Source of the DNA: Armatimonadota bacterium
GTDB taxonomy: Bacteria; Armatimonadota; Fimbriimonadia; Fimbriimonadales; GBS-DC
Length of the DNA stretch: 64,000 nt
Reading direction: 5' to 3'
Assembly (NCBI GenBank): GCA_037444405.1
Contig: JBBIML010000006.1
Coordinates: 209,135 to 273,134, forward strand
Shown here piece by piece: positions 1 through 64,000 of the stretch. A program made the position numbers and the translations under genes. Under the pieces are notes generated by a model that was given only the letters and a program-made list of their open reading frames with translations, was not told where the DNA came from and made no database searches. Positions within the stretch are counted from its first letter, which is position 1. Each line of letters begins with the position of its first letter.

Positions 1-1089
1 AAAGCCATCGACTCCATGATTCCCATCGGGCGCGGTCAGCGCGAGCTGATTATCGGCGACCGCTCCACCGGCAAAACTGCCATCGTGCTGGACACCATCA
101 TCAATCAGAAATATACGCACGAGACCGATTCGCCCGTCTACTGCATCTATGTGGCGATTGGTCAGAAGATGGCGGCGATTGCCCGCTTCATCGACACGCT
201 GGAGCGGTACGGCGCGATGGAGTACACCACGGTCGTGGTAGCGTCCGCCAGCGACCCGAACAGTCTGCAGTACCTGGCGCCCTACGCGGGCTGCGCGATG
301 GGCGAATACTTCCGCGATAACGGCATGCACGCGCTGGTGGTGTACGACGACCTGTCCAAGCATGCGCAGGCGTATCGCGCGGTTTCGCTGCTGCTGCGCC
401 GTCCGCCAGGGCGCGAGGCATATCCGGGCGATGTGTTCTATCTGCACTCGCGCCTGCTGGAGCGCGCGGCGAAGCTCTCGGACGAGCTCGGCGGCGGCTC
501 GCTGACCGCACTGCCCATCATCGAGACGCAGGCGGGCGATGTGTCCGCCTATATCCCGACCAATGTCATCTCCATCACCGATGGGCAGATCTATCTGGAG
601 CCGAGCCTGTTCTACGCGGGTATTCGCCCCGCGATCAATGTGGGCATCTCGGTCAGCCGTGTGGGGGGCGACGCCCAGATTCGCGCGATGAAGCAGGTGG
701 CGGGACGCCTGCGACTGGACATGGCGCAGTTCCGCGAGGTGCAGGCGTTCGCCCAGTTCGCCTCCGACCTCGACCGCGCCACCCAGATGCAGCTCGCGCG
801 CGGATTGCGCCTGCAGGAGATTCTCAAACAGCCCCAGTTCCAGCCGATGCCCGTCGAGGAGCAGGTGATGATTATCTTCGCGGGCACGCAGGGCTACCTC
901 GACGACATCCCGGTGGAGCTGGTGCGCGCGTTTGAGGACGGCTTCCATCCCTTCATGCGCGAAAAGTATCCCGACATCGGCGAAAAGATTCGGCGCGAGA
1001 AGCAGTTAGACGCCGATACGGAAGCCGACCTGCGCCGCGCGATTGAGGAATATAAGGCGCTCTTCAAGCAGGAGCAGGGGCTGACATGA
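1..1089 (+). CDS. atpA: F0F1 ATP synthase subunit alpha (5'-truncated by window edge)
   Basis: [21 protein letters not shown]-loop; [24 protein letters not shown] signature. Confidence 0.98.
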
Positions 1090-1949
1090 GAACGCTGCGA
1101 GCGATGCGGTCGCGCATTCGCGCCGCGAAGAACATTCAGCAGATCACGCGGGCGATGAAGCTGGTCTCCGCGGCTCGCCTGCGTCGGGCGCAGGATCGCG
1201 TGCTGGCAGCCCGACCCTACGCCCAGCGCATGCACGAGATTATGCAGGAGCTGGGTCGCGCGGGCGACCTGCCTGAACACCCGCTGCTGCAGCGCCGACC
1301 TGTCCAGCATGTCGGCTTCGTGCTGATCACCTCCGACAGGGGTCTGTGCGGCGCGTACAATATGAACCTGATTCGTGCCCTGCAGAACGCCATTCGCGAT
1401 CAGGGGCTTCAGCAGGAGCAGGTGCGCCTGATCTGCGTCGGGCGACGCGGCTACCAGTTCTTTGCTAAGCGCGGATTCACCGTCGAACTCTATCGCTCGA
1501 TGCCAACAGGCGGTGCCGGGCTGGAAGACGCGCGCGCCGTCACCAGCGCCATCACCGAGCTGTTTGTTGGCGGGCGCGTCGACAGGGTCTATCTGGTCTA
1601 CGCACGGTTCATCAACCCCGTGACTCAGCGTCCGGTGGTTCAGCCAGTTCTGCCGATTGAGCCGCCCGCTGGCGAGGAGAGCAGCCCGCGCGAGTTCATC
1701 TTCGAGCCGCCTGCTGACGAGCTGCTGGAACGGCTGCTGCCCCGCTACCTGCTGACGCAGGTGCTGCAGGCGTTGCTGGAAGCCAGCGCGAGCGAGCATG
1801 GCGCCCGCATGACCGCCATGTCGATGGCGAGCGATAACGCGGGCAAGATGATTCAGGAGCTGACGCTGGTGATGAACCGCCTGCGCCAGGCGGCGATTAC
1901 CAAAGAGATTGCTGAGGTGGTGAGCGGCGCAGAGGCGCTCAAGGGCTGA
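1086..1949 (+). CDS. atpG: F0F1 ATP synthase subunit gamma
   Basis: N-term [27 protein letters not shown]-term [23 protein letters not shown] overlap with atpA. Confidence 0.98.
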
Positions 1950-2767
1950 TGAGCGAGCTGACAGGACGGGTGGCGATTATCACGGGCGCCAGTCGGGGCA
2001 TCGGGCGGGCAATCGCGCTCCGACTGGCGCGGGAAGGTGTGCGCGTGGTCATCGCCGCCAAAACCGCTGAACCTGACCCGCGCCTGCCCGGCACTATCTA
2101 CACCGTCGCCGATGAGGTGCAGGCGCTCGGCGGCGAGGCGTTCCCCATCCGCGTCGATGTGCGCGACGAGAACGCCATCCAGCAGATGGTCGACGCCACC
2201 CTCCAGCGCTGGGGGCGTATCGACATTCTGGTGAACAACGCGGGCGCGCTCTGGTGGAAGCCTCTGCTGGAGACGCCAGCGAAGCGGTTTGACCTGGTGA
2301 TGGGTGTGAATGTGCGCGCCGCGTTCCTCTGCTCTCAAGCCGTTCTGCCCGCAATGATGAACCAGCGGTGGGGTCATATTGTCAACATGTCGCCGCCGAT
2401 AGAGCCGTCAGTGGTGGCGGGGCGTATCGCCTACATGCTTTCCAAGTTCGGCATGACCCTGCTCACTTACGGGCTGGCGGAGGAGGTGCGCGAATACAAT
2501 ATTGCCGTCAACTCGCTCTGGCCCCGCACGCTGATTGAGAGCCAGGCAACCATCGCCTTTCAGCTGGGCGAGCCGCGCTACTGGCGCAAAGCCGACATCA
2601 TGGCGGACGCGCTCTGCGAGCTGGTTCGGCGCGAGCCGTCCACCTGCACGGGACAGGTGTGGTTCGACGAGGACATCCTGCGCGAGGCAGGCGTCACCGA
2701 CTTCTCCATCTACAACTGCATACCCGACGGCGAACCACTGCCCATCAATTGGGGCTTACTGGGCTGA
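1949..2767 (+). CDS. Short-chain dehydrogenase/reductase (HSDL2-like)
   Basis: TGASRGIG, NNAG, YMLSK (YxxxK); PRLPGTIY and VNSLWP motifs typical of HSDL2-like SDRs. Confidence 0.9.
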   Translation: MSELTGRVAIITGASRGIGRAIALRLAREGVRVVIAAKTAEPDPRLPGTIYTVADEVQALGGEAFPIRVDVRDENAIQQMVDATLQRWGRIDILVNNAGALWWKPLLETPAKRFDLVMGVNVRAAFLCSQAVLPAMMNQRWGHIVNMSPPIEPSVVAGRIAYMLSKFGMTLLTYGLAEEVREYNIAVNSLWPRTLIESQATIAFQLGEPRYWRKADIMADALCELVRREPSTCTGQVWFDEDILREAGVTDFSIYNCIPDGEPLPINWGLLG

Positions 2768-2899
2768 AACTTCCCCTTTAGGGGCATGGGAGAGGAGGCA
2801 TTTTCGATTTTTCAGTTCCTCTTCTTGAATGCCTTCGGGCTGTTCAACCAGTTCGATGCGCCCATTGCGATAGTAGCCGCGCACAGTGGTTAGCGCCAT
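2756..2899 (-). pseudogene. 47-aa AF2212/DUF104-like antitoxin-type small protein, possibly truncated
   Basis: Hand-translated MALTTVRGYYRNGRIELVEQPEGIQEEE...; GAGAG SD-like sequence and TATACT (2918-2923, - strand) upstream; not in ORF track. Confidence 0.55.
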
Positions 2900-2949
2900 T
2901 TTCTCTCACCCAACGAGAGTATACCCTCTGATGGGTATACTTCATCTTG

Positions 2950-5900
2950 ATGGTGGCGGAGGCGGTGGCGCACTATCTGGAGCGTCTGCAGGCGATTCAG
3001 GGGCAGGCGCAGGCGACGGGTGAGCTGTCCTATCATCACGCCCTGCATGAACTGCTCATCACACTCGCCCAGCCGCAGGGCGCCACCCTCCTGCATGAGC
3101 CACGCAAAACAGTCGTGGGCAGACCCGACTTCATTCTGCTCCGCAACGGGATGCCCATCGGCTATCTGGAGGCGGAGGCGTTCGGCGCCGACCTGGACGC
3201 CCTGCAGGGGCACGCGCACCAGCAAACCCGCGCGTTTATCCAGAATTTAGACAACTTTGTGCTGACCAACTTTCTGGAGTTTCGGCTCTATCGGGACGGC
3301 GAGCTGCAGGCGCGAGCAATGCTTCCCGCCCCGCCCGCGCGCGAGACGGTGCGCCTGTTCCCCGACGCGGTGCAGGCTCTGAAAAGCCTGCTGGAGGCTT
3401 TTCTGCAGGGCGAGCCACCCGCGATTGCCGACCCCCAGACGCTGGCGCACTATCTGGCGCGGCGCACCCGCCAGCTCACCGCCGCGCTCGAAACCCTGCT
3501 CGCGCAGAAAGCGGAGACCGACCTGCATAGCCTCTACCGCGCCTTTGAGCGCACGCTCTTGCCCGACCTGAAGCCCGAAGAGTTCGCCGACCTCTACGCA
3601 CAGACGGTTGCCTACGGGCTGTTCGCGGCGCGATGCGCTCAGGCGGATGGCAACGCCTTCAGCCGTCAGTCCGCTGCCATGCTCATCCCGCCCACCAACC
3701 CCTTCCTGCGCCGACTGTTCCAGCTGCTTGCCGCGCATGACCTGCCGCCCACCATCGCCTGGATTGCCGACGAGATTGCCACCCTGCTCGCCCGCGCCGA
3801 TATGCTCGCGATTCTGGAAAACTTCGGGCAACGCACGGGCAAAGAAGACCCCATCGTGCATTTCTATGAGGACTTCCTTGCTATCTATGACCCCGAACAG
3901 CGCGAGATTCGGGGCGTCTACTACACGCCCGAACCTGTCGTGCAGTTCATCGTGCGAGCTGTCGACGATGCGCTGCGCCTGTTCTTCGGCAAATCGCATG
4001 GGCTGGCTGATGACGAAACGCTGATTTTAGACCCCGCCTGCGGCACGGGCAGCTTCCTGTATGAGGTGGTTCAGCAGGTGCATCGGCGCGTGGTGGGGCG
4101 ATTCGGTGGAGGCATCTGGCGCGATTACGCCCGCGAGAGGTTAATCCACCGCCTGTTCGGCTTCGAGCTGCTGATGGCGCCCTACGCGATTGCCCACCTG
4201 AAGCTGGGACTACAACTGCAACAGCTCGGTGTGCCGCTCAACAGCCAGCGGCTGGGCATTTATCTCACCAACACGCTGGAGCAGGCGGTCAAGCAGAGCG
4301 AGCTGCTGTTCGGCGAGTTCATCACCCGCGAAGCCAACGCCGCAGTCGCCATCAAGCGCGAGAAGCCCATCCTGGTGGTGCTGGGCAACCCGCCCTACAG
4401 CGGGCACTCCGCCAATCGGAGCTACCATGAATATGAGGAGCGCGACGAGCAGGGACGAATCCGCAAGCGACGCGAACCCACATGGATTGGCAAACTGATA
4501 GAAGACTACAAGCAGATCAACGGTCAGTTGCTGGGGGAGCGGAACCCCAAATGGCTGCAGGATGACTATGTGAAGTTTATTCGCTTCGCCGAGTGGCGCA
4601 TTCAGCAGACGGGCGAGGGCATCGTCGCGCTAATTACCAACCACGCCTATCTGGACAACCCCACCTTCCGCGCGATGCGCCATCATCTCCTGCAGAGCTT
4701 CCAGCGGCTCTATATCGTGAACCTGCACGGGAACGCGCGGCGCAAGGAGCGCGCGCCCGACGGCTCGCCCGACGAAAATGTGTTCGACATCCAGCAGGGC
4801 GTCGCGATTCTGATAGCGATTCGGCGGGCGGATGCGGAGCCGGGCGTTTTTTATGTGGATGTGTGGGGGCGGCGCGCGGAGAAGTACGCCTTTTTGCAGG
4901 AGCAGACGCTGGAGCGCGCCGCGTGGACGCGCCTGGAGCCGTCCGAGCCACTCTATCTGTTCGTGCCGCAGGACACCGCGCTCAAAGCCGAATATCAGCA
5001 GGGCTGGCGCATCCCTGATATTTTCCCCGTGCATAGCGTGGGGATTGTAACGGCGCGCGATAAGCTCACCATCCACCGCACGCGCGAAGCCGTGTGGCAA
5101 ACGGTGTGCGAGTTCGTGAAGTACGAGGCGGAGCAGGCGCGGTATCTCTTCAAGCTGGGCAAAGATGCGCGCGACTGGTCAGTGGCGCGCGCTCAACAGG
5201 ACCTGCGCGATGCAGGGGTTCCCAACGAAAGCGCGAAGGCGCATATCATCCCCATCCTCTATCGCCCCTTCGATGTGCGGTACACCTTCTATACGGGACG
5301 GGATTGCGGCTTTCACTGCAGACCCCGCTACAAAGTCATGAAAGAACTGCTTGCAGGTGATAATCTGGTGTTGATCACTGTGCGCCAGCAGTCGCGAATG
5401 CAGGACCCCTGGGCGAACGCATTCGTTGCTCAAACGCTTGTGGAGAGCTGTGCGCTTTCAAACTACACGCGCGAAATTGGCTATGTATTTCCCCTCTATA
5501 TCACCCACACGAATAATCACAGGAACAACAATCATAAAAACAACAGGGATCAGAACGCGCTGGATGGGCTGGAGGGGCGCGAGCCGAACCTGAATCGGGA
5601 GTTCTGGAACGCGCTGGCGCAGCGCATCGGCGAGAAGCCCACGCCTGAGGCAATTCTGGGCTATATCTATGCGGTTCTCAACAGCCCCACCTATCGCGCC
5701 CGCTACGCTGAGTTCCTGCGCCGCGACTTCCCGCGCGTGTCCCTGCCCCGCGATAAAGAGCAGTTCGAACAGCTTGCCCATCTGGGACAGCAGCTGATTG
5801 ACCTCCACACCCTGCGCCGTCCAGGACATCACGAAGTGAGCTGCCGATACCCTGTGGAAGGCGATAATCGCGTTCAGAAAGTGCGCTATGATGAGGTGAA

Positions 5901-6117
5901 TCAGCGACTCTACATCAACGCGGAGCAGTTTTTCGCGCCTGTGCCGCCTGAGGTGTGGGCGTTCCGCGTGGGTGGTTATGCCGTGTGTGAGAAGTGGCTG
6001 ACCGAACGGCGCGGGCAGAAGCTCTCGCTGGACGAACGCCTCGACTTCCTGCGCATCATCACGGCGATTGCAGAAACCCTGCGCCTGCAGGCGGAGATCG
6101 ACTCGTGGCTGGAGTAG
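2950..6117 (+). CDS. Type IIG/ISP-like fused restriction-modification enzyme (nuclease + N6-adenine MTase + C-terminal specificity domain, no helicase)
   Basis: GVYYTP, LDPACGTGSF (motif I), GNPPY (motif IV), C-term YRARYAEFLRRDFPRV and VWAFRVGGYAVCEKWL. Confidence 0.9.
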   Translation: MVAEAVAHYLERLQAIQGQAQATGELSYHHALHELLITLAQPQGATLLHEPRKTVVGRPDFILLRNGMPIGYLEAEAFGADLDALQGHAHQQTRAFIQNLDNFVLTNFLEFRLYRDGELQARAMLPAPPARETVRLFPDAVQALKSLLEAFLQGEPPAIADPQTLAHYLARRTRQLTAALETLLAQKAETDLHSLYRAFERTLLPDLKPEEFADLYAQTVAYGLFAARCAQADGNAFSRQSAAMLIPPTNPFLRRLFQLLAAHDLPPTIAWIADEIATLLARADMLAILENFGQRTGKEDPIVHFYEDFLAIYDPEQREIRGVYYTPEPVVQFIVRAVDDALRLFFGKSHGLADDETLILDPACGTGSFLYEVVQQVHRRVVGRFGGGIWRDYARERLIHRLFGFELLMAPYAIAHLKLGLQLQQLGVPLNSQRLGIYLTNTLEQAVKQSELLFGEFITREANAAVAIKREKPILVVLGNPPYSGHSANRSYHEYEERDEQGRIRKRREPTWIGKLIEDYKQINGQLLGERNPKWLQDDYVKFIRFAEWRIQQTGEGIVALITNHAYLDNPTFRAMRHHLLQSFQRLYIVNLHGNARRKERAPDGSPDENVFDIQQGVAILIAIRRADAEPGVFYVDVWGRRAEKYAFLQEQTLERAAWTRLEPSEPLYLFVPQDTALKAEYQQGWRIPDIFPVHSVGIVTARDKLTIHRTREAVWQTVCEFVKYEAEQARYLFKLGKDARDWSVARAQQDLRDAGVPNESAKAHIIPILYRPFDVRYTFYTGRDCGFHCRPRYKVMKELLAGDNLVLITVRQQSRMQDPWANAFVAQTLVESCALSNYTREIGYVFPLYITHTNNHRNNNHKNNRDQNALDGLEGREPNLNREFWNALAQRIGEKPTPEAILGYIYAVLNSPTYRARYAEFLRRDFPRVSLPRDKEQFEQLAHLGQQLIDLHTLRRPGHHEVSCRYPVEGDNRVQKVRYDEVNQRLYINAEQFFAPVPPEVWAFRVGGYAVCEKWLTERRGQKLSLDERLDFLRIITAIAETLRLQAEIDSWLE

Positions 6118-6136
6118 GTCAGCCCTTCGGGACGCG

Positions 6137-6194
6137 AACTTTCCTTCCTGGAAGGAAAGTTTTGGGGTAAACTTTCTTTCTGAGAGGGAAAGAT
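6137..6194. terminator. Two tandem 25-nt palindromic hairpins between convergent genes
   Basis: AACTTTCCTTCC-T-GGAAGGAAAGTT (6137-6161) and variant AACTTTCTTTCT-G-AGAGGGAAAGAT (6170-6194). Confidence 0.55.
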
Positions 6195-6238
6195 GCTGCA
6201 GGAGATACTCAGACAGAAAAATAGCACATATCTCCCCA

Positions 6239-7276
6239 TTAGCTGGAAGGCGCGGTGATGATGACCTTCAGCGCTTCGGCGCGGCGGAGCAGCTCATAGC
6301 CTTCCGGAGCCTGCGTCAGCGGCAGACGGTGTGTGATGAGCGACTGCACGGGCAGCCCCGATTCTAAGAGTCGGAGCGCGTGGCGCATTTCGGTCGGACC
6401 CGCCGAGTAGCTGGGAATGAGCCGAATCTCGCTGAAGTAGAGCGTGTGCCAGTCGAGCGGGTAGCGCACTTCGGGCGGGGCGGGTGTGAACAGCACCAGT
6501 GCGCCGTCGGGCGCCACGAGCTGGAAGCCCAGCGCCAGCGCATCGGGCGTGCCCGGACCCACCACCACAATCTCCGCGCCGATGCCCTCCGTGAGGGCGC
6601 GCACCTGCTGGATGGCGTCTTCATCGCGCGGCACAGGCACGGGCATCGCGCCCAGTGAGCGGGCAACCTCCAGCCGATGCGCCAGCCGATCCAGCGCCAG
6701 CACCTGCCGCGCACCCCATCGCTGTGCCAGCAGCAGATGCAGAAGCCCCATGACGCCCATGCCGATAATCGCGACGCTCATGCCGTGCCGCAACCCCGCC
6801 CGCCGCAACGCCTTCACCACGCACGCCAGCGGCTCCACAAAAACCGCCACCTCGTCGGGCAGCTCCGACTCAGCAGGTAGCGGGATGAAATCGCGCTGCA
6901 CGATGGGGGCGGGCACGATGAACCGCTCGCTCAGTCCGCCTGGAAAGAGTCGGGTCGTGCGCCATGTGGGGCAATGCACGAACGCGCTGCGCTGACAGTG
7001 GGGGCAGGCGCCGCACGGCGCATGATGATGGACTACCACGCGCGTGCCCGGCTCGAAGCCCTGCACGCCCGCGCCAACCGCCTCGATCTCGCCCACCAGC
7101 TCATGTCCGGGCACGACGGGCGCCTTGCGGCGCATGTACCAGTCCATGATCTCGCCGCTGCACAGCCCGCACGCCCGCAGGCGCACCTGTGCCTCGCCCG
7201 CCTGAAGTTCAGGGAGTTCGAAACGGCGCCACTGCCATGAGCCGTCTGGCTCCAGCTGCCACGCGCGTGTCTGCAC
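6239..7276 (-). CDS. Zinc-dependent alcohol/polyol dehydrogenase (MDR family)
   Basis: CGLCSG, GHELVGEI, CGACPHC structural Zn motif, GMGVMG; GTG start chosen 7 nt after TATACT. Confidence 0.9.
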   Translation of the reverse strand: MQTRAWQLEPDGSWQWRRFELPELQAGEAQVRLRACGLCSGEIMDWYMRRKAPVVPGHELVGEIEAVGAGVQGFEPGTRVVVHHHAPCGACPHCQRSAFVHCPTWRTTRLFPGGLSERFIVPAPIVQRDFIPLPAESELPDEVAVFVEPLACVVKALRRAGLRHGMSVAIIGMGVMGLLHLLLAQRWGARQVLALDRLAHRLEVARSLGAMPVPVPRDEDAIQQVRALTEGIGAEIVVVGPGTPDALALGFQLVAPDGALVLFTPAPPEVRYPLDWHTLYFSEIRLIPSYSAGPTEMRHALRLLESGLPVQSLITHRLPLTQAPEGYELLRRAEALKVIITAPSS

Positions 7277-7324
7277 AGCGGGAAGTATACCCAGCCCCCT
7301 CGCTCCCTTTCCCCCCGCATAGGG

Positions 7325-7348
7325 GCATGGGCGAGACGCCCATGCCAC
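7325..7348 (-). repeat. GTAG/GTGG-type REP palindrome
   Basis: GTGG-CATGGGC-GTCTC-GCCCATG-C on - strand; same family as 29181-29202. Confidence 0.7.
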
Positions 7349-7373
7349 GCAGTAGGGTGAGGGTGCAATCAGC

Positions 7374-9296
<1,923 letters not shown>

Positions 9297-9319
9297 CGGC
9301 TCTCAACCCCTTCCATGCC

Positions 9320-9341
9320 AGTATACCCGACGGGGTACAAT
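9320..9341. promoter_or_regulatory. Back-to-back -10 boxes (divergent promoter infB / DUF503)
   Basis: AGTATA (TATACT on -) at 9320-9325 and TACAAT at 9336-9341. Confidence 0.6.
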
Positions 9342-9350
9342 AGGCGTGAG

Positions 9351-9638
9351 ATGGCGGCACGAGTGGGACTGCTGACCGTCGAACTATACATCGGCGGCTG
9401 CCAATCGCTCAAGGAGAAGCGGCAGGTGTTGCAGAGCCTGATGGTGCGCCTGCGCAACGAGTTCAATCTCGCGATTGCCGAGGTGGATCATCATGACAAG
9501 CACCAGCGTGCCTGCCTCGCGATTGCCTGTGTGGGCAACCGCACCGAGCATGTGAATCGGACGCTGGATATCGTGCTGGAACGCCTCGCCGTCGAAAGCC
9601 GTATCTCTCTTATAGAGAGCCAGATCGAACTGCTGTGA
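9351..9638 (+). CDS. DUF503 (YlxP) family protein
   Basis: SLKEKRQVLQSL..RLRNEFNLAIAEVDHHD pattern; directly upstream of rbfA. Confidence 0.9.
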   Translation: MAARVGLLTVELYIGGCQSLKEKRQVLQSLMVRLRNEFNLAIAEVDHHDKHQRACLAIACVGNRTEHVNRTLDIVLERLAVESRISLIESQIELL

Positions 9639-9654
9639 GAACAGGAGGACGCCG

Positions 9655-9987
9655 ATGGGCGGACGATTGGAACGACTGGAATCGCTGTTGACGGAGGAGA
9701 TCAGTCAGGTTCTTTTGCGCGACCTGCAGGACGAGCATCGCGGGCTGGCGACCATCACGGGCGTCAAAATCGCGCGGGACCTCTCCCACGCGACGGTTTA
9801 TGTGAGCATTCTGGGCGATGAAGCGCATCGGCAGAATGTGATTGAGAGCCTGCAACGCGCCTCTGGCTATATCAAGGGGCTATTAGGCAAGCGGTTGCAC
9901 CTGAAGCGCATTCCGCGCCTGCAGTTTGTGGATGACCCGTCGCTGCGCCAGGCGGATCGTATCACGCGCCTGCTCAAAGATGGCTAA
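9655..9987 (+). CDS. rbfA: 30S ribosome-binding factor A
   Basis: TITGVKIARDLSHATVYVS, LQRASGYIK..L..RLHLKRIPRLQFVDD; AGGAGG SD. Confidence 0.95.
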   Translation: MGGRLERLESLLTEEISQVLLRDLQDEHRGLATITGVKIARDLSHATVYVSILGDEAHRQNVIESLQRASGYIKGLLGKRLHLKRIPRLQFVDDPSLRQADRITRLLKDG

Positions 9988-10810
9988 GCCCCGCATCGCC
10001 TGGCTGCCAGTGCGACACATCCACGCAATTATCGAGGGGCGGCTCGCGCTCGCCGACTGGCTGGCGAGCGTGCCTGCCTTTGGCATCGACGCCGTCGAAC
10101 TCTATCACGGCTTTTTGAGCGAGCAGAACCTGCCCGCCGTTCGCCAGCAGCTCCAGACGCTGGGATTGAAGGTGAGCCAGATCACCTGCGCGCCCGATTT
10201 CACCAACCCCGACCCTTCGGTGCGTCGGCGCGAGCTGGAGGCGATGCGCCAGCGGGTGGAGTGGGCAGCCGAGCTCGGCGCGGACGCCGTGCGCGTCACG
10301 GCGGGCATGGTGCATGATAACCTCCGCGAGGCGGACGGCATCGCCTATGCGGTGGAGTGCATGGTGCAACTTGCTGCGTACGCCGTGCCGATGGGCGTCT
10401 ACCCCTGCTATGAGAACCATTACCGAGACCGCCGCTGGACGCGCGAGGACTTCTCGTTCCTGCCCGAACGGTTCCTGCGCATTTTCGAGCAGATTGAGCC
10501 GACTCCTGTGCGCATCAACTTCGATTTTGCGAACCCGCTGATGGTGGGCGCGGACCCGATCGCGCTCCTTCGGCGCGTGGTGCATAAGGTTCACCATGTG
10601 CATGCGGGCGATCGCCTGCCTGGCGAGTATCAGCATTGCGTGTTGGGCGAGGGCAGGGTTCCTTTTGAACCGTTATTGCGCATTTTGCGCGACCACGGCT
10701 ATGCGGGCTATATCAGCATCGAGGACGGTCAATCGGAGGGTGATGCGGGCTTCCGCCGCTCGCTGGCGTTCCTGCAAGGTGCGATTAATGCGGTGTATGG
10801 AGGGCTGTAG
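9980..10810 (+). CDS. Sugar phosphate isomerase/epimerase (xylose isomerase-like TIM barrel)
   Basis: YENH, NFDFAN, HVHAGD, LGEGRVPF, SIEDG metal-binding pattern. Confidence 0.85.
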   Translation: MAKPRIAWLPVRHIHAIIEGRLALADWLASVPAFGIDAVELYHGFLSEQNLPAVRQQLQTLGLKVSQITCAPDFTNPDPSVRRRELEAMRQRVEWAAELGADAVRVTAGMVHDNLREADGIAYAVECMVQLAAYAVPMGVYPCYENHYRDRRWTREDFSFLPERFLRIFEQIEPTPVRINFDFANPLMVGADPIALLRRVVHKVHHVHAGDRLPGEYQHCVLGEGRVPFEPLLRILRDHGYAGYISIEDGQSEGDAGFRRSLAFLQGAINAVYGGL

Positions 10811-12050
10811 CCTCTGGCTCGGCAGTTGCCCCTCCATTTGGGGGCAGGTTCCGAAAGAGGCGGTCGTAGGCGTGCAACAGCACGCATTCGCTGCGCTCCC
10901 AGCTCAGGCAGTCCAGAAATCGCTTCCGCCCGAACTCGCTCATCTGGCGGCGCCGCTCCTCATCGTTGAGCAGCGCCAGAATCGTGTCGCCGAACGCTTC
11001 GGGGCTGTCGTTGGGCGGTTCGATCAGTGCGTCCTGCGCCGACCACTTGTTCTCGATGCTGCGCGTCGCTACAATCGGCAGCCCCACTGACATAAATTCG
11101 ATAATCTTGTTCATCGTGGAGCGGGCGGTGTAGCTGTTGTCGGGGTCGCTGGCGACACCCACATCGGCGGTACTGAGATAGCGCACCAGCAGTTCCCGAT
11201 CGCGAATGAAGCCCGTGAAGGTGATGTAGTCCTGCAGATGGAGTTGCTGGCTGAGCGCTTTGACCTCCTCCAGGCAGTCGCCAGAGCCAATCGCGACGAA
11301 ATGCACATCGGTGAAGCCGCGCTTATGCACGATATGGTGCGCCGCCTTCACAAAGATGTCGGTGCCGTCCTGCGGTCCCATCACACCGAGGTAGCACACC
11401 AGGTAGCGTTTACCATGCTTGAGTGCGGGGTCCGGCTCCACGGGGTAGAACTCGGAGGCGCGCGGACCGCTGCGCACAATCACAATCTTGTCGGGGCGCG
11501 CCCGCCCACGCTGGAGCGCGTTCTGACGATACGACTCGTTCATCTCGATAATCATATCGGCGAATCGGTAGGAGAGCTGTTCGAACCACACCTGTAGGTG
11601 ATAGAACAGCCTGCGCTTCTTGAACCGCACTTCGTACAGCTCAGGGCACAGGTCGCGATGCTCATAGACGAACTTCTTACCGCGCAGCTTGTAATACAGC
11701 CCGATCAGCCAGAAGATGTCGAGCGGGTTGCCTGCGTGGAACACCTCGAAGCCCTGCTCTTTCAGCACGCGGCGACTGAGTCGGAAGGTGTGCCAGAGGC
11801 AGTAGAGCGCTTCACGCACGAAGTTGCCCACGCTGTGGGTGGGGGGCAACCTCGGGTAGCGGTAGAGGTGAATCCCTTCCAGCTCGCAATATTCGGGTTC
11901 GTCAGGCGGGCGGGGCGAGATGACCGACACATGGTAGCCGGCGCGGCGCAGCGAAGTGGCAACCTGCCACATGCGCCGATCGTGAGGCACTGGCAGGTTC
12001 TCCAGCACCAGCAACACGCGCCGCGTTGCGTTCATCCCTTGCTGACCCAT
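10785..12050 (-). CDS. Glycosyltransferase family 4 (start uncertain, 12035-12077)
   Basis: ENLPVPHDRR, YLGVMGPQDG, STMNKIIEFMSVGLPIV; paralog of 13300-14556. Confidence 0.9.
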   Translation of the reverse strand: MGQQGMNATRRVLLVLENLPVPHDRRMWQVATSLRRAGYHVSVISPRPPDEPEYCELEGIHLYRYPRLPPTHSVGNFVREALYCLWHTFRLSRRVLKEQGFEVFHAGNPLDIFWLIGLYYKLRGKKFVYEHRDLCPELYEVRFKKRRLFYHLQVWFEQLSYRFADMIIEMNESYRQNALQRGRARPDKIVIVRSGPRASEFYPVEPDPALKHGKRYLVCYLGVMGPQDGTDIFVKAAHHIVHKRGFTDVHFVAIGSGDCLEEVKALSQQLHLQDYITFTGFIRDRELLVRYLSTADVGVASDPDNSYTARSTMNKIIEFMSVGLPIVATRSIENKWSAQDALIEPPNDSPEAFGDTILALLNDEERRRQMSEFGRKRFLDCLSWERSECVLLHAYDRLFRNLPPNGGATAEPEATALHTPH

Positions 12051-12070
12051 CTCAGCATTGTTCGGATTGT

Positions 12071-13303
12071 TCAGCATACTAATTCACTCTTTGATGGTTC
12101 CTGGACTTCCGATAAATTGGCTCTGTCGGGTGGCATCACAAGGCTCAGTCCCATGCGGTTGCACACCTGCTGTACATGCGCCTCAATAGAGAACTGCTGA
12201 GCGGTGGCTCTGGCTCCCTCGCCAAGCCGTTTGCGGTGTTGATAGGCGCGTTCGATGAGCCTCGCCAGTTGCCCGGGGTCGCGCTCGGTCAGCACATAGC
12301 CGTTGTAGTCGTCCTTCACCACGCTGGGCAGTCCGCCCACCGCCGTTACGACCGCGGGCAGCCCGCACGCCATCGCCTCCAGCAGCGCCATCGGCAACCC
12401 TTCCCACAGCGAGGTCAGCACGAACACATCCGCCGATTGATAATACGGTAAAATCGCCTCGCGTGGCAGCAAGCCTGTCATCTCCACCGCCTCCTGAACG
12501 CCATGCTGGGCAATCCACACCCGCACCTGCCCCTCCACCGGGTTATAGTCCTGCGAGCCGCCCACCAGGATCAGGCGGGCGTTCGGATGAGTCTTTCGAA
12601 ACTGCGCGAAGCCGGCGATGAGCAGGTCGAGCCCTTTGGAGGCGTCCAGCCGCCCCACGAACAGAATGCGCGGCGCGCTCTCGTCGCGTTCGCGCTCTGG
12701 CGATGGGCAGTAGCGCTCGGTCTCCACGCCCAGCGGGATGGAATGGAACTTCTCGCGCAGGGCAGGGAACCGATTCGTGTAGAACTCGTAATCGGCGGGG
12801 CTGATCACAATCACTCCCTGCGCTCGCCGAATGACCCGCGCCTCCATCCGATAGAACCACGCGCGGAACCAGCGCCAGCGGAACAGCGGATGGCTCGTCC
12901 AGCGCTCCACGAACACCGATTGACCGTGCGTGTTGAAATAGAGGGGCACATCGTCGTGCAGGAAGGGTAGCCCATGCTCCGCCCGCTGAATGTAAAGGGG
13001 CGCATTCAGAGCCAGAATCTCGCGGCGGAAGCGGCGCAACGCCCGCACGAAGCGAGCATTAAGCGGGATGCGCGAACGGCGCTGACGCGCCTCATCCACA
13101 AACAGAATCGGCAGAAACGGGCGCTCGATGGCGCCCAGCAGAATACGGCTCCATTCGCCAATCGGCTGAGAGGCGTCAAGGGTCAAGCCGACGATAAAGA
13201 CCTCCACAGGCGCGTAACGGGCGAAGTTCTTGGCGTACTCCAGCACACCCCCCATCGGATAGCCCCGAAAATCGCCACTGTAAATCAGCACCAGTCGGCT
13301 CAT
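12071..13303 (-). CDS. Glycosyltransferase family 4
   Basis: LFVGRLDASKG, DVFVLTSLWEGLPMALLEAMACGLP. Confidence 0.92.
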   Translation of the reverse strand: MSRLVLIYSGDFRGYPMGGVLEYAKNFARYAPVEVFIVGLTLDASQPIGEWSRILLGAIERPFLPILFVDEARQRRSRIPLNARFVRALRRFRREILALNAPLYIQRAEHGLPFLHDDVPLYFNTHGQSVFVERWTSHPLFRWRWFRAWFYRMEARVIRRAQGVIVISPADYEFYTNRFPALREKFHSIPLGVETERYCPSPERERDESAPRILFVGRLDASKGLDLLIAGFAQFRKTHPNARLILVGGSQDYNPVEGQVRVWIAQHGVQEAVEMTGLLPREAILPYYQSADVFVLTSLWEGLPMALLEAMACGLPAVVTAVGGLPSVVKDDYNGYVLTERDPGQLARLIERAYQHRKRLGEGARATAQQFSIEAHVQQVCNRMGLSLVMPPDRANLSEVQEPSKSELVC

Positions 13304-14556
13304 CGGCTCACCCCCTGATCCGACACGCCTGCCGACACAGGTGTTGCAGATGGCCCGTTCGGCAGCAGATGGTCATAGAACTCTATGAGCTTCTTCTTGC
13401 TATGCTCCCAGCTGAGGCATTCTAAAAAGCGTTTGCGTCCGAACTCGCCCATGTGGGCGCGGCGTTCAGGGTCGTTGAGCAGTTCGATAATCGCCTGTGC
13501 GAAGGCACGCTCGTCATTATTGGGCACATAGACCGCTGCGTCCTGCGCCGAATAGCGCGACTCCTTGAGATCGAACGACACAATCGGCAGCCCGATCGCC
13601 ATGTATTCGATTACCTTGTTCATCGTGGAGACATCGTTCAGCGGGTTGAGCGGGTCGGGCGCGAGGGCGACATCGGCGGTGGAGAAGTAGCGCAACACCT
13701 CTTCATCGGGGATGCGCCCGGTGAACTCCACGAATTCGTTCAGGCGCAGGTCGTGGCACATCTGCACCAGGTCAGGAAACATATCGCCGCCGCCAATCAG
13801 CGCGAAGTGGAGCTCGGTATGATTGAAAGTGTAGACCACATGGTGGATGGCGCGCAGGAGGTAATCCACGCCATCCTGTGCGCCCATCACGCCCAGATAC
13901 ACGCCCAGATAGCGTCGCCCGCGTTTGAGGCTGGGGTCCGGTTCCACGCGCTTGAACTGGCTTGCCATCGGTCCGCTGCGCACAATGGTGATGCGTTCTG
14001 GCGGGATGCCGCCCCGTTCCATCGCCACGCGCCGATACGATTCGTTGGGCATGATCACGCCGTCTGCCGTGCGATAGGTCTGCTTCTCCAGCCACAGAAG
14101 CCCCTTATAGAGCAGTCCGCGCTTACCAAAGCGTGATTCATACAGCTCCGGGCAAAGATCGTGCTGGTCATACACGAACTTGACGCCCCTGCGCTTGTAC
14201 CAGCGGGCAATCGCCCAGAAGGTATCGGGCGGGTTGCAGGTGTGGATGACATCGATGCCCTGCTCGCGCGCGACTCGCCGTGTGAGCCGCCATGTGTGCA
14301 GCCAGCAGTAGATGAACTCGTAAAAGAAGCTGAAGATACTGCGCGTAGGGGGCGGCATCGGATAGCGGTAGAGATACACGCCCTGCAGCTCCATATACTC
14401 CGGTTCATCGGGCGGGCGGGGCGAGATGACTGACACCTTATACCCTGCCTCGGTGAGCGCCAGCGATTCCTGCCACACGCGCCTGTCCATCGGCACGGGC
14501 AGGTTCTCCACAAGTATCAAGATGCTCCCCTTGCAGTTACCAGTACAGTCCGACAT
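13300..14556 (-). CDS. Glycosyltransferase family 4
   Basis: ENLPVPMDRRVWQE, YLGVMGAQDG, STMNKVIEYMAIGLPIV; GAGGTG SD before ATG 14556. Confidence 0.92.
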   Translation of the reverse strand: MSDCTGNCKGSILILVENLPVPMDRRVWQESLALTEAGYKVSVISPRPPDEPEYMELQGVYLYRYPMPPPTRSIFSFFYEFIYCWLHTWRLTRRVAREQGIDVIHTCNPPDTFWAIARWYKRRGVKFVYDQHDLCPELYESRFGKRGLLYKGLLWLEKQTYRTADGVIMPNESYRRVAMERGGIPPERITIVRSGPMASQFKRVEPDPSLKRGRRYLGVYLGVMGAQDGVDYLLRAIHHVVYTFNHTELHFALIGGGDMFPDLVQMCHDLRLNEFVEFTGRIPDEEVLRYFSTADVALAPDPLNPLNDVSTMNKVIEYMAIGLPIVSFDLKESRYSAQDAAVYVPNNDERAFAQAIIELLNDPERRAHMGEFGRKRFLECLSWEHSKKKLIEFYDHLLPNGPSATPVSAGVSDQGVSR

Positions 14557-15853
14557 AATCACCTCGCACTTTAGAGGGGTCGAGGGCACGCGCCAGGTCG
14601 ATCACCACCTGGTCGGCGCGTATCTGCTGCTGAACCGCCTCGCGCAGCGAGCGCTCTAAGTGCCCCACGATGACCACCTCCGCATGGGAGAGCAGTTGCC
14701 CGACATCCTCGCAAAGAATCTCACGAGTATGCGGGATCTCCCGCTCGATATACGCCTTGTTCGAGCCGTGCAGCGCGGCATACGACACATTCGGATCATA
14801 GATAAGCAGATTATACCCTTTGCCGATGAGTCGTTCCGCCAGCTCCACAAGCGGGCTTTCGCGCAGGTCGTCGGTACCGGGCTTGAACGACAGCCCGAAC
14901 AGCCCGACCTGCCGTCGCCGAAGTTGCTGAACCTGTTTGATCACGCGCTCAATCTGCATGCGATTGCTGGGCAGCACATGTTCGAGCATGGGCAGTTGCA
15001 GGTCGTGCAGGCGGGCGCGATAGGTGAGCGCGCGCAAATCTTTGGGCAAACAGGAGCCGCCAAAAGCGAAGCCCGGCGTCAAATAGCGTGGCGAGATGTT
15101 GAGCTTGGTGTCAGTGCAGAAGATCCGCATCACCTCATGGCTATCGATTCCCTCCGCCTTACAGAGCATGCCCAGCTCGTTCGCAAAGGTGATTTTGACG
15201 GCGTGGAAGGCGTTGCAGGCATATTTGATCATCTCGGCGGCGCGAATGGAGGTGATGAACAGCTGGGCTTCAACGCCCGCATAGAGATGGGCGACAACTT
15301 CGGCATCTTCGCGCTTGAGCGAGCCGATTATCGTGAAGGGCGGGTCATAAAAATCGCGGATGGCAACCCCCTCTCGCAGGAATTCAGGGTTCACGCACAG
15401 CCCGAAGCCCTCGTTCACGCGCTTGCCAGAACGCTGCTCCAGAATGGGCAGCACCACCTCTTCAGCGGTGCCGGGCAGAATGGTGCTGCGGATGACCACG
15501 ATATGATAGCTCTCTTTTGTGCGCAGGGCGTCGCCGATTTCGGTTGCCACCTGTTCCAGAAAATCGGTGCGCAGGTCGCCGTTCTCTTTGCTGGGCGTGC
15601 CAACGCAAATCAGCGAAAGGTCGGTCTGGTGGACAGCTTCCTCTGCGCAATCGGTCACGGTCAATCGCCCTGTCCGTATGGCTTCCTGCAGGAGCGGCTC
15701 GAGGTTCTCTTCCACGATGGGCGCGCGCCCCTGCCGTATCAGCCCTAACTTGTAGGGGTCCACATCAACGCCGATTACGCTATGCCCCTCTCTGGCGAAG
15801 CACGCCGCCGACACCGCGCCCACATAGCCCAGTCCGAAAATGCTCACTCTCAT
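14537..15853 (-). CDS. GDP-mannose/UDP-glucose 6-dehydrogenase family (AlgD-like)
   Basis: FGLGYVG, CVGTPS, NPEFLREG, GFAFGGSCLPKD, FKPGTDDLRESP. Confidence 0.93.
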   Translation of the reverse strand: MRVSIFGLGYVGAVSAACFAREGHSVIGVDVDPYKLGLIRQGRAPIVEENLEPLLQEAIRTGRLTVTDCAEEAVHQTDLSLICVGTPSKENGDLRTDFLEQVATEIGDALRTKESYHIVVIRSTILPGTAEEVVLPILEQRSGKRVNEGFGLCVNPEFLREGVAIRDFYDPPFTIIGSLKREDAEVVAHLYAGVEAQLFITSIRAAEMIKYACNAFHAVKITFANELGMLCKAEGIDSHEVMRIFCTDTKLNISPRYLTPGFAFGGSCLPKDLRALTYRARLHDLQLPMLEHVLPSNRMQIERVIKQVQQLRRRQVGLFGLSFKPGTDDLRESPLVELAERLIGKGYNLLIYDPNVSYAALHGSNKAYIEREIPHTREILCEDVGQLLSHAEVVIVGHLERSLREAVQQQIRADQVVIDLARALDPSKVRGDYVGLYW

Positions 15854-15914
15854 CAGCGTTCGTCCCTTTCAGGTATTCCATATCGCGCTGGGAATTTTAC
15901 CCCCGTTTCCCGAC

Positions 15915-16484
15915 TTATGGAGGCTCCTCCATCAGCTGCTGCAGATTAATCTCGAAGCCGGGCATGGCAGCGGGGCGGAACACCTCGCCGGCATCGGCAA
16001 CGGTGCTGATCTGATAGCCATCAGGGGTGAGCTTGAGTTCCTGCGCCACGAGCGTTTCGCTGTCTATCAGCCAGTACCATGGCACACCTGCAGCCTGATA
16101 GGCGCGCAGTTTGCGCACGGTATCCCGCGTGCGCGTGCTGGGCGAAACCACTTCCACTATCAGGTCGGGCACGCCTCTGATTTTGCCGTTAGGCGTGTAG
16201 AGTTCGCTTTCGCGCTCGCGCCGAATAAACATCAGGTCAGGAATGAAGCCTACCCCCGTCGGCAAAGCGACATCCAGCTCCATCTCAATCGATCCGCTCC
16301 CGGTCTGGTTTGCCCAGCGCTCCATCTGAGTGAACAGCCTGCCCACAATCCGCTGATGCTGGCGTGTTGGTGATGCCATCGGCACAAGCCTCCCCTCTTC
16401 GAACTCGAAGCGTGGCTCCAGCTCGGCTTTGAGCCACTCCTCCAGCGTCCATTCCCGCTTCTCAATCGCCTCGCTCAGCGCCAT
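15915..16484 (-). CDS. Uma2 family (PD-(D/E)xK) endonuclease
   Basis: IPDLMFI, PDLIVEVVSPST..RD...KL..Y...GVPWYWLID. Confidence 0.92.
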   Translation of the reverse strand: MALSEAIEKREWTLEEWLKAELEPRFEFEEGRLVPMASPTRQHQRIVGRLFTQMERWANQTGSGSIEMELDVALPTGVGFIPDLMFIRRERESELYTPNGKIRGVPDLIVEVVSPSTRTRDTVRKLRAYQAAGVPWYWLIDSETLVAQELKLTPDGYQISTVADAGEVFRPAAMPGFEINLQQLMEEPP

Positions 16485-16551
16485 AAGGGTTCACCCACCT
16501 CTATTATAGCCGATTTTTGACCCCCGGCGTTCTGGTACAATACGATGTGCC

Positions 16552-17829
16552 ATGATTGACTATCGTCTGATTCGGAGCGAACCAGAGCGGGTGCGCGAGG
16601 CTCTGCGTCAGCGCGGCTACGAGCCATCGATGGTGGATGAATGGCTTGCCGTCGATACACGCTGGCGCGAGCTGACCACGCAGGTGGAGACGCTCACTGC
16701 CGAGCAGAACCGCGTATCGCGCGAGATTCCCCAGCTCAAAAAGGCGGGGCAGGATGTGAGCGGGTTGATTGCCCAGATGCGCGAGCTGGGCGAGCAGATC
16801 AAACATCTGGAGCAGCAGCGGCGCGAGTTGGAGGACCAGCGCGAGCAGATGCTGCTGATGTTCCCCAACATTCCGCACGAGACCACGCCCATCGGCGCGG
16901 ATGCAAGCCACAATGTGGAGGTGCGACGCGGCGGGGCGCCGCACCCGATGGAGTTCGAACCGTGCCCGCACTGGGAAATCGCCGAGCGACTGGGGCTAAT
17001 CGACTTCGAGCGCGGCGCCAGAATCAGCGGCAGCGGCTTTCATGTCTACACGGGGCTGGGCGCCCGCCTCGAACGCGCCCTTATCAACTTCATGCTTGAC
17101 CTGCACACGCGCGAGCATGGCTACACGGAGGTTTTCCCACCCTTTCTGGTGCGCCCCGAAGTGATGCAGGGCACGGGGCAACTGCCCAAGTTCGCCGAGG
17201 AGATGTATCGCTGTGCCGATGACCCGCTCTATCTGATCCCGACCGCCGAAGTGCCCGTGACGAACCTCTATCGCGACGAGATTCTGAGCGCGGAGCAGCT
17301 GCCCATCAATCTGGTTGCCTATTCACCCTGCTTTCGGCGCGAGGCAGGCGCGGCGGGACGCCTCACGCGCGGACTGCTGCGCGTGCATCAGTTCAATAAG
17401 GTGGAGCTGGTTAAATTCACCACGCCTGAAACCTCTTATGTCGAGCATGAGCGCCTGCTGCGCGATGCCGAGACGGTGCTGCAACGGCTGGAGCTACCCT
17501 ATCGCATTATGCTCCTCTGCACGGGCGATCTGGGCTTCGCCGCCGCCAAATGCTACGATTTAGAGGTCTGGTCGCCTGGTGTCCAGCAGTGGCTGGAGGT
17601 GTCGTCGTGCAGCAACTTTGAGGATTTTCAGGCGCGGCGGGCGAACATTCGGTTCCGTCGGGAGCCGACCGCGAAGCCCGAATATGTGCATACGCTGAAC
17701 GCTTCGGGCGTGGCGACCGCCCGCCTGATGGCGGCGCTGTTAGAGAACTACCAGCAGGCAGACGGCAGCGTGCTAATCCCCCTTGCCCTCCGCCCCTACA
17801 TGGACGGGCTGGAGCGAATAACCCCATAA
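16552..17829 (+). CDS. serS: Serine--tRNA ligase
   Basis: [55 protein letters not shown]. Confidence 0.98.
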
Positions 17830-17965
17830 TCGCGTGGTTTTTGCCCAAAATCCCGTATTTTTGCGGGGCGCCCCTGTCCGCTTTTGGACGGCTTTCGAGT
17901 CAATAATAGATGGGACGCCCTGCAGGGCGATTCCCCCACTCTAACGACGAGGAGGTTCGACCGAT

Positions 17966-19126
17966 ATGAAGGGAGCCTGTATGATGAGCAATCGCATGGC
18001 AATCGCGTTGCTGCTGGTGGGAGCGTTTGCCATCGCCAGCGCGCAGCAACTGGTGCATCATCGCAGCTTCAATCTTGTGCCGCTTTTCCCCAGCGGTCAA
18101 GCGGCGGGTGATGTGGTGTTCGATGGCACAAGTGTCTATGTCAGCACCTGGCATAGCAGTAGCGGCACGCAGACCGTCTCGCTGGTGCGGCTGGGAAGCT
18201 TGAGCAGCCTGCTGGGCACACCCAGTGGTGACTGGACAACTTTTGACTGGCGCGTCGATTTAACGCAGGCGGGCGGCTCCCGCGATACACGGATTGTGTA
18301 TCACAACGGCTGGCTCTACTGGGGCGCAGGGCTGGGCGATTCAAACGCGGCCAACACGGGTATCCGCCGGTACGACCTCAGCGGCAATCTGGACACCAGC
18401 TGGTCCGGCGATGGCAACCTTTCCCTGACTGACGCAGGTGTTTCCCGCTACGACACCATCGATATCGATCCTGGCGCTGGTGGAGGTGCAACACTGGCAG
18501 TGGGTGTGTTCGGCTCCACCATCGTGCGCCGCTTCAGCCTGATCGACGGCTCCAACGCGGGCAACTCCAGCCCTGTTGGCGGTCAGACATCCACCCGCGA
18601 TTACGCTTTCGCCCCGAACGGCGACCTCTACATCCGCACGCAGGGTCGGGTCTCAAAGGCGACCCGTGTGAACGATACCACTTTCAACGCCCCTGTTGAT
18701 CTCGCCACCTGGAGCGAGGGCTCGCTGGCACAGGCGTTTGTCGCCTATATCCCCATCTCCACCGAGTTCTACAGCGGCTTTCCCGATTATGTGCTGTATA
18801 ACCAGCGCGTGTCGGGGCAGAACAAGGTGTTCATTATTCAGCCTGATGGAACCGTTGTTGGTGAGCTGACCGGACTGGAGGACACCACCGATGACGAGGA
18901 CTTCGGTACAGACTTCACCGAGGTCGCCTTCGATAACACCCTGCTGAACGCCAGCTGGGGTAAGACCGCGGATGGACGGATGTTCATCTTTGTGGTGAAG
19001 GGCGGCACAGGGGCGGCTGCTTTTGGTGACCGTCTCGACATCTACGAGGTGGTGCCGGAGCCGGCGAGCCTGCTGGCGCTGGGCGTCGGGCTGGTCGGGC
19101 TGATGCGCCTGCGCCGTCGCACATAA
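17966..19126 (+). CDS. Secreted PEP-CTERM sorting-domain protein (start may be 17981/17984)
   Basis: Signal peptide ..AIASAQ; C-term VPEPASLLALGVGLVGLMRLRRRT. Confidence 0.9.
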   Translation: MKGACMMSNRMAIALLLVGAFAIASAQQLVHHRSFNLVPLFPSGQAAGDVVFDGTSVYVSTWHSSSGTQTVSLVRLGSLSSLLGTPSGDWTTFDWRVDLTQAGGSRDTRIVYHNGWLYWGAGLGDSNAANTGIRRYDLSGNLDTSWSGDGNLSLTDAGVSRYDTIDIDPGAGGGATLAVGVFGSTIVRRFSLIDGSNAGNSSPVGGQTSTRDYAFAPNGDLYIRTQGRVSKATRVNDTTFNAPVDLATWSEGSLAQAFVAYIPISTEFYSGFPDYVLYNQRVSGQNKVFIIQPDGTVVGELTGLEDTTDDEDFGTDFTEVAFDNTLLNASWGKTADGRMFIFVVKGGTGAAAFGDRLDIYEVVPEPASLLALGVGLVGLMRLRRRT

Positions 19127-19178
19127 TCGCACCCTGCCCTCCTCTCTCCAGCCGAGCTCGAGTCAGCGGAAAAAAAAA

Positions 19179-19203
19179 CCCTCTCCCCCACTGGGGGAGA
19201 GGG
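19179..19203. repeat. CCCTCTCCC..GGGAGAGGG-type REP palindrome
   Basis: CCCTCTCCCCCACTGGGGGAGAGGG, identical to 26661-26685. Confidence 0.8.
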
Positions 19204-19213
19204 ATGCATCGCT

Positions 19214-19372
19214 CTAAAGTAAGGCGGGGATGAGATAGGAGCCTTTCGCCTGTGGGTCGTGGATGGCGAGGAAGATGTAGAACATTTCGTCGTAGGTGCG
19301 TTCGCCGTAGCGCACCTCGCGTGGCGGGTTGCTCGGATTGTTCGGGTTGTCTGACGAGTTGTCGTACCAGCA
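19214..19372 (-). pseudogene. C-terminal remnant of a copper type II ascorbate-dependent monooxygenase-like protein
   Basis: WYDNSSDNPNNPSNPPREVRYGERTYDEMF motif; upstream sequence has no matching N-terminus. Confidence 0.7.
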
Positions 19373-19466
19373 AGGGTCTTTCCTCTTGCATTCGCGGTCA
19401 GCAGGTGGGTAAAATAAAGTGGAGTGGCAAGCCTGTGCCGGCGGGCTTGCTGCGCAGGCACGCAGG

Positions 19467-20561
19467 ATGGAACAGATTGGTGTCGGGATTATCGGGGCGG
19501 GCGGTATAGCCAGCGCCCATGCCAAAGCCTATGCGCAACTGGCGCCCGAGGTGCAGATAGTGGGCGTTGCCGATATTGACGAGGATCGGGCGCGGGCGCT
19601 GGCGATGCGCTATCAGGTGCCGCTCTGGACGACCGAAGCGGAGGACCTGCTGCGCAACGACGAGATTCAGATTGTGAGTATTTGCACACCGCACCACCTG
19701 CACGCGCCGATAGCAATTGCCGCGATGGAGGCGGGCAAGCATGTGCTGGTGGAGAAGCCGATGGCGGTCAGCCTCGATGAAGCCGACACAATGATTGCCA
19801 CTGCGCGGCGCACCCGACGCCTGCTCAGCGCCATCTTCCAGCTGCGTTATGAGGCGGACACGCGCCGCGCCAGGCTGGTGCTGGAACGCGGGCTGATTGG
19901 CAATCCGTTCTATGCGGAGGTCAGCTGCCTCTGGTGGCGGCGACCCGTCTACTACGAAGTGAGCTGGCGCGGACGCTGGTCAACCGAAGGGGGCGGCGCC
20001 GTCATCAATCAAGCCTCGCACCATGTCGATATGCTGGTGCATCTGCTGGGGCTGCCCAACAGCGTGCAGGCGACCATCGACACCGTCGCCCACGACATCG
20101 AAGTGGAAGACTGGTGCATGGCAAGCCTGTACTGGGAGCGCCCTGCCCGCTATGCCAGCTTCTGCGCCTCCACCGCCGCCGAGCTGGAGATGGATGTGAG
20201 TCGCATCCTGATTCTGGGCACGCAGGGCAGTATCCAGATGTTTCCGTTCCGTCCCCATTCACGGGACGAAGCGCAATTGACCGCCATAGCGGAAGCGTGC
20301 CGCGAAATCGAAGAACCCGCCTACCCGGGGCACGCGGCACAGATTCATGACTTCGTGCGATGCGTGCGAGAGGGCACCCAGCCACCCGTGAGCGGCGAGG
20401 AGGGACGCCTCTCGCTGGAGCTGATCAGCGCCATCTACCAGTCGGCGTTCACGGGCGAACCTGTCAAACTACCTCTCACCCCCGCCGACCCGTGCTACAC
20501 CACCGCCGGTAAACTGGAGATGGCACGCGCCTACATCGCACGCCGAGCGGAGCGAACCTGA
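19467..20561 (+). CDS. Gfo/Idh/MocA family oxidoreductase
   Basis: GIIGAGGIA, ICTPHHLH, AGKHVLVEKP, GGGAVINQASHHVD. Confidence 0.93.
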   Translation: MEQIGVGIIGAGGIASAHAKAYAQLAPEVQIVGVADIDEDRARALAMRYQVPLWTTEAEDLLRNDEIQIVSICTPHHLHAPIAIAAMEAGKHVLVEKPMAVSLDEADTMIATARRTRRLLSAIFQLRYEADTRRARLVLERGLIGNPFYAEVSCLWWRRPVYYEVSWRGRWSTEGGGAVINQASHHVDMLVHLLGLPNSVQATIDTVAHDIEVEDWCMASLYWERPARYASFCASTAAELEMDVSRILILGTQGSIQMFPFRPHSRDEAQLTAIAEACREIEEPAYPGHAAQIHDFVRCVREGTQPPVSGEEGRLSLELISAIYQSAFTGEPVKLPLTPADPCYTTAGKLEMARAYIARRAERT

Positions 20562-20577
20562 AGCAGGAGGGAGAACG

Positions 20578-21168
20578 ATGGAACCATATAAATCCCCTGT
20601 CCGAGTGTTAATCGCAGAGGATGAAGAGCTGACACGGTTGATGGTCAAGACCCAGCTGGAGCAGCTGGGCTATGAAGTGGTGGGCGAAGCCGAAACGGGT
20701 GAGGATGCCGTACGGGTCGCCCAGCAAACCCTGCCCGATGTGGTGGTGATGGATATCCGCATGCCGATTATGGACGGCATCGAGGCAGCGCGCCAGATCG
20801 TGCAGCAGCATCCGTGCGCGATTGTGTTCCTGACCGCCTATGCGGAAGAGGAACTGGTCAACCAGGCGACTGCTGCCGGCGCCTATGCCTATCTGCTCAA
20901 ACCGTTCCGCAAGCAGGAGCTGGCGCCCGCCATCAATGTCACGCTCACCCGATTCCGCGAGATGCAGAGCAAAGATAAGGAGGTGCAGGAACTCAAAGAG
21001 GCGCTCGAAACGCGCAAGTTGATCGAGCGCGCCAAAGGCATCCTGATGGATCGGCTGGGATTGAGCGAATCGGAGGCGTTCCGACGCATCCACTTTATGG
21101 CACGCAATCAGAATAAGACGATGAAGGAGATTGCGCAGAGCATCATCACGGCAGCGGAAATCCTGTAG
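20578..21168 (+). CDS. Response regulator with ANTAR RNA-binding domain (AmiR/NasT/PdtaR-like)
   Basis: REC domain (EDE, MDIRMP, KPF) followed by LETRKLIERAKGILM..GLSESEAF. Confidence 0.95.
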   Translation: MEPYKSPVRVLIAEDEELTRLMVKTQLEQLGYEVVGEAETGEDAVRVAQQTLPDVVVMDIRMPIMDGIEAARQIVQQHPCAIVFLTAYAEEELVNQATAAGAYAYLLKPFRKQELAPAINVTLTRFREMQSKDKEVQELKEALETRKLIERAKGILMDRLGLSESEAFRRIHFMARNQNKTMKEIAQSIITAAEIL

Positions 21169-21176
21169 GGGTCGCC

Positions 21177-21773
21177 GTGCAGTGGGTGCTGGCTTCTGAG
21201 TCGCCGCGGCGGCAGGCTCTGTTGCGCTTGCTGGGGCAGCCGTTCGAAATCCATCCTGCCCGCATTGAGGAGCGGCTGCCCTCTATTACAACGCGCCCCG
21301 CGCGATTGGCGAAGCGGCTGGCTCGCGCCAAAGCCGAAGCGGTCGCCCCTGCCTACACCGACGCGCTCATCATCGCCGCCGACACGCTGGTGGTGCTGGA
21401 CCAGCAGGTGCTGGGTAAGCCGCAAACCGCCGACGAAGCGCGCCAGATGCTGCGCCTGCTCTCCGGACGCACCCACACCGTCATCACCGCGCTCTGCCTG
21501 CTCCTGCGTCAGCAGGGGCGTACCACACGCCTCACCCTCGACGCCCCGCGCACGCGCGTCACCTTCCGAACCCTCACCGCTGAATGGATCGAATGGTACA
21601 TCGGCACGGGCGAGCCGTTCGATAAAGCGGGCGCATACGGCATTCAGGAGTACGGCGCGCTGCTGGTGGAGCGTGTGCAGGGTGACTACTTCAATGTGGT
21701 CGGCTTACCTCTGCCCACCCTCATCCAGCGCCTCGAAACGCTCATCGGCTGGCAACCCATCAAAAACCCGTAA
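21177..21773 (+). CDS. maf: Maf family nucleoside triphosphate pyrophosphatase
   Basis: LASESPRR, AADTLV, LGKP, DKAGAYGIQ, NVVGLP. Confidence 0.93.
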   Translation: MQWVLASESPRRQALLRLLGQPFEIHPARIEERLPSITTRPARLAKRLARAKAEAVAPAYTDALIIAADTLVVLDQQVLGKPQTADEARQMLRLLSGRTHTVITALCLLLRQQGRTTRLTLDAPRTRVTFRTLTAEWIEWYIGTGEPFDKAGAYGIQEYGALLVERVQGDYFNVVGLPLPTLIQRLETLIGWQPIKNP

Positions 21774-21872
21774 AATCACAAGCCTCATCTCCCCCACCAA
21801 ATCGGCTATAATAGAGCTGAAACCTGCTGGAGCGACCGTCGGTCGAATCGACACGAAACGGAGGCGAACCGT

Positions 21873-22730
21873 ATGCGAACAAAGGCACTCTGGAGTCTGG
21901 CATTGACCGTGAGCCTCGCCTGCCTGCAGGCGCAGGTGCTGTATCAGACGGGCTTTGAGAACCCGCCCTTCGTGCCCGGCGATATTTTGAGTCAGGACGG
22001 CTGGGATGAGTACCATATCGGCGTGCCGAATCTTGGGCAAATCAGCACCGAACGCGCCTTCTCCGGTCTGCAGTCGCTCAAGATTACCCCTGTGAGCGGC
22101 GGCGCCAACAGCTGGTGGTGGAAACCGATCAACTACAACACCAGTACCAACCCCAATAAGATTATCGTCGTTCGCTGGGACATGTATCTCACTGCCAGCA
22201 GCCGACAGGGGCAGTATGGCATCGATGTCTATTCGGGGATTGTTGAGCGTGTGTGCGCCCTCTTCGTGGATCCCAACAGTGAAGTGGTGCTGATCCGCTA
22301 TGCCAACGGCGTTGCGGAGGAACTGTATCGGACGGGGGTTTTTGTGCCGCGCGATCGCTGGAACCGATACCGCCTTGTGATCAACTACAACACGGGCAAC
22401 TTCCAGGCGTTCGTGAACGGTCAGCTGGTGGGTAGTGGGCGTATTCACAACGCTGCGGGCGCCGTTTTTGGCGACGCCGATGTGTGGCACTTCAACTTCG
22501 GCAGCGACTCGAACGACTCGGCGTTCTATGACAATCTCTCCATCGCGGCGGTCGCCCGATCCGATCAGGAGGGTGATGTCGATGGCAACGGCTGCGTGGA
22601 CGATAGTGACCTGCTCGCGGTGCTGTTCGCGTTTGGCAGCAGCGACCCTACTGCCGACCTCAACGACGACGGCATCGTGGACGACGCCGATTTGCTGACC
22701 GTGTTATTCAACTTTGGAGGCGGCTGTTAG
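21873..22730 (+). CDS. Secreted beta-sandwich protein with C-terminal dockerin-like domain
   Basis: Signal peptide; YQTGFE...FYDNLSI lectin-like frame; tail [22 protein letters not shown]...VLFNFGGGC. Confidence 0.8.
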
Positions 22731-22751
22731 CCCTTCACTCCCCCGAACCCC

Positions 22752-22779
22752 TTGACTTTTGCCGAAAGTGGGGTATAAT
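22752..22779 (+). promoter_or_regulatory. Sigma-70 promoter of HNH leader
   Basis: TTGACT-N16-TATAAT. Confidence 0.75.
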
Positions 22780-22787
22780 AGGGTGTG

Positions 22788-22937
22788 ATGCGGGAAGCCT
22801 ATACGGTTCGTTTTGGTTCGACACGCTGGAGCACAGGCTCCTGGTTTGGCATGCGCAGCCGGTACCGCAAGCGGCTGCTGCCGCCATACCGGGGGAGCCT
22901 GCGCCTGTGCTGGCGTGCGGCTCCCCGTTTTTATTAG
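22788..22937 (+). promoter_or_regulatory. Candidate attenuator: 49-codon leader ORF with overlapping terminator/antiterminator
   Basis: ATG 22788..TAG 22937; GGGGAGCC/GGCTCCCC stem followed by GTTTTTATT; competing GCACAGGCTCC/GGAGCCTGCGC helix. Confidence 0.6.
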
Positions 22938-22954
22938 CAGGAGGTCGCCAGCAG

Positions 22955-23494
22955 ATGGGTGAGGTACTGGTGCTGAATCAGAACTTTGAGCCGTTGAACC
23001 TTTGCTCGATGCGCCGCGCGGTGAATATGGTGCTGGCGGGCAAGGCGGAGGTGGTGCGCACAAACGGGCACCTCATCCGCACGGTCAACGGCGGTTTCGA
23101 GGCGCCGTCGGTGGTGCGCCTGCGCTACCTGATTAAGCGTCCGCTGCCGCAGGTGCGCATCAGCCGCCGCGCCATCCTGGCGCGCGACCGCTACACCTGT
23201 CAGTATTGCGGTCATGTCTCGCGCGATTTGACGGTGGACCATGTGATCCCGCGCCGTCTGGGGGGCGGCGATACATGGGAGAACCTGGTCGCCTGCTGCC
23301 GCCGGTGCAACCATCTCAAGGGCGACCGCACGCCGCATCAGGCGGGCATGAAACTGATTCGCAAGCCGCGCCGCCCGAACTTCGTGCCCTACCTGAGCCT
23401 CACCCAGTATGTGAAGGCAATCTCGCGGGAAGCGTGGCGCGAGTTCCTGCCCCTCTACGAGGACTTCGCCACAACGGAAGCCGAAGCCGATTGA
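22955..23494 (+). CDS. HNH endonuclease
   Basis: [12 protein letters not shown]-term, [46 protein letters not shown] at 22939. Confidence 0.93.
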
Positions 23495-23599
23495 TCCCCG
23501 ACACTTGTAGAGGATTCTGTTAAGCGCCAGCGGGAGAGGGGGGCATCTTTCAGCCCCCCATCCCCTTGCTGACGGGTGGTTGGGCAGGAGGCAGAAGTT

Positions 23600-23944
23600 T
23601 TACTTGCCACGCGGCATCACTTGAATATCTTCGGGCTTCAAGCCGGTGATGCCACCATCACCTGCTACCCAGCCGCCTTTGCACTCGTGGCAGACTGGCT
23701 TGCCCTGCTCGGCATTATCGCCACAGGGGCAGGCACCCATCGCAATCATGCACTGATCGCACGGATGCTTCAGGCAGCAGTTGTAAGTTCCCTTCTGGAT
23801 CGCTCGCTTCTTTTCGGCGGCGACGGTTGACACCGCTCGTTTGACCGCTGGCGAGCGCATATCCTTCATCTGGGCAACCACAATCGCCAGAATGCCTGCC
23901 AGCACAATCGCCATAGCTCCGATAATCAGCCTTGTGTAGCGCAT
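23600..23944 (-). CDS. Small exported Cys-rich protein of unknown function
   Basis: N-terminal hydrophobic segment; CC-x4-CxxC-x6-CxC-x10-CxxC; AGGAGG SD. Confidence 0.75.
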   Translation of the reverse strand: MRYTRLIIGAMAIVLAGILAIVVAQMKDMRSPAVKRAVSTVAAEKKRAIQKGTYNCCLKHPCDQCMIAMGACPCGDNAEQGKPVCHECKGGWVAGDGGITGLKPEDIQVMPRGK

Positions 23945-23993
23945 CGTTTCCTCCTGTGCGGGAGAGAACGAACGAGCAGGGTTGCGGGTTCCA

Positions 23994-24860
23994 TTAGGTG
24001 GCTTTCAGCGTGCGCGCGGTCTCTTCGGCGAGGCGCATCCAGTCCTGCAGGCGGAGTTCTTCGGCGCGGGCAGAGACGGGAATGCCCGCCCGACGCAGAA
24101 GCGCGGCAGCACGGTCGGCGTCATCGAACAGGGTGGCGAGCGCGTTGCGCAGGGTCTTGCGCCGTTTGCCGAACCCTGCTCGCACCAGCCTGAAAAACCA
24201 GCGCTGCTCAACGGGCGGCAGGCGGTCGGGCACAGGAGTGAGGCGCACAATCGCGGAGTCCACCTCCGGCTGCGGATAGAACGCGCTCGCGGGCACGCGA
24301 CCCAGATACTCCACCTCCGCATGGTACTGTGCGAACAGCGACAGCGCGCCATACGCCGAGCCACCGGGCTGGGCGACCAGCCGCTCCGCCACCTCCTTCT
24401 GCACCGTCAGCACCAGCAGCGGCAGATAAGCTTTGGCGGAGAGCAGATGCTCCAGCAGCGGCGAGGTGATGGCGTAGGGGATGTTTGCCACCACTTTCGC
24501 CGTCTCCTCGCCCCGCAACAGCTCCGGCACGGGCAGGCTCAACACATTCGCCTGAATCAGGGTGATGTTGGTCAGACCCTGCTGGTTGATGAGGTTGTCC
24601 AGGATTGCCACGAGTCGGGCGTCCACCTCGACGGCAATCACGCGGCGGGCGCGCTCCGCCAGCATGAAGGTGAGTGCGCCCAGCCCCGCGCCCACCTCCA
24701 GCACGGCGTCGGTCGGCTCCAGCCGCGCCGCCTCCACCACACGCGCCGCCACACGCCGATCGGTCAGAAAGTTCTGACCCCACCCTTTAGAAGGGCGGAC
24801 GCCGTACTCTGTCAGCCAGGCGCGGATCTGGCGCACCGAAAAGGGATTAATCGCCGCCAT
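23994..24860 (-). CDS. rsmA: 16S rRNA m6,2A dimethyltransferase KsgA
   Basis: GQNFL, LEVGAGLGALT, VANIPYAITSP, QKEVAER, FYPQPEVDS, RRKTLRN. Confidence 0.97.
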   Translation of the reverse strand: MAAINPFSVRQIRAWLTEYGVRPSKGWGQNFLTDRRVAARVVEAARLEPTDAVLEVGAGLGALTFMLAERARRVIAVEVDARLVAILDNLINQQGLTNITLIQANVLSLPVPELLRGEETAKVVANIPYAITSPLLEHLLSAKAYLPLLVLTVQKEVAERLVAQPGGSAYGALSLFAQYHAEVEYLGRVPASAFYPQPEVDSAIVRLTPVPDRLPPVEQRWFFRLVRAGFGKRRKTLRNALATLFDDADRAAALLRRAGIPVSARAEELRLQDWMRLAEETARTLKAT

Positions 24861-24879
24861 CGGGTACACTCTTGCCCGT

Positions 24880-25743
24880 ATGAGCATACCTGAAAGCGCA
24901 CGGTGGCAGGCAGAGACCCTCATTCAGGCACTGCCTTACATTCAGAAGTGGCGCGGCGCCATCTTCGTCATTAAGTACGGCGGCGCGGCGATGGTGGACG
25001 ACCAGCTCGCCCAGTCGGTGATGCAGGATGTGGTGCTGATGCACTGCGTGGGCATCCAGCCCGTGGTGGTGCATGGGGGCGGTCCCGAAGTCTCCGAGGC
25101 GATGAAGCGGCTGGGCAAGCAGCCGACCTTTGTGCAGGGACTGCGCGTGACCGACGCCGAGACGATGGAGATTGTGGAGATGGTGCTGACGGGCAAGACC
25201 AATCGGCGACTGGTGGCGGCGATCCATCAGCAGGGCGGGCAGGCAGTGGGCGTCTCCGGCAAGGATGGCAACCTGCTGATGGCGCACAAGCTGGAAGGCG
25301 AGCCGGATCTGGGCTTCGTGGGCGAGGTGGAGCAGGTGAACCCCGCTGTGCTGCACGCGCTGCTGCAAGCGGGCTACATCCCGGTGGTCAGCCCGATAGG
25401 GGTCGGGCGCGACGGCGCGAGCTACAACCTGAACGCCGACCATGTGGCGGGCGTGCTGGCAGCCGCGCTCGGCGCCACGAAGCTGCTGCTGCTCACCGAT
25501 GTGCCCGGCGTCTTAAGCGACCCCGAGAACCCCGATTCGCTGATCTCGGAGCTGAGCCGCGAGCAGGTACAGCGCATGCTGGAAGCGGGACGCATCAGCG
25601 GTGGGATGATCCCCAAACTGCAGGCGTGCCTCGTCGCGCTGGAGGGCGGCGTGCCCCGCGCTCACATCCTGGACGGACGAATACCCCACGCCCTGCTTAT
25701 CGAAGTGTTCACCGACGCGGGAATCGGCACGATGGTGCGCTGA
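24880..25743 (+). CDS. argB: Acetylglutamate kinase
   Basis: VIKYGGAAM, VHGGGP, GLRVTD, NLNAD, GGMIPK, EVFTDAGIGT. Confidence 0.97.
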   Translation: MSIPESARWQAETLIQALPYIQKWRGAIFVIKYGGAAMVDDQLAQSVMQDVVLMHCVGIQPVVVHGGGPEVSEAMKRLGKQPTFVQGLRVTDAETMEIVEMVLTGKTNRRLVAAIHQQGGQAVGVSGKDGNLLMAHKLEGEPDLGFVGEVEQVNPAVLHALLQAGYIPVVSPIGVGRDGASYNLNADHVAGVLAAALGATKLLLLTDVPGVLSDPENPDSLISELSREQVQRMLEAGRISGGMIPKLQACLVALEGGVPRAHILDGRIPHALLIEVFTDAGIGTMVR

Positions 25744-25758
25744 AACCCCCCTGACTCC

Positions 25759-25786
25759 TTGACAATCGCGCGAAATGTGCTATAAT
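25759..25786 (+). promoter_or_regulatory. Consensus sigma-70 promoter
   Basis: TTGACA-N16-TATAAT with TG extension, GGAGG SD downstream. Confidence 0.8.
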
Positions 25787-25816
25787 AGAGTATCTTTCCG
25801 ACGGAGGTAGACAAGC

Positions 25817-26644
25817 ATGGCACGAAAGGCGAAGTGGCTTGGGATCATCAGCGTCGCAACGGCGCTGCTTGGCGTTGCTATTGCGCAAACGCCTGTGGAC
25901 AAACTGGAGCTAACGGGCAAAATGTCCTTCCGGCTCAACGACTCGCCCTATTACATCCGGCTCGGCGTGGCATGCGACATCCCGGCGTTTGAAGGCGGTA
26001 TCGGGGATCAGCAACCGCTCTGCATCACCTTTGCCGACCTGAATAACGACGGCATCGCCCTGGACTTTCAGCTCACCATTAACCAGATGGTGAACTCGAT
26101 CCAATCCACTGAGACGGTCACCTGGATTGCGCAGGTGCTGTCGTCCAATCAGGTTCGCTGGACAACGCAGCGCACTTTTAGCCCCCCACACTGCACCGTC
26201 ATCACTATTTCGGGCACAGACTATATTTTCCAGATGGACGAGATTTATGGTCAGTTCCAGCTGGAGATAACCGAGGGCAGCTGCGCTCCTGACCCCTATA
26301 ACTGCTTCGGTTGTGGGGTGGATCTGTCGCTGGCGCCGTTTGGCGGCGCGGATGCGAACTACATGGGCTTCAACGGGCGTGCGATGCTGGGCGGAACCTG
26401 TGATTCTGGACCTGTGCCCGCCTGCGCGCGCGCCTATGACCTGCAGATCAACGCCTACAGCGGTGGATTGTCCAGCCAGGGTGATGTGAACGGCGACTGC
26501 GTGGTGGACGATGCCGACCTGCTGGCTGTGCTGTTCGCCTTTGGGCAGAGCGGCTCCGGGCTTGCGGAGGACATCAACCGCGACGGCACGGTGGACGACG
26601 CCGACCTGCTGATTGTGCTGTTTAACTTCGGCAACAGCTGCTGA
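25817..26644 (+). CDS. Secreted Cys-rich protein with C-terminal dockerin-like domain
   Basis: Signal peptide ..AIAQ; tail [22 protein letters not shown]...VLFNFGNSC. Confidence 0.8.
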   Translation: MARKAKWLGIISVATALLGVAIAQTPVDKLELTGKMSFRLNDSPYYIRLGVACDIPAFEGGIGDQQPLCITFADLNNDGIALDFQLTINQMVNSIQSTETVTWIAQVLSSNQVRWTTQRTFSPPHCTVITISGTDYIFQMDEIYGQFQLEITEGSCAPDPYNCFGCGVDLSLAPFGGADANYMGFNGRAMLGGTCDSGPVPACARAYDLQINAYSGGLSSQGDVNGDCVVDDADLLAVLFAFGQSGSGLAEDINRDGTVDDADLLIVLFNFGNSC

Positions 26645-26646
26645 AG

Positions 26647-26686
26647 CCCCCTCACCCGTACCCTCTCCCCCACTGGGGGAGAGGGG
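26647..26686. repeat. CCCTCACCC-CCCTCTCCC..GGGAGAGGG-type REP
   Basis: CCCCCTCACCCGTACCCTCTCCCCCACTGGGGGAGAGGGG right after stop codon. Confidence 0.8.
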
Positions 26687-26803
26687 CTAAACTCTCTCCC
26701 TCTCCGTGGGGAGAATGTCAGGATGATGGGCAAACTGGGAATCCAAACCGGCAGGAATCTCGACCAATGGGTAGAATCTTGTAAGCGAGGAGGTCGCAGA
26801 GCA

Positions 26804-27649
26804 ATGAAGCGTCATGGGTTCACTTTGATCGAGTTGCTGGTCGTTATCGCGATCATCGCCATTCTGGCGGCGATCCTGTTCCCGGTGTTCGCACAAGCGC
26901 GCGAGAAAGCGCGCCAGACCCACTGCGTCAACAACATGAAGCAGTTCGCTCTGGCGGTCTACCAGTACATTCAGGATTACGACGAGACCTTCCCCATGAG
27001 CGTCTATCGCTCGCGGGTGGGCAATCAGGAGTGCGCCTTCACCATGATAGCCGCAATTCAGCCCTATGTCAAGAACGACGCCCTCTATGAGTGCCCATCG
27101 GCGCGCAGAGCGATGGACCTCGATGGCTTCTGGATGCGGCTGCTTAACATCCCCGATTGCTCCCGGTTCCGCTACTTCAGCTATGTCGCCAATTTCGCCC
27201 TGTTCGAGGATGGTCCGAACAACGACATTACTGGCGCCCGCAATCAACACCCCATCAAAATGGCGGAACTGGAGTTCCCTGTCGAGACCGCCGCTTTCCA
27301 GGATGGTCACCTGACCGTTCAGGGTGGCAGCGGACAGTGCGACCTGTTTAACTCGCCCATCGAAGGGCGTCATAACGAGACGGTCACGGTGGGGTACGCT
27401 GATGGGCACGCGAAGTCGCTGAAGGTGAAGAAAGCCGATGTCCAGTGCATTAATATCGACAATAAGACCTTTACTCTGTGGTGTGTGCAGTCGCCGCCCT
27501 ACAACCGCAGCTGGGATAACTCGGCAGGCAGATGCAACGCTCAGGTGAAGACCTGTCAATCTTCACCCTATATTGCAGGCTCGCGCGACCTGTGGGGTAT
27601 CCCGGTGCAGGATCAGCAGGGCACAAAGTGCGTGAGGGCACTGCGATAG
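26804..27649 (+). CDS. Prepilin-type N-terminal cleavage/methylation protein (DUF1559 family)
   Basis: [41 protein letters not shown]......YADGHAK. Confidence 0.93.
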
Positions 27650-27718
27650 TCGGCTTTCTTCAGCACCGCTGGCGGGGGAGGTTCCTCCTGCAGGTAAGGG
27701 GGGACCTCCCCTTTACTT

Positions 27719-29131
27719 TTATGGGACGGCGGCGGTCTGTTCGAACAGGTACTTATCCAGTTCCACATCGTCGGGGATGGGGATGGGGTAATCGCCGTTG
27801 AAGCAGGCGAGGCAGAACCGCTCGCGCGGCTGACCGCTGGCACGCAATAGTCCCTCGATGCTCAGGTACCCCAGGGTGGTTGCGCCCACCTGCTGGCGCA
27901 CATCCTCCACCGTGTGGTGGGCGGCGACCAGCTCGCGCTGGGTCGCCATATCGATGCCGTAATGGCAGGGAAAGCGAATGGGCGGCGCGGTGATGCGCAG
28001 GTGCACCTCGCGCGCGCCCGCCTCAAACAGCAGTCGCACAATCTGGCGCGTGGTCGTGCCTCGCACAATCGAGTCGTCCACCACCACCAGCCGCTTGCCC
28101 GCAATCACCTCGCGCAGGGGGGTGAGCTTTAGGCGCACGCTGATCTCCCGTGTGCGCTGGTCGGGCTGAATGAAGGTGCGCGGCGCATAACGGTTCTTGA
28201 TCAGCCCCTCGCCGTACGGGATGCCCGACTGCTGGGCGTAGCCCACCGCCGCCGGCACGCCCGAATCGGGCACAGGAATCACCAGCTCGGCGTCGGCGGG
28301 ATGCTCCCGTGCCAGCTCGATACCCATGCGCCGACGCACTTCATAGAGCAGCTGGTCATACAGGTGGCTATCGGGTCGCGCGAAGTAGATGAGTTCGAAC
28401 ATGCAGAGCGCCTCGCGCTGGCAGGGCAACCCTCTGAAGGAGCGGACACCCTGCTCATCGATCAGCACAATCTCGCCTGGTTGCACCTCGCGCAGGAACT
28501 GGGCGCCAATCGGGTGCAGGGCGCAGGTCTCCGACGCCAGCACCCATGCCTCACCCAGCCGTCCCAGACAGAGCGGGCGCACGCCGAACGGGTCGCGCAC
28601 CCCAATCAGCTGCGTGGGGGTCAGAATCGCCAGCGAGTAGGCGCCGCGCACCTGACGCATCGCATCCCGTATCGCCGCCACAATATCGCCCCGATAGGCG
28701 CGGGCAATCAGGCGCAGAATCACCTCTGAGTCGTTGGTGGTCTCAAATATCTCGCCCTCGCGCTCCAGCGCGGCTCGTAAATGATGCGCGTTCACCAGAT
28801 TGCCGTTGTGCGCAATCGCGATGTTGCCGTCGGAGGTGGGGCACGCTAGCGGCTGCACATTGCGAATGGTGGATGAGCCGGTGGTGGAGTAGCGGGTGTG
28901 CCCGACGGCAATATGCCCGCGCAGGCTGTCCAGAATCGGCTCACTGAACACGCGCGCGACCAGCCCTAAATCTTTATACATGCGCACGGTTCTGCCGTCG
29001 GAGACGGCGATGCCCGCGCTCTCCTGCCCGCGATGCTGGAGCGCGAACAGCCCGAAGTAGGTCAGCCGTGCCGCGTCCCTGCCCGGAGCGTAGATGCCGA
29101 ACAGCCCGCACTCCTCCCGCGCCTCGCCCAC
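27719..29131 (-). CDS. purF: Amidophosphoribosyltransferase
   Basis: EECGLFG, LQHRGQESAG, GHTRYST, HNGNL, VVVDDSIVRGTT. Confidence 0.97.
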   Translation of the reverse strand: MGEAREECGLFGIYAPGRDAARLTYFGLFALQHRGQESAGIAVSDGRTVRMYKDLGLVARVFSEPILDSLRGHIAVGHTRYSTTGSSTIRNVQPLACPTSDGNIAIAHNGNLVNAHHLRAALEREGEIFETTNDSEVILRLIARAYRGDIVAAIRDAMRQVRGAYSLAILTPTQLIGVRDPFGVRPLCLGRLGEAWVLASETCALHPIGAQFLREVQPGEIVLIDEQGVRSFRGLPCQREALCMFELIYFARPDSHLYDQLLYEVRRRMGIELAREHPADAELVIPVPDSGVPAAVGYAQQSGIPYGEGLIKNRYAPRTFIQPDQRTREISVRLKLTPLREVIAGKRLVVVDDSIVRGTTTRQIVRLLFEAGAREVHLRITAPPIRFPCHYGIDMATQRELVAAHHTVEDVRQQVGATTLGYLSIEGLLRASGQPRERFCLACFNGDYPIPIPDDVELDKYLFEQTAAVP

Positions 29132-29180
29132 AGCAACTCTATTGTACCCTCTCTCTGAAGGTATAATCGATGGGCTTACT

Positions 29181-29202
29181 ATGGGCAGGATGCCCATGCT
29201 AC
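29181..29202 (-). repeat. GTAG-type REP palindrome
   Basis: GTAGC-ATGGGCA-TCC-TGCCCAT on - strand. Confidence 0.75.
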
Positions 29203-29203
29203 G

Positions 29204-30094
29204 GTGATGAGCTGGCGCGTCTCTTTACATGGCGGGCACAGCGGGGAGTTCTGCAAGCATGCAGAAGGCTCCCTGCGTTCGATTCTGGAGGCGGCGGAGC
29301 GCGCGGGCTATGCCGTCTTCGGCGTGAGCGAGCATATGCCGCGCGTTGAGCCGCGCTACCTCTACACCACCGAGCGCGAAAAGGGCTGGACGGTGCAGAC
29401 GCTCGAAACGCTCTTCGAGCGCTATGCGGTCGCCATACGCGAACTCGCGCACGAGTTTGAGGGGCGACTCGTGGTGCTGTGCGGCTTCGAGATCGAAGTG
29501 GTGCCGCCCGATCGCTGGATGCAGCTGGTGGAGCGCTATCGCCGCGACTATGCGTTCGATTACATCGTCGGCTCGGTGCATTTCATTCGTGACGGCGGCA
29601 TCGACAGCGACCCCGACGAACCCGACACACGCCGCGCGATTATCGAGTGTGGCGGCGTGGAGAACCTGGCGGTGGAGTATTACCGCGCGATGGCGGAGAT
29701 GGTTCAGGCGGTGCGCCCGGAGGTGGTGGCGCACTTCGATCTGGTGCGCTTGTTGGCGCATCGGGTGGGCGAGGCGCAGGCGGCGGAGACGCCCCGCGTG
29801 CGCAACGCTGCCCTCAACGCGCTGGAAGCCGTCCAGGCCGCTGGCTCGCTGCTGGAGGTGAACACGGCGGGCATCCGCAAGGGGCTGGGCGCTCCCTATC
29901 CCGCCGACTGGATTGTGCAGACCGCCGCCGCGATGGGCATCCCGTTCTGCTTCAGCGACGACAGCCACCGCCCGGAACAGGTCGGCTTTGGGCTGGAGGC
30001 TGCCCGCGAGCATCTGTTGCGCAACGGCGTCCGCGAAGTGCAGTTCCTCACGCGCCAGAACGGCGCTATCGTGCGAGCGACTGCAATGCTGTGA
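29204..30094 (+). CDS. Histidinol-phosphatase HisJ family (PHP domain)
   Basis: HGGHSGEFCKHA, SEHMP, GSVH, AHFD, EVNTAG, SDDSH. Confidence 0.88.
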   Translation: MMSWRVSLHGGHSGEFCKHAEGSLRSILEAAERAGYAVFGVSEHMPRVEPRYLYTTEREKGWTVQTLETLFERYAVAIRELAHEFEGRLVVLCGFEIEVVPPDRWMQLVERYRRDYAFDYIVGSVHFIRDGGIDSDPDEPDTRRAIIECGGVENLAVEYYRAMAEMVQAVRPEVVAHFDLVRLLAHRVGEAQAAETPRVRNAALNALEAVQAAGSLLEVNTAGIRKGLGAPYPADWIVQTAAAMGIPFCFSDDSHRPEQVGFGLEAAREHLLRNGVREVQFLTRQNGAIVRATAML

Positions 30095-30830
30095 GCAGAT
30101 CGGCGTACCGCTGGAAGTAGTCATGCGCGCTCTGCCCGCCTGCCACCGGGAGCGGCTGTTCGAGTGTGTCGGCGAGGATCAGCGGCACACCGAGCTGACG
30201 GGCGACCGCTTCCGCAAGGGGGGCTGGACTCGCGCTCAACACGCCGGCTAACGGCACGCGCCGCGCTCGCTCCATCAGCTGGCGCAGGCGCAGCAGGCTG
30301 GGCGGATGCTCCTCGTCGGGCTGCAGACTGCCCAGCGAACGCAGCCCCAGCGAGCGGGTCAGCGGGCGATAGGCGTCGTGCAGCGCCAGATAATATTTGC
30401 CCTGCAGGCGGCTCCGCAGCTGGTCGCGCTGATGCTCCAGCTGGCGGAAGAGCAGTTGCACCCGCCGCCACGCTTGACGCACCGCGCGGTTTGTCAGTCC
30501 ATCCTGCTCCGCCCAGTGCATGAGCCATGCACAGCATTCCCGCGCGGAGCGCAGATCGAGCCAGATGTGTAGGTCATCAGGCGGCGGCTGCAGATGCTTT
30601 ATCAGGCGCATCACGGGCGGGCAGCGCGCGCCCAGCGCCCGCTGGAGCGTCGGTAGATAGCTCTCGATGGCGCCAATCGCCACGATTCGGCGCGACCGCG
30701 CCGCCGCGCGAACCATCCGCACGGTCAGCATCACCTCGTGTGCATCCACCCCGCGCGGCTGAAGCAACACCACTGGCAGCTTTAGTGCCCGCAACCAGTC
30801 CTCAATCACAATCAGCGTGGCAGCGTACAT
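30066..30830 (-). CDS. ZnuA/AdcA-like metal-binding protein, divergent and without signal peptide
   Basis: PRGVDAHE, DLHIWLD, HDAYR, EEHPPS, DTL motifs. Confidence 0.65.
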   Translation of the reverse strand: MYAATLIVIEDWLRALKLPVVLLQPRGVDAHEVMLTVRMVRAAARSRRIVAIGAIESYLPTLQRALGARCPPVMRLIKHLQPPPDDLHIWLDLRSARECCAWLMHWAEQDGLTNRAVRQAWRRVQLLFRQLEHQRDQLRSRLQGKYYLALHDAYRPLTRSLGLRSLGSLQPDEEHPPSLLRLRQLMERARRVPLAGVLSASPAPLAEAVARQLGVPLILADTLEQPLPVAGGQSAHDYFQRYADLLTALQSLAR

Positions 30831-30832
30831 CG

Positions 30833-33163
30833 CTACTCCCCACCCTGCAACTGCGCATATTCGGCACGCAGTGGCTCCGCCTGTTTCGATTCGCCCTGCT
30901 CAATTAGCAGGCGAATCAACCCCTCCAGCGTGCGCAGGTGCGCCAGCCGAATCTGCTGTTCGCGCTCCGGGTTGTACAGTCCCAGCTCGCGTCCCATGCG
31001 GTTGAAGGGTAAGGTCAGCTCGCGATAGGCACGGAACACCCCGAGCGCGGCTTCATACTCGGCGCGGGCGCGTGCGGGCGCACCCTGCGCTTCGTAATGT
31101 TGTGCCAGCGCGAGGTGCGCGAAGCCGTACGCCGTCTCCACCATTTCAGGCACGGCGCGCACGCGCCCATAGGGACTGCGCTCCAGCGCCACGATGCGCT
31201 GATAGTATTCCAGCGCGCCGGGTGATAGAATCGGCTGGCTGGGATTGGGCGTCTCGTACTGCGCCAGTTTGAGCAGGGCGGGCAGATTGTTTGGGTCGAT
31301 CTGCAGCACCTGCTCGAAAGCGTTGCGGGCGCGGGTGCGATTGCCCTCACGCTCATAGTACAATCCCAGTTTGTACCAGAATCGGGGCGCGGGCTTGAGC
31401 TGAACGGCGCGCTCCATCAGCGTGAAGGCGGTCTCGCGTCGCCCCAGCATGTAGTAAAGTTCGCCCGCATCCATGAGGTAGTCGGGGTTGTTCGAATCGA
31501 GCGAGCGGGCGACGCTCAGCAGTTCGGCAGCCTGTGGCGCGTGCCCGATGAGCGCGTGGTAGCGTGCCTGGTTCGCATACAGTTCGCCCAGCCCCATGCT
31601 GGCGAGGCTCATTCCGAGCGCGGCGCTTAGCACCAGCGCGGTGCCCCGCCGCTCAATCACGCCTAACGGCACGGTGTACACGCCATCGATGGCTAACGCC
31701 AACCCCAGCGCGAGCAGCCCCATCAGCGTCAGCAGATTCGCGAAGCAGGTGATGTCCGAATCGACACCGTTGTGCAGGGCGCCCGCGATCACGCCCGCCA
31801 CCACGCCCAGCCGGATCGGGCGCCAGTCCGTTATTGATGCCCGCTGCATATGGAGTGCGGAAGCTCCGCTTCCGCGGTCCAAAGAACCTCTGGAGTGCGG
31901 CAGCCCCGATTCGGCTGGTAGTTCAGGCTGGAGCGCGCGGGTTAGCCAGCCAATCCCCATCGCGACCAGCAACAGCAACGCGGGCAGCCCTGCCTCCGCC
32001 ATCAAATCGAGATAGCTGTTGTGCGCCAGTCGGGTGAAGCCGACACTGGCGTAGCGCGGATAGCGCCACTCGAACGCGCCCGGTCCAACGCCCAGAATCG
32101 GGTTCGCCAGCGCCATCCGCAGCGTGCCCTTCCATGTTTCGAGGCGGAACGAACCGGAATGGACATCCTGCGCCGCTGCCTGCGGGGTCAATCGCTGCAC
32201 CGCGGGCTGGCTCAACCACAGCACGGCTGACAGCAGCAGCACCACCAGCCCCAGTCGCAGCAGGAAGTCGCGCGTGAGCAGTCGCCAGGCGAGCGCCAGC
32301 CCCAGAAACGCGGCTGCCCCGCCTGCAAACGCCAGCACGCCCAGCCGCGAGCCTGTCAGCGTTAGTGCACTGAGTTGCAGCCACAGCGCAACGGTCAACA
32401 GCGCGAGCCAGAGGAGGTTGACCCTCACCCCCTGCCCCTCGCCCGCGCTGCGGGCGAGGGGAGTACCTCTCACACCGACCCTCTCCCCGGAGTGGAGAGG
32501 GGTCTGCTCCCCACGGCTCAGGCACAGCAGCACGCCCAGCGTGATGGGCGCAAGCATCACCAGATAGCCTGCCAGCAGGTTCGGATTGAAAAAGCTGGCG
32601 AACACGCGCCAGTTCGCGATCCCAACCCAGCGATTGAGTAGATATTCGCTACAGGCACGCAGGCTGATCAGCGTCGCTGTTGCAATCAGCGCGATCAGGA
32701 TTGTCCACGCGCTCGTGCCCCGCCGCACGACGGCGACCATCGTGAGCATCAGCATCAGCGCTGTGCCCCACTCGGTAAGGCGTCGCAGCCCGTACCAGCC
32801 CGTGCCGTTGACGATGCTGGCGAGCGCGAGCCAGAGTATCAGCCCCAGCAGCGGCAGCAGCACGCGCCCCACCGGCAGGCGCCACATCGCCACATTCCAG
32901 CCGCATGCAAGCAGCCCCATCAGCACCGCGACGCCCACCAGAAACGCGCCCATCAGCGGGAAATCGCCGCTCCACAGCAGTCCATTAACCACCTGTTCTG
33001 GCGCGACGGCACGCGGACCGATATAGAGACCGCCAGTTAGCCATGGCGCCAGCGCCAGCGCACAGGCTTGCGAGCCGACCGTCAGCGCCAGCCAGCGTGG
33101 AAGCTGGAGCGGAAGCCTAATCCGACCGTTGCGGATGCGCTTGCCCGATTCGCTCACTCGCAT
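30833..33163 (-). CDS. O-antigen ligase (Wzy_C) family membrane protein with C-terminal TPRs
   Basis: FFNPNLLAGYL, LTGSR, GVGPGAF, AHNSYL..AEAG; TPR-like C-terminus. Confidence 0.88.
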   Translation of the reverse strand: MRVSESGKRIRNGRIRLPLQLPRWLALTVGSQACALALAPWLTGGLYIGPRAVAPEQVVNGLLWSGDFPLMGAFLVGVAVLMGLLACGWNVAMWRLPVGRVLLPLLGLILWLALASIVNGTGWYGLRRLTEWGTALMLMLTMVAVVRRGTSAWTILIALIATATLISLRACSEYLLNRWVGIANWRVFASFFNPNLLAGYLVMLAPITLGVLLCLSRGEQTPLHSGERVGVRGTPLARSAGEGQGVRVNLLWLALLTVALWLQLSALTLTGSRLGVLAFAGGAAAFLGLALAWRLLTRDFLLRLGLVVLLLSAVLWLSQPAVQRLTPQAAAQDVHSGSFRLETWKGTLRMALANPILGVGPGAFEWRYPRYASVGFTRLAHNSYLDLMAEAGLPALLLLVAMGIGWLTRALQPELPAESGLPHSRGSLDRGSGASALHMQRASITDWRPIRLGVVAGVIAGALHNGVDSDITCFANLLTLMGLLALGLALAIDGVYTVPLGVIERRGTALVLSAALGMSLASMGLGELYANQARYHALIGHAPQAAELLSVARSLDSNNPDYLMDAGELYYMLGRRETAFTLMERAVQLKPAPRFWYKLGLYYEREGNRTRARNAFEQVLQIDPNNLPALLKLAQYETPNPSQPILSPGALEYYQRIVALERSPYGRVRAVPEMVETAYGFAHLALAQHYEAQGAPARARAEYEAALGVFRAYRELTLPFNRMGRELGLYNPEREQQIRLAHLRTLEGLIRLLIEQGESKQAEPLRAEYAQLQGGE
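32422..32502. repeat. Two tandem CCCTCACCC/CCCTCTCCC-type REPs inside the O-antigen ligase CDS
   Basis: CCCTCACCCCCTGCCCCTCGCCCGCGCTGCGGGCGAGGGG and CCTCTCACACCGACCCTCTCCCCGGAGTGGAGAGGGG. Confidence 0.75.
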
Positions 33164-33620
33164 AGCGAAAGACCGCCTTTAGCAGGGGTGACCACTGATA
33201 ATACAGCGTGGGCATCTCGGTGAGCGTCGCCCAGCGTATGCCGTCCGATTCCGAGCCACCGGGCAACGGTTCGATGCGCACCGCCCGCGTCAGGAACACA
33301 GGCGCGACGCACTCGTCGCGCTCGCTCGCTGAGCATGGCTGGAGCCGATAGTAGCCGAGCAGTTCGAGCGTGCCCACAATCGCGCCTGTTTCTTCAAACG
33401 CTTCGCGTCGCGCGGCATCTTCGGGCGATTCGCCCGGTTCCACATGCCCGCTCGGAGCGCAGTAGCCGCGCCCCGCAATGTTCGCCAGCAGGAACCGCCC
33501 GCGCCCGTCGGCAATCAGCACCACCACATAGCGTGCGGGCGCCTCTGGCAGCCTGTCAGACGGCACAAACTGCATCTGACGCCCTGCCCACTCCGCCTGC
33601 AACCGATTCCACTCGCTCAC
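33117..33620 (-). CDS. NUDIX hydrolase
   Basis: Nudix box GHVEPGESPEDAARREAFEETG. Confidence 0.92.
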   Translation of the reverse strand: MSEWNRLQAEWAGRQMQFVPSDRLPEAPARYVVVLIADGRGRFLLANIAGRGYCAPSGHVEPGESPEDAARREAFEETGAIVGTLELLGYYRLQPCSASERDECVAPVFLTRAVRIEPLPGGSESDGIRWATLTEMPTLYYQWSPLLKAVFRYASERIGQAHPQRSD

Positions 33621-34159
33621 GGCACCTCCCGATACCCGCCCACCACCTTGCCCTGCACCCATGCCAGCGGGAATGGACCCCGCTGACGGCTATCGTCCGA
33701 CTGCCCCAGATTATCGCCCACCACATAGATATAACCCTTCGGCACGCGCGTGCCGTTCATCAGCGCCCAGAGACCCCAGTACTGGCGGGGTATTTCCTCA
33801 CCCTCCAGCGCCACGACGCGCTTGATCAGCAGCGCGCCGCCCGGCACCCGAATAACCACCACATCGCCCCGGCGAACGGGTCCAAAAAGCCAGTAGTTGG
33901 TGGTCATCAGCACGCGCTGACCGTCGTGATAGGTCGGCTCCATCGAGTGCCCTTGCACCACCACCACGCGGAAGTTGATGGCAAACAGCAGTGCGGCGAC
34001 GCCGAACACCGCCAGTGTGCCGAAGGCACGCACGATGCGTCGCCTGTACGCCCCGTGCGCATCCATCGGTACCGCTGATGAACCGACGCTCGCCGTCGCA
34101 GGCTGGAGCTGGCTCTCCGCACCTGTGCTGTCCGATGTGCCATCCAGATCGTAGCGCAT
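33617..34159 (-). CDS. lepB: Signal peptidase I
   Basis: GHSMEPT, RGDVVV, LIKRVVA, GDN...SDDSR. Confidence 0.9.
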   Translation of the reverse strand: MRYDLDGTSDSTGAESQLQPATASVGSSAVPMDAHGAYRRRIVRAFGTLAVFGVAALLFAINFRVVVVQGHSMEPTYHDGQRVLMTTNYWLFGPVRRGDVVVIRVPGGALLIKRVVALEGEEIPRQYWGLWALMNGTRVPKGYIYVVGDNLGQSDDSRQRGPFPLAWVQGKVVGGYREVP

Positions 34160-34172
34160 AGGCGATCCCCTC

Positions 34173-35042
34173 TCAATCGGGCATGTAGCGTTCGGCGCCT
34201 GCGGGCGGCTGCCACTTCTCGCGCGGATGATAGAACCGCCACACCTCGCGGGCTATCGCGCGGATCGCCACCTCGCCCTCGTTATCCGGCGTCCAGCGCG
34301 TGTCTTCCGCCTCCCTGGTATAGACCGCCAGAATATATACGCCCGACGGGCTGAACACAATCCCCGTGTCCGAACGCGACTGATTAATCGCGCCCGATTT
34401 GGTGGCTGCCACCACCCACGGGGGCACACTGCTTCCGATGAGGTCGTCATAATACTGGTGGGCGAGGATTCGCAGCATGCGTTCACATGCGGCGGGTGTG
34501 CCCGCGCGTCCCGTGCGAATCGCGTCGAGCAGCTCCACCATCTCGTTGGGCGTGCACATGCCCATGCCCCAGCGGTCGCGCAACGCTTTCAGTTCCTCGT
34601 CATCGGGCGGGTGCAGCATCAGCAGGCGCGTGTGCTTCAGCCCCAGCCGCTGCAGGTAGCGGTTCACCTCCACCGTGCCCAGCCGCCGCGCGAGCATCGC
34701 CGTCGCTGTGTTGTCGCTCACCGTAATCATCAGATGGATCAGCATCTTGACGGGCACTGACTGCTTCTCGCGATAGAACTGGAGCAGTCCCGCTCCATCG
34801 CGCACATCGTCGGGCTGAATCGGGATCGCCTCATTATAGTTCAGCCGTCCCGCGTCGATCTCCTCGAACGCTTTCGCCATGATTGCCGTCTTGATGGTGC
34901 TGGCGGTAGGGAAAATCTCGTCGCCCAGCCGATGGATGCGGTGCTGATGGCGCGTGTGATAGAGGCTGTAGCCCATCACGCCGCGAAACCGCTCACAGAT
35001 TGCGTCCAGTTTCGCCTTCAGTCGTGTCGGGTTGAGTGCCAT
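34173..35042 (-). CDS. Serine hydrolase, class A beta-lactamase-like
   Basis: ASTIK (SxxK), SDNTAT, KSG; no signal peptide. Confidence 0.88.
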   Translation of the reverse strand: MALNPTRLKAKLDAICERFRGVMGYSLYHTRHQHRIHRLGDEIFPTASTIKTAIMAKAFEEIDAGRLNYNEAIPIQPDDVRDGAGLLQFYREKQSVPVKMLIHLMITVSDNTATAMLARRLGTVEVNRYLQRLGLKHTRLLMLHPPDDEELKALRDRWGMGMCTPNEMVELLDAIRTGRAGTPAACERMLRILAHQYYDDLIGSSVPPWVVAATKSGAINQSRSDTGIVFSPSGVYILAVYTREAEDTRWTPDNEGEVAIRAIAREVWRFYHPREKWQPPAGAERYMPD

Positions 35043-35379
35043 CGTCAGGGAGATTGTACCCTGCCTGCCGATGGCACAGCAGAAAGTGGTCATGCCCGAC
35101 ATAGTAATGAACGGAGTAGTCGGCGGGCTTGCACCAGACGATGCCTTTGGGCAGCCGTGCAAAGAACGGCTCCACCACGCGATGCGCCTCTTCCAGCGTG
35201 ATGGGTTGACCGTCCCGACGCGCGACCGCGCAGTGCAGCAGGTCATCCTCGCCTTCGAACTGCACGCGATAGTCGCCGATCAGCCCGCCGAACCGCTGCG
35301 CCTGATCGAGCGTGATGGGTTCCGAGCGCTCTATCGCGTCCAGCACCGCCTCCAGAATGCGCTGGGCTTCCGCCTGCAT
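34993..35379 (-). CDS. Hypothetical protein
   Basis: Protein-like 128-aa ORF filling the gap, GAGG SD upstream. Confidence 0.7.
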   Translation of the reverse strand: MQAEAQRILEAVLDAIERSEPITLDQAQRFGGLIGDYRVQFEGEDDLLHCAVARRDGQPITLEEAHRVVEPFFARLPKGIVWCKPADYSVHYYVGHDHFLLCHRQAGYNLPDDGTQPDTTEGETGRNL

Positions 35380-35395
35380 GGTTTGCCTCAGTCCA

Positions 35396-37606
35396 TCAGC
35401 AACCGTTGCCGAAATTAAACAGCACGGTTAGCAGGTCGGTGTCGTCCACGGTGTTATCGCCGTTGGTGTCTTCGGGGAGAGCGCCCGTGCTGCCGAAGGC
35501 GAACAGCACTCTTAGCAGATCGCCGTCGTCCACGCAGCCGCTGCCATCGACATCACCGCCGATTGCCAGCAGTCGGAACGGCAGCGCCGCTTCGCCGCCC
35601 GGTATGCCATCACCTGTTGGCAGATTTTCAAAGGTCTCGCCATCCAGCGCCAGACCGGAACTCGCCGAACGCACCGTGTCCCGCACGCGCAGGATATAGA
35701 GATCGGGCTTGAGCGAGCCGGCTGGCGTCAGCACCGCACGGCGATTCGCGCTTTCGTAGCTGAAACTCAGGGGGATGTTGCCGACCGTGTTGCCCGACAG
35801 GCTGAAGTCGGCGGCGTTCGCCTGCACCTCGGTCTGGAAATAGATTTTGAACTGCGCGGGCGACTGACTGAGCGTGCCCATCGGCGGCTCCGTCTCCACA
35901 ATCACGGGTGGGCCAGGCTGGTACGCCTCCTGCGTCGCGTCCACCTTCAAAATCCACTCGTCGGGGTCGAACTGCACCGCGCTCACTGTGCCGTTCACGG
36001 GCAGCACATAGTACTGCGTGGCGGCGCTGTTCCAGGTGCGCAGGTCCCGATTCGTGCTGCCAATCGTGGCGCGGATGCCGATGGGCATCGTGTAGATACC
36101 GTAGCTGCTGGACTGCACCTGACGGATGGAGAGCAACAGATAGTCTTTATTGTTCACGCGCGTGCTGCTCCAGCCCCAGCGGTAGCTCGGTGCGCCCACA
36201 CCGTACACCCAGCGGTCGAAGAACCAGCGCATCGACGCGCCGTACACTTCCTCCGCGACGGCGATGAAATCTTCGGTGGTCGCGCTGTTGTATTCGAACC
36301 GCTGACGGTAGCGACTCAGCAGGTCAAAAAAGCGGGCGTCGCCCAGCACCCAGCGCAGCTGGTGCAGCACCCACGCGCCTTTACGATAGCTGAAGTTGGA
36401 ATCGAAGATTTGATTGATGTCGCTGATATCGTAACGGTAGACGCTGCCGTTGACACTGGATGGGCGTCGAGCCTGCATCGCAGCTTTGAGCGCGGGGAAG
36501 CCGCTGCTGCCCGGTTTGAACTCCTCCCAGAGCGCTTCGCAGTAGGTGGCGAAGCCCTCGTTGAGCCAGATGTCGTGCCAGGTGGCGCAGGTCACCATAT
36601 CGCCCCACCACTGGTGTGCCAGCTCGTGCGCCGTCAGCGATTCGCCAAAGCCGCCCTGCCCCGTCATCGTCTGATGCTCCATCCCACCGCCAAATGGGAA
36701 CTGGTAGATGCCGTATTTCTCGTTGAAGAACGGATACAGCCCGAACAGGTCGCTGAAGGTGCCCAGCATCGGGATGCAGCGCTCCCACGCCGCGCGATTG
36801 CTGGATGTGTCGTTTTCAGGGTAGATATAGAACACCACGGGCATCGTGGAGCCGTTGTAGGTGAAGGTGCGCGACCATGTGTTGTAGTTGGTGGCAGCGA
36901 ACGCCACCAGATAGACTGTGATGGGATAGTCATGCCGATAGCGATAGCGCAGGCGATTGTTCGGCAGGTTGTCCACGCCCTGCAGGACGCCGTTCGCCGC
37001 GACCACCATGCTCGACGGCACAATAATCGAGAAGGTGAGTGTCGCTTTGTCGGTATTCTCGTCTTTGGCGGGCCACCAGGTGTAGGCGTACCACGGCTCG
37101 CTCAGCGTCCACACAATGACCGCGCCTGACGAGCGCGTGGTGAAGTTGAACGAGCCGAACCCCCGCGAAACGGGCGTGCCCTGATAGTCCACGCGCAGCT
37201 GGAAGGTCTCGTTCATCGCATACGGCCGGTCGAAGTCCGCCCGCACGGTGGTGATGCCCTCACGCGTGAAGCTGATGGGGCGACCGTCGAGCCAAACCCC
37301 TGTGATGAGCAGGTTCTCACGCAGGCGGAACCGAAATGCGTTCAGCGTGGGCTGCTTCACCACAACGGTCATGACGCAGGTGCCAATCACCTCCTGCGTG
37401 CTGGGGCGCACCTCCAGCGTGAGGTCGTAATGTTGCACATCGGTCAGATTCGGGTCCTGCAGCAGGGAGGTGGGTTCCCATATCGGAAAGGTTTCCGCCG
37501 TAAGCGGGGCGGAGCTATAAGCGCGACTGCAGTATTCATATCGTTCGCCTGCCCAGAGGGTCAGGCACAACGCCAGTGCTAACCCGGATGCCATAATCGC
37601 ACGCAT
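35396..37606 (-). CDS. Secreted M1 family aminopeptidase with Ig-like and C-terminal dockerin-like domains
   Basis: GGMEH, AHELAHQWWGD..WLNEGFA; tail GDVDGSGCVDDGDLLRVLFAFG...VLFNFGNGC. Confidence 0.92.
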   Translation of the reverse strand: MRAIMASGLALALCLTLWAGERYEYCSRAYSSAPLTAETFPIWEPTSLLQDPNLTDVQHYDLTLEVRPSTQEVIGTCVMTVVVKQPTLNAFRFRLRENLLITGVWLDGRPISFTREGITTVRADFDRPYAMNETFQLRVDYQGTPVSRGFGSFNFTTRSSGAVIVWTLSEPWYAYTWWPAKDENTDKATLTFSIIVPSSMVVAANGVLQGVDNLPNNRLRYRYRHDYPITVYLVAFAATNYNTWSRTFTYNGSTMPVVFYIYPENDTSSNRAAWERCIPMLGTFSDLFGLYPFFNEKYGIYQFPFGGGMEHQTMTGQGGFGESLTAHELAHQWWGDMVTCATWHDIWLNEGFATYCEALWEEFKPGSSGFPALKAAMQARRPSSVNGSVYRYDISDINQIFDSNFSYRKGAWVLHQLRWVLGDARFFDLLSRYRQRFEYNSATTEDFIAVAEEVYGASMRWFFDRWVYGVGAPSYRWGWSSTRVNNKDYLLLSIRQVQSSSYGIYTMPIGIRATIGSTNRDLRTWNSAATQYYVLPVNGTVSAVQFDPDEWILKVDATQEAYQPGPPVIVETEPPMGTLSQSPAQFKIYFQTEVQANAADFSLSGNTVGNIPLSFSYESANRRAVLTPAGSLKPDLYILRVRDTVRSASSGLALDGETFENLPTGDGIPGGEAALPFRLLAIGGDVDGSGCVDDGDLLRVLFAFGSTGALPEDTNGDNTVDDTDLLTVLFNFGNGC

Positions 37607-37636
37607 GGTGTTATTATAGCCCACAGCGGCTGGTCA

Positions 37637-39046
37637 TCAGCACAGCTGGTACTCCGGGCTGGCAAAGATGATTTGCAGCGCACCGTTGATGATGCTGGTG
37701 TCGCGGGATGCGAGCGCGTTCAGCCCACCTCTGGACTGGAGATATTCGATCAGCTTGCGACGGGTCTCCTTCTGCAGGCGCACATCGAGCGTCTGTTCCA
37801 GTCGGTCGACGAAGGTCTCCAGGCTGTCAGGCGCGGTTTCACCGACGAGGGTGGCGAGCGTGGTGAGCGCGGGGCGTGGGTTGCGCCCGCGCCCGCCTGC
37901 ACCGACCGCGGGTCCCGTCAACACCTGTGCGAAGCGCATGCGCTCCAGCATCGTGCTGGAGCTGATCCATGCGGTGCCCCAGTCCCAGCCGGCGACGGAG
38001 GGCGGATAGAGCGGCGCCTGCCCCATGCGGCGCATCCACTGCCCTGTCAGGCGCAGGAACGCCAGCAGCACGCGCTGTCCCGCCGCCGCGCTCAGGTTCA
38101 CCTCGCGCAGTCGCTCGCCGATGCCCACCGCCCGCAAAGTGCCAATCACGAACTCTATGGGGCTTTTGATGCGCCGGCGGATAGCCCGCTCGCTCCAGAA
38201 CGGCGCAGACAGCAGCAGCTGGCGCAACAACGCCTTGATCTCGTAGCCTGATTCGGTGAATACCCGTGCCAGCATCGCGACCACCTTCTCGTCGGGCGGG
38301 TCGATGTCGTTGATGAAGTGGCGGTAGAACTTGCGGGCGATGAAGGTGGCAGTGGCGGGATGCTGAACTGCGATTCGCACGATGTCGTCGCCGTTGAAGT
38401 TGCCGCGTTTGCCCAGAAACACCTTTTCGCCCTCATCGTGCTGGGCGCGATTGAACACGAACGCGCCCGTTACGCGGCTAAAGGTCCAGCCCGTGAAGGC
38501 GCGTGCCGCCTCCTTGATGTCCTGCTCGGTGTAGTTGCCGATGCCCATCGTGAACAGCTCCAGCAGCTCGCGGGCGAAGTTCTCGTTCGGCTTGCCTTTC
38601 ACATTCCGAAAGCCGTCCAGCCACACCAGCATTGCGGGGTCGCGCGCCACCTCCAGCACCAGCGTCTGGAAGTTGCCCACGCCCAGCCGCTGGAAGAGCT
38701 GAATCTGCATTAGCATCAGTCGTCCGTCGTTCACTTTGGAGGCGGAGGTGGCGAAATGGTTGTGCCAGAAGAGCGCCATGCGCTCCTGTAGCGGGCGGCG
38801 CGTCACCAGCATGCGGTAGACCCACCAGCCGACGACCATCGGCGGCTGCAGGCGTGGATTATCGCCCTGCAGCAGGCTCACAATCGCGGCGTCGTCAATC
38901 TCTTCTGGCTCCTGATCGTAGCGCAGTAATGCGTCGATGGTGCCCTCGACGCCCAGCGGCAGGTAGCGCTCCAGTTCCGTCTGGCTTGCGCCCAGCCCTG
39001 CTCGCCGCAACAGGTGTGCCAGTCGCTCCCGCAGCGTGCTTTGCAT
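37637..39046 (-). CDS. DUF1800 family protein
   Basis: HLLRRAG, ERMALFWHNHFATS, PNENFARELLELFTMG, ARAFTGW, PPSVAGW, SPEYQL. Confidence 0.93.
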   Translation of the reverse strand: MQSTLRERLAHLLRRAGLGASQTELERYLPLGVEGTIDALLRYDQEPEEIDDAAIVSLLQGDNPRLQPPMVVGWWVYRMLVTRRPLQERMALFWHNHFATSASKVNDGRLMLMQIQLFQRLGVGNFQTLVLEVARDPAMLVWLDGFRNVKGKPNENFARELLELFTMGIGNYTEQDIKEAARAFTGWTFSRVTGAFVFNRAQHDEGEKVFLGKRGNFNGDDIVRIAVQHPATATFIARKFYRHFINDIDPPDEKVVAMLARVFTESGYEIKALLRQLLLSAPFWSERAIRRRIKSPIEFVIGTLRAVGIGERLREVNLSAAAGQRVLLAFLRLTGQWMRRMGQAPLYPPSVAGWDWGTAWISSSTMLERMRFAQVLTGPAVGAGGRGRNPRPALTTLATLVGETAPDSLETFVDRLEQTLDVRLQKETRRKLIEYLQSRGGLNALASRDTSIINGALQIIFASPEYQLC

Positions 39047-39091
39047 AGCGTCCTCCTTGCTATTAGACGCTTCGCAACAGTATCGGTTCGA

Positions 39092-40387
39092 TTACTCAAG
39101 CCCAACGCGCTGGGCGGTGGCTGGCAGGTGGCGCAGGTGATGCTCCAGGTTCAGGCACTCGCGAATCTCCGCTTCGGTCAGCACGGCGCGGATGTCCGCA
39201 TCGGTCAGCAGGGCGTCCAGAAAGGCGATGTTTTCGTCCCACACGCGCGCGGCGTTGCGCTGCACCAGCCGATAGGCATGCTCGCGCCCAAGCCCTTTGC
39301 GAATCAGCGCCAGCATCACATGCTCGCTGTAGGGCAAGCCGCGCAGCAGCTCCAGATTGCGACGCATCTGGTCAGGAAACACCACCAGCCCCTGCAGGAT
39401 GCTGGTGAACTTGGTGAGAATCCAGTGGACGAGCGTGCAGGTGTCGGGCAGGGCGATGCGCTCCACGCTGGAGTTGGTCAGGTCGCGTTCGTGCCAGGTG
39501 CAGACGCTCTCCAGCACAGCGAGCAGGTTGCCCCGCACGATGCGGGATAGCCCGCTGATGGTCTCGCAGTTCCACGGGTTGCGCTTGTGGGGCATGGCGG
39601 ACGACCCAGTTTGACCCTGCGCGAACGGCTCCTGCACCTCGCGAATCTCGGTGCGCTGGAGGTTGCGAATCTCGGTGGCGAACTTCTCCAGCGAGGCAGC
39701 CAGCACAGCCAGATTCGCCATCAGTGTCGCGTGGCGGTCGCGAGCCACAATCTGCGTGGCGGCGGGGTCGGGTTTCAAGCCGAGCTTTGCGCACACATAC
39801 TCCTCCACGCGCGGGTCGATCTGGGCGTGGATGCCGACCGCGCCTGCGATCTTGCCGACACTGATTTCTTCCTTCGCCCGCTGGAGCCGCTCGCGATGGC
39901 GTGCCATCTCGGCGTACCAGCCCATCAGTTTGAAGCCGAAGGTGATGGGTTCGGCGTGGACGCCGTGCGTGCGCCCGATCATCGGCGTGTGCAGATGCTC
40001 CTTTGCCAGCCGTGCAATCTCGCGCATGAGAGCATCGCACGCTTCGATAATCACCTCCAGCGATTGCTTGAGTCGCAGGGCAAGCGCGGTGTCCACCACA
40101 TCGTAGGAGGTGATGCCGAAGTGGATCCAGCGCCCTTCCTCGCCCACATTCTCGGCGAGGTTCAGCACGAACGCCATCACATCGTGGCGGGTGAGCTGCT
40201 CCAGCTCAGCGATGCGTTGGAGGTCAAATCGGGCGCGCTCGCGGATGGCGTGGGACGCCTCCTGCGGGATGTAGCCGTAATGCGCCAGCCCCTCGCAGAC
40301 TGCCACCTCCACCTCCAGCCAGGTGCGATACTTGTTCTCCTCGCTCCAGATCGCCTGCATCTCAGGCGTGGTGTAGCGCTCAATCAT
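39092..40387 (-). CDS. purB: Adenylosuccinate lyase
   Basis: MIERY, HFGITSYD, GRTHGVHAEP, GSSAMPHKRNP. Confidence 0.97.
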   Translation of the reverse strand: MIERYTTPEMQAIWSEENKYRTWLEVEVAVCEGLAHYGYIPQEASHAIRERARFDLQRIAELEQLTRHDVMAFVLNLAENVGEEGRWIHFGITSYDVVDTALALRLKQSLEVIIEACDALMREIARLAKEHLHTPMIGRTHGVHAEPITFGFKLMGWYAEMARHRERLQRAKEEISVGKIAGAVGIHAQIDPRVEEYVCAKLGLKPDPAATQIVARDRHATLMANLAVLAASLEKFATEIRNLQRTEIREVQEPFAQGQTGSSAMPHKRNPWNCETISGLSRIVRGNLLAVLESVCTWHERDLTNSSVERIALPDTCTLVHWILTKFTSILQGLVVFPDQMRRNLELLRGLPYSEHVMLALIRKGLGREHAYRLVQRNAARVWDENIAFLDALLTDADIRAVLTEAEIRECLNLEHHLRHLPATAQRVGLE

Positions 40388-40447
40388 GACGATTCCAGAT
40401 GATACCTGCTACTGAAGCGGCTTCTGGGGTATAATCCCTTCTGTGAG

Positions 40448-41377
40448 GTGAGAGTGATGGTGACGACGACCCCGGTAAAGCGATTGTCGCTGAATGAGAT
40501 GGCGCATCTGAACACAGGCAAGCGCACGCGCCTGTATCGGATGATGTATCAGTTCGGACCTGCGAACGGCACGCTGATGATACTGCCCTACGATCAGGGG
40601 CTGGAGCATGGACCGCGCGACTTTTTCCCCTATCCGCCGTCGGCTGACCCCGAATACATCTGCCAGCTGGCGATTGAGGGCGGCTTTTCGGCGGTCGTGT
40701 TCCAGTACGGCATCGCCGAGAAGACCATCGCGAAGTTCGCGGGGCGTATCCCGCTGATCCTGAAGCTCAACGGCAAGACGGAGATTCCGTCCGACGCGCA
40801 GGCGCTGTCGCCGCTGAACTCGCGGGTGGAGGACGCGGTTCGGCTCGGCGCCGATGCGGTCGGCTACACGCTCTATGTCGGCTCGCCGCGCCAGGATGAG
40901 GACTTCCGCCAGTTTATGGAGGTGCGCGAGGCGGCGGAGCGGTACGGCATGCCGCTGATCGTGTGGTCGTACCCGCGCGGCGAGGCGGTGGAAGCGAAAG
41001 GCGGGCGCGATAGCCTGTGGGCAGTCGACTATGCGGCACGCGCGGCTGCTGAGCTGGGCGCCGATGTGGTCAAAATCAACTTCCCGAAGCTCGCCCCACC
41101 CGAAAAGCGCGCCCTGCACCCCAAGCCGTACAACGAGCTGGAAGAGAGCGACGAGGAGCGCATCCGCCGTGTCATCGCCTCCGCGCCCGGCACCTTCGTG
41201 ATTATCTCCGGCGGCGAAAAGGGCAACGACGAGGATGTGCTGAACAAGGTGCGCCTGTCGATGGAAGCGGGTGCGACCGGACTCATCTTCGGGCGCAACA
41301 TCTGGCAACGCCCCTACGAGGAGGCGATGCGCATCATCGGGCAGATTCGTGACATCCTGCTCCAGTACCCGCGCTGA
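40448..41377 (+). CDS. Class I fructose-bisphosphate aldolase (DhnA/FbaB family); start may be 40457
   Basis: [39 protein letters not shown]. Confidence 0.92.
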
Positions 41378-41388
41378 ACACAGAGAGG

Positions 41389-42069
41389 ATGGAACTGATC
41401 GCACCGTCGGCGGTCGTTCTGCTTTCGGGCGGGCAGGACAGCACCACCTGCCTCTACTGGGCGAAGCAGCGCTTCGCCCAAATCTATGCGCTGACCTTCG
41501 ACTACGGTCAGCGCCACCGCATCGAGCTGGACGCCGCCCGCACGATCGCGCAGATGGCAGGCGTGGCACAGCACCGCATTCTGCGCATAACGGAGCTGGA
41601 GCAGCTGGGCGGCTCTGCCCTGCTCACTGATATGCCCATTCAGGAGACCGGCGGGCGCGGCAACCTGCCCAACACCTTCGTGCCCGGACGCAATCTGCTC
41701 TTTCTGGTGCTGGCTGCTGCGTGGGCGTACCAGCTGGAGTGCCACCACCTCGTCGGCGGCATGTGTCAGACCGACTATTCGGGCTATCCCGACTGCCGCC
41801 GCGCCACCATCGACGCTCTGGAGCAAGCCATTCGGCTCGGCATGGAGTGGGACATCACCATCCACACCCCGCTGATGGATCTCACGAAAGCGGAGAGCGT
41901 GCGTCTGGCGCTGGAGGTGGGCGCGATGGAGGCGCTGGCGTACTCCCACACCTGCTACGAGGGGCGGTTCCCGCCATGCGGAACTTGCCCCGCCTGCCGC
42001 CTGCGTGCCAGAGGCTTCGAGGAGGCAGGCGTTGAGGACCCGCTCCTCGCCCGCGCCCGCCGCATGTGA
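41389..42069 (+). CDS. queC: 7-cyano-7-deazaguanine synthase
   Basis: SGGQDSTT, FDYGQRH, TFVPGRN, GYPDCR, CGTCPAC. Confidence 0.97.
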   Translation: MELIAPSAVVLLSGGQDSTTCLYWAKQRFAQIYALTFDYGQRHRIELDAARTIAQMAGVAQHRILRITELEQLGGSALLTDMPIQETGGRGNLPNTFVPGRNLLFLVLAAAWAYQLECHHLVGGMCQTDYSGYPDCRRATIDALEQAIRLGMEWDITIHTPLMDLTKAESVRLALEVGAMEALAYSHTCYEGRFPPCGTCPACRLRARGFEEAGVEDPLLARARRM

Positions 42070-42112
42070 ACCGTACAGCAGGTATACTCCACACCGACGG
42101 AGGAGAACAACC

Positions 42113-43576
42113 ATGCCATACATCACCGAATCGGGCAAAAAGCTGATCACGGTCATTCCGGGCGACGGCGTTGGACCCGAATGCATCGGCGCCGCGCTGC
42201 GAATCTTAGAAGCGGTCGGCGCACCCATCGAGTGGGAAGTGCGCGAGGCAGGCGCCAGCGTGTTCAAAAAGGGTCTCGAAAGCGGCGTGCCGCCCGAAAC
42301 CATCGAATCGATCCGCAAAACGCGCGTGGTACTCAAAGGTCCGCTGGAGACCCCTGTCGGCTATGGCGAAAAGAGCGCGAATGTTACCCTGCGCAAGCTG
42401 TTCGAAACCTACGCGAATGTGCGCCCCGTGCGCGAGATGCCCAATGTGCCCACACCCTACAGCGGACGCGGCATCGACCTGGTGGTGGTGCGCGAAAATG
42501 TGGAAGACCTCTACGCGGGGATCGAGTATATGCAGACGCCGGGCGTGGCGCAGGCGCTCAAGCTCATCTCCCGCAAAGGCTGCGAAAAAATTGTGCGATT
42601 TGCCTTCGAGCTGGCACGCGCCGAAGGACGCACAAAAGTTCACTGCGCCACCAAGTCGAACATCATGAAGTTCAGCGAGGGCATGCTCAAGCGCGTGTTT
42701 GAAGAGATTGCGCCCGAATATCCCGATATTGAGGCGAACCATATTATTGTGGACAACTGCGCCCACCAGCTGGTCAAGCGCCCGGAGCAGTTCGAAGTGA
42801 TAGTGACCACCAACATGAACGGCGATATTTTGAGCGATTTGACCTCCGCACTGATTGGCGGGCTGGGCTTCGCGCCATCAGCCAACATAGGCAACGAGGT
42901 CGCCATCTTCGAAGCGGTTCACGGCTCCGCGCCCAAATACGCGGGCAAGAATGTGATTAACCCGACGGCGGTCATCCTGTCGGCGGTGATGATGCTGCGC
43001 TATTTGGGCGAGTTCGAAGCGGCGGCGACCATCGAGAACGCCCTGCTCTACACCCTTGAAGAGGGCAAGGTGCGCACGGGCGATGTGGTCGGCTACGACC
43101 GCTGCAACACCACCACCGAGTACACCGATGCGATTATCGCCAATCTGGGCAAGAAGCCATCCACGACCTTCGTGCGCGAATACCGCCCCATCCGGCTGCC
43201 GCAGGTGTCGCCCGACCCTGCGAGCGTTCGCCCGAATCAGCGGCGCGTGGTGGGCGTGGATGTGTTCGTAGAGACCGAGCTGATGCCCGAACCGCTGGGG
43301 CAACTGCTGGAGACGCTCGCCGCCGAATCGCCTTTCTACCTCAAAATGGTCTCCAATCGCGGCACGAAGGTGTACCCGCCCACGGGCGCCATCACCGATG
43401 TGGTGGATCACTATCGGTGCCGATTCCTGTTGCGCGACCCGGCAGGCGATGCCACCGACGCGCAGATTCTCGAGCTGGTTCAGCGCATCGGCAGCCGCCT
43501 GCGCTGGATGCACATCGAGAAGCTCAATGAGTTCGATGGCGCACAGGGCTTCACCAAAGCGCAGGGCGAGGACTGA
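42113..43576 (+). CDS. icd: NADP-dependent isocitrate dehydrogenase (Thermus-type with C-terminal extension)
   Basis: SANVTLRK, RENVEDLY, TKSNIMK, NMNGDILSD, EAVHGSAPK, C-term FTKAQGED. Confidence 0.95.
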   Translation: MPYITESGKKLITVIPGDGVGPECIGAALRILEAVGAPIEWEVREAGASVFKKGLESGVPPETIESIRKTRVVLKGPLETPVGYGEKSANVTLRKLFETYANVRPVREMPNVPTPYSGRGIDLVVVRENVEDLYAGIEYMQTPGVAQALKLISRKGCEKIVRFAFELARAEGRTKVHCATKSNIMKFSEGMLKRVFEEIAPEYPDIEANHIIVDNCAHQLVKRPEQFEVIVTTNMNGDILSDLTSALIGGLGFAPSANIGNEVAIFEAVHGSAPKYAGKNVINPTAVILSAVMMLRYLGEFEAAATIENALLYTLEEGKVRTGDVVGYDRCNTTTEYTDAIIANLGKKPSTTFVREYRPIRLPQVSPDPASVRPNQRRVVGVDVFVETELMPEPLGQLLETLAAESPFYLKMVSNRGTKVYPPTGAITDVVDHYRCRFLLRDPAGDATDAQILELVQRIGSRLRWMHIEKLNEFDGAQGFTKAQGED

Positions 43577-44187
43577 TCAACCTCGCCCGATTCGGGCGTG
43601 AAAAGGCGTTGCTGGATCAGGGCGGCGACGGGTTCGAAGGTGCGCCGATGGATGGGCGAGGGACCGAGCCGCTGGAGCTGGCGCAGGTGGAACGGCGTCG
43701 CGTAGCCCTTGTGCTGGGCGAAGCCGTAGCCCGGATAGAGGCGATCATATTCACACATGAGCCTGTCGCGCACCACCTTGGCAAGGATGGAGGCGGCGGC
43801 AATGCGCTCATCGAGGGCATCGCCATCGATGAGCGTGCGCTGTGGCAGGACGCAACCCTCAATCGCGTGGCGACCGTCGATGAGCAGTTCATCGGGCACG
43901 ATGGGGAGGCTTTCAACGGCGCGGCGCATCGCCAGCAGACTCGCACGCAGAATGTTCATCTGCTCGATCTCGCGCGGGGTGGCGATGCCGACCGCCCACG
44001 CCAGCGCGACCGTGCGGATCGCCTCGAAGAGCTGCTCGCGCACAGGCGCGGTCAACTGCTTGCTATCACGAATGGTGCTGAGGGGGTGGTTTGGCGGCAG
44101 GATCACGCAGGCGGCGACCACGGGACCCGCCAACGGACCGCGCCCCGCTTCGTCCACGCCCGCCACCCATCGCCGCGCCACCTGCAT
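43480..44187 (-). CDS. rnhB: Ribonuclease HII (start may be 44235)
   Basis: GVDEAGRGPLAGPVVAA, DSKQL, IAAASILAKV.RD, HKGYAT, HRRTF. Confidence 0.95.
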   Translation of the reverse strand: MQVARRWVAGVDEAGRGPLAGPVVAACVILPPNHPLSTIRDSKQLTAPVREQLFEAIRTVALAWAVGIATPREIEQMNILRASLLAMRRAVESLPIVPDELLIDGRHAIEGCVLPQRTLIDGDALDERIAAASILAKVVRDRLMCEYDRLYPGYGFAQHKGYATPFHLRQLQRLGPSPIHRRTFEPVAALIQQRLFTPESGEVDQSSPCALVKPCAPSNSLSFSMCIQRRRLPMR

Positions 44188-44226
44188 CGCCCGATGCGAT
44201 TCGCCGTCTGTCGCGTGGCTCCTGCT

Positions 44227-44281
44227 GGGGCGCATAGCGGTGCGCCCCTCACCCCTACCCTCTCCCCAGAGGGGAGAGGGG
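44227..44281. repeat. REP cluster upstream of rnhB
   Basis: GGGGCGCATAGCGGTGCGCCCC palindrome overlapping CCCCTCACCCCTACCCTCTCCCCAGAGGGGAGAGGGG. Confidence 0.7.
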
Positions 44282-44306
44282 CTTAGCGGCTCCCTCTGGC
44301 ACTCGC

Positions 44307-44342
44307 AAAAAGAAAATGCCGGGGCTCCGCCCCGGCATTTTC
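44307..44342 (-). terminator. Intrinsic terminator
   Basis: GAAAATGCCGGGG-CGGAG-CCCCGGCATTTTC-TTTTT on - strand (13-bp perfect stem). Confidence 0.75.
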
Positions 44343-44427
44343 GCGCTACGATTGCCCGTAGATTCACCTCGCGCTGAGGTTGTCGAGAGTGGCAACCTCC
44401 TTGCGAGGGCAGGCTTTGCTCCCCTAC
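44307..44427 (-). ncRNA. Candidate sigma-54-dependent small RNA (~120 nt) ending in an intrinsic terminator
   Basis: Three consecutive hairpins between a -24/-12 motif and a U-tract; no plausible ORF. Confidence 0.55.
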
Positions 44428-44437
44428 CTTTCCTTGC

Positions 44438-44453
44438 AGCAACTTTTGTGCCA
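44438..44453 (-). promoter_or_regulatory. Sigma-54 (-24/-12) promoter
   Basis: TGGCAC-AAAAG-TTGCT, exact consensus spacing, intergenic. Confidence 0.65.
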
Positions 44454-44487
44454 CACGCGCCCTTTCGCTGTCGGGTATGCTCAAAAC

Positions 44488-45498
44488 ATGGGGCAAACGG
44501 TGCTGATCACAGGCGGCGCAGGCTTCATCGGCAGCCATCTGACCCTCTATCTGCTGCGCCACTATCCCGACTATCGGGTGCGCGTGCTGGATGCGCTCAC
44601 CTACGCGGGCAACCGCGAGAATTTGAAGGAAGCGGAGGGCGACCCACGCTTCGAGTTCATCCATGCCGATGTGCGCGACCGTCAGGCGGTGCAGACCGCG
44701 ATGCAGGGCGTGCAACTCGTGGCGCACCTGGCTGCCGAAACGCATGTCGACCGCTCCATCCTGAACCCCGACGCCTTCATCACCACCGATGTGTATGGCA
44801 CCTTCGTGGTGCTGGAGGCGGCGCGGCAGGCGGGCGTTGAGCGGTTTCTGCATGTCAGCACCGACGAGGTGTATGGTCCCGCTGGGGAAGGCGCCTGCAC
44901 AGAGGATTCGCCCCTGCGTCCGAGCAGCCCCTACGCCGCCAGCAAGGCGAGCGCCGACCTGCTGGCGCAAGCCTATCACCGGACCTACGGGCTGCCCGTG
45001 CTGATTGTGCGCCCCAGCAACACCTTCGGACCGCGCCAGTACCCCGAAAAGCTGATCCCCTTCTTCGTCACGCGCGCCCTTCAGGATCAACCGCTGCCCC
45101 TCTATGGCGACGGGCAGCAGGTGCGCGACTGGCTCTATGTGGATGACCATGTGCGTGCGCTCGATCTTGTGCTGCACAGGGGTCAGGTCGGCTCCATCTA
45201 CAACATCGCGGCGAACAACGAGCGCACGAATCTCGAAATCACCCGCCGCATTCTGACCATTCTCGGCAAGCCAGAGACGCTGATCCAGTTCGTGAAGGAC
45301 CGCCCGGGGCACGATCGTCGCTACGCGCTGGACACCCGTCGCATCCGTGCGCTGGGCTGGCAGCCGCAGGCAGATTTTGAGGACGCGCTGCGCGAGACGG
45401 TGCTGTGGTATGTGCAGAATCGCGACTGGTGGCAGCGCATCCTGCAGGAGCAGGTCGAATACAGGCAGTTCGTGCAGGCGTGGTATGAGCGTCGTTAG
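44488..45498 (+). CDS. rfbB: dTDP-glucose 4,6-dehydratase
   Basis: TGGAGFIGS, LTYAGN, AAETHVDRSI, STDEVYG, YAASK, DRPGHDRRYA. Confidence 0.96.
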   Translation: MGQTVLITGGAGFIGSHLTLYLLRHYPDYRVRVLDALTYAGNRENLKEAEGDPRFEFIHADVRDRQAVQTAMQGVQLVAHLAAETHVDRSILNPDAFITTDVYGTFVVLEAARQAGVERFLHVSTDEVYGPAGEGACTEDSPLRPSSPYAASKASADLLAQAYHRTYGLPVLIVRPSNTFGPRQYPEKLIPFFVTRALQDQPLPLYGDGQQVRDWLYVDDHVRALDLVLHRGQVGSIYNIAANNERTNLEITRRILTILGKPETLIQFVKDRPGHDRRYALDTRRIRALGWQPQADFEDALRETVLWYVQNRDWWQRILQEQVEYRQFVQAWYERR

Positions 45499-46340
45499 CC
45501 GATGGGCTCGGGCAGGTAGAGCGTGAGGCACTTGCACGCGCCGCCCGATTTGATGAACTCGCTCATTGGCACCTCATGCACGCGGAAGCCGCGCTCCTCC
45601 AGGTGAAAGCGCAGGATGGGGCAGCCCGCGGGCATCACCACATGCTTGCCGATGACCACCGAGTTGCACGCGAATCGCAACGCCTCTTCGGGGCTGACAG
45701 GGATCACCTCAAAATGCTCCTGAATCACGCGGCGGGCGTACCAGTCGAACGCTTCGGGGTAATAGGCGACCAGCCGTCCACCCAGCGGCAAGAAGCAGGT
45801 GTCAAGGTGATACCAGCGGTCGTCCACCAGTTCGAGGCTGAGCGTTTCGAGTCCTGTGAGTTCGCTGAGGTGGCGATGGGCACAGATGTCGGTGCGTTTG
45901 CGGTAGCCTGCCACGATGAGGTCGCCGAGATAGAAGGCGTCGCCCTCACCCTCAAAGGCGCAGTCGGGCGGGAGCAGATGCACCGTGAAGCCGTGCGAGC
46001 GGAAGAACTGCTCAAAGTAGGGTTCCTCCACCTGTCGTTCGGGGTGGCGGAAGCGCGACAGCACGATGCGTTTGCCGGGCAGGGGCAGACCCGCGTTCGC
46101 CGTGAACACCATATCGGGCGCCTCCTGCGCCTGCTCAATCAGCACCACCGGGACACCGACCTCCTCGGTCAGCACCCGATGGAGCTGTTCCCACTGCTGC
46201 CACGCCAGCCGCTTATCGGGACGGTTGCTGAGATGCATCCAGGCGTTGATCTCATAGAGCAGATCGTACGCACTGGGCGCACACATCAGCACCTGCGTCG
46301 CCTGAAGCTGGTTCGAACGGTTGACCGGCAAAGTCTGCAT
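45495..46340 (-). CDS. Amidinotransferase / dimethylarginine dimethylaminohydrolase-like protein
   Basis: PDMVFTANAG, FEGEGD, YHLDTCF, EFIKSGGACKCLTL. Confidence 0.9.
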   Translation of the reverse strand: MQTLPVNRSNQLQATQVLMCAPSAYDLLYEINAWMHLSNRPDKRLAWQQWEQLHRVLTEEVGVPVVLIEQAQEAPDMVFTANAGLPLPGKRIVLSRFRHPERQVEEPYFEQFFRSHGFTVHLLPPDCAFEGEGDAFYLGDLIVAGYRKRTDICAHRHLSELTGLETLSLELVDDRWYHLDTCFLPLGGRLVAYYPEAFDWYARRVIQEHFEVIPVSPEEALRFACNSVVIGKHVVMPAGCPILRFHLEERGFRVHEVPMSEFIKSGGACKCLTLYLPEPIG

Positions 46341-46425
46341 TATCGCCTCCGAATCGACACAGGCACTATCGGTATACGAACTTCGGCAACGGGATTGTTC
46401 CATGATGGCGGGGCAATCTCACCTT

Positions 46426-47268
46426 TCATGGTTCGCTGTCAACCATTTCGAAGCAGCTGCGTGGGGTCTCGTAGAGGCGCACGCTGTGGAGCCGTGCGCG
46501 CCCGCTCAGATGTGGCGCCAGCCGTCGATAGATGAACTGCACGAGATTCTCGGTGGTTGGGATCACCTGCTGGAACTCGGCGACCTCCTCGTTCAGGAAG
46601 CGGTGGTCGAGCGGTTCCAGCACCTCGCGGTGTACCAGCGTGTCCAGCTCCGCCAGGCTGATAATCATGCCTGTGATGGGGTCTGGCTCGCCGCGAACCG
46701 TGATTTCGAGGCGGTAGTCGTGCCCGTGCCCATACGGATGGCTGCATTTGCCGAACAGTGTGGTGTTCTCCTGCTCGCTCAGGTTCGGATGATAGAGCCG
46801 ATGCGACGCCGAAAAGTGATAGCTGCGGGTGAGATAGACCATGGGTACCTCCTCGCCGTCGGGATGGCGCCGGCGCTCGCCCCGATACGCCGAAGAGAGC
46901 CACTCCGATTCATGCACCTCCACCGCCTCCAGCGGGTACGGCAGCATCGGCTGAAGGTCGTGGTAGAGATAGACCGCCATGTTCTCGGTGGTCGGCAGAT
47001 GGTGCTGAAAATAGGGGTGTTCAAGGTTCAGGCAGCGATGGTCGAACTGGCGGTCGATGTGCGTTTGCAGCTGTTGCTCCAGTTCGCGGGGGCAGAGGTG
47101 ACGCTCTGGATGGGGCTGAATGAGCATCTGGATGCAGACCCGGTAGTTGTGTCCGTGGTGCCGCGCTGCCTTCCCGAACAGTTGCTCGTTTTCTTCGATG
47201 CTCAGGTGGGGCAGGCGGTAGAAGTGCGACGCTTCAAACGCACACCACTGAGCCACGCGCCAGCGCAT
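46426..47268 (-). CDS. Tandem two-domain 6-pyruvoyl-tetrahydropterin synthase / QueD-like protein
   Basis: Two repeats of F.ASH...EN..LFGK...HGH.Y...DHR.LN...PTTEN...E. Confidence 0.9.
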   Translation of the reverse strand: MRWRVAQWCAFEASHFYRLPHLSIEENEQLFGKAARHHGHNYRVCIQMLIQPHPERHLCPRELEQQLQTHIDRQFDHRCLNLEHPYFQHHLPTTENMAVYLYHDLQPMLPYPLEAVEVHESEWLSSAYRGERRRHPDGEEVPMVYLTRSYHFSASHRLYHPNLSEQENTTLFGKCSHPYGHGHDYRLEITVRGEPDPITGMIISLAELDTLVHREVLEPLDHRFLNEEVAEFQQVIPTTENLVQFIYRRLAPHLSGRARLHSVRLYETPRSCFEMVDSEP

Positions 47269-47351
47269 CCCGCCCAGAGTGTACCCGAAAACCGTTGAAG
47301 AACGGCGCACGGATGTGGAAACATCCCCACAGTGGCACGGAGGATAGGACA

Positions 47352-48215
47352 ATGGCGACACACACTCGACCCGTTGCATCGGCAGAAGAGGTGATTCAGC
47401 GTCTGAAGGACCTGCCCAGCCTGCCTGTGGTCGTGATGCAGGTCTATCAGGCGGCGGACAGTCCGGATATATCAGCCCAGCAGCTGGCGTTGATTATCGG
47501 GCGCGATCAGGGCTTCACGGTGCGCCTGTTGCGCATCGCCAACTCGGCTTACTACGGCATGATGCGCCAGATTGCCACGATTGAAGAGGCGGTGGTGGTG
47601 CTGGGCATCAGCACCATCAAGAATCTGGCGCTGGTGGCGGCGACCTATCCGTTGTTTTGGCGGGCGCTGGTAGGCTACACCCCCCATGTGAGCGGGCTGT
47701 GGTCGCACTCGCTGGCGGTCGGACTAGTGGCGCAGACGGGCGCCCGCGCCTTCGATGTGGACGCCCGCAACGAGGCGTTCACCGCCGGGCTCCTGCACGA
47801 TGTGGGCAAGCTGGTCATCAGCACCGCGCTCACCGACTGGATGGGCGAGCTGAGCGACCTGGTGCATCACTACCGCATGCCCGTGCATGAGGCGGAACGC
47901 GAGCTGTTCGGCTTCACCCACGAAGAGGTGGGCGCCCTGCTGGTGGAACGCTGGAACCTGCCGCCCCGAATCGCCCGCATGGTGCGGTTCCATCACCAGA
48001 GCCTCGACCAGAATGACCCTAACTGCGCCCTGATCGAGTTCGCCGACTACTGCGCGAACCAGATTGGCTACATGATGAACCCGGAGGCGCCGCCGGAGCC
48101 GTTCGATACGCGCGTGCTGAATGTGCTGGGCATCGATCTGGAAGAGGCGGAACAGTTCATGGCGCGCGCTCGCGAGGTGCTGCACGCGGCGCAGACGCTG
48201 TTTCAGATGAAGTAG
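47352..48215 (+). CDS. HDOD domain signal transduction protein
   Basis: LPSLP, LLRIANSAYYG, WSHSL, AGLLHDVGK, HEEVGALL..RWNLP. Confidence 0.93.
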   Translation: MATHTRPVASAEEVIQRLKDLPSLPVVVMQVYQAADSPDISAQQLALIIGRDQGFTVRLLRIANSAYYGMMRQIATIEEAVVVLGISTIKNLALVAATYPLFWRALVGYTPHVSGLWSHSLAVGLVAQTGARAFDVDARNEAFTAGLLHDVGKLVISTALTDWMGELSDLVHHYRMPVHEAERELFGFTHEEVGALLVERWNLPPRIARMVRFHHQSLDQNDPNCALIEFADYCANQIGYMMNPEAPPEPFDTRVLNVLGIDLEEAEQFMARAREVLHAAQTLFQMK

Positions 48216-48234
48216 GGCGCACGGCTGTGCGCCC
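48212..48234 (+). repeat. GTAG-type REP overlapping the HDOD stop codon
   Basis: GTAG-GGCGCAC-GGCT-GTGCGCC-C. Confidence 0.7.
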
Positions 48235-48237
48235 CCT

Positions 48238-49437
48238 TCAAGCCCGCGACGGCTTCAGCAACGCCAGCATGAAGCCCAGCGCCAGATAGGGCTGCAACGC
48301 CAGCATGGGGCGAACGCCCCCGGCATATAACCAGATGATCAGCCAGACCCAGGCGGCGAGCAATCCCATCAGCCAGAGCAGCGCGGGGCGTAGCCTGGCA
48401 AGCCTCACCCACCCGTACACCGCCACCAGCAAAAAGAGCCAGTAGACCACATCCGCGCCCAGCGCCCATACCCGCTGGCGATGGCGCGGGTCCTGCAAGC
48501 CGAACGCGGACAGGCTCAGGCGCGTCTTGCGCCACAGCAGCCGCGCCAACGCGCCCGGATTCTCCCGAATCCACTGCAACGCCAGCCGCAGCGCTCTGCG
48601 GTCGCGCTCCACAGGGTCGCGCGACGCAATCGCCTGCTGAACATCCACCGGCTTGCCGCCAATCACGATGGTTTTCGGCAGTCCGGGCTGGAAGCCGCCG
48701 TCTGCTTCGGGGTTGTTCGCCCACAGGAACACATAGCCGCCCAGCCCAATCGGGATGAAATGCCCGAATCGGGCGTGCAGATAGGCGATGTAGGGCGCAA
48801 CGGTCAGACAGGCGGCGATGAGCAGGGTTGCCGCGCCGCGCCAGCCGGGATGCCCGAATCGCCACGCCCACAGCGCCATCAGCCCGATAAAGGGCAGAAA
48901 GCTCGCCCGCGTGAGCGCGAGCAGCCCCAGCAGTATGCCCACCACCGCCCAGCGCTTCACGGAGCTGTCCTCCTGCATCTGAACCATCAGTGTGAGGCTC
49001 CACACCAGCAGCGGCAGCATCAGGTTCTCGGTGTAGAGCCAGCCGCTGATCAACAGCAGGTGCGGATGGAAGGCGGCCAGCGTCAGCGTCCAGTTCGCCA
49101 CGCGCTCGCCGAAGAGCCGTCGGCACATCGCCCACAGCCCCAGCAGGGTCAGCAGCCCCAGCAGGGCATTCACGAAGCGCACCGCCTGCGGCTGATGACC
49201 AGCAACCGCATAAACACCCGCCATCAGCCAGATGTAGCCGGGCGCCACCTGCAGTCCCTTCTCGTACACATAGTGCCCCTCGCTGACCAGCGTCCAGGCG
49301 ATGCGGTCATGCACAACGGCGTCGCCATGCAGCGGGTCGCGCCGCAGGAACGGGTCAAGCTGCACGGCGAACAGCGCGTAGCCCAGTCGCACAGCAATGA
49401 TGAGCGCCCACAGCCACAGAGTTTTATTCCAGCGCAT
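48238..49437 (-). CDS. Membrane glycosyltransferase (GT39/ArnT-like, GT-C fold)
   Basis: Multiple TM helices; GDAVVHD, PGY, YTENL, LWANNP. Confidence 0.8.
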   Translation of the reverse strand: MRWNKTLWLWALIIAVRLGYALFAVQLDPFLRRDPLHGDAVVHDRIAWTLVSEGHYVYEKGLQVAPGYIWLMAGVYAVAGHQPQAVRFVNALLGLLTLLGLWAMCRRLFGERVANWTLTLAAFHPHLLLISGWLYTENLMLPLLVWSLTLMVQMQEDSSVKRWAVVGILLGLLALTRASFLPFIGLMALWAWRFGHPGWRGAATLLIAACLTVAPYIAYLHARFGHFIPIGLGGYVFLWANNPEADGGFQPGLPKTIVIGGKPVDVQQAIASRDPVERDRRALRLALQWIRENPGALARLLWRKTRLSLSAFGLQDPRHRQRVWALGADVVYWLFLLVAVYGWVRLARLRPALLWLMGLLAAWVWLIIWLYAGGVRPMLALQPYLALGFMLALLKPSRA

Positions 49438-51253
49438 AGACCTCCACGCCACGCTCGGCGAATATGGGGCGCAGCCTGCCCTCCGCGATGGCATCTATAT
49501 AAAGCCTGCGCCACGATTCCGGCGCGCCCCGCGGGGTGAAGCGCGTGTTAATCAGCACATAGCGAAAACCGTGCTGGCGCAGCCAGTTGGTCAGCTCACC
49601 CGCCGTGCGAAACTGTTCGTACGGGATGAGCCGATGGTGCCCCGCGTTACCCCACAGATAGCGGCGATCCAGGTAGTATCCGCGCGTTTCGTCCAGCAGA
49701 ATCACGCCTGCATCGGGCGGCGTCTGCGTGTTCAGGTAGCGAATGGCGGGGTAGATTTGCAGGCGTCGCTCCAGATAAGCCTCGCGGTCGCGCAGCGCCA
49801 GCGGCAACAGCGTCAGATAGGCATTACTGAACAGCCACAGCGTGTAGAGCGCCTGCACGCCGAGCAGAATGGCATAGAGCGCCATCAACCAGCGTGCGCC
49901 GTTGCTCGCTCTGAGTCGGCTCGTGCCTGCTGCCGTTAGCAGGGGGAAAACGAGTATCAGGTAGCGCACCTGCTGCATGAGGTAGAACCAGCCGAGCGTG
50001 TTCAGCCCCGCGAGGGCGAGCAGCCAACCTGTGCCGGGCGCAACGCCAATCCCTGCCATCAGTCCCAGCGTCGCCAGGTAGCCCATACCCGCCGACGGCA
50101 GCAGATAGACCCGCTCGCCCACCGACGCCCCGATAGGGTCCGCGAAATGGAGCGGGTGCGCCGTCAGGTTCCACGGCAGCATCAGCAGCTGGGACGGCTC
50201 GCGCCCCATGCCGAACCGCAGCTGGTCGTTCCGATACGCCTGCGCCTGCGCCCGACTCCAGTTGCGCCCGCCAAAAATCTCGTAGGCGAACGGATAGACG
50301 GGGTTGCCCGTCCACAGCCAGTTGCGGATATAGAAGGGTGCGCCCATCAGCATCGCGATAACGGCGGTCAGCGCGAGCGTGCGCAGACCCGCCTGCCATC
50401 GCGCCCATGCGCACCATGCCAGCCCGACGACGACCCATAAGCCCCACGAGAGCAGGGCGGTGTATTTGGTTGCCAGCGCGAAGCCCATCATGATGCCCGC
50501 CAGCCAGAGCCAGCGCCCGTCACGGGTTGAGACGGCGTACCAGAGCGCGAACGCGCCCAGCCCCACATAGAGCGCGGTCGACAGGTCAATATACGCGCTG
50601 AACGCCTGCCACACAATCACAGGCGTGCCTGCAAGCAGCAGCGCGCCCCAGACGCCCTGACCGCCCACCCGATTCACGAACGCCGCCGTGCCCACCACCA
50701 TCAGCAGCGCCATCAGCCAGTGGAACACCTTCGCGCACGGCTCGCCATCCAGCCACAGACCTAGCAGAAACAGCATATCCATCAGCGGCGGAAAATAGCT
50801 CTGATGCATGAAGGGGATTGGCACCATGCCGCCCGCCTGCAGATAGAGCTTGGGGAAGGCGAGATGGTAGGCGAGCGCGTCCCACTCGTTGCCGTCGGGG
50901 GGTAGCAGGCAGAGCGCGAGCGCCATCAGCATCAGCGCGCCCACCAGCGCCCACACCAGCCATATCCAGCGCGGCAAGACAGGCGGACGGCTCAAGCCCG
51001 CCTGTCCCCATGGGCGCAGGAACCGCGCCCAGCCCCACAGCCCGCTTGCCACAAGCAGAGCGAGCAGCAGCCACAGCCCCGACAGCCAGTGCAGAGCAGC
51101 CAGCAGCGCGACGGCGTAAGCCAGCAACCCCAGTCCCAGCGCGCCGCCATACGCTGTCCGCTCACCAGCGCTCAGCGGCAGCCGACCGAGCAGGGGCACC
51201 CCCACACCGACTGCTAGCCCGCCAACCGCCAGCCCGACCAGCAACCCCACCAT
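49424..51253 (-). CDS. Polytopic membrane protein, GT-C/ArnT-like
   Basis: WDALAYHL, AYIDL, TKYT, RNWLWTGNPVYPF; many TM helices. Confidence 0.78.
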   Translation of the reverse strand: MVGLLVGLAVGGLAVGVGVPLLGRLPLSAGERTAYGGALGLGLLAYAVALLAALHWLSGLWLLLALLVASGLWGWARFLRPWGQAGLSRPPVLPRWIWLVWALVGALMLMALALCLLPPDGNEWDALAYHLAFPKLYLQAGGMVPIPFMHQSYFPPLMDMLFLLGLWLDGEPCAKVFHWLMALLMVVGTAAFVNRVGGQGVWGALLLAGTPVIVWQAFSAYIDLSTALYVGLGAFALWYAVSTRDGRWLWLAGIMMGFALATKYTALLSWGLWVVVGLAWCAWARWQAGLRTLALTAVIAMLMGAPFYIRNWLWTGNPVYPFAYEIFGGRNWSRAQAQAYRNDQLRFGMGREPSQLLMLPWNLTAHPLHFADPIGASVGERVYLLPSAGMGYLATLGLMAGIGVAPGTGWLLALAGLNTLGWFYLMQQVRYLILVFPLLTAAGTSRLRASNGARWLMALYAILLGVQALYTLWLFSNAYLTLLPLALRDREAYLERRLQIYPAIRYLNTQTPPDAGVILLDETRGYYLDRRYLWGNAGHHRLIPYEQFRTAGELTNWLRQHGFRYVLINTRFTPRGAPESWRRLYIDAIAEGRLRPIFAERGVEVYALE

Positions 51254-51351
51254 CGCCCCAAAGTGTACCTGCACCGAAAAATCTTTACCCCTTGATTTGT
51301 GCGCCACACGCGGGGTATACTTCGCCCAGCATCAGCAACAGGGGGAACAGA

Positions 51352-52158
51352 ATGCTGAAAGCATTGGCACGATTATGGCGCTATCTCGTCGCGTGGGTGA
51401 CGGGCAAGGTGGAGCAGCTGGAAGACCCCGAAATCCTGCTCGATCAGGCGCGGCGCGAGATGCAGGAGACCTTAGCCCGCAATCGCGAGCGCGCGATTCA
51501 AGCCATCACGCAGAAGAACCTGCTTCAGGCGGAGGTGGACAAGCTGGAGAAGACCGTGCGCGATCTGGAGCGCAAAGCGGAGCTGGCGCTCCAGCAGGGC
51601 AATCGCGACCTCGCCCTGCAGATTATCCGCGAGAAGAAGGCGCAGGAGGGCGCGCTCACCTCGCTGCGCGCCTCCCTCCAGCAAGCCATCGAGACTGTCG
51701 AATCGGTTAAGCAGGCGATCCGCCGCCAGGAAGAGGAGGTGCGCGTGAAGACCGCGCAGGCGCTCGCCCTCAAAGCCCGCTGGAAACAGGCACAGATTCA
51801 AACCGCCATCAACAAGGCGTTAGAGGGCATCTCGGTCGAGGCGCTGGAGTCCAGCTGGGCGACCGCGGAGCAGCGCATCCAGAAGGCGGAAGCGGAAGCC
51901 GCCGCGCGCCAGGAGATGGCTGCCCAGAGCCTGCAGGGGCGTATCGCCGCCCTGCAAGATGCCCAGATCGATCAGGAAGCCGAAGAGGAGCTCAAGCAGA
52001 TGGAGCAGCGGCTGGGTCTGCGCCCCGCTGAAGCCGGCACCACGCCCGCGGTTCAGCCCGCCGCCGTCGCCGACACCGATGTGCTCAAAGAGCTGGAAGA
52101 CCTCGAACGCAAACTGCAAAGCGGGCAAGCCAGCACCGAGAGCAGCGAAGGCAGCTGA
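51352..52158 (+). CDS. PspA/IM30 family protein
   Basis: EDPEILLDQARREMQ, KAELALQQGNRDLA, long coiled coil. Confidence 0.92.
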   Translation: MLKALARLWRYLVAWVTGKVEQLEDPEILLDQARREMQETLARNRERAIQAITQKNLLQAEVDKLEKTVRDLERKAELALQQGNRDLALQIIREKKAQEGALTSLRASLQQAIETVESVKQAIRRQEEEVRVKTAQALALKARWKQAQIQTAINKALEGISVEALESSWATAEQRIQKAEAEAAARQEMAAQSLQGRIAALQDAQIDQEAEEELKQMEQRLGLRPAEAGTTPAVQPAAVADTDVLKELEDLERKLQSGQASTESSEGS

Positions 52159-52159
52159 T

Positions 52160-52206
52160 GTAGCATCGGCATTCTGCCGATGATGCGAGCCAGCGGCTCC
52201 AGCTAC
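52160..52206. repeat. Inverted pair of GTAG-type REPs (REPIN-like) between convergent genes
   Basis: GTAGC-ATCGGCA-TTC-TGCCGAT ... GAGCC-AGC-GGCTC-CA-GCTAC. Confidence 0.6.
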
Positions 52207-53003
52207 GATTCGGGGCGCTGACTGGTTGTCAAATGACGCTGGAGCCAGTGCTGTGATTCGTCCGATAGAGGAACCGATGGCGGCTGGCTATAGTCCAGCA
52301 GCCGCTCGTATCGACCTTCCACATAGACTCGCTCCAGCACCGCCTGCAGATCGACGCTGATGTCCGCATCGTCGCCACTGAGCGGCACCACGATGCGGGG
52401 CAGTCGCTCCGGGAGGCGCACCAGCCACACTTCAAAATGCCAGCGCGGCGCCCCACCCCGATGCAGCGAGATAATATAGTCCCATGCAGGCTGGTTCGCC
52501 AGCGCGCTCAGTGGTACAGCAACCGTATGCTCACCTGCATGCAACAGGTCGATTTCAACAAGGCTGACACGGCTATTGAGCAGCTCTGCCTGCTTGCCGA
52601 GATAGAGCGCACGCCCTTCGGAGCCTGGCGTTTTGTTGGCGTGGCTCAACACCTCCAGCACCGTCACCACCTCGCGCGTGCCGCCCCGCAGTGAGAGTAT
52701 CTGGATGTAGGGTTCACGCACAGGCAGCGGCTCAAGCTGCACCAGCAACGGCGGGTCGGCAAGCGCCACAGATGCCGCCTCGCCTGCTTCAGGCGTCATG
52801 CGCGTCACCGTGATGTCAGGCGCAATCACACGCGAATGACCCGACTTCTCCACATAAACCCGCTCGTCGATATCCGCCACATAGTGAGGCGGGAGCTGCG
52901 CGTTGATCTGCTCCGCCAGATAGGTGATGAACCGCTGATGCACCCCCGCCCACAGGCGCGGATCCTCCAGATAGGGGTTCATGCCCGGAAATGGGCTGCT
53001 CAT
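52203..53003 (-). CDS. DUF4058 family protein (putative PD-(D/E)xK nuclease fold)
   Basis: MSSPFPGMNPYLE, PDITV, EVLSHANK, LVEIDLL, LPRIVVPL, DLQAVL...Y. Confidence 0.92.
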   Translation of the reverse strand: MSSPFPGMNPYLEDPRLWAGVHQRFITYLAEQINAQLPPHYVADIDERVYVEKSGHSRVIAPDITVTRMTPEAGEAASVALADPPLLVQLEPLPVREPYIQILSLRGGTREVVTVLEVLSHANKTPGSEGRALYLGKQAELLNSRVSLVEIDLLHAGEHTVAVPLSALANQPAWDYIISLHRGGAPRWHFEVWLVRLPERLPRIVVPLSGDDADISVDLQAVLERVYVEGRYERLLDYSQPPSVPLSDESQHWLQRHLTTSQRPES

Positions 53004-53052
53004 CGCCAGCTCACCATGAGAATTGTACCATGAGTATGGTAAGATACTCTTG

Positions 53053-53913
53053 ATGGGGCGATGGCTGGCTGGTGTCGGGTGGCTGATCCTGCTCGGTGTC
53101 GGGTGCGCCCAGCAGCCGCTGGTGTTCTTCGGCGCACGCCTGCACAGCCAGGTGCGAGCGGACGAGCGCACAACGCAACTGCGCTGGTACGATGACCTTG
53201 CCCGCCACTCGGTGGTCTATCTCCAGCTCTATCACGAATCGGGCTACGGCGCGTATATCGCCCAGCGACTGCAGAACATCCCGCACGATCGCACGCGCAC
53301 CGCGCTCGATGAGGTCTATCTGGAGCGGCTGGAGGGCTGGCGGTTCGGGCGATTCTATGTGCCGTTCGGCGCAGGGCTGCTGCTGAGCGAGAGCGTGCTG
53401 GCAGTCCAATCGCCCACGCGCTTCGCCATCGGCGATCTGCCGATGCGCGCGGCGTATCTGTTTAATGGCAGGGAGCGTCAGCAGGGCTTCTATGTGCGGG
53501 TGGGCACAGCGAACGGCGGCGTTTCGGTGGGGATCGGGCGCCATTTCGGCACTGACCCGCACGCTTTCGCGGCGTGGGCGCTGCCTGAACAGCCGCGCGA
53601 CAGCGAGGGCTATCAGCAACTGTACGGCGCGGACATCGCCCGCGAGTTCGGCAGCCACCGCCTGCAACTGGAATGGCTTTCCAGCGGCGGCAATCGGGTC
53701 ATCGACACGCACTGGCTCGCCCTGCGCTGGCAACCGCAGGCGACGGCGCTCCAGCCCGAGCTGCTGCTCACCTATCAGACGGCGAGCCAGCGCCTCAGCT
53801 GGCGGCTCGCACTCCAGCAGCGGCTCGACAGGCATTTCAGCGCGACGCTGGTGCTGCGCGGTCAGCAGGGTACACTTCAATTGGTGGCGCTGGGACTGCG
53901 AGGTGAACTGTGA
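53053..53913 (+). CDS. Hypothetical exported protein, possibly a lipoprotein or outer-membrane beta-barrel
   Basis: Hydrophobic N-term ending LGVGC; alternating beta-strand pattern, GRFYVPFG. Confidence 0.65.
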   Translation: MGRWLAGVGWLILLGVGCAQQPLVFFGARLHSQVRADERTTQLRWYDDLARHSVVYLQLYHESGYGAYIAQRLQNIPHDRTRTALDEVYLERLEGWRFGRFYVPFGAGLLLSESVLAVQSPTRFAIGDLPMRAAYLFNGRERQQGFYVRVGTANGGVSVGIGRHFGTDPHAFAAWALPEQPRDSEGYQQLYGADIAREFGSHRLQLEWLSSGGNRVIDTHWLALRWQPQATALQPELLLTYQTASQRLSWRLALQQRLDRHFSATLVLRGQQGTLQLVALGLRGEL

Positions 53914-54359
53914 TGGCGCTGGGCAAACGGATTACTCGCCTGATGCGCGCCTTTATTGAGGAGCAGTGGGCGCGGCTGGAGGCGCTGGGTCGCGAGGACG
54001 AAGCCGAAGCCCGCGCCCGTGCCGACGCCGTACGCGAACTGGAGCGCGACCTGAGTCAGCCCGGTGTCAGCAAGCCCGCGCCGTCGGCACAGCCCGTGCG
54101 CCCATCGCCCGCCGAGCCAGTTAACCCCATCCGTCGCGCCTATCGCGTGCTGGGGCTGCCCGAAAACGCCGACCTGCCCACTGTCCGCCGCACCTATCGC
54201 ACGCTCGCCGCCAAAAGCGACCCGAACCGCTTCCCCGAAGGCTCCCCCGAACGCGCCAAAGCCGAGCAGATTCATGCCCATCTCGAACAGGCTTACCGCG
54301 TGCTGCTGCGCCACTTAGACCCCTCTGCCGACCGCTTCCACGACCTGGAGCTGCCGTAG
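53913..54359 (+). CDS. DnaJ-like (J-domain) protein
   Basis: AYRVLGLPENADLPTVRRTYRTLA.KSDPNR...LEQAYRVL. Confidence 0.8.
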   Translation: MALGKRITRLMRAFIEEQWARLEALGREDEAEARARADAVRELERDLSQPGVSKPAPSAQPVRPSPAEPVNPIRRAYRVLGLPENADLPTVRRTYRTLAAKSDPNRFPEGSPERAKAEQIHAHLEQAYRVLLRHLDPSADRFHDLELP

Positions 54360-54381
54360 GCAGGGGGTATCATGGGAGGCG

Positions 54382-57039
54382 GTGATGGCGCAACTGAGCT
54401 GGCTCACCGAGCTGATGCGCGCTGCCACAAGCGGGGTCGGCACCGAAGACCTGGCGAACCTGCTGCGCCAGATTGCCGAACGCACCGGCGCATGGAACGG
54501 TCTCATCCAGCGGAACCCCGACGCGCCCCCTCTCGTCCTCATGCAGGCGCCCGTGCTACCGATTGCCGAAGTGCGAAGCCAGCTAACGGAGATGTTCGCG
54601 GAAGCGACTTCCGAAGCCCCCAGCAAGGGAGAGGGTACGGATGAGGGGTCTATGCTGGGCGGGACGCCCAGGCTACGCGAGGGTATAGGCAAGGGGTTCA
54701 ACCCATCTTCCGATTCGCGCTATTGCTGGCGTGTCGAACCGCTCACTGCGCCCAATCTGTTCTATGCGCTCCGCATCCCGCACGAGCAGGCAAGCGACGG
54801 CGTCTGGGATGCCGTCGTGGAGCTGGTGCGCCTTTTGAGCCGTCAGGAGCAGCTCCATCGCGAGATCGACGCGTTGCGGCGCCAGTCGGAGCGGCGGTTG
54901 CTGACCGTCGCCACGCTGTACGAGACGGTGTTAGCCTCCTCCCAGCAGGGGCTGGAACGCTTCCTGCAGCTGGTGACGGAGCGCGCGGCGCACGCGATGG
55001 ACGCGCAAGCCTGCACGCTGATGCTGCTTCAGCCCGACGAGAACGCGCTCACGATTGCCGCCAGCTACGGACTGGCGCCCGAGATCGTGTCGCATGTGCG
55101 CATTCCGCTCGGCGAAGGCATCGCGGGATGGGTTGCGCTCACAGGCGAGACCATCCTCATCGATGATCCGAGCCAGCATCCAGAGCTGGCTGGGGTGGCG
55201 CCGCGCCCCGAAATCAGCAGTTCGATCTGCGTGCCGCTGCGCAATCGGCAGGGCGAAGTGTTTGGCGTGCTGACCATCCGCCGCCTTCAGCCCGCGCCGC
55301 GCTTCACCAGCGAGGATGTGCATGCCTTCTCCATCTTCGCCAGCCTGATTGCGCTCGCCATCGAGAACGCCCGCCTCTATGCTGACCTCCATCGGCGCGT
55401 GCAGGAGCTGACCACGCTGGTCAACCTCTCGCAGGTGGTTAGCGCGGTGCTGGACATCGAAACGCTGCTGGAGCTGGTCGGACGCCAGATCGAGCAGGTG
55501 GTCGGTTTCTCGCGCTACGCGCTGTTTTTGCAAAGCGAATCGTCGCGCACCTATCAGCCCCATCTGTTGCGCGGCTACAGCCGCGAGATGTTCCCCCCAC
55601 GCGGCTTCCGCAAGGGTCAGGGCGTGATTGGCATCGTTGCCAAGAAGAAGATGCCGCTGGTGATTCACGACGCGCGCAGCGAGCTTCAGCCCATTCGGGG
55701 ATTCGGGCGTACCATCGGCGCGAACCGCTACTGCGTGCTGCCGATTGTGGTTCACGGCAGCTGTATCGGGGTCGTGCTGGCTGATAATGAGGACCGCAGC
55801 GGGCTGTTCACGATGGAGCAGGTCGATCTGCTGAGTGTGTTCGTGGCGCAGGCGGGGATCGCCATCGAGAACGCGCGCCTCTATCGCGAGATGGAGCAGC
55901 GCTATCGCGAGATTCAGAACCTTGCTGCGTTCCGCAACAACATTCTGCGCAGTCTTGGCGCGGGCATGTTCACGCTGAACGCGGCGGGCGTTATCACCAC
56001 ATGGAACCGCGCGGCGCGAGCCATCACGGGCATTCGCGGGCGCGAGGTGGTCGGCAAGCCCTATACGGAGCTGTGCCATCGGCTGAAGGGGCGCTTGCCC
56101 GACGACTCCCTGCAGAACCTTCAGCACGCGCTTGATGCCGTGTTAAAAGGTGGCGGTGGACGCAGCCTCTATCGCATCCCGCTCGCTCCCGCACCGAACA
56201 CAACCGAGAACGCGCAGATTCTCAACTTCACCATCACGCCGCTGCTGATGCGCGGCTCCGATGAGCCTGGCGGCGCAGTGGTGGTGTTCGAAGACATCAC
56301 CGAATATCACCGATTGGCGACGCGCCTGAGCCAGATGGAGCGCCTCGCCGAAATCGGGCAGATGACCGCCACCATCGCCCACGAGCTGCGCAACCCGCTC
56401 ACTGCCCTCAAAGGCGCCGCCGACCTGCTCGCCCAGGAGGAGAACCTGCCCGAACCCGTGCATACCTATGTGGACATCATCCGTCAGGAGGTCGCCCGCC
56501 TGAACGAAATCGCCAATGAGTTCCTGGAGTTCGCCCGCCCCTTCGTGCCGAGCTGGCGACTGGTCGCCCTGCGCCCGATGCTGGAGCGACTGCTCGCCGC
56601 GCTCACCCCCTACCTCAAGGAGAAGGGCGTCACCGCGACGCTGGAGGTGGAGGGCGAACCCACTGCACGGCTTGACCCCGCCCGCATCGAACAGGTGTTG
56701 CGCAACCTCATCCAGAACGCCGTCCAGGCGATGCCCGACGGCGGACAGCTCACCCTGCGAGCGGGCGAAGCCAGTGGCAAAATCTACCTGCAGGTGCAGG
56801 ACACCGGCACGGGCATCCCGCCCGAAATCCGGGAAAAAATCTTCACGCCCTTCTACACCACCCGCACGCGCGGAACCGGACTGGGGCTGAGCATCGTCCA
56901 AAAGATTGTGCAGGCGCACCACGGCGAAGTGCGCGTCGACTGCCCTGCTGAAGGTGGCTCCATCTTCACGGTGTGGATACCGAAAATCGAAAAGTGCAGT
57001 GATTTTTTGGACACCGATTCGGGCATAGCCCATAGCTGA
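54382..57039 (+). CDS. GAF-GAF-PAS sensor histidine kinase
   Basis: Two AIENARLY GAF ends, WNRAA PAS, AHELRNPL, NLIQNA, DTGTGI, GTGLGL. Confidence 0.95.
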   Translation: MMAQLSWLTELMRAATSGVGTEDLANLLRQIAERTGAWNGLIQRNPDAPPLVLMQAPVLPIAEVRSQLTEMFAEATSEAPSKGEGTDEGSMLGGTPRLREGIGKGFNPSSDSRYCWRVEPLTAPNLFYALRIPHEQASDGVWDAVVELVRLLSRQEQLHREIDALRRQSERRLLTVATLYETVLASSQQGLERFLQLVTERAAHAMDAQACTLMLLQPDENALTIAASYGLAPEIVSHVRIPLGEGIAGWVALTGETILIDDPSQHPELAGVAPRPEISSSICVPLRNRQGEVFGVLTIRRLQPAPRFTSEDVHAFSIFASLIALAIENARLYADLHRRVQELTTLVNLSQVVSAVLDIETLLELVGRQIEQVVGFSRYALFLQSESSRTYQPHLLRGYSREMFPPRGFRKGQGVIGIVAKKKMPLVIHDARSELQPIRGFGRTIGANRYCVLPIVVHGSCIGVVLADNEDRSGLFTMEQVDLLSVFVAQAGIAIENARLYREMEQRYREIQNLAAFRNNILRSLGAGMFTLNAAGVITTWNRAARAITGIRGREVVGKPYTELCHRLKGRLPDDSLQNLQHALDAVLKGGGGRSLYRIPLAPAPNTTENAQILNFTITPLLMRGSDEPGGAVVVFEDITEYHRLATRLSQMERLAEIGQMTATIAHELRNPLTALKGAADLLAQEENLPEPVHTYVDIIRQEVARLNEIANEFLEFARPFVPSWRLVALRPMLERLLAALTPYLKEKGVTATLEVEGEPTARLDPARIEQVLRNLIQNAVQAMPDGGQLTLRAGEASGKIYLQVQDTGTGIPPEIREKIFTPFYTTRTRGTGLGLSIVQKIVQAHHGEVRVDCPAEGGSIFTVWIPKIEKCSDFLDTDSGIAHS
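54617..54711. repeat. Cluster of REP-derived elements inside the kinase CDS
   Basis: GGGAGAGGGTACGGATGAGGGG (reverse-complement REP), GCTGGGCGGGACGCCCAGGCTAC (GTAG REP on -), AGGCAAGGGGTTCAACCCATCTT. Confidence 0.65.
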
Positions 57040-57117
57040 GTGAGCGGATAGCATCGGGCGAGTTCGCCACCGCCCCCTGCGCTCAACAGGTGTCGTGCTC
57101 AAACGAGGTGAAAGTCT

Positions 57118-58308
57118 ATGTCGGCAACGGTCCTGATTGTGGAGGATGAAGAGAATATCCGCCGTGTGCTGGCGATGGGTCTGAAAAAAGCGGGCTTTGA
57201 GACCCTCACCGCGCCTGGTGGGTATGCCGCGCTCAAACTGCTGGACGAGCATCTTTGCGATGTGGTGCTGACCGATGTGATGATGCCCGATATGAACGGG
57301 CTGGAGCTGCTGCGTCGCATCCGGGAGAAGTATCCCGATGTGATTGTGATTATGGTCACCGCCTTCGGCACCATCCCCGCCGCCGTGGAGGCGATGCGGC
57401 TGGGCGCCATCGATTTTTTGACCAAGCCGCTCGATATGGAGGTGCTGTGCAAGCTGATTCGCAACGCCCTGCGCGACCGCGAGCGGCTGATGGCGCCCGT
57501 CGCCCAGCGCAGGCGCGCCCCCGCCGCCCGAAAGACCACCTTCATCGGCAACAGCCCTGCCATTCAGGAGGTGTTGCAGATTGTGGAGCGCGTTGCCGAC
57601 ACGCGCACGACCGTGCTGATTACAGGTGAGAGCGGCACAGGCAAGGAGCTGATCGCTCGCATGCTGCACGAGAAGAGCAGTCGCGTTAGTGGACCCTTCG
57701 TGGCGGTCTCCTGCGCCGCCATTCCCGAAACCCTGCTGGAGGTGGAGCTGTTCGGCGCGGTCAAAGGCGCGTATACAGGCGCGGAGACCGACCGAATCGG
57801 CAAGTTCGAAGCGGCGAACGGCGGCACGCTCTTTCTGGACGAAATCGGCGACATTCCGCCTCTAATTCAGGTGAAACTGTTGCGGGTTCTGCAGGAGCGT
57901 GAGATTGAGCGGCTGGGCAGCAACAAGCCCATCCCCGTCGATGTGCGCCTCGTTGCCGCCACCAATCGCGACCTGGAGCAGGCGGTTCAATCGGGCAGCT
58001 TCCGCGCGGACCTCTTCTATCGCCTGCAGGTGGTGCATATCCACCTGCCGCCGTTGCGCGAGCGTCGTGAGGACATCCCGCTGCTGGTGGAGCATTTCAT
58101 TCAGAAGTACGCGAAGGAGAACAACCGCGCGTTGCAGGCGGTCAGCCCCGACGCGCTGGCGATCCTGCAGGCTTATTCGTGGCCGGGCAATGTGCGCGAG
58201 CTGGAGAACGCGATTGAGTCGGCGGTCGTGCTGGCGCCCCCCGACGCCACCGTGCTGCTCCCCGACCACCTCCCTGCCCAGCTCAGACGCCTATCGGCAG
58301 GAAAGTAG
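57118..58308 (+). CDS. Sigma-54-interacting response regulator (NtrC family) lacking the C-terminal HTH
   Basis: REC domain; [45 protein letters not shown]; stops shortly after the AAA+ domain. Confidence 0.93.
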
Positions 58309-58332
58309 GTTGCCAGAGAAAGCTACGGTCTC

Positions 58333-58677
58333 TCATTGCTTGCGCAGAATCACGATATACTCCGTCGGATAGGCGACATAATCGGCTTCATCTGTGCGGG
58401 CGAACTTGCCCGTCTTGCGATCGCGCGTGCGGGGCAGAATCTTCGAAGGGATCTCGCGCAGAATCACCTGCTCCAGAGCAAACCCAAGCCCGATCAGCTG
58501 CTCCACAAACACCTGCGCGTTCTGAATCGCCACCCCGCTGATATGCGTGTTGCCAATCACAATCGCAATCCTTCCGTTCGGTTTCAGCACGCGCCGAAAC
58601 TCGTGGAAGCACTGGTACATCTCCGCAAAATAGAGCGCACATTCCGCCGCCTTGCGCGGGTTGCGAGCGCTTAAATA
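58333..58677 (-). pseudogene. C-terminal remnant of a DNA methyltransferase (N4/N6 family)
   Basis: YFAEM..CF.E..RVLKPNG..AIVIGNT...IL REIPSK..P...GKF; in-frame TAA immediately upstream, catalytic N-terminal part absent. Confidence 0.7.
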
Positions 58678-58738
58678 TTACCTCAAAGCCGATAGAAGGC
58701 GAGTCTGTGTGCCATAATAGAGGGGAGGGAAAACGGCG

Positions 58739-59143
58739 ATGGAGGAGAAGGGCTACGGTTTCGGGCTGACGGTCGCGCTGGATTATGAGCAGGCGGTGGA
58801 GCGCACCCGACAGGCGTTGCAGGAAGAAGGCTTCGGGATCATCACGGAGATTGATGTTCGGCGCGTCATGCGTGAGAAGCGCGGCGTCGAATTCCGTCCC
58901 TATGTGATTCTGGGTGCATGCAACCCCGCGCTGGCGCATCAGGCGCTGGAGGCTGAAATCGATCTGGGACTGCTTCTGCCATGCAATGTGGTGGTCTACG
59001 CCACCGGGACAGGCAGCGTGGTGGAGGCGATGGACCCTGAGCTGATGGTGCGCGTGGTGGGCAATCCTGCTCTGGAACCCATCGCGAAAGAGGTGAAGGA
59101 GCGGCTCCAGCGGGCGATTCGGAAGGTTGCTGCCTCTGGATAG
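58739..59143 (+). CDS. DUF302 domain protein
   Basis: GFGIITEID, YVILGACNP, GLLLPCNVVV. Confidence 0.93.
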   Translation: MEEKGYGFGLTVALDYEQAVERTRQALQEEGFGIITEIDVRRVMREKRGVEFRPYVILGACNPALAHQALEAEIDLGLLLPCNVVVYATGTGSVVEAMDPELMVRVVGNPALEPIAKEVKERLQRAIRKVAASG

Positions 59144-59186
59144 CAGCCGTGCGGGAGCCGATAACAGGCATTGAGGAGATCCGAGA

Positions 59187-59831
59187 GTGAACATGGTGCT
59201 CGTCTGGCTGAGCATGTTGGGCGCATCGCTGATGCTGGCGCAGGCGCCGTCGCGGGAGCCGCGCCTGCACCGGTCGCCTCCGAAGCCGACTTCCGCCCTC
59301 GATCAGCCCCTCACGGGCTATGAGGTCGCTATGCTGATCGCGGAGTTCGTTCAGAATCTGGAGCACGGGCTGAGCGAGGCGTTCGAGAAGCCGATTCGCA
59401 CGGCGGGCGCGGGCGAGGTCGCGCTCACGGGCAGGCATCCTGCATGGGCGCGCGACGCGCTGATCGAGCTCAAGCGGCGCGACCTGATTCCGCGCGATTT
59501 TGATGGGCGCAAGCCGATGAGACGCTATCAGGTGGGCATCCTGTTAGCCCGCTATGCGCAGCGGCTCGATGCACGCATGCGGGCGCAGGTGGGTGAGCCT
59601 GTCGGGCGCACACGCTTCCAGACGCAGCCGCGCATCGCGTTGTCCCCTCGACATCCCGCCTATCCTGCGCTTAAATATCTGGCGGAGGGCGCGTGGGTGG
59701 GCGCGGAATCACCCCTCTATCGCGAGCCAGAGGGCTTCCTGCGCGGGCGCGAGCTGCCCGACATGCTCCAGAACCTTGCCCGCCGCATCCTGGAACGCTA
59801 CACCCGCGAGAAACATCTGGAGGAACCCTGA
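59187..59831 (+). CDS. Secreted protein with S-layer-homology-like repeats
   Basis: Signal peptide; HPAWARDAL..L...FDGRKPMRRYQ and HPAYPAL..LA motifs. Confidence 0.6.
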   Translation: MNMVLVWLSMLGASLMLAQAPSREPRLHRSPPKPTSALDQPLTGYEVAMLIAEFVQNLEHGLSEAFEKPIRTAGAGEVALTGRHPAWARDALIELKRRDLIPRDFDGRKPMRRYQVGILLARYAQRLDARMRAQVGEPVGRTRFQTQPRIALSPRHPAYPALKYLAEGAWVGAESPLYREPEGFLRGRELPDMLQNLARRILERYTREKHLEEP

Positions 59832-59836
59832 AGGCG

Positions 59837-60490
59837 ATGAGCGAACGACTCCAGCAACAGATTGCGTTTCTGGTGGAGATCGATCGGCTGAAAGGGATAT
59901 TGCGGCGCACGCGCCTGATGGACGGCTCGCGCTACGAGAACAGCGCGGAGCATTCATGGTACTTCGCCGTCGCGGCGCTGGTGCTGTCCGAGTACGCCCG
60001 CGAGCCAGTGGACCTGTTGCGTGTGGTGAAGATGGCGCTGGTTCACGATATCGTGGAGATCGACGCGGGCGACACCTTCGTGTTTGACGAGGATGCCCGT
60101 CAGACCCAGCATGAGCGGGAGGCGCGCGCGGCGGAGCGCATTTTCGGCTTACTACCGCCTGAACAGGCACAGGAGTTCCGCGCGCTCTGGCAGGAGTTTA
60201 TCGAGCGGCGCACGCCCGAAGCGCAGTTCGCCGCCGCGCTCGATAGCCTCGTGAGCGTGCTGGCGAACGCCCACACAAACGGCGGCAGCTGGCGCGAGAA
60301 CGGCATACCCTTAGAGCGCGTGCTTCAGTTCGACCGACGCATCGAACAGGGCGCACCCGCCCTCTGGGAACTCGCCAGGCAGCTGATTGTGCAGACCTTT
60401 GAGCAGCTCTCGAAACCGCTATCTGCGATTCCCCTCTCTCAAGGTACAAGGACAGAGGACACACCTGCGAACGCCGAAGCCGAGATGTAA
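59837..60490 (+). CDS. HD domain hydrolase (YfbR/HD_3-like)
   Basis: LKGILRRT, ENSAEHSW, LVHDIVEIDAGD, TPEAQFA.ALD. Confidence 0.9.
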   Translation: MSERLQQQIAFLVEIDRLKGILRRTRLMDGSRYENSAEHSWYFAVAALVLSEYAREPVDLLRVVKMALVHDIVEIDAGDTFVFDEDARQTQHEREARAAERIFGLLPPEQAQEFRALWQEFIERRTPEAQFAAALDSLVSVLANAHTNGGSWRENGIPLERVLQFDRRIEQGAPALWELARQLIVQTFEQLSKPLSAIPLSQGTRTEDTPANAEAEM

Positions 60491-60553
60491 AAAAGTGATG
60501 TGCCTGGTGCAGCAGCCGAGCCTGAATCGGGTATACTGGCGCTGGTGAGAAGC

Positions 60554-60772
60554 ATGGGTTGGCGCGGTGTGATACGCGGACGCACAATCGACCTGGAACG
60601 GGAGCCGCCGCTGCCCGAGGGCACGCCGGTAGAAGTGGAATTGCTGCCACCCGCGCCCAACCCACGCTGGGGACTGCTCACAAACCAGCCCGATTCTGGT
60701 GACGGCGAATGTCTGCCACTTTCAGCGTGTGGCAGCATTAGGGTATCCCCTGGAGGTAGTGAATTGGCGTGA
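60554..60772 (+). CDS. Small AF2212/DUF104-like antitoxin-type protein, possibly degenerate
   Basis: GVIRGRTIDLE..PPLPEGTPVEVEL pattern; TATACT upstream at 60532. Confidence 0.55.
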   Translation: MGWRGVIRGRTIDLEREPPLPEGTPVEVELLPPAPNPRWGLLTNQPDSGDGECLPLSACGSIRVSPGGSELA

Positions 60773-62124
60773 AATGCCTACAGAGTAACTGGCAATATCC
60801 TGTGTGCCTTGCCGTGCTGTTGATCGGGGTCGGGCTGTGCCTCGCGCCGCGCCCGAAGCCCGAGCTGAACGAGCAGCAGCGGCTGGAGGTGTTCGATTTC
60901 GTCTGGCGCACGGTGCGCGACTCGCATTTTGACCCGAAGATGGGCGGACTGGACTGGCAGGGGGTGCGTCGGCGCTATGAGCCGAAAGTTCGCACCGCCC
61001 GAAGCGATAGCGAGTTCTATCGCCTGCTGAACGAAATGGTGGGTGAACTGAAGCAGTCGCATATCGCGGTCATCCCACCTACCAGCCTGATTGCCGCCCG
61101 GCAGACGCGCGGGCGTCTCACGGAGGGCGAGGTCGGCATCACCGCGCAGCTGGTCGATGGGATAGTGTTGATTGTGCGCGTTCGCCCCGATAGCCCCGCC
61201 GCCCGAGCCGGTCTGCGACCGGGCGACCAGATTCTCGCCATCGACGGCACGCCCGTTCAGCAGTGGCTGAACGAGCTGGAAGCCTCCATGCGCATGTCGC
61301 TGCCGAACCGTTCCAGCAACTCGCCCGTAGTCAATCGCTTCCTGACCTACTATGTGATGCTCACGCTGTTGAACGGTGCGCCCGGCAGCGAGGTACGCCT
61401 GCGCTGTCGCACGCTGACCGACGAGGAGCGCGAAGTTACGCTCACACGCGCCCCGATAGAGGGCGTGCGCCAGCAGATAGGGTTATTGCCGCCGTTGCCC
61501 GTGCGCGTGGAGAGCCGACGGCTGGATGGCAATATCGGCTATATTGCCTTCAACGCCTTCATGCCCGCGATTATGGAGCCTGTGCGCAAAGCCGTTCGTG
61601 AGTTGAGCGACACCCGCGCGCTGATTATTGACCTGCGGGAGAACATCGGCGGGATTGGTATCATGGCGGGCGGCATCGGAGGGCTGCTGACCGACAGAGA
61701 GATACCGATGGGTGTTATGCGTCTGCGTGAGGGCGCTCTCCCCATCGTGGCGAACCCCCAGCCTCGCGCGTATATCAAGCCCGTGATCATCCTCACCGAC
61801 GAAGCGACGGTCAGCACGGCAGAGATTATGGCGGGCGCGTTGCAGGAAGCGCGACGCGCAATCATCATCGGTCGCCCGACGCCAGGCTACGCGCTGCCCT
61901 CCAAAGTGGTGCAGCTGCCCTATGGCGGTCTGCTGCAGTGCGTGATGGCTGACTATCGCACGCCGAAAGGGCGACGGCTGGAAGGGGTCGGCGTCAAGCC
62001 CGATATCGAAGTTGCGCTCACGCGTGACGCCTTCCGCCAGAGCGACGCCCCCATCCTGCAGGCGGCTCTCGATTATCTCAATCGGAGCGAGTCGACCGCT
62101 GGGCGAGGTGGAACCGGTGGCTAA
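60769..62124 (+). CDS. S41 family C-terminal processing peptidase with PDZ domain
   Basis: [49 protein letters not shown]. Confidence 0.9.
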
Positions 62125-63640
62125 CTGGTGGCAGCGGCTTAAAAGCGGCTTCTGGCGGGCGACCGAGCGCGCCGTGCAGCAGATGCCTGGCGTGCGTGAG
62201 CGGCTGGAGCGCGAATATGAGCGTGTCAGCGCGATCGTGCGCGAACGGCTGCACCCCTACACAGGCGAGCTGCCCACCTTCACCCGCCTACCCGAAACGG
62301 GGCTGCCGCAGGCGCAGGTGCTGGAGTGGATGCAGGCGTTGCAGGAGCGCGAGGCGTCTGCATGGCGGCGGGGGCAAACTTCGGGCACGGTCTATCACGG
62401 CGGCGAGACGCATATCGAGTTCCTCAATCGCGTCTACGCGCTCCATTCGCAGAGCAACCCGCTGCACGCGGACCTGTTCCCCAGTGCCATCAAGTTCGAG
62501 GCGGAGATGGTCGCGATGACGGCGCACCTGCTCGGCGCCGAGCCGACCGACGACCCCGAGCAGCAGATTGTGGGCACGGTGTCGTCAGGCGGCACGGAGA
62601 GCATCTTGCTGGCGATGAAAGCCTATCGCGACTGGGCGCGCGCCGAGCGGGGCATCACCCAGCCCGAAGTGATTGCACCCGTCACGGCGCATCCTGCCTT
62701 CGATAAGGCGGCGCACCTGTTCGGCATTCGGCTGGTGCGCACGCCGGTGGACAGCCAGTTCCGCGCCGATGTGGACGCGATGCGTCGCGCTCTCACGCGC
62801 CACACGATTGCGCTGGTCGCCTCCGCACCCGGCTACCCGCACGGCGTGATAGACCCTATCCCGGCGATGGCGGAGCTGGCGCAGGCGCACCGCGTTGGAC
62901 TGCATGTCGATGCCTGTCTGGGCGGGTTCATCCTGCCCTTTATCGAGCGGCTGGGCTATCCTGTGCCGCCGTTCGACTTCCGCGTGCAGGGCGTCACTTC
63001 GATGTCGGTTGACCCCCACAAGTACGGCTACACGCCCAAGGGTTTATCGGTGGTGCTGTATCGTGGGCGGGCGCTGCGACGCTATCAGTATTTCACCTGC
63101 ACCGACTGGCCGGGCGGGCTTTACGCCTCGCCCACGCTGCCGGGCAGTCGCCCTGGCGCGCTCAGCGCGGCGGGCTGGGCAGCGATGGTCACGCTGGGCG
63201 AATCGGGCTATCTTGAAGCCGCCCGGCGCATTATGGAGACCGCCACCGCCATTCGCAGAGGCATCGAAGCGATACCAGAGTTGAAACTCATGGGCGAGCC
63301 GCTTTTTCTGATTGCCTTCACTTCCGACACGCTCAACATCTATCAGGTGCTGGACAGCATGGCGCGACGGGGCTGGCATCTGGTCGCGCTTCAGCGTCCG
63401 CCCGGTGCGCATATTGCCATCACCCTGCGCCACACGCAGCCTGGCGTCGCCGAGCGGTTCCTGAACGACCTGCGCGAGTCGGTTGACGAGATGAAGCGCG
63501 GCGATAGCGCCAGCAAAGAGGTGGGCATGGCGCCCATCTATGGCATGGTGAACTCGTTGCCCATGCGCGGCATCATCGATGAGGTGCTTCTGCGCTACCT
63601 GGACGCCCTGTACGATTCGGGATCAGATGCTCCCGCATAA
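62117..63640 (+). CDS. PLP-dependent sphingosine-1-phosphate lyase-like protein
   Basis: [56 protein letters not shown]. Confidence 0.88.
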
Positions 63641-63647
63641 TTTCGTT

Positions 63648-63753
63648 GTAGAGGGGGTAGCTGCCCCCTCACCCGTACCCTCTCCCCCGCAGGCGGGGGA
63701 GAGCGACTCAGCCCCCTCCCGCAGCGTTGGGAGAGGGGGCAAGGGGACGGGGG
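63648..63753. repeat. REP cluster between convergent genes
   Basis: GTAGAGGGGGTAGCTGCCCCCTC, CCCTCACCCGTACCCTCTCCCCCGCAGGCGGGGGAGAG and an inverted copy ...GGGAGAGGGGGCAAGGGGACGGGGG. Confidence 0.75.
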
Positions 63754-64000
63754 CTAACACCCATTCCCAAAGTTGAATAACACCACCAGCAGGTCGGCGT
63801 CATCCACCACACCATCACAGTTCACATCAGCTGGATTGGAACCCGTCGCCCCAAACGCGAACAACACCTGCAACAGGTCCGCATCGTCCACGCAGCCATC
63901 GCTGTTGACATCCCCATTCGTCGGCACACAGCCCACCGCAAACCAGAAGCCGCCCGTGAGGCTGAAGTTGCCGCCTGTGAGGGGGTTGCTCGCGTCGGGC
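63754..64000 (-). CDS. C-terminus of a protein with dockerin-like tail (5' part outside window)
   Basis: ..GGNFSLTGGFW..GDVNSDGCVDDADLLQVLFAFG...VLFNFGNGC. Confidence 0.85.
   Translation of the reverse strand, partial: PDASNPLTGGNFSLTGGFWFAVGCVPTNGDVNSDGCVDDADLLQVLFAFGATGSNPADVNCDGVVDDADLLVVLFNFGNGC

Follow-up and report, generated by a model that had tools for sequence, protein, structure and literature searches.

The intergenic region between rnhB and rfbB of this Armatimonadota genome raises the question of whether a sigma-54 promoter found there drives a small RNA (sRNA) of its own and, if so, what this sRNA acts upon. The window, i.e., the whole stretch of DNA that was analyzed, is 64 kb long. 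The original prediction had placed the sRNA between rnhB and rfbB. This location is correct, with the specification that the region is a divergent intergenic region in which rfbB is on the plus strand and rnhB is on the minus strand. The features of the region are as follows; CU-1 is a predicted second small RNA that is described below.

44488..45498, plus strand: rfbB, encoding dTDP-glucose 4,6-dehydratase (TIGR01181, 444.4 bits vs. a cut-off of 365.1)
43480..44235, minus strand: rnhB, encoding RNase HII, the downstream neighbor in the source genome only and outside the element
44438..44453, minus strand: sigma-54 promoter, -24 TGGCAC and -12 TTGCT, exact in motif and spacing
44427..44427, minus strand: predicted +1, placed by the -12 spacing (+/- 2 nt, counting the C of TTGC as -12)
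44396..44425, minus strand: purine-rich invariant 5' domain, AGGGGAGCAAAGCCUGCCCUC (44425-44405) plus CAAGGAGG (44403-44396), complementary to CU-1
44367..44408, minus strand: stem-loop 2, with a conserved outer stem CCUCGC/GCGAGG and a variable interior
44361..44370, minus strand: GAGGUGAAUC, which adds a third stretch of complementarity to the CU-1 5' end, found in genus g1 and lacking in other genera
44346..44361, minus strand: small GNRA-loop hairpin CUACGG-GCAA-UCGUAG, genus-specific and absent outside g1
44307..44342, minus strand: intrinsic terminator with a 14-bp stem, a 3-nt loop and U5, identified by folding

Promoter, structure and conservation of the sRNA

The minus strand carries an exact -24/-12 motif of sigma-54, TGGCAC-AAAAG-TTGCT, at 44453-44438, as had been reported. 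TGGCAC-N5-TTGCW occurred only once in the window, compared with 0.03 occurrences expected, and 3 of 100 shuffled sequences contained at least one. From this promoter, the predicted sRNA would span 44427-44307 on the minus strand, which is about 121 nt. The 131-nt fold of the region had an energy of -64.3 kcal/mol vs. -45.9 +/- 4.1 for shuffled sequences (z = -4.5), and none of 200 shuffles was as stable. Folding also reproduced the three hairpins proposed previously, except that the terminator stem at 44342-44312 has 14 pairs, of which 9 are GC, instead of 13; it is followed by U5 at 44311-44307. The outer strands of stem-loop 2 pair at 44408-44403 with 44372-67. In the source genome its interior consists of GAGGUUG/CAACCUC with the loop CCACUCUCGA. 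The 5' domain was treated as mostly unpaired. An additional 5' hairpin, GGUAGG/CCUGCC, that was predicted in some folds failed in genus g3 when alignment A1 was read.

The original prediction did not recognize the RNA as SRP, 6S, tmRNA or a known riboswitch, and the Rfam scan of the 64-kb window likewise gave no match at the gathering score. At E<10, the matches for 44150-44550 were sub-threshold noise only, the best of which reached 20.6 bits vs. a cut-off of 70. The RNA body at 44300-44430 is single-copy in the genome. The hairpins are hence not dispersed multicopy repeats, and an identity as a REP or MITE element was rejected. The sole repeated part is the segment at 44241-44283, 3' of the terminator, copies of which are dispersed in the genome.

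Of 24 genomes of the same family, 23 contained the promoter together with the first ~70 nt of the sRNA, compared with none of 16 genomes outside the family. A covariance model scored 43–75 bits in G000 and 14 of 15 family genomes, and no score above 27 bits was obtained for 135 other genomes of the class; in G004, which belongs to the same family, no copy of the sRNA was detectable. The stretch TGGCAC[A/G]AAAGTTGCT was invariant in all 20 family loci, of which both flanks varied, and the columns of the 5' domain were invariant or nearly so in alignments A1 and A3. Moreover, each of the 19 distinct sequences had standard pairs at all six outer positions of stem-loop 2 (columns 22-27 with 73-78). 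Covariation was seen in A1 for two of these pairs, one between GC and AU (10/9) and the other among UA, CG and UG (13/4/2). Among 23 distinct metagenome variants (A3), 92.8% of the cells of a 9-pair helix were paired and three pairs were compensatory, while sliding the 3' partners as a control lowered pairing in stem-loop 2 to 28–53%. The metagenome set comprised 98 stretches, of which 80 were scored; 34 of them were additional homologs, and the 46 not matching the model were taken to be unrelated promoters and excluded. In 150-nt folds, 18 of the 20 loci ended in a GC-rich hairpin with a U-rich tail behind it, and the terminator sequences differed. In G010 and G008, the terminator hairpin, which was read from sequence alone, appears to be located further downstream. 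A search for sigma-54-driven homologs outside the family gave 4 matches in 397 genomes of the phylum vs. 7 for a reversed-pattern control, and these matches were attributed to chance.

The gene downstream of the sRNA differed between genera and was rnhB in only 1 of the 20 loci. Because rnhB is downstream in the source genome only, the RNA is an independent sRNA and not an rnhB leader, so that the ~120-nt sRNA of the original prediction is retained and its attenuating leader for rnhB is abandoned. A small open reading frame, which had also been thought absent, was ruled out at the family level. Promoter, terminator, conservation, covariation and independence from rnhB were each demonstrated computationally, and the RNA is very probably a real sigma-54-dependent sRNA gene.

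The sigma-54 system of the genome

The genome encodes RpoN (102 bits), the presence of which had been suggested as a check. Genome-wide, 15 strict sigma-54 sites were found vs. ~1.3 expected by extrapolation from shuffles of the window. An extended promoter consensus is common to 12 of the 15 strict sites, and the sRNA promoter matches it. The sigma-54 activator that had been noticed in the window is indeed present and is preceded by a kinase gene:

57118..58308, plus strand: the only true sigma-54 activator (bEBP) of the genome, with a receiver, an AAA+ sigma-54 interaction domain and a lid
54382..57039, plus strand: sensor histidine kinase with the domains GAF-GAF-PAS-HisKA-HATPase, immediately upstream of the bEBP

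The genome search for bEBPs gave one match at 247 bits; the other four matches were AAA+ proteins with 20–34 bits. The profile match of the bEBP ended at position ~390 of 461, and domain searches identified neither a DNA-binding domain nor an HTH in this protein. A single ortholog was found in all 25 relatives. The bEBP is presumed to activate the sRNA promoter, and the sensor kinase is presumed to provide the signal input. The start codon of rfbB is 35 nt from the -24 element. A bEBP without a DNA-binding domain fits a promoter at this distance from a divergent start, as an upstream activator site could not be accommodated there.

FlgR and CtcC are bEBPs that lack a DNA-binding domain. Similar to them, the bEBP of this genome consists of a receiver, an AAA+ sigma-54 domain and a lid without an HTH. 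Different from FlgR, however, it is not linked to flagellar genes, and it is not a FlgR ortholog by NCBIfam cut-offs, as its score on the Campylobacter FlgR model NF049963 was 343.8 bits, which is under the cut-off of 750. The genome has a compact sigma-54 regulon, in which one bEBP lacking a DNA-binding domain is accompanied by roughly a dozen promoters that are nearly identical. Hfq and CsrA are also encoded.

Complementarity between the sRNA and CU-1/CU-2

The pyrimidine-rich loop CCACUCUCGA had been proposed as an anti-Shine-Dalgarno (SD) seed. This loop is confined to g1, and unrelated sequence replaces it in other genera. The associated idea of a GAGAGUG target fared no better, as GAGAGTG occurred 4 times in the window vs. 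7.9 expected. The purine-rich 5' end, which is conserved and presumably functional, instead indicates a different partner, namely another small RNA:

G000:C23:31928-31855, minus strand: CU-1, a predicted CU-rich small RNA with a promoter, a terminator and conservation

The features of CU-1 include a conserved -10 box, the invariant sequence CGAGUUCACCUUCCUU at the 5' end and a terminator whose 9-bp stem shows four compensatory pairs and is followed by a U tract. The G.U pairs in this stem are valid on the CU-1 strand only. The genomic contexts of CU-1 varied. It was found in 49 of 401 genomes of the phylum and in 56 records of a species-genome collection, none of which was labeled as another phylum. 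The Rfam search of the CU-1 locus at E<1 gave sub-threshold noise only, and Rfam 15 contains no model for either the sRNA or CU-1. CU-2 is a paralog of CU-1, and one CU-2 copy has the promoter TTGACA-17-TATACT. CU-1 is a predicted small RNA that is spread across Armatimonadota, and it looks like an anti-SD translational repressor. The sRNA and CU-1 constitute two new predicted RNA families with clear boundaries.

The 5' end of the sRNA is complementary to CU-1 over 17–21 bp plus 7–8 bp. The sRNA/CU-1 duplex had an RNAduplex energy, which ignores intramolecular structure, of -67.1 kcal/mol vs. -46.3 +/- 4.8 for shuffled sequences, and none of 1000 shuffles was as low. Cofolding of the two RNAs gave -99.9, compared with -59.6 plus -26.1 for the separate RNAs. 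When the first 35 nt of the sRNA were scanned against the genome, CU-1 was the best trans partner at -56.2 (mean -31.3, sd 4.8) among 2908 sites that were prefiltered by blastn and all contained a 7-nt Watson-Crick word, and CU-2 ranked third. In the reverse scan from CU-1, prefiltered in the same way, the sRNA was the best trans partner among 3691 sites. The next-best sites were at -50.4 in the sRNA scan and -57.7 in the CU-1 scan, in a genome of 62.5% GC with a heavy tail of the distribution. Moreover, cognate sRNA/CU-1 pairs from seven genomes had energies of -49 to -67 vs. about -40 +/- 5 for shuffled sequences, of which 0–5 of 200 were as low. The only common substitution in the 5' domain, A/G, faces a U in CU-1, with which both forms pair. 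The complementarity extends into the 5' arm of the CU-1 terminator stem, which must open for it. The complementarity of the sRNA and CU-1 and their reciprocal-best rank were thus established computationally.

CU-1 was invariant within the family except in G008. The search for compensatory changes in the two RNAs led to G008, in which both were altered at one duplex position, giving by reading a U-C mismatch instead of a compensatory pair, and this search hence lent the pairing no support. From the sequences we infer that both RNAs are transcribed and pair in the cell, and likewise in which direction control runs and what CU-1 targets. A strong CU-1-like site at C7:221679 is inside the coding sequence of a repeat protein.

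Proposed function and competing explanations

We consider the chance slightly better than even that pairing with CU-1/CU-2 is the function of the sRNA, which would make it a sigma-54-induced anti-sRNA or sponge. In the proposed mechanism, the GAF-GAF-PAS kinase would switch on the single bEBP, and sigma-54 RNA polymerase would then transcribe the sRNA. The sRNA would act in trans, and the transcript would open with the invariant purine-rich domain, which would pair with the exposed terminator loop and the CU-rich 5' stretch of CU-1, and likewise with CU-2. Pairing would sequester or destabilize CU-1 and so relieve any repression that CU-1 may exert. G004 has CU-1 and the bEBP and no detectable sRNA, so the circuit would be dispensable. 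In a broader and more tentative proposal, to which we give somewhat less than even odds, Armatimonadota would possess a two-RNA switch. The phylum-wide, CU-rich CU-1/CU-2 family, which resembles the anti-SD sequence, would be a general translational repressor with constitutive promoters, and an inverted copy of the CU-1 gene would have been captured behind a sigma-54 promoter in one family of Fimbriimonadia to become a dedicated anti-sRNA. A single two-component/sigma-54 pathway would then control cell-surface genes and lift CU-1 repression in one step. Alternatively, the similarity may be left over from an inverted duplication of the CU-1 gene and be kept today for another reason.

In Hfq-dependent sRNAs, the seed is usually located at the very 5' end and a terminator comes after it. 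The layout of this sRNA in a genome encoding Hfq would also suit an sRNA that targets mRNAs, whose invariant 5' end would be a seed for GAGGGCAGGCUUUGCUC-like sites and whose match to CU-1 would be a by-product of inverted duplication or of SD/anti-SD convergence. Other strong sites for the seed, such as C6:175828 at -50.4, and the retention of CU-1 without the sRNA in G004 are consistent with this explanation. However, CU-1 ranks first and CU-2 third among the trans sites of the genome, no mRNA site at a start codon emerged as a candidate, and the one CU-1-like site inspected is in a repeat-protein coding region. Moreover, the 12-nt core GAGCAAAGCCUG, which matches CU-1 perfectly, is unrelated to SD/anti-SD, and we regard targeting of mRNAs as rather unlikely. 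A protein rather than an RNA might be the partner, as CsrB/RsmZ and CrcZ are RNAs that titrate RNA-binding proteins. CsrA and Hfq are both encoded in the genome, and the conserved GGGGAGC and AAGGAGG, ~22 nt apart, each contain a GGA. Known CsrA sponges, however, carry many GGA motifs, while this sRNA has just two, the second of which is partly buried in a stem in g1. CsrA binding would also leave the invariant stretch GCAAAGCCUGCC between the two motifs unexplained, and titration of CsrA or Hfq is considered improbable.

Action in cis would require no partner at all. The RNA could be a leader or attenuator of the downstream gene, which is rnhB here, or the sigma-54 complex could interfere with the rfbB promoter and leave the RNA without a role. 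The position of rfbB is suggestive in this regard: it is divergent and adjacent in 19 of the 20 loci, always with a spacing of about 35 nt to the -24 element, and a conserved GGGTATCCT/TATGCT box near its ATG adjoins the sigma-54 site. Nevertheless, a full terminator precedes the downstream gene, which varies between genera, and G008 keeps the sRNA without an adjoining rfbB. The selection on the sequence of the 5' domain and the structure of the stem is likewise unneeded for promoter interference alone, which renders action in cis highly improbable. Finally, the transcript might be the mRNA of a small protein, with AAGGAGG as its ribosome-binding site or a short peptide encoded by the 5' domain. 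Nine of the 20 loci, all from genus g3, have an AUG or GUG from which the frame MESKACPHKEV... runs through the conserved domain, and in g1 a UUG follows AAGGAGG. In g1 and g5, however, a UAG within the same conserved nucleotides closes the g3 frame, and the UUG is 0 nt from the SD-like motif. The lengths and C-termini of the peptides differ, those of g1 and g3 are unrelated, and the covariation of the stem is of the RNA type. A peptide-coding role is therefore extremely unlikely.

As a sponge for CU-1/CU-2, the sRNA would resemble several known regulators. GlmY, CrcZ and NrsZ are sigma-54-dependent sRNAs of Proteobacteria that work by mimicry or sequestration and titrate RapZ or the Hfq/Crc proteins. 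Similar to them, the sRNA is a non-coding RNA driven by a sigma-54 promoter; different from them, its locus shows no similarity to their Rfam models. RosA of Bacillus subtilis, which acts on RoxS/FsrA, and AgvB/AsxR of E. coli are sponges of sRNAs that are C/U-rich or carry a seed and that act on ribosome-binding sites; an anti-sRNA of this kind mimics the target site. These sponges differ from the sRNA of this study in promoter, origin and phylum. Armatimonadota have very few cultured representatives, and our literature search found no paper on small RNAs of this phylum. The results provide a concrete hypothesis of sRNA-sRNA antagonism. If it is true, it would provide a case of a sponge RNA that arose by inverted duplication of its partner, and sigma-54-controlled riboregulation would reach beyond Proteobacteria. 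If the two-RNA switch is also true, no RNA sponge under sigma-54 control and no riboregulatory circuit of Armatimonadota would have been described before it.

CrfA of Caulobacter crescentus is described as a stress-induced sponge that sequesters the conserved sibling sRNAs SisA-D, and it masks the seed of these abundant and widely conserved sRNAs instead of binding mRNAs (PMC12559287). CrfA pairing was shown by RIL-seq and genetics, and according to the discussion of that paper the transcriptional regulation of CrfA is still to be determined (PMC12559287). Similar to CrfA as described there, the sRNA would be an independently transcribed, condition-induced RNA, and its predicted partners, CU-1 and CU-2, are also paralogous. 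Different from CrfA, its pairing is predicted only, and the sequences are unrelated. In Vibrio, Qrr1-5 are short trans-acting sRNAs with sigma-54 promoters under a response-regulator bEBP, LuxO, and QrrX is an sRNA that antagonizes other sRNAs by pairing (PMC12559287 for QrrX). Like Qrr1-5, the predicted sRNA is short, sigma-54-driven and under a response-regulator bEBP. It has no sequence or Rfam relation to Qrr, however, and belongs to another phylum in which the bEBP lacks a DNA-binding domain. The sigma-54 product of Vibrio is a regulator of mRNAs and the sponge is a separate RNA, whereas in this Armatimonadota genome it is the RNA made from the sigma-54 promoter that looks like the sponge.

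Predicted sigma-54 RNA between rnhB and rfbB

Only one TGGCAC-N5-TTGCW site was found in the window, compared with 0.03 expected, and it was the exact -24/-12 motif of the original prediction. The small RNA predicted to start from this site, referred to here as the sigma-54 RNA, and its neighbors are as follows.

44453-44438, minus strand: sigma-54 promoter TGGCAC-AAAAG-TTGCT, read in the sequence
~44427, minus strand: predicted transcription start, with the C of TTGC placed at -12
44427-44307, minus strand: predicted sigma-54 RNA, ~121 nt, from the predicted start to U5
44488-45498, plus strand: rfbB (TIGR01181 above cut-off)
43480-44235, minus strand: rnhB, the neighbor 3' of the sigma-54 RNA

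As rfbB is on the plus strand and rnhB on the minus strand, the sigma-54 RNA is in a divergent intergenic region. The location between the two genes was retained, and its description was corrected to a region divergent from rfbB, whose start codon is 35 nt from the -24 element. The three hairpins proposed previously were reproduced by folding: an outer stem CCUCGC/GCGAGG around GAGGUUG/CAACCUC, a small GNRA hairpin and a 14-pair terminator ahead of U5. The fold was more stable than those of shuffled sequences (z = -4.5; 0 of 200 shuffles as stable). A scan against Rfam 15 gave no match at gathering score, and relaxed thresholds gave noise only.

The region 44295-44460 was compared by BLAST with the genomes of 40 relatives, 24 of the same family and 16 from outside it. 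The promoter and the first ~70 nt were found in 23 of the 24 family genomes, the exception being G004, and in none of the 16 others (best E 0.02 or worse); full-length matches were those of the three same-genus genomes. Across 20 loci, TGGCAC[A/G]AAAGTTGCT was invariant, and ~20 nt upstream and ~12-18 nt downstream of it were variable. The variable spacer is followed by the invariant block GG[A/G]GAGCAAAGCCUGCCCUC and then by [G/A][C/U]AAGGAGG, beyond which come a stem-loop whose interior varies, in some loci an additional hairpin, and finally a terminator hairpin whose sequence differs genus by genus. The outer stem was paired in every sequence and covaried, with GC and AU exchanged in 10 and 9 sequences, respectively, and UA/CG/UG found in 13/4/2; when the 3' partners were slid, stem pairing dropped from 89.5% to 28-52%. 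Judged from these alignments, the part of the RNA under selection is its purine-rich 5' end.

R1, a covariance model of the RNA core, scored 43-75 bits in the source genome and 14 of the 15 family genomes of the class sample, and at most 27 bits in the 135 genomes that represented three other families. Metagenome contigs were scanned with the exact pattern, which gave 98 stretches, and 34 of the 80 that were listed and scored matched R1 at 52-76 bits. Among these 34 matches are 23 distinct sequences; their alignment, which is model-fitted and biased toward structure, has 92.8% paired stem cells and three compensatory pairs. In the phylum-wide sample, the promoter with the motif was identified in three family genomes and the source genome; outside the family it was found in 4 of 397 genomes, which does not exceed the 7 matches of a reversed-pattern control. 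The sigma-54 RNA is a new family among known kinds of RNA, and we are highly confident that this is a genuine sRNA gene, conserved in the family and with a sigma-54 promoter.

Several other identities were rejected. An attenuating leader of rnhB had been considered, but among the 20 loci rnhB is downstream in this genome only; the next genes elsewhere differ and appear to carry their own start signals, and rfbB is the divergent neighbor in 19 of the 20. The RNA body is found only once in the genome, which argues against a dispersed repeat, and the only repeated part is the gap between the terminator and rnhB (44241-44283). No open frame is common to the whole family, in agreement with the lack of a sensible ORF noted previously. 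Nine of the 20 loci, all of genus g3, have a short open frame across the conserved domain; in g1, the genus of the source genome, and in g5 (g3 and g5 are other genera of the family), UAG inside the same conserved nucleotides closes this frame. The loop CCACUCUCGA, proposed as an anti-Shine-Dalgarno seed, was also rejected as such, as this loop and the GNRA hairpin are confined to g1; GAGAGTG, its proposed target type, occurs 4 times in the window versus 7.9 expected.

Some additional features were observed at these loci. The gap repeat is inverted and REP-like (CCCCTCTCCCC...GGGGAGAGGG...GGGGTGAGGGG), and dozens of copies are scattered over many contigs. The g3 frame (L009, L011, L013, L014, L016-L019, and L021) begins MESKACPHKEV..., is 16-32 aa long and has an AUG or GUG start 3-5 nt from the predicted +1; all other genera have it closed. 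From its start region (44470-44490, plus strand; homologous loci L003-L021), rfbB appears leaderless or nearly so, as a -10-like TATGCT (GGGTATCCT in relatives) ends 6 nt upstream of its ATG; similar GGGTATACT/GGTATAAT boxes precede the start codons of several other genes in related loci. Finally, fourteen metagenome contigs (e.g., L174, L180, L199, L203, L218, L223, and L246), several of them labelled gut metagenomes, fit the promoter+GCAAAGCCTGC pattern with an identical 38-nt span and no R1 match, and are probably an unrelated conserved sigma-54 promoter of another organism.

Sigma-54 promoters and their activator

The genome encodes rpoN and contains 15 strict sigma-54 sites, compared with ~1.3 expected when the window shuffle rate is extrapolated to 2.68 Mb. 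The extended consensus TGGCAC-purine-rich-TTGCT/A is present at 12 of these sites, which are upstream of plausible genes or RNAs. Near-identical promoters and the regulatory genes in the window are as follows.

Source genome, C8:175482, C8:113815, C11:103499, C12:33608, C17:19808: near-identical promoters TGGCAC-A/G-rich-TTGCT/A
Source genome, C17:26717, C27:10605, C32:26326, C39:1156: near-identical promoters, continued
54382-57039, plus strand: GAF-GAF-PAS histidine kinase, directly before the activator
57118-58308, plus strand: sigma-54 activator with receiver domain, sigma-54 interaction domain and AAA lid

The genes behind the shared-consensus sites include those for a polysaccharide-export-like protein, a protein with a PEP-CTERM-like tail, a sigma-factor-like protein and a response regulator, all labelled by reading of the N-termini and not by family scan, which suggests a small regulon centered on the cell surface. 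A DAHP-synthase-like enzyme, labelled in the same way, is also downstream of a near-identical promoter.

The activator noted previously in the window is the one true sigma-54 activator of the genome (247 bits); four other matches are AAA+ proteins of 20-34 bits. All 25 relatives searched have a single orthologue, and in the family its open frame is ~390-420 aa long. Given this single activator and its kinase, the whole sigma-54 regulon appears to depend on one two-component system. The activator ends at residue 396 and is without a DNA-binding domain. Sigma-54 activators of this type need no upstream binding site, which would fit a promoter so close to a divergent gene.

CU-1, CU-2 and their complementarity to the sigma-54 RNA

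A second locus, on contig C23, was matched both in the BLAST search and by R1 (24.8 bits, identical in many genomes). It is predicted to encode another, undescribed small RNA, CU-1, which has paralogues named CU-2.

Source genome, C23:31855-31928 (L022/L053), outside the window, minus strand: CU-1, sRNA of ~70 nt predicted from sequence features
Source genome, C17 ~26535-26462 (L085), minus strand: CU-2, hairpin and loop
G004, C15 (L087): CU-2, hairpin and loop
G008, C48 (L084): CU-2, hairpin and loop, with a textbook TTGACA-17-TATACT promoter

CU-1 possesses a conserved -10 box (TGCCATAAT or GCCGATAAT), an invariant CU-rich 5' stretch (CGAGUUCACCUUCCUUCC), an almost invariant 17-nt hairpin loop (GCUUUGCUCUCCUUUC) and a U tract after the hairpin. 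Its two pyrimidine-rich motifs look like anti-Shine-Dalgarno mimics. The terminator stem was predicted by RNAalifold from 14 distinct sequences to have 9 pairs, four of them compensatory; several are of the G.U type, which would turn into A-C mismatches if the opposite strand were read. In a phylum-wide sample of 401 genomes, CU-1 was found in 49; its genomic contexts are unrelated to one another, and its Rfam scan gave no match. An exact-pattern scan identified it in 56 species-genome stretches, and Armatimonadota is the only phylum among their labels: the labels are Armatimonadota, Fimbriimonadia/Fimbriimonadales and Chthonomonadales/Chthonomonadaceae/Chthonomonadia/Chthonomonas MAGs, and the remaining titles, "uncultured bacterium" and "Bacterium HR15/HR16", are without a taxon name. 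CU-2 has only the terminator hairpin and loop in common with CU-1, and its 5' end is different. The CU-2 of the source genome is ~200 nt from the sigma-54 promoter C17:26717, which drives the protein with the PEP-CTERM-like tail.

The 5' domain of the sigma-54 RNA is the reverse complement of the CU-1 loop and the 5' arm of its stem, with 17 consecutive Watson-Crick pairs in g3. Its AAGGAGG pairs with CCUUCCUU of CU-1 and, in g1, a third block, GAGGUGAAUC, pairs with the CU-1 5' end. The common A/G difference in the 5' domain is opposite U, and therefore both forms pair. The RNAduplex energy was -67.1 kcal/mol, compared with -46.3 ± 4.8 for 1000 dinucleotide shuffles, none of which was as low, and the cofold energy was -99.9 versus -59.6 plus -26.1 for the separate folds. 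Cognate pairs of 7 genomes ranged from -49 to -67 versus ~-40 ± 5, with 0-5 of 200 shuffles as low. Genome scans scored only sites with a 7-nt word in common with the query, and duplex energies in this 62.5% GC genome have a heavy-tailed distribution. With the first 35 nt of the sigma-54 RNA, CU-1 was the best trans site (-56.2) and CU-2 the third (-50.1) among 2908 prefiltered sites (mean -31.3, sd 4.8). In the reverse scan with CU-1, the sigma-54 RNA was the best trans site (-62.4; runner-up -57.7) among 3691 (mean -36.2, sd 5.5). CU-1 is invariant inside the family, and G008 is the sole informative case for co-variation of the partners; here both are altered at the same duplex position, giving a U-C mismatch and no compensatory change. 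G004, which has no copy of the sigma-54 RNA, possesses both CU-1 and the activator.

Possible roles and comparison with known systems

Of the mechanisms considered, antagonism of the phylum-wide CU-1/CU-2 sRNAs has the best support, and we lean slightly toward it. Beyond the presence of the promoters, we infer every step from sequence. The kinase would sense a signal, leading to phosphorylation of the activator, which would then remodel sigma-54 polymerase at the near-identical promoters, about a dozen in number and that of the sigma-54 RNA among them. Once made, the RNA, whose pairing domain is at its extreme 5' end, would touch the 17-nt loop of CU-1 and then zip along the stem and the CU-rich stretch at the 5' end of CU-1. 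This pairing, which Hfq, encoded in the genome, may assist, would block both pyrimidine-rich motifs and lift the repression of CU-1 targets. Control could also run in the opposite direction, from CU-1, which would then silence the sigma-54 RNA. Alternatively, the sigma-54 RNA may be a protein decoy; CsrA is encoded in the genome, but the two GGA motifs of the RNA are few for such a role.

If it antagonizes CU-1, the sigma-54 RNA would act in a sponge-like manner, with the sigma-54 promoter on the sponge and not on an mRNA regulator. GlmY, CrcZ and NrsZ are sigma-54-dependent sRNAs, and RosA is an independently transcribed sponge sRNA of RoxS. The Qrr family under LuxO is also described as sigma-54-dependent. 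CrfA and QrrX are described as independently transcribed sponge sRNAs of SisA-D and Qrr, respectively (PMC12559287). By sequence or Rfam model, the sigma-54 RNA is outside the Qrr, GlmY, CrcZ, NrsZ, CrfA, QrrX and RosA families. Judged by titles and the beginnings of abstracts, no paper on small RNAs of Armatimonadota was found.

A second candidate sigma-54-driven sRNA was observed upstream of a mutS-like gene (C10:46826-46960 of the source genome, plus strand; L150). It consists of TGGCACGAAAGTTGCT followed by an RNA of ~100 nt in which a CACCUCCCUCCCUCUCAC stretch is left unpaired and the terminator has 12 bp; the fold has z = -3.4, and the candidate is conserved in genus g1 only.
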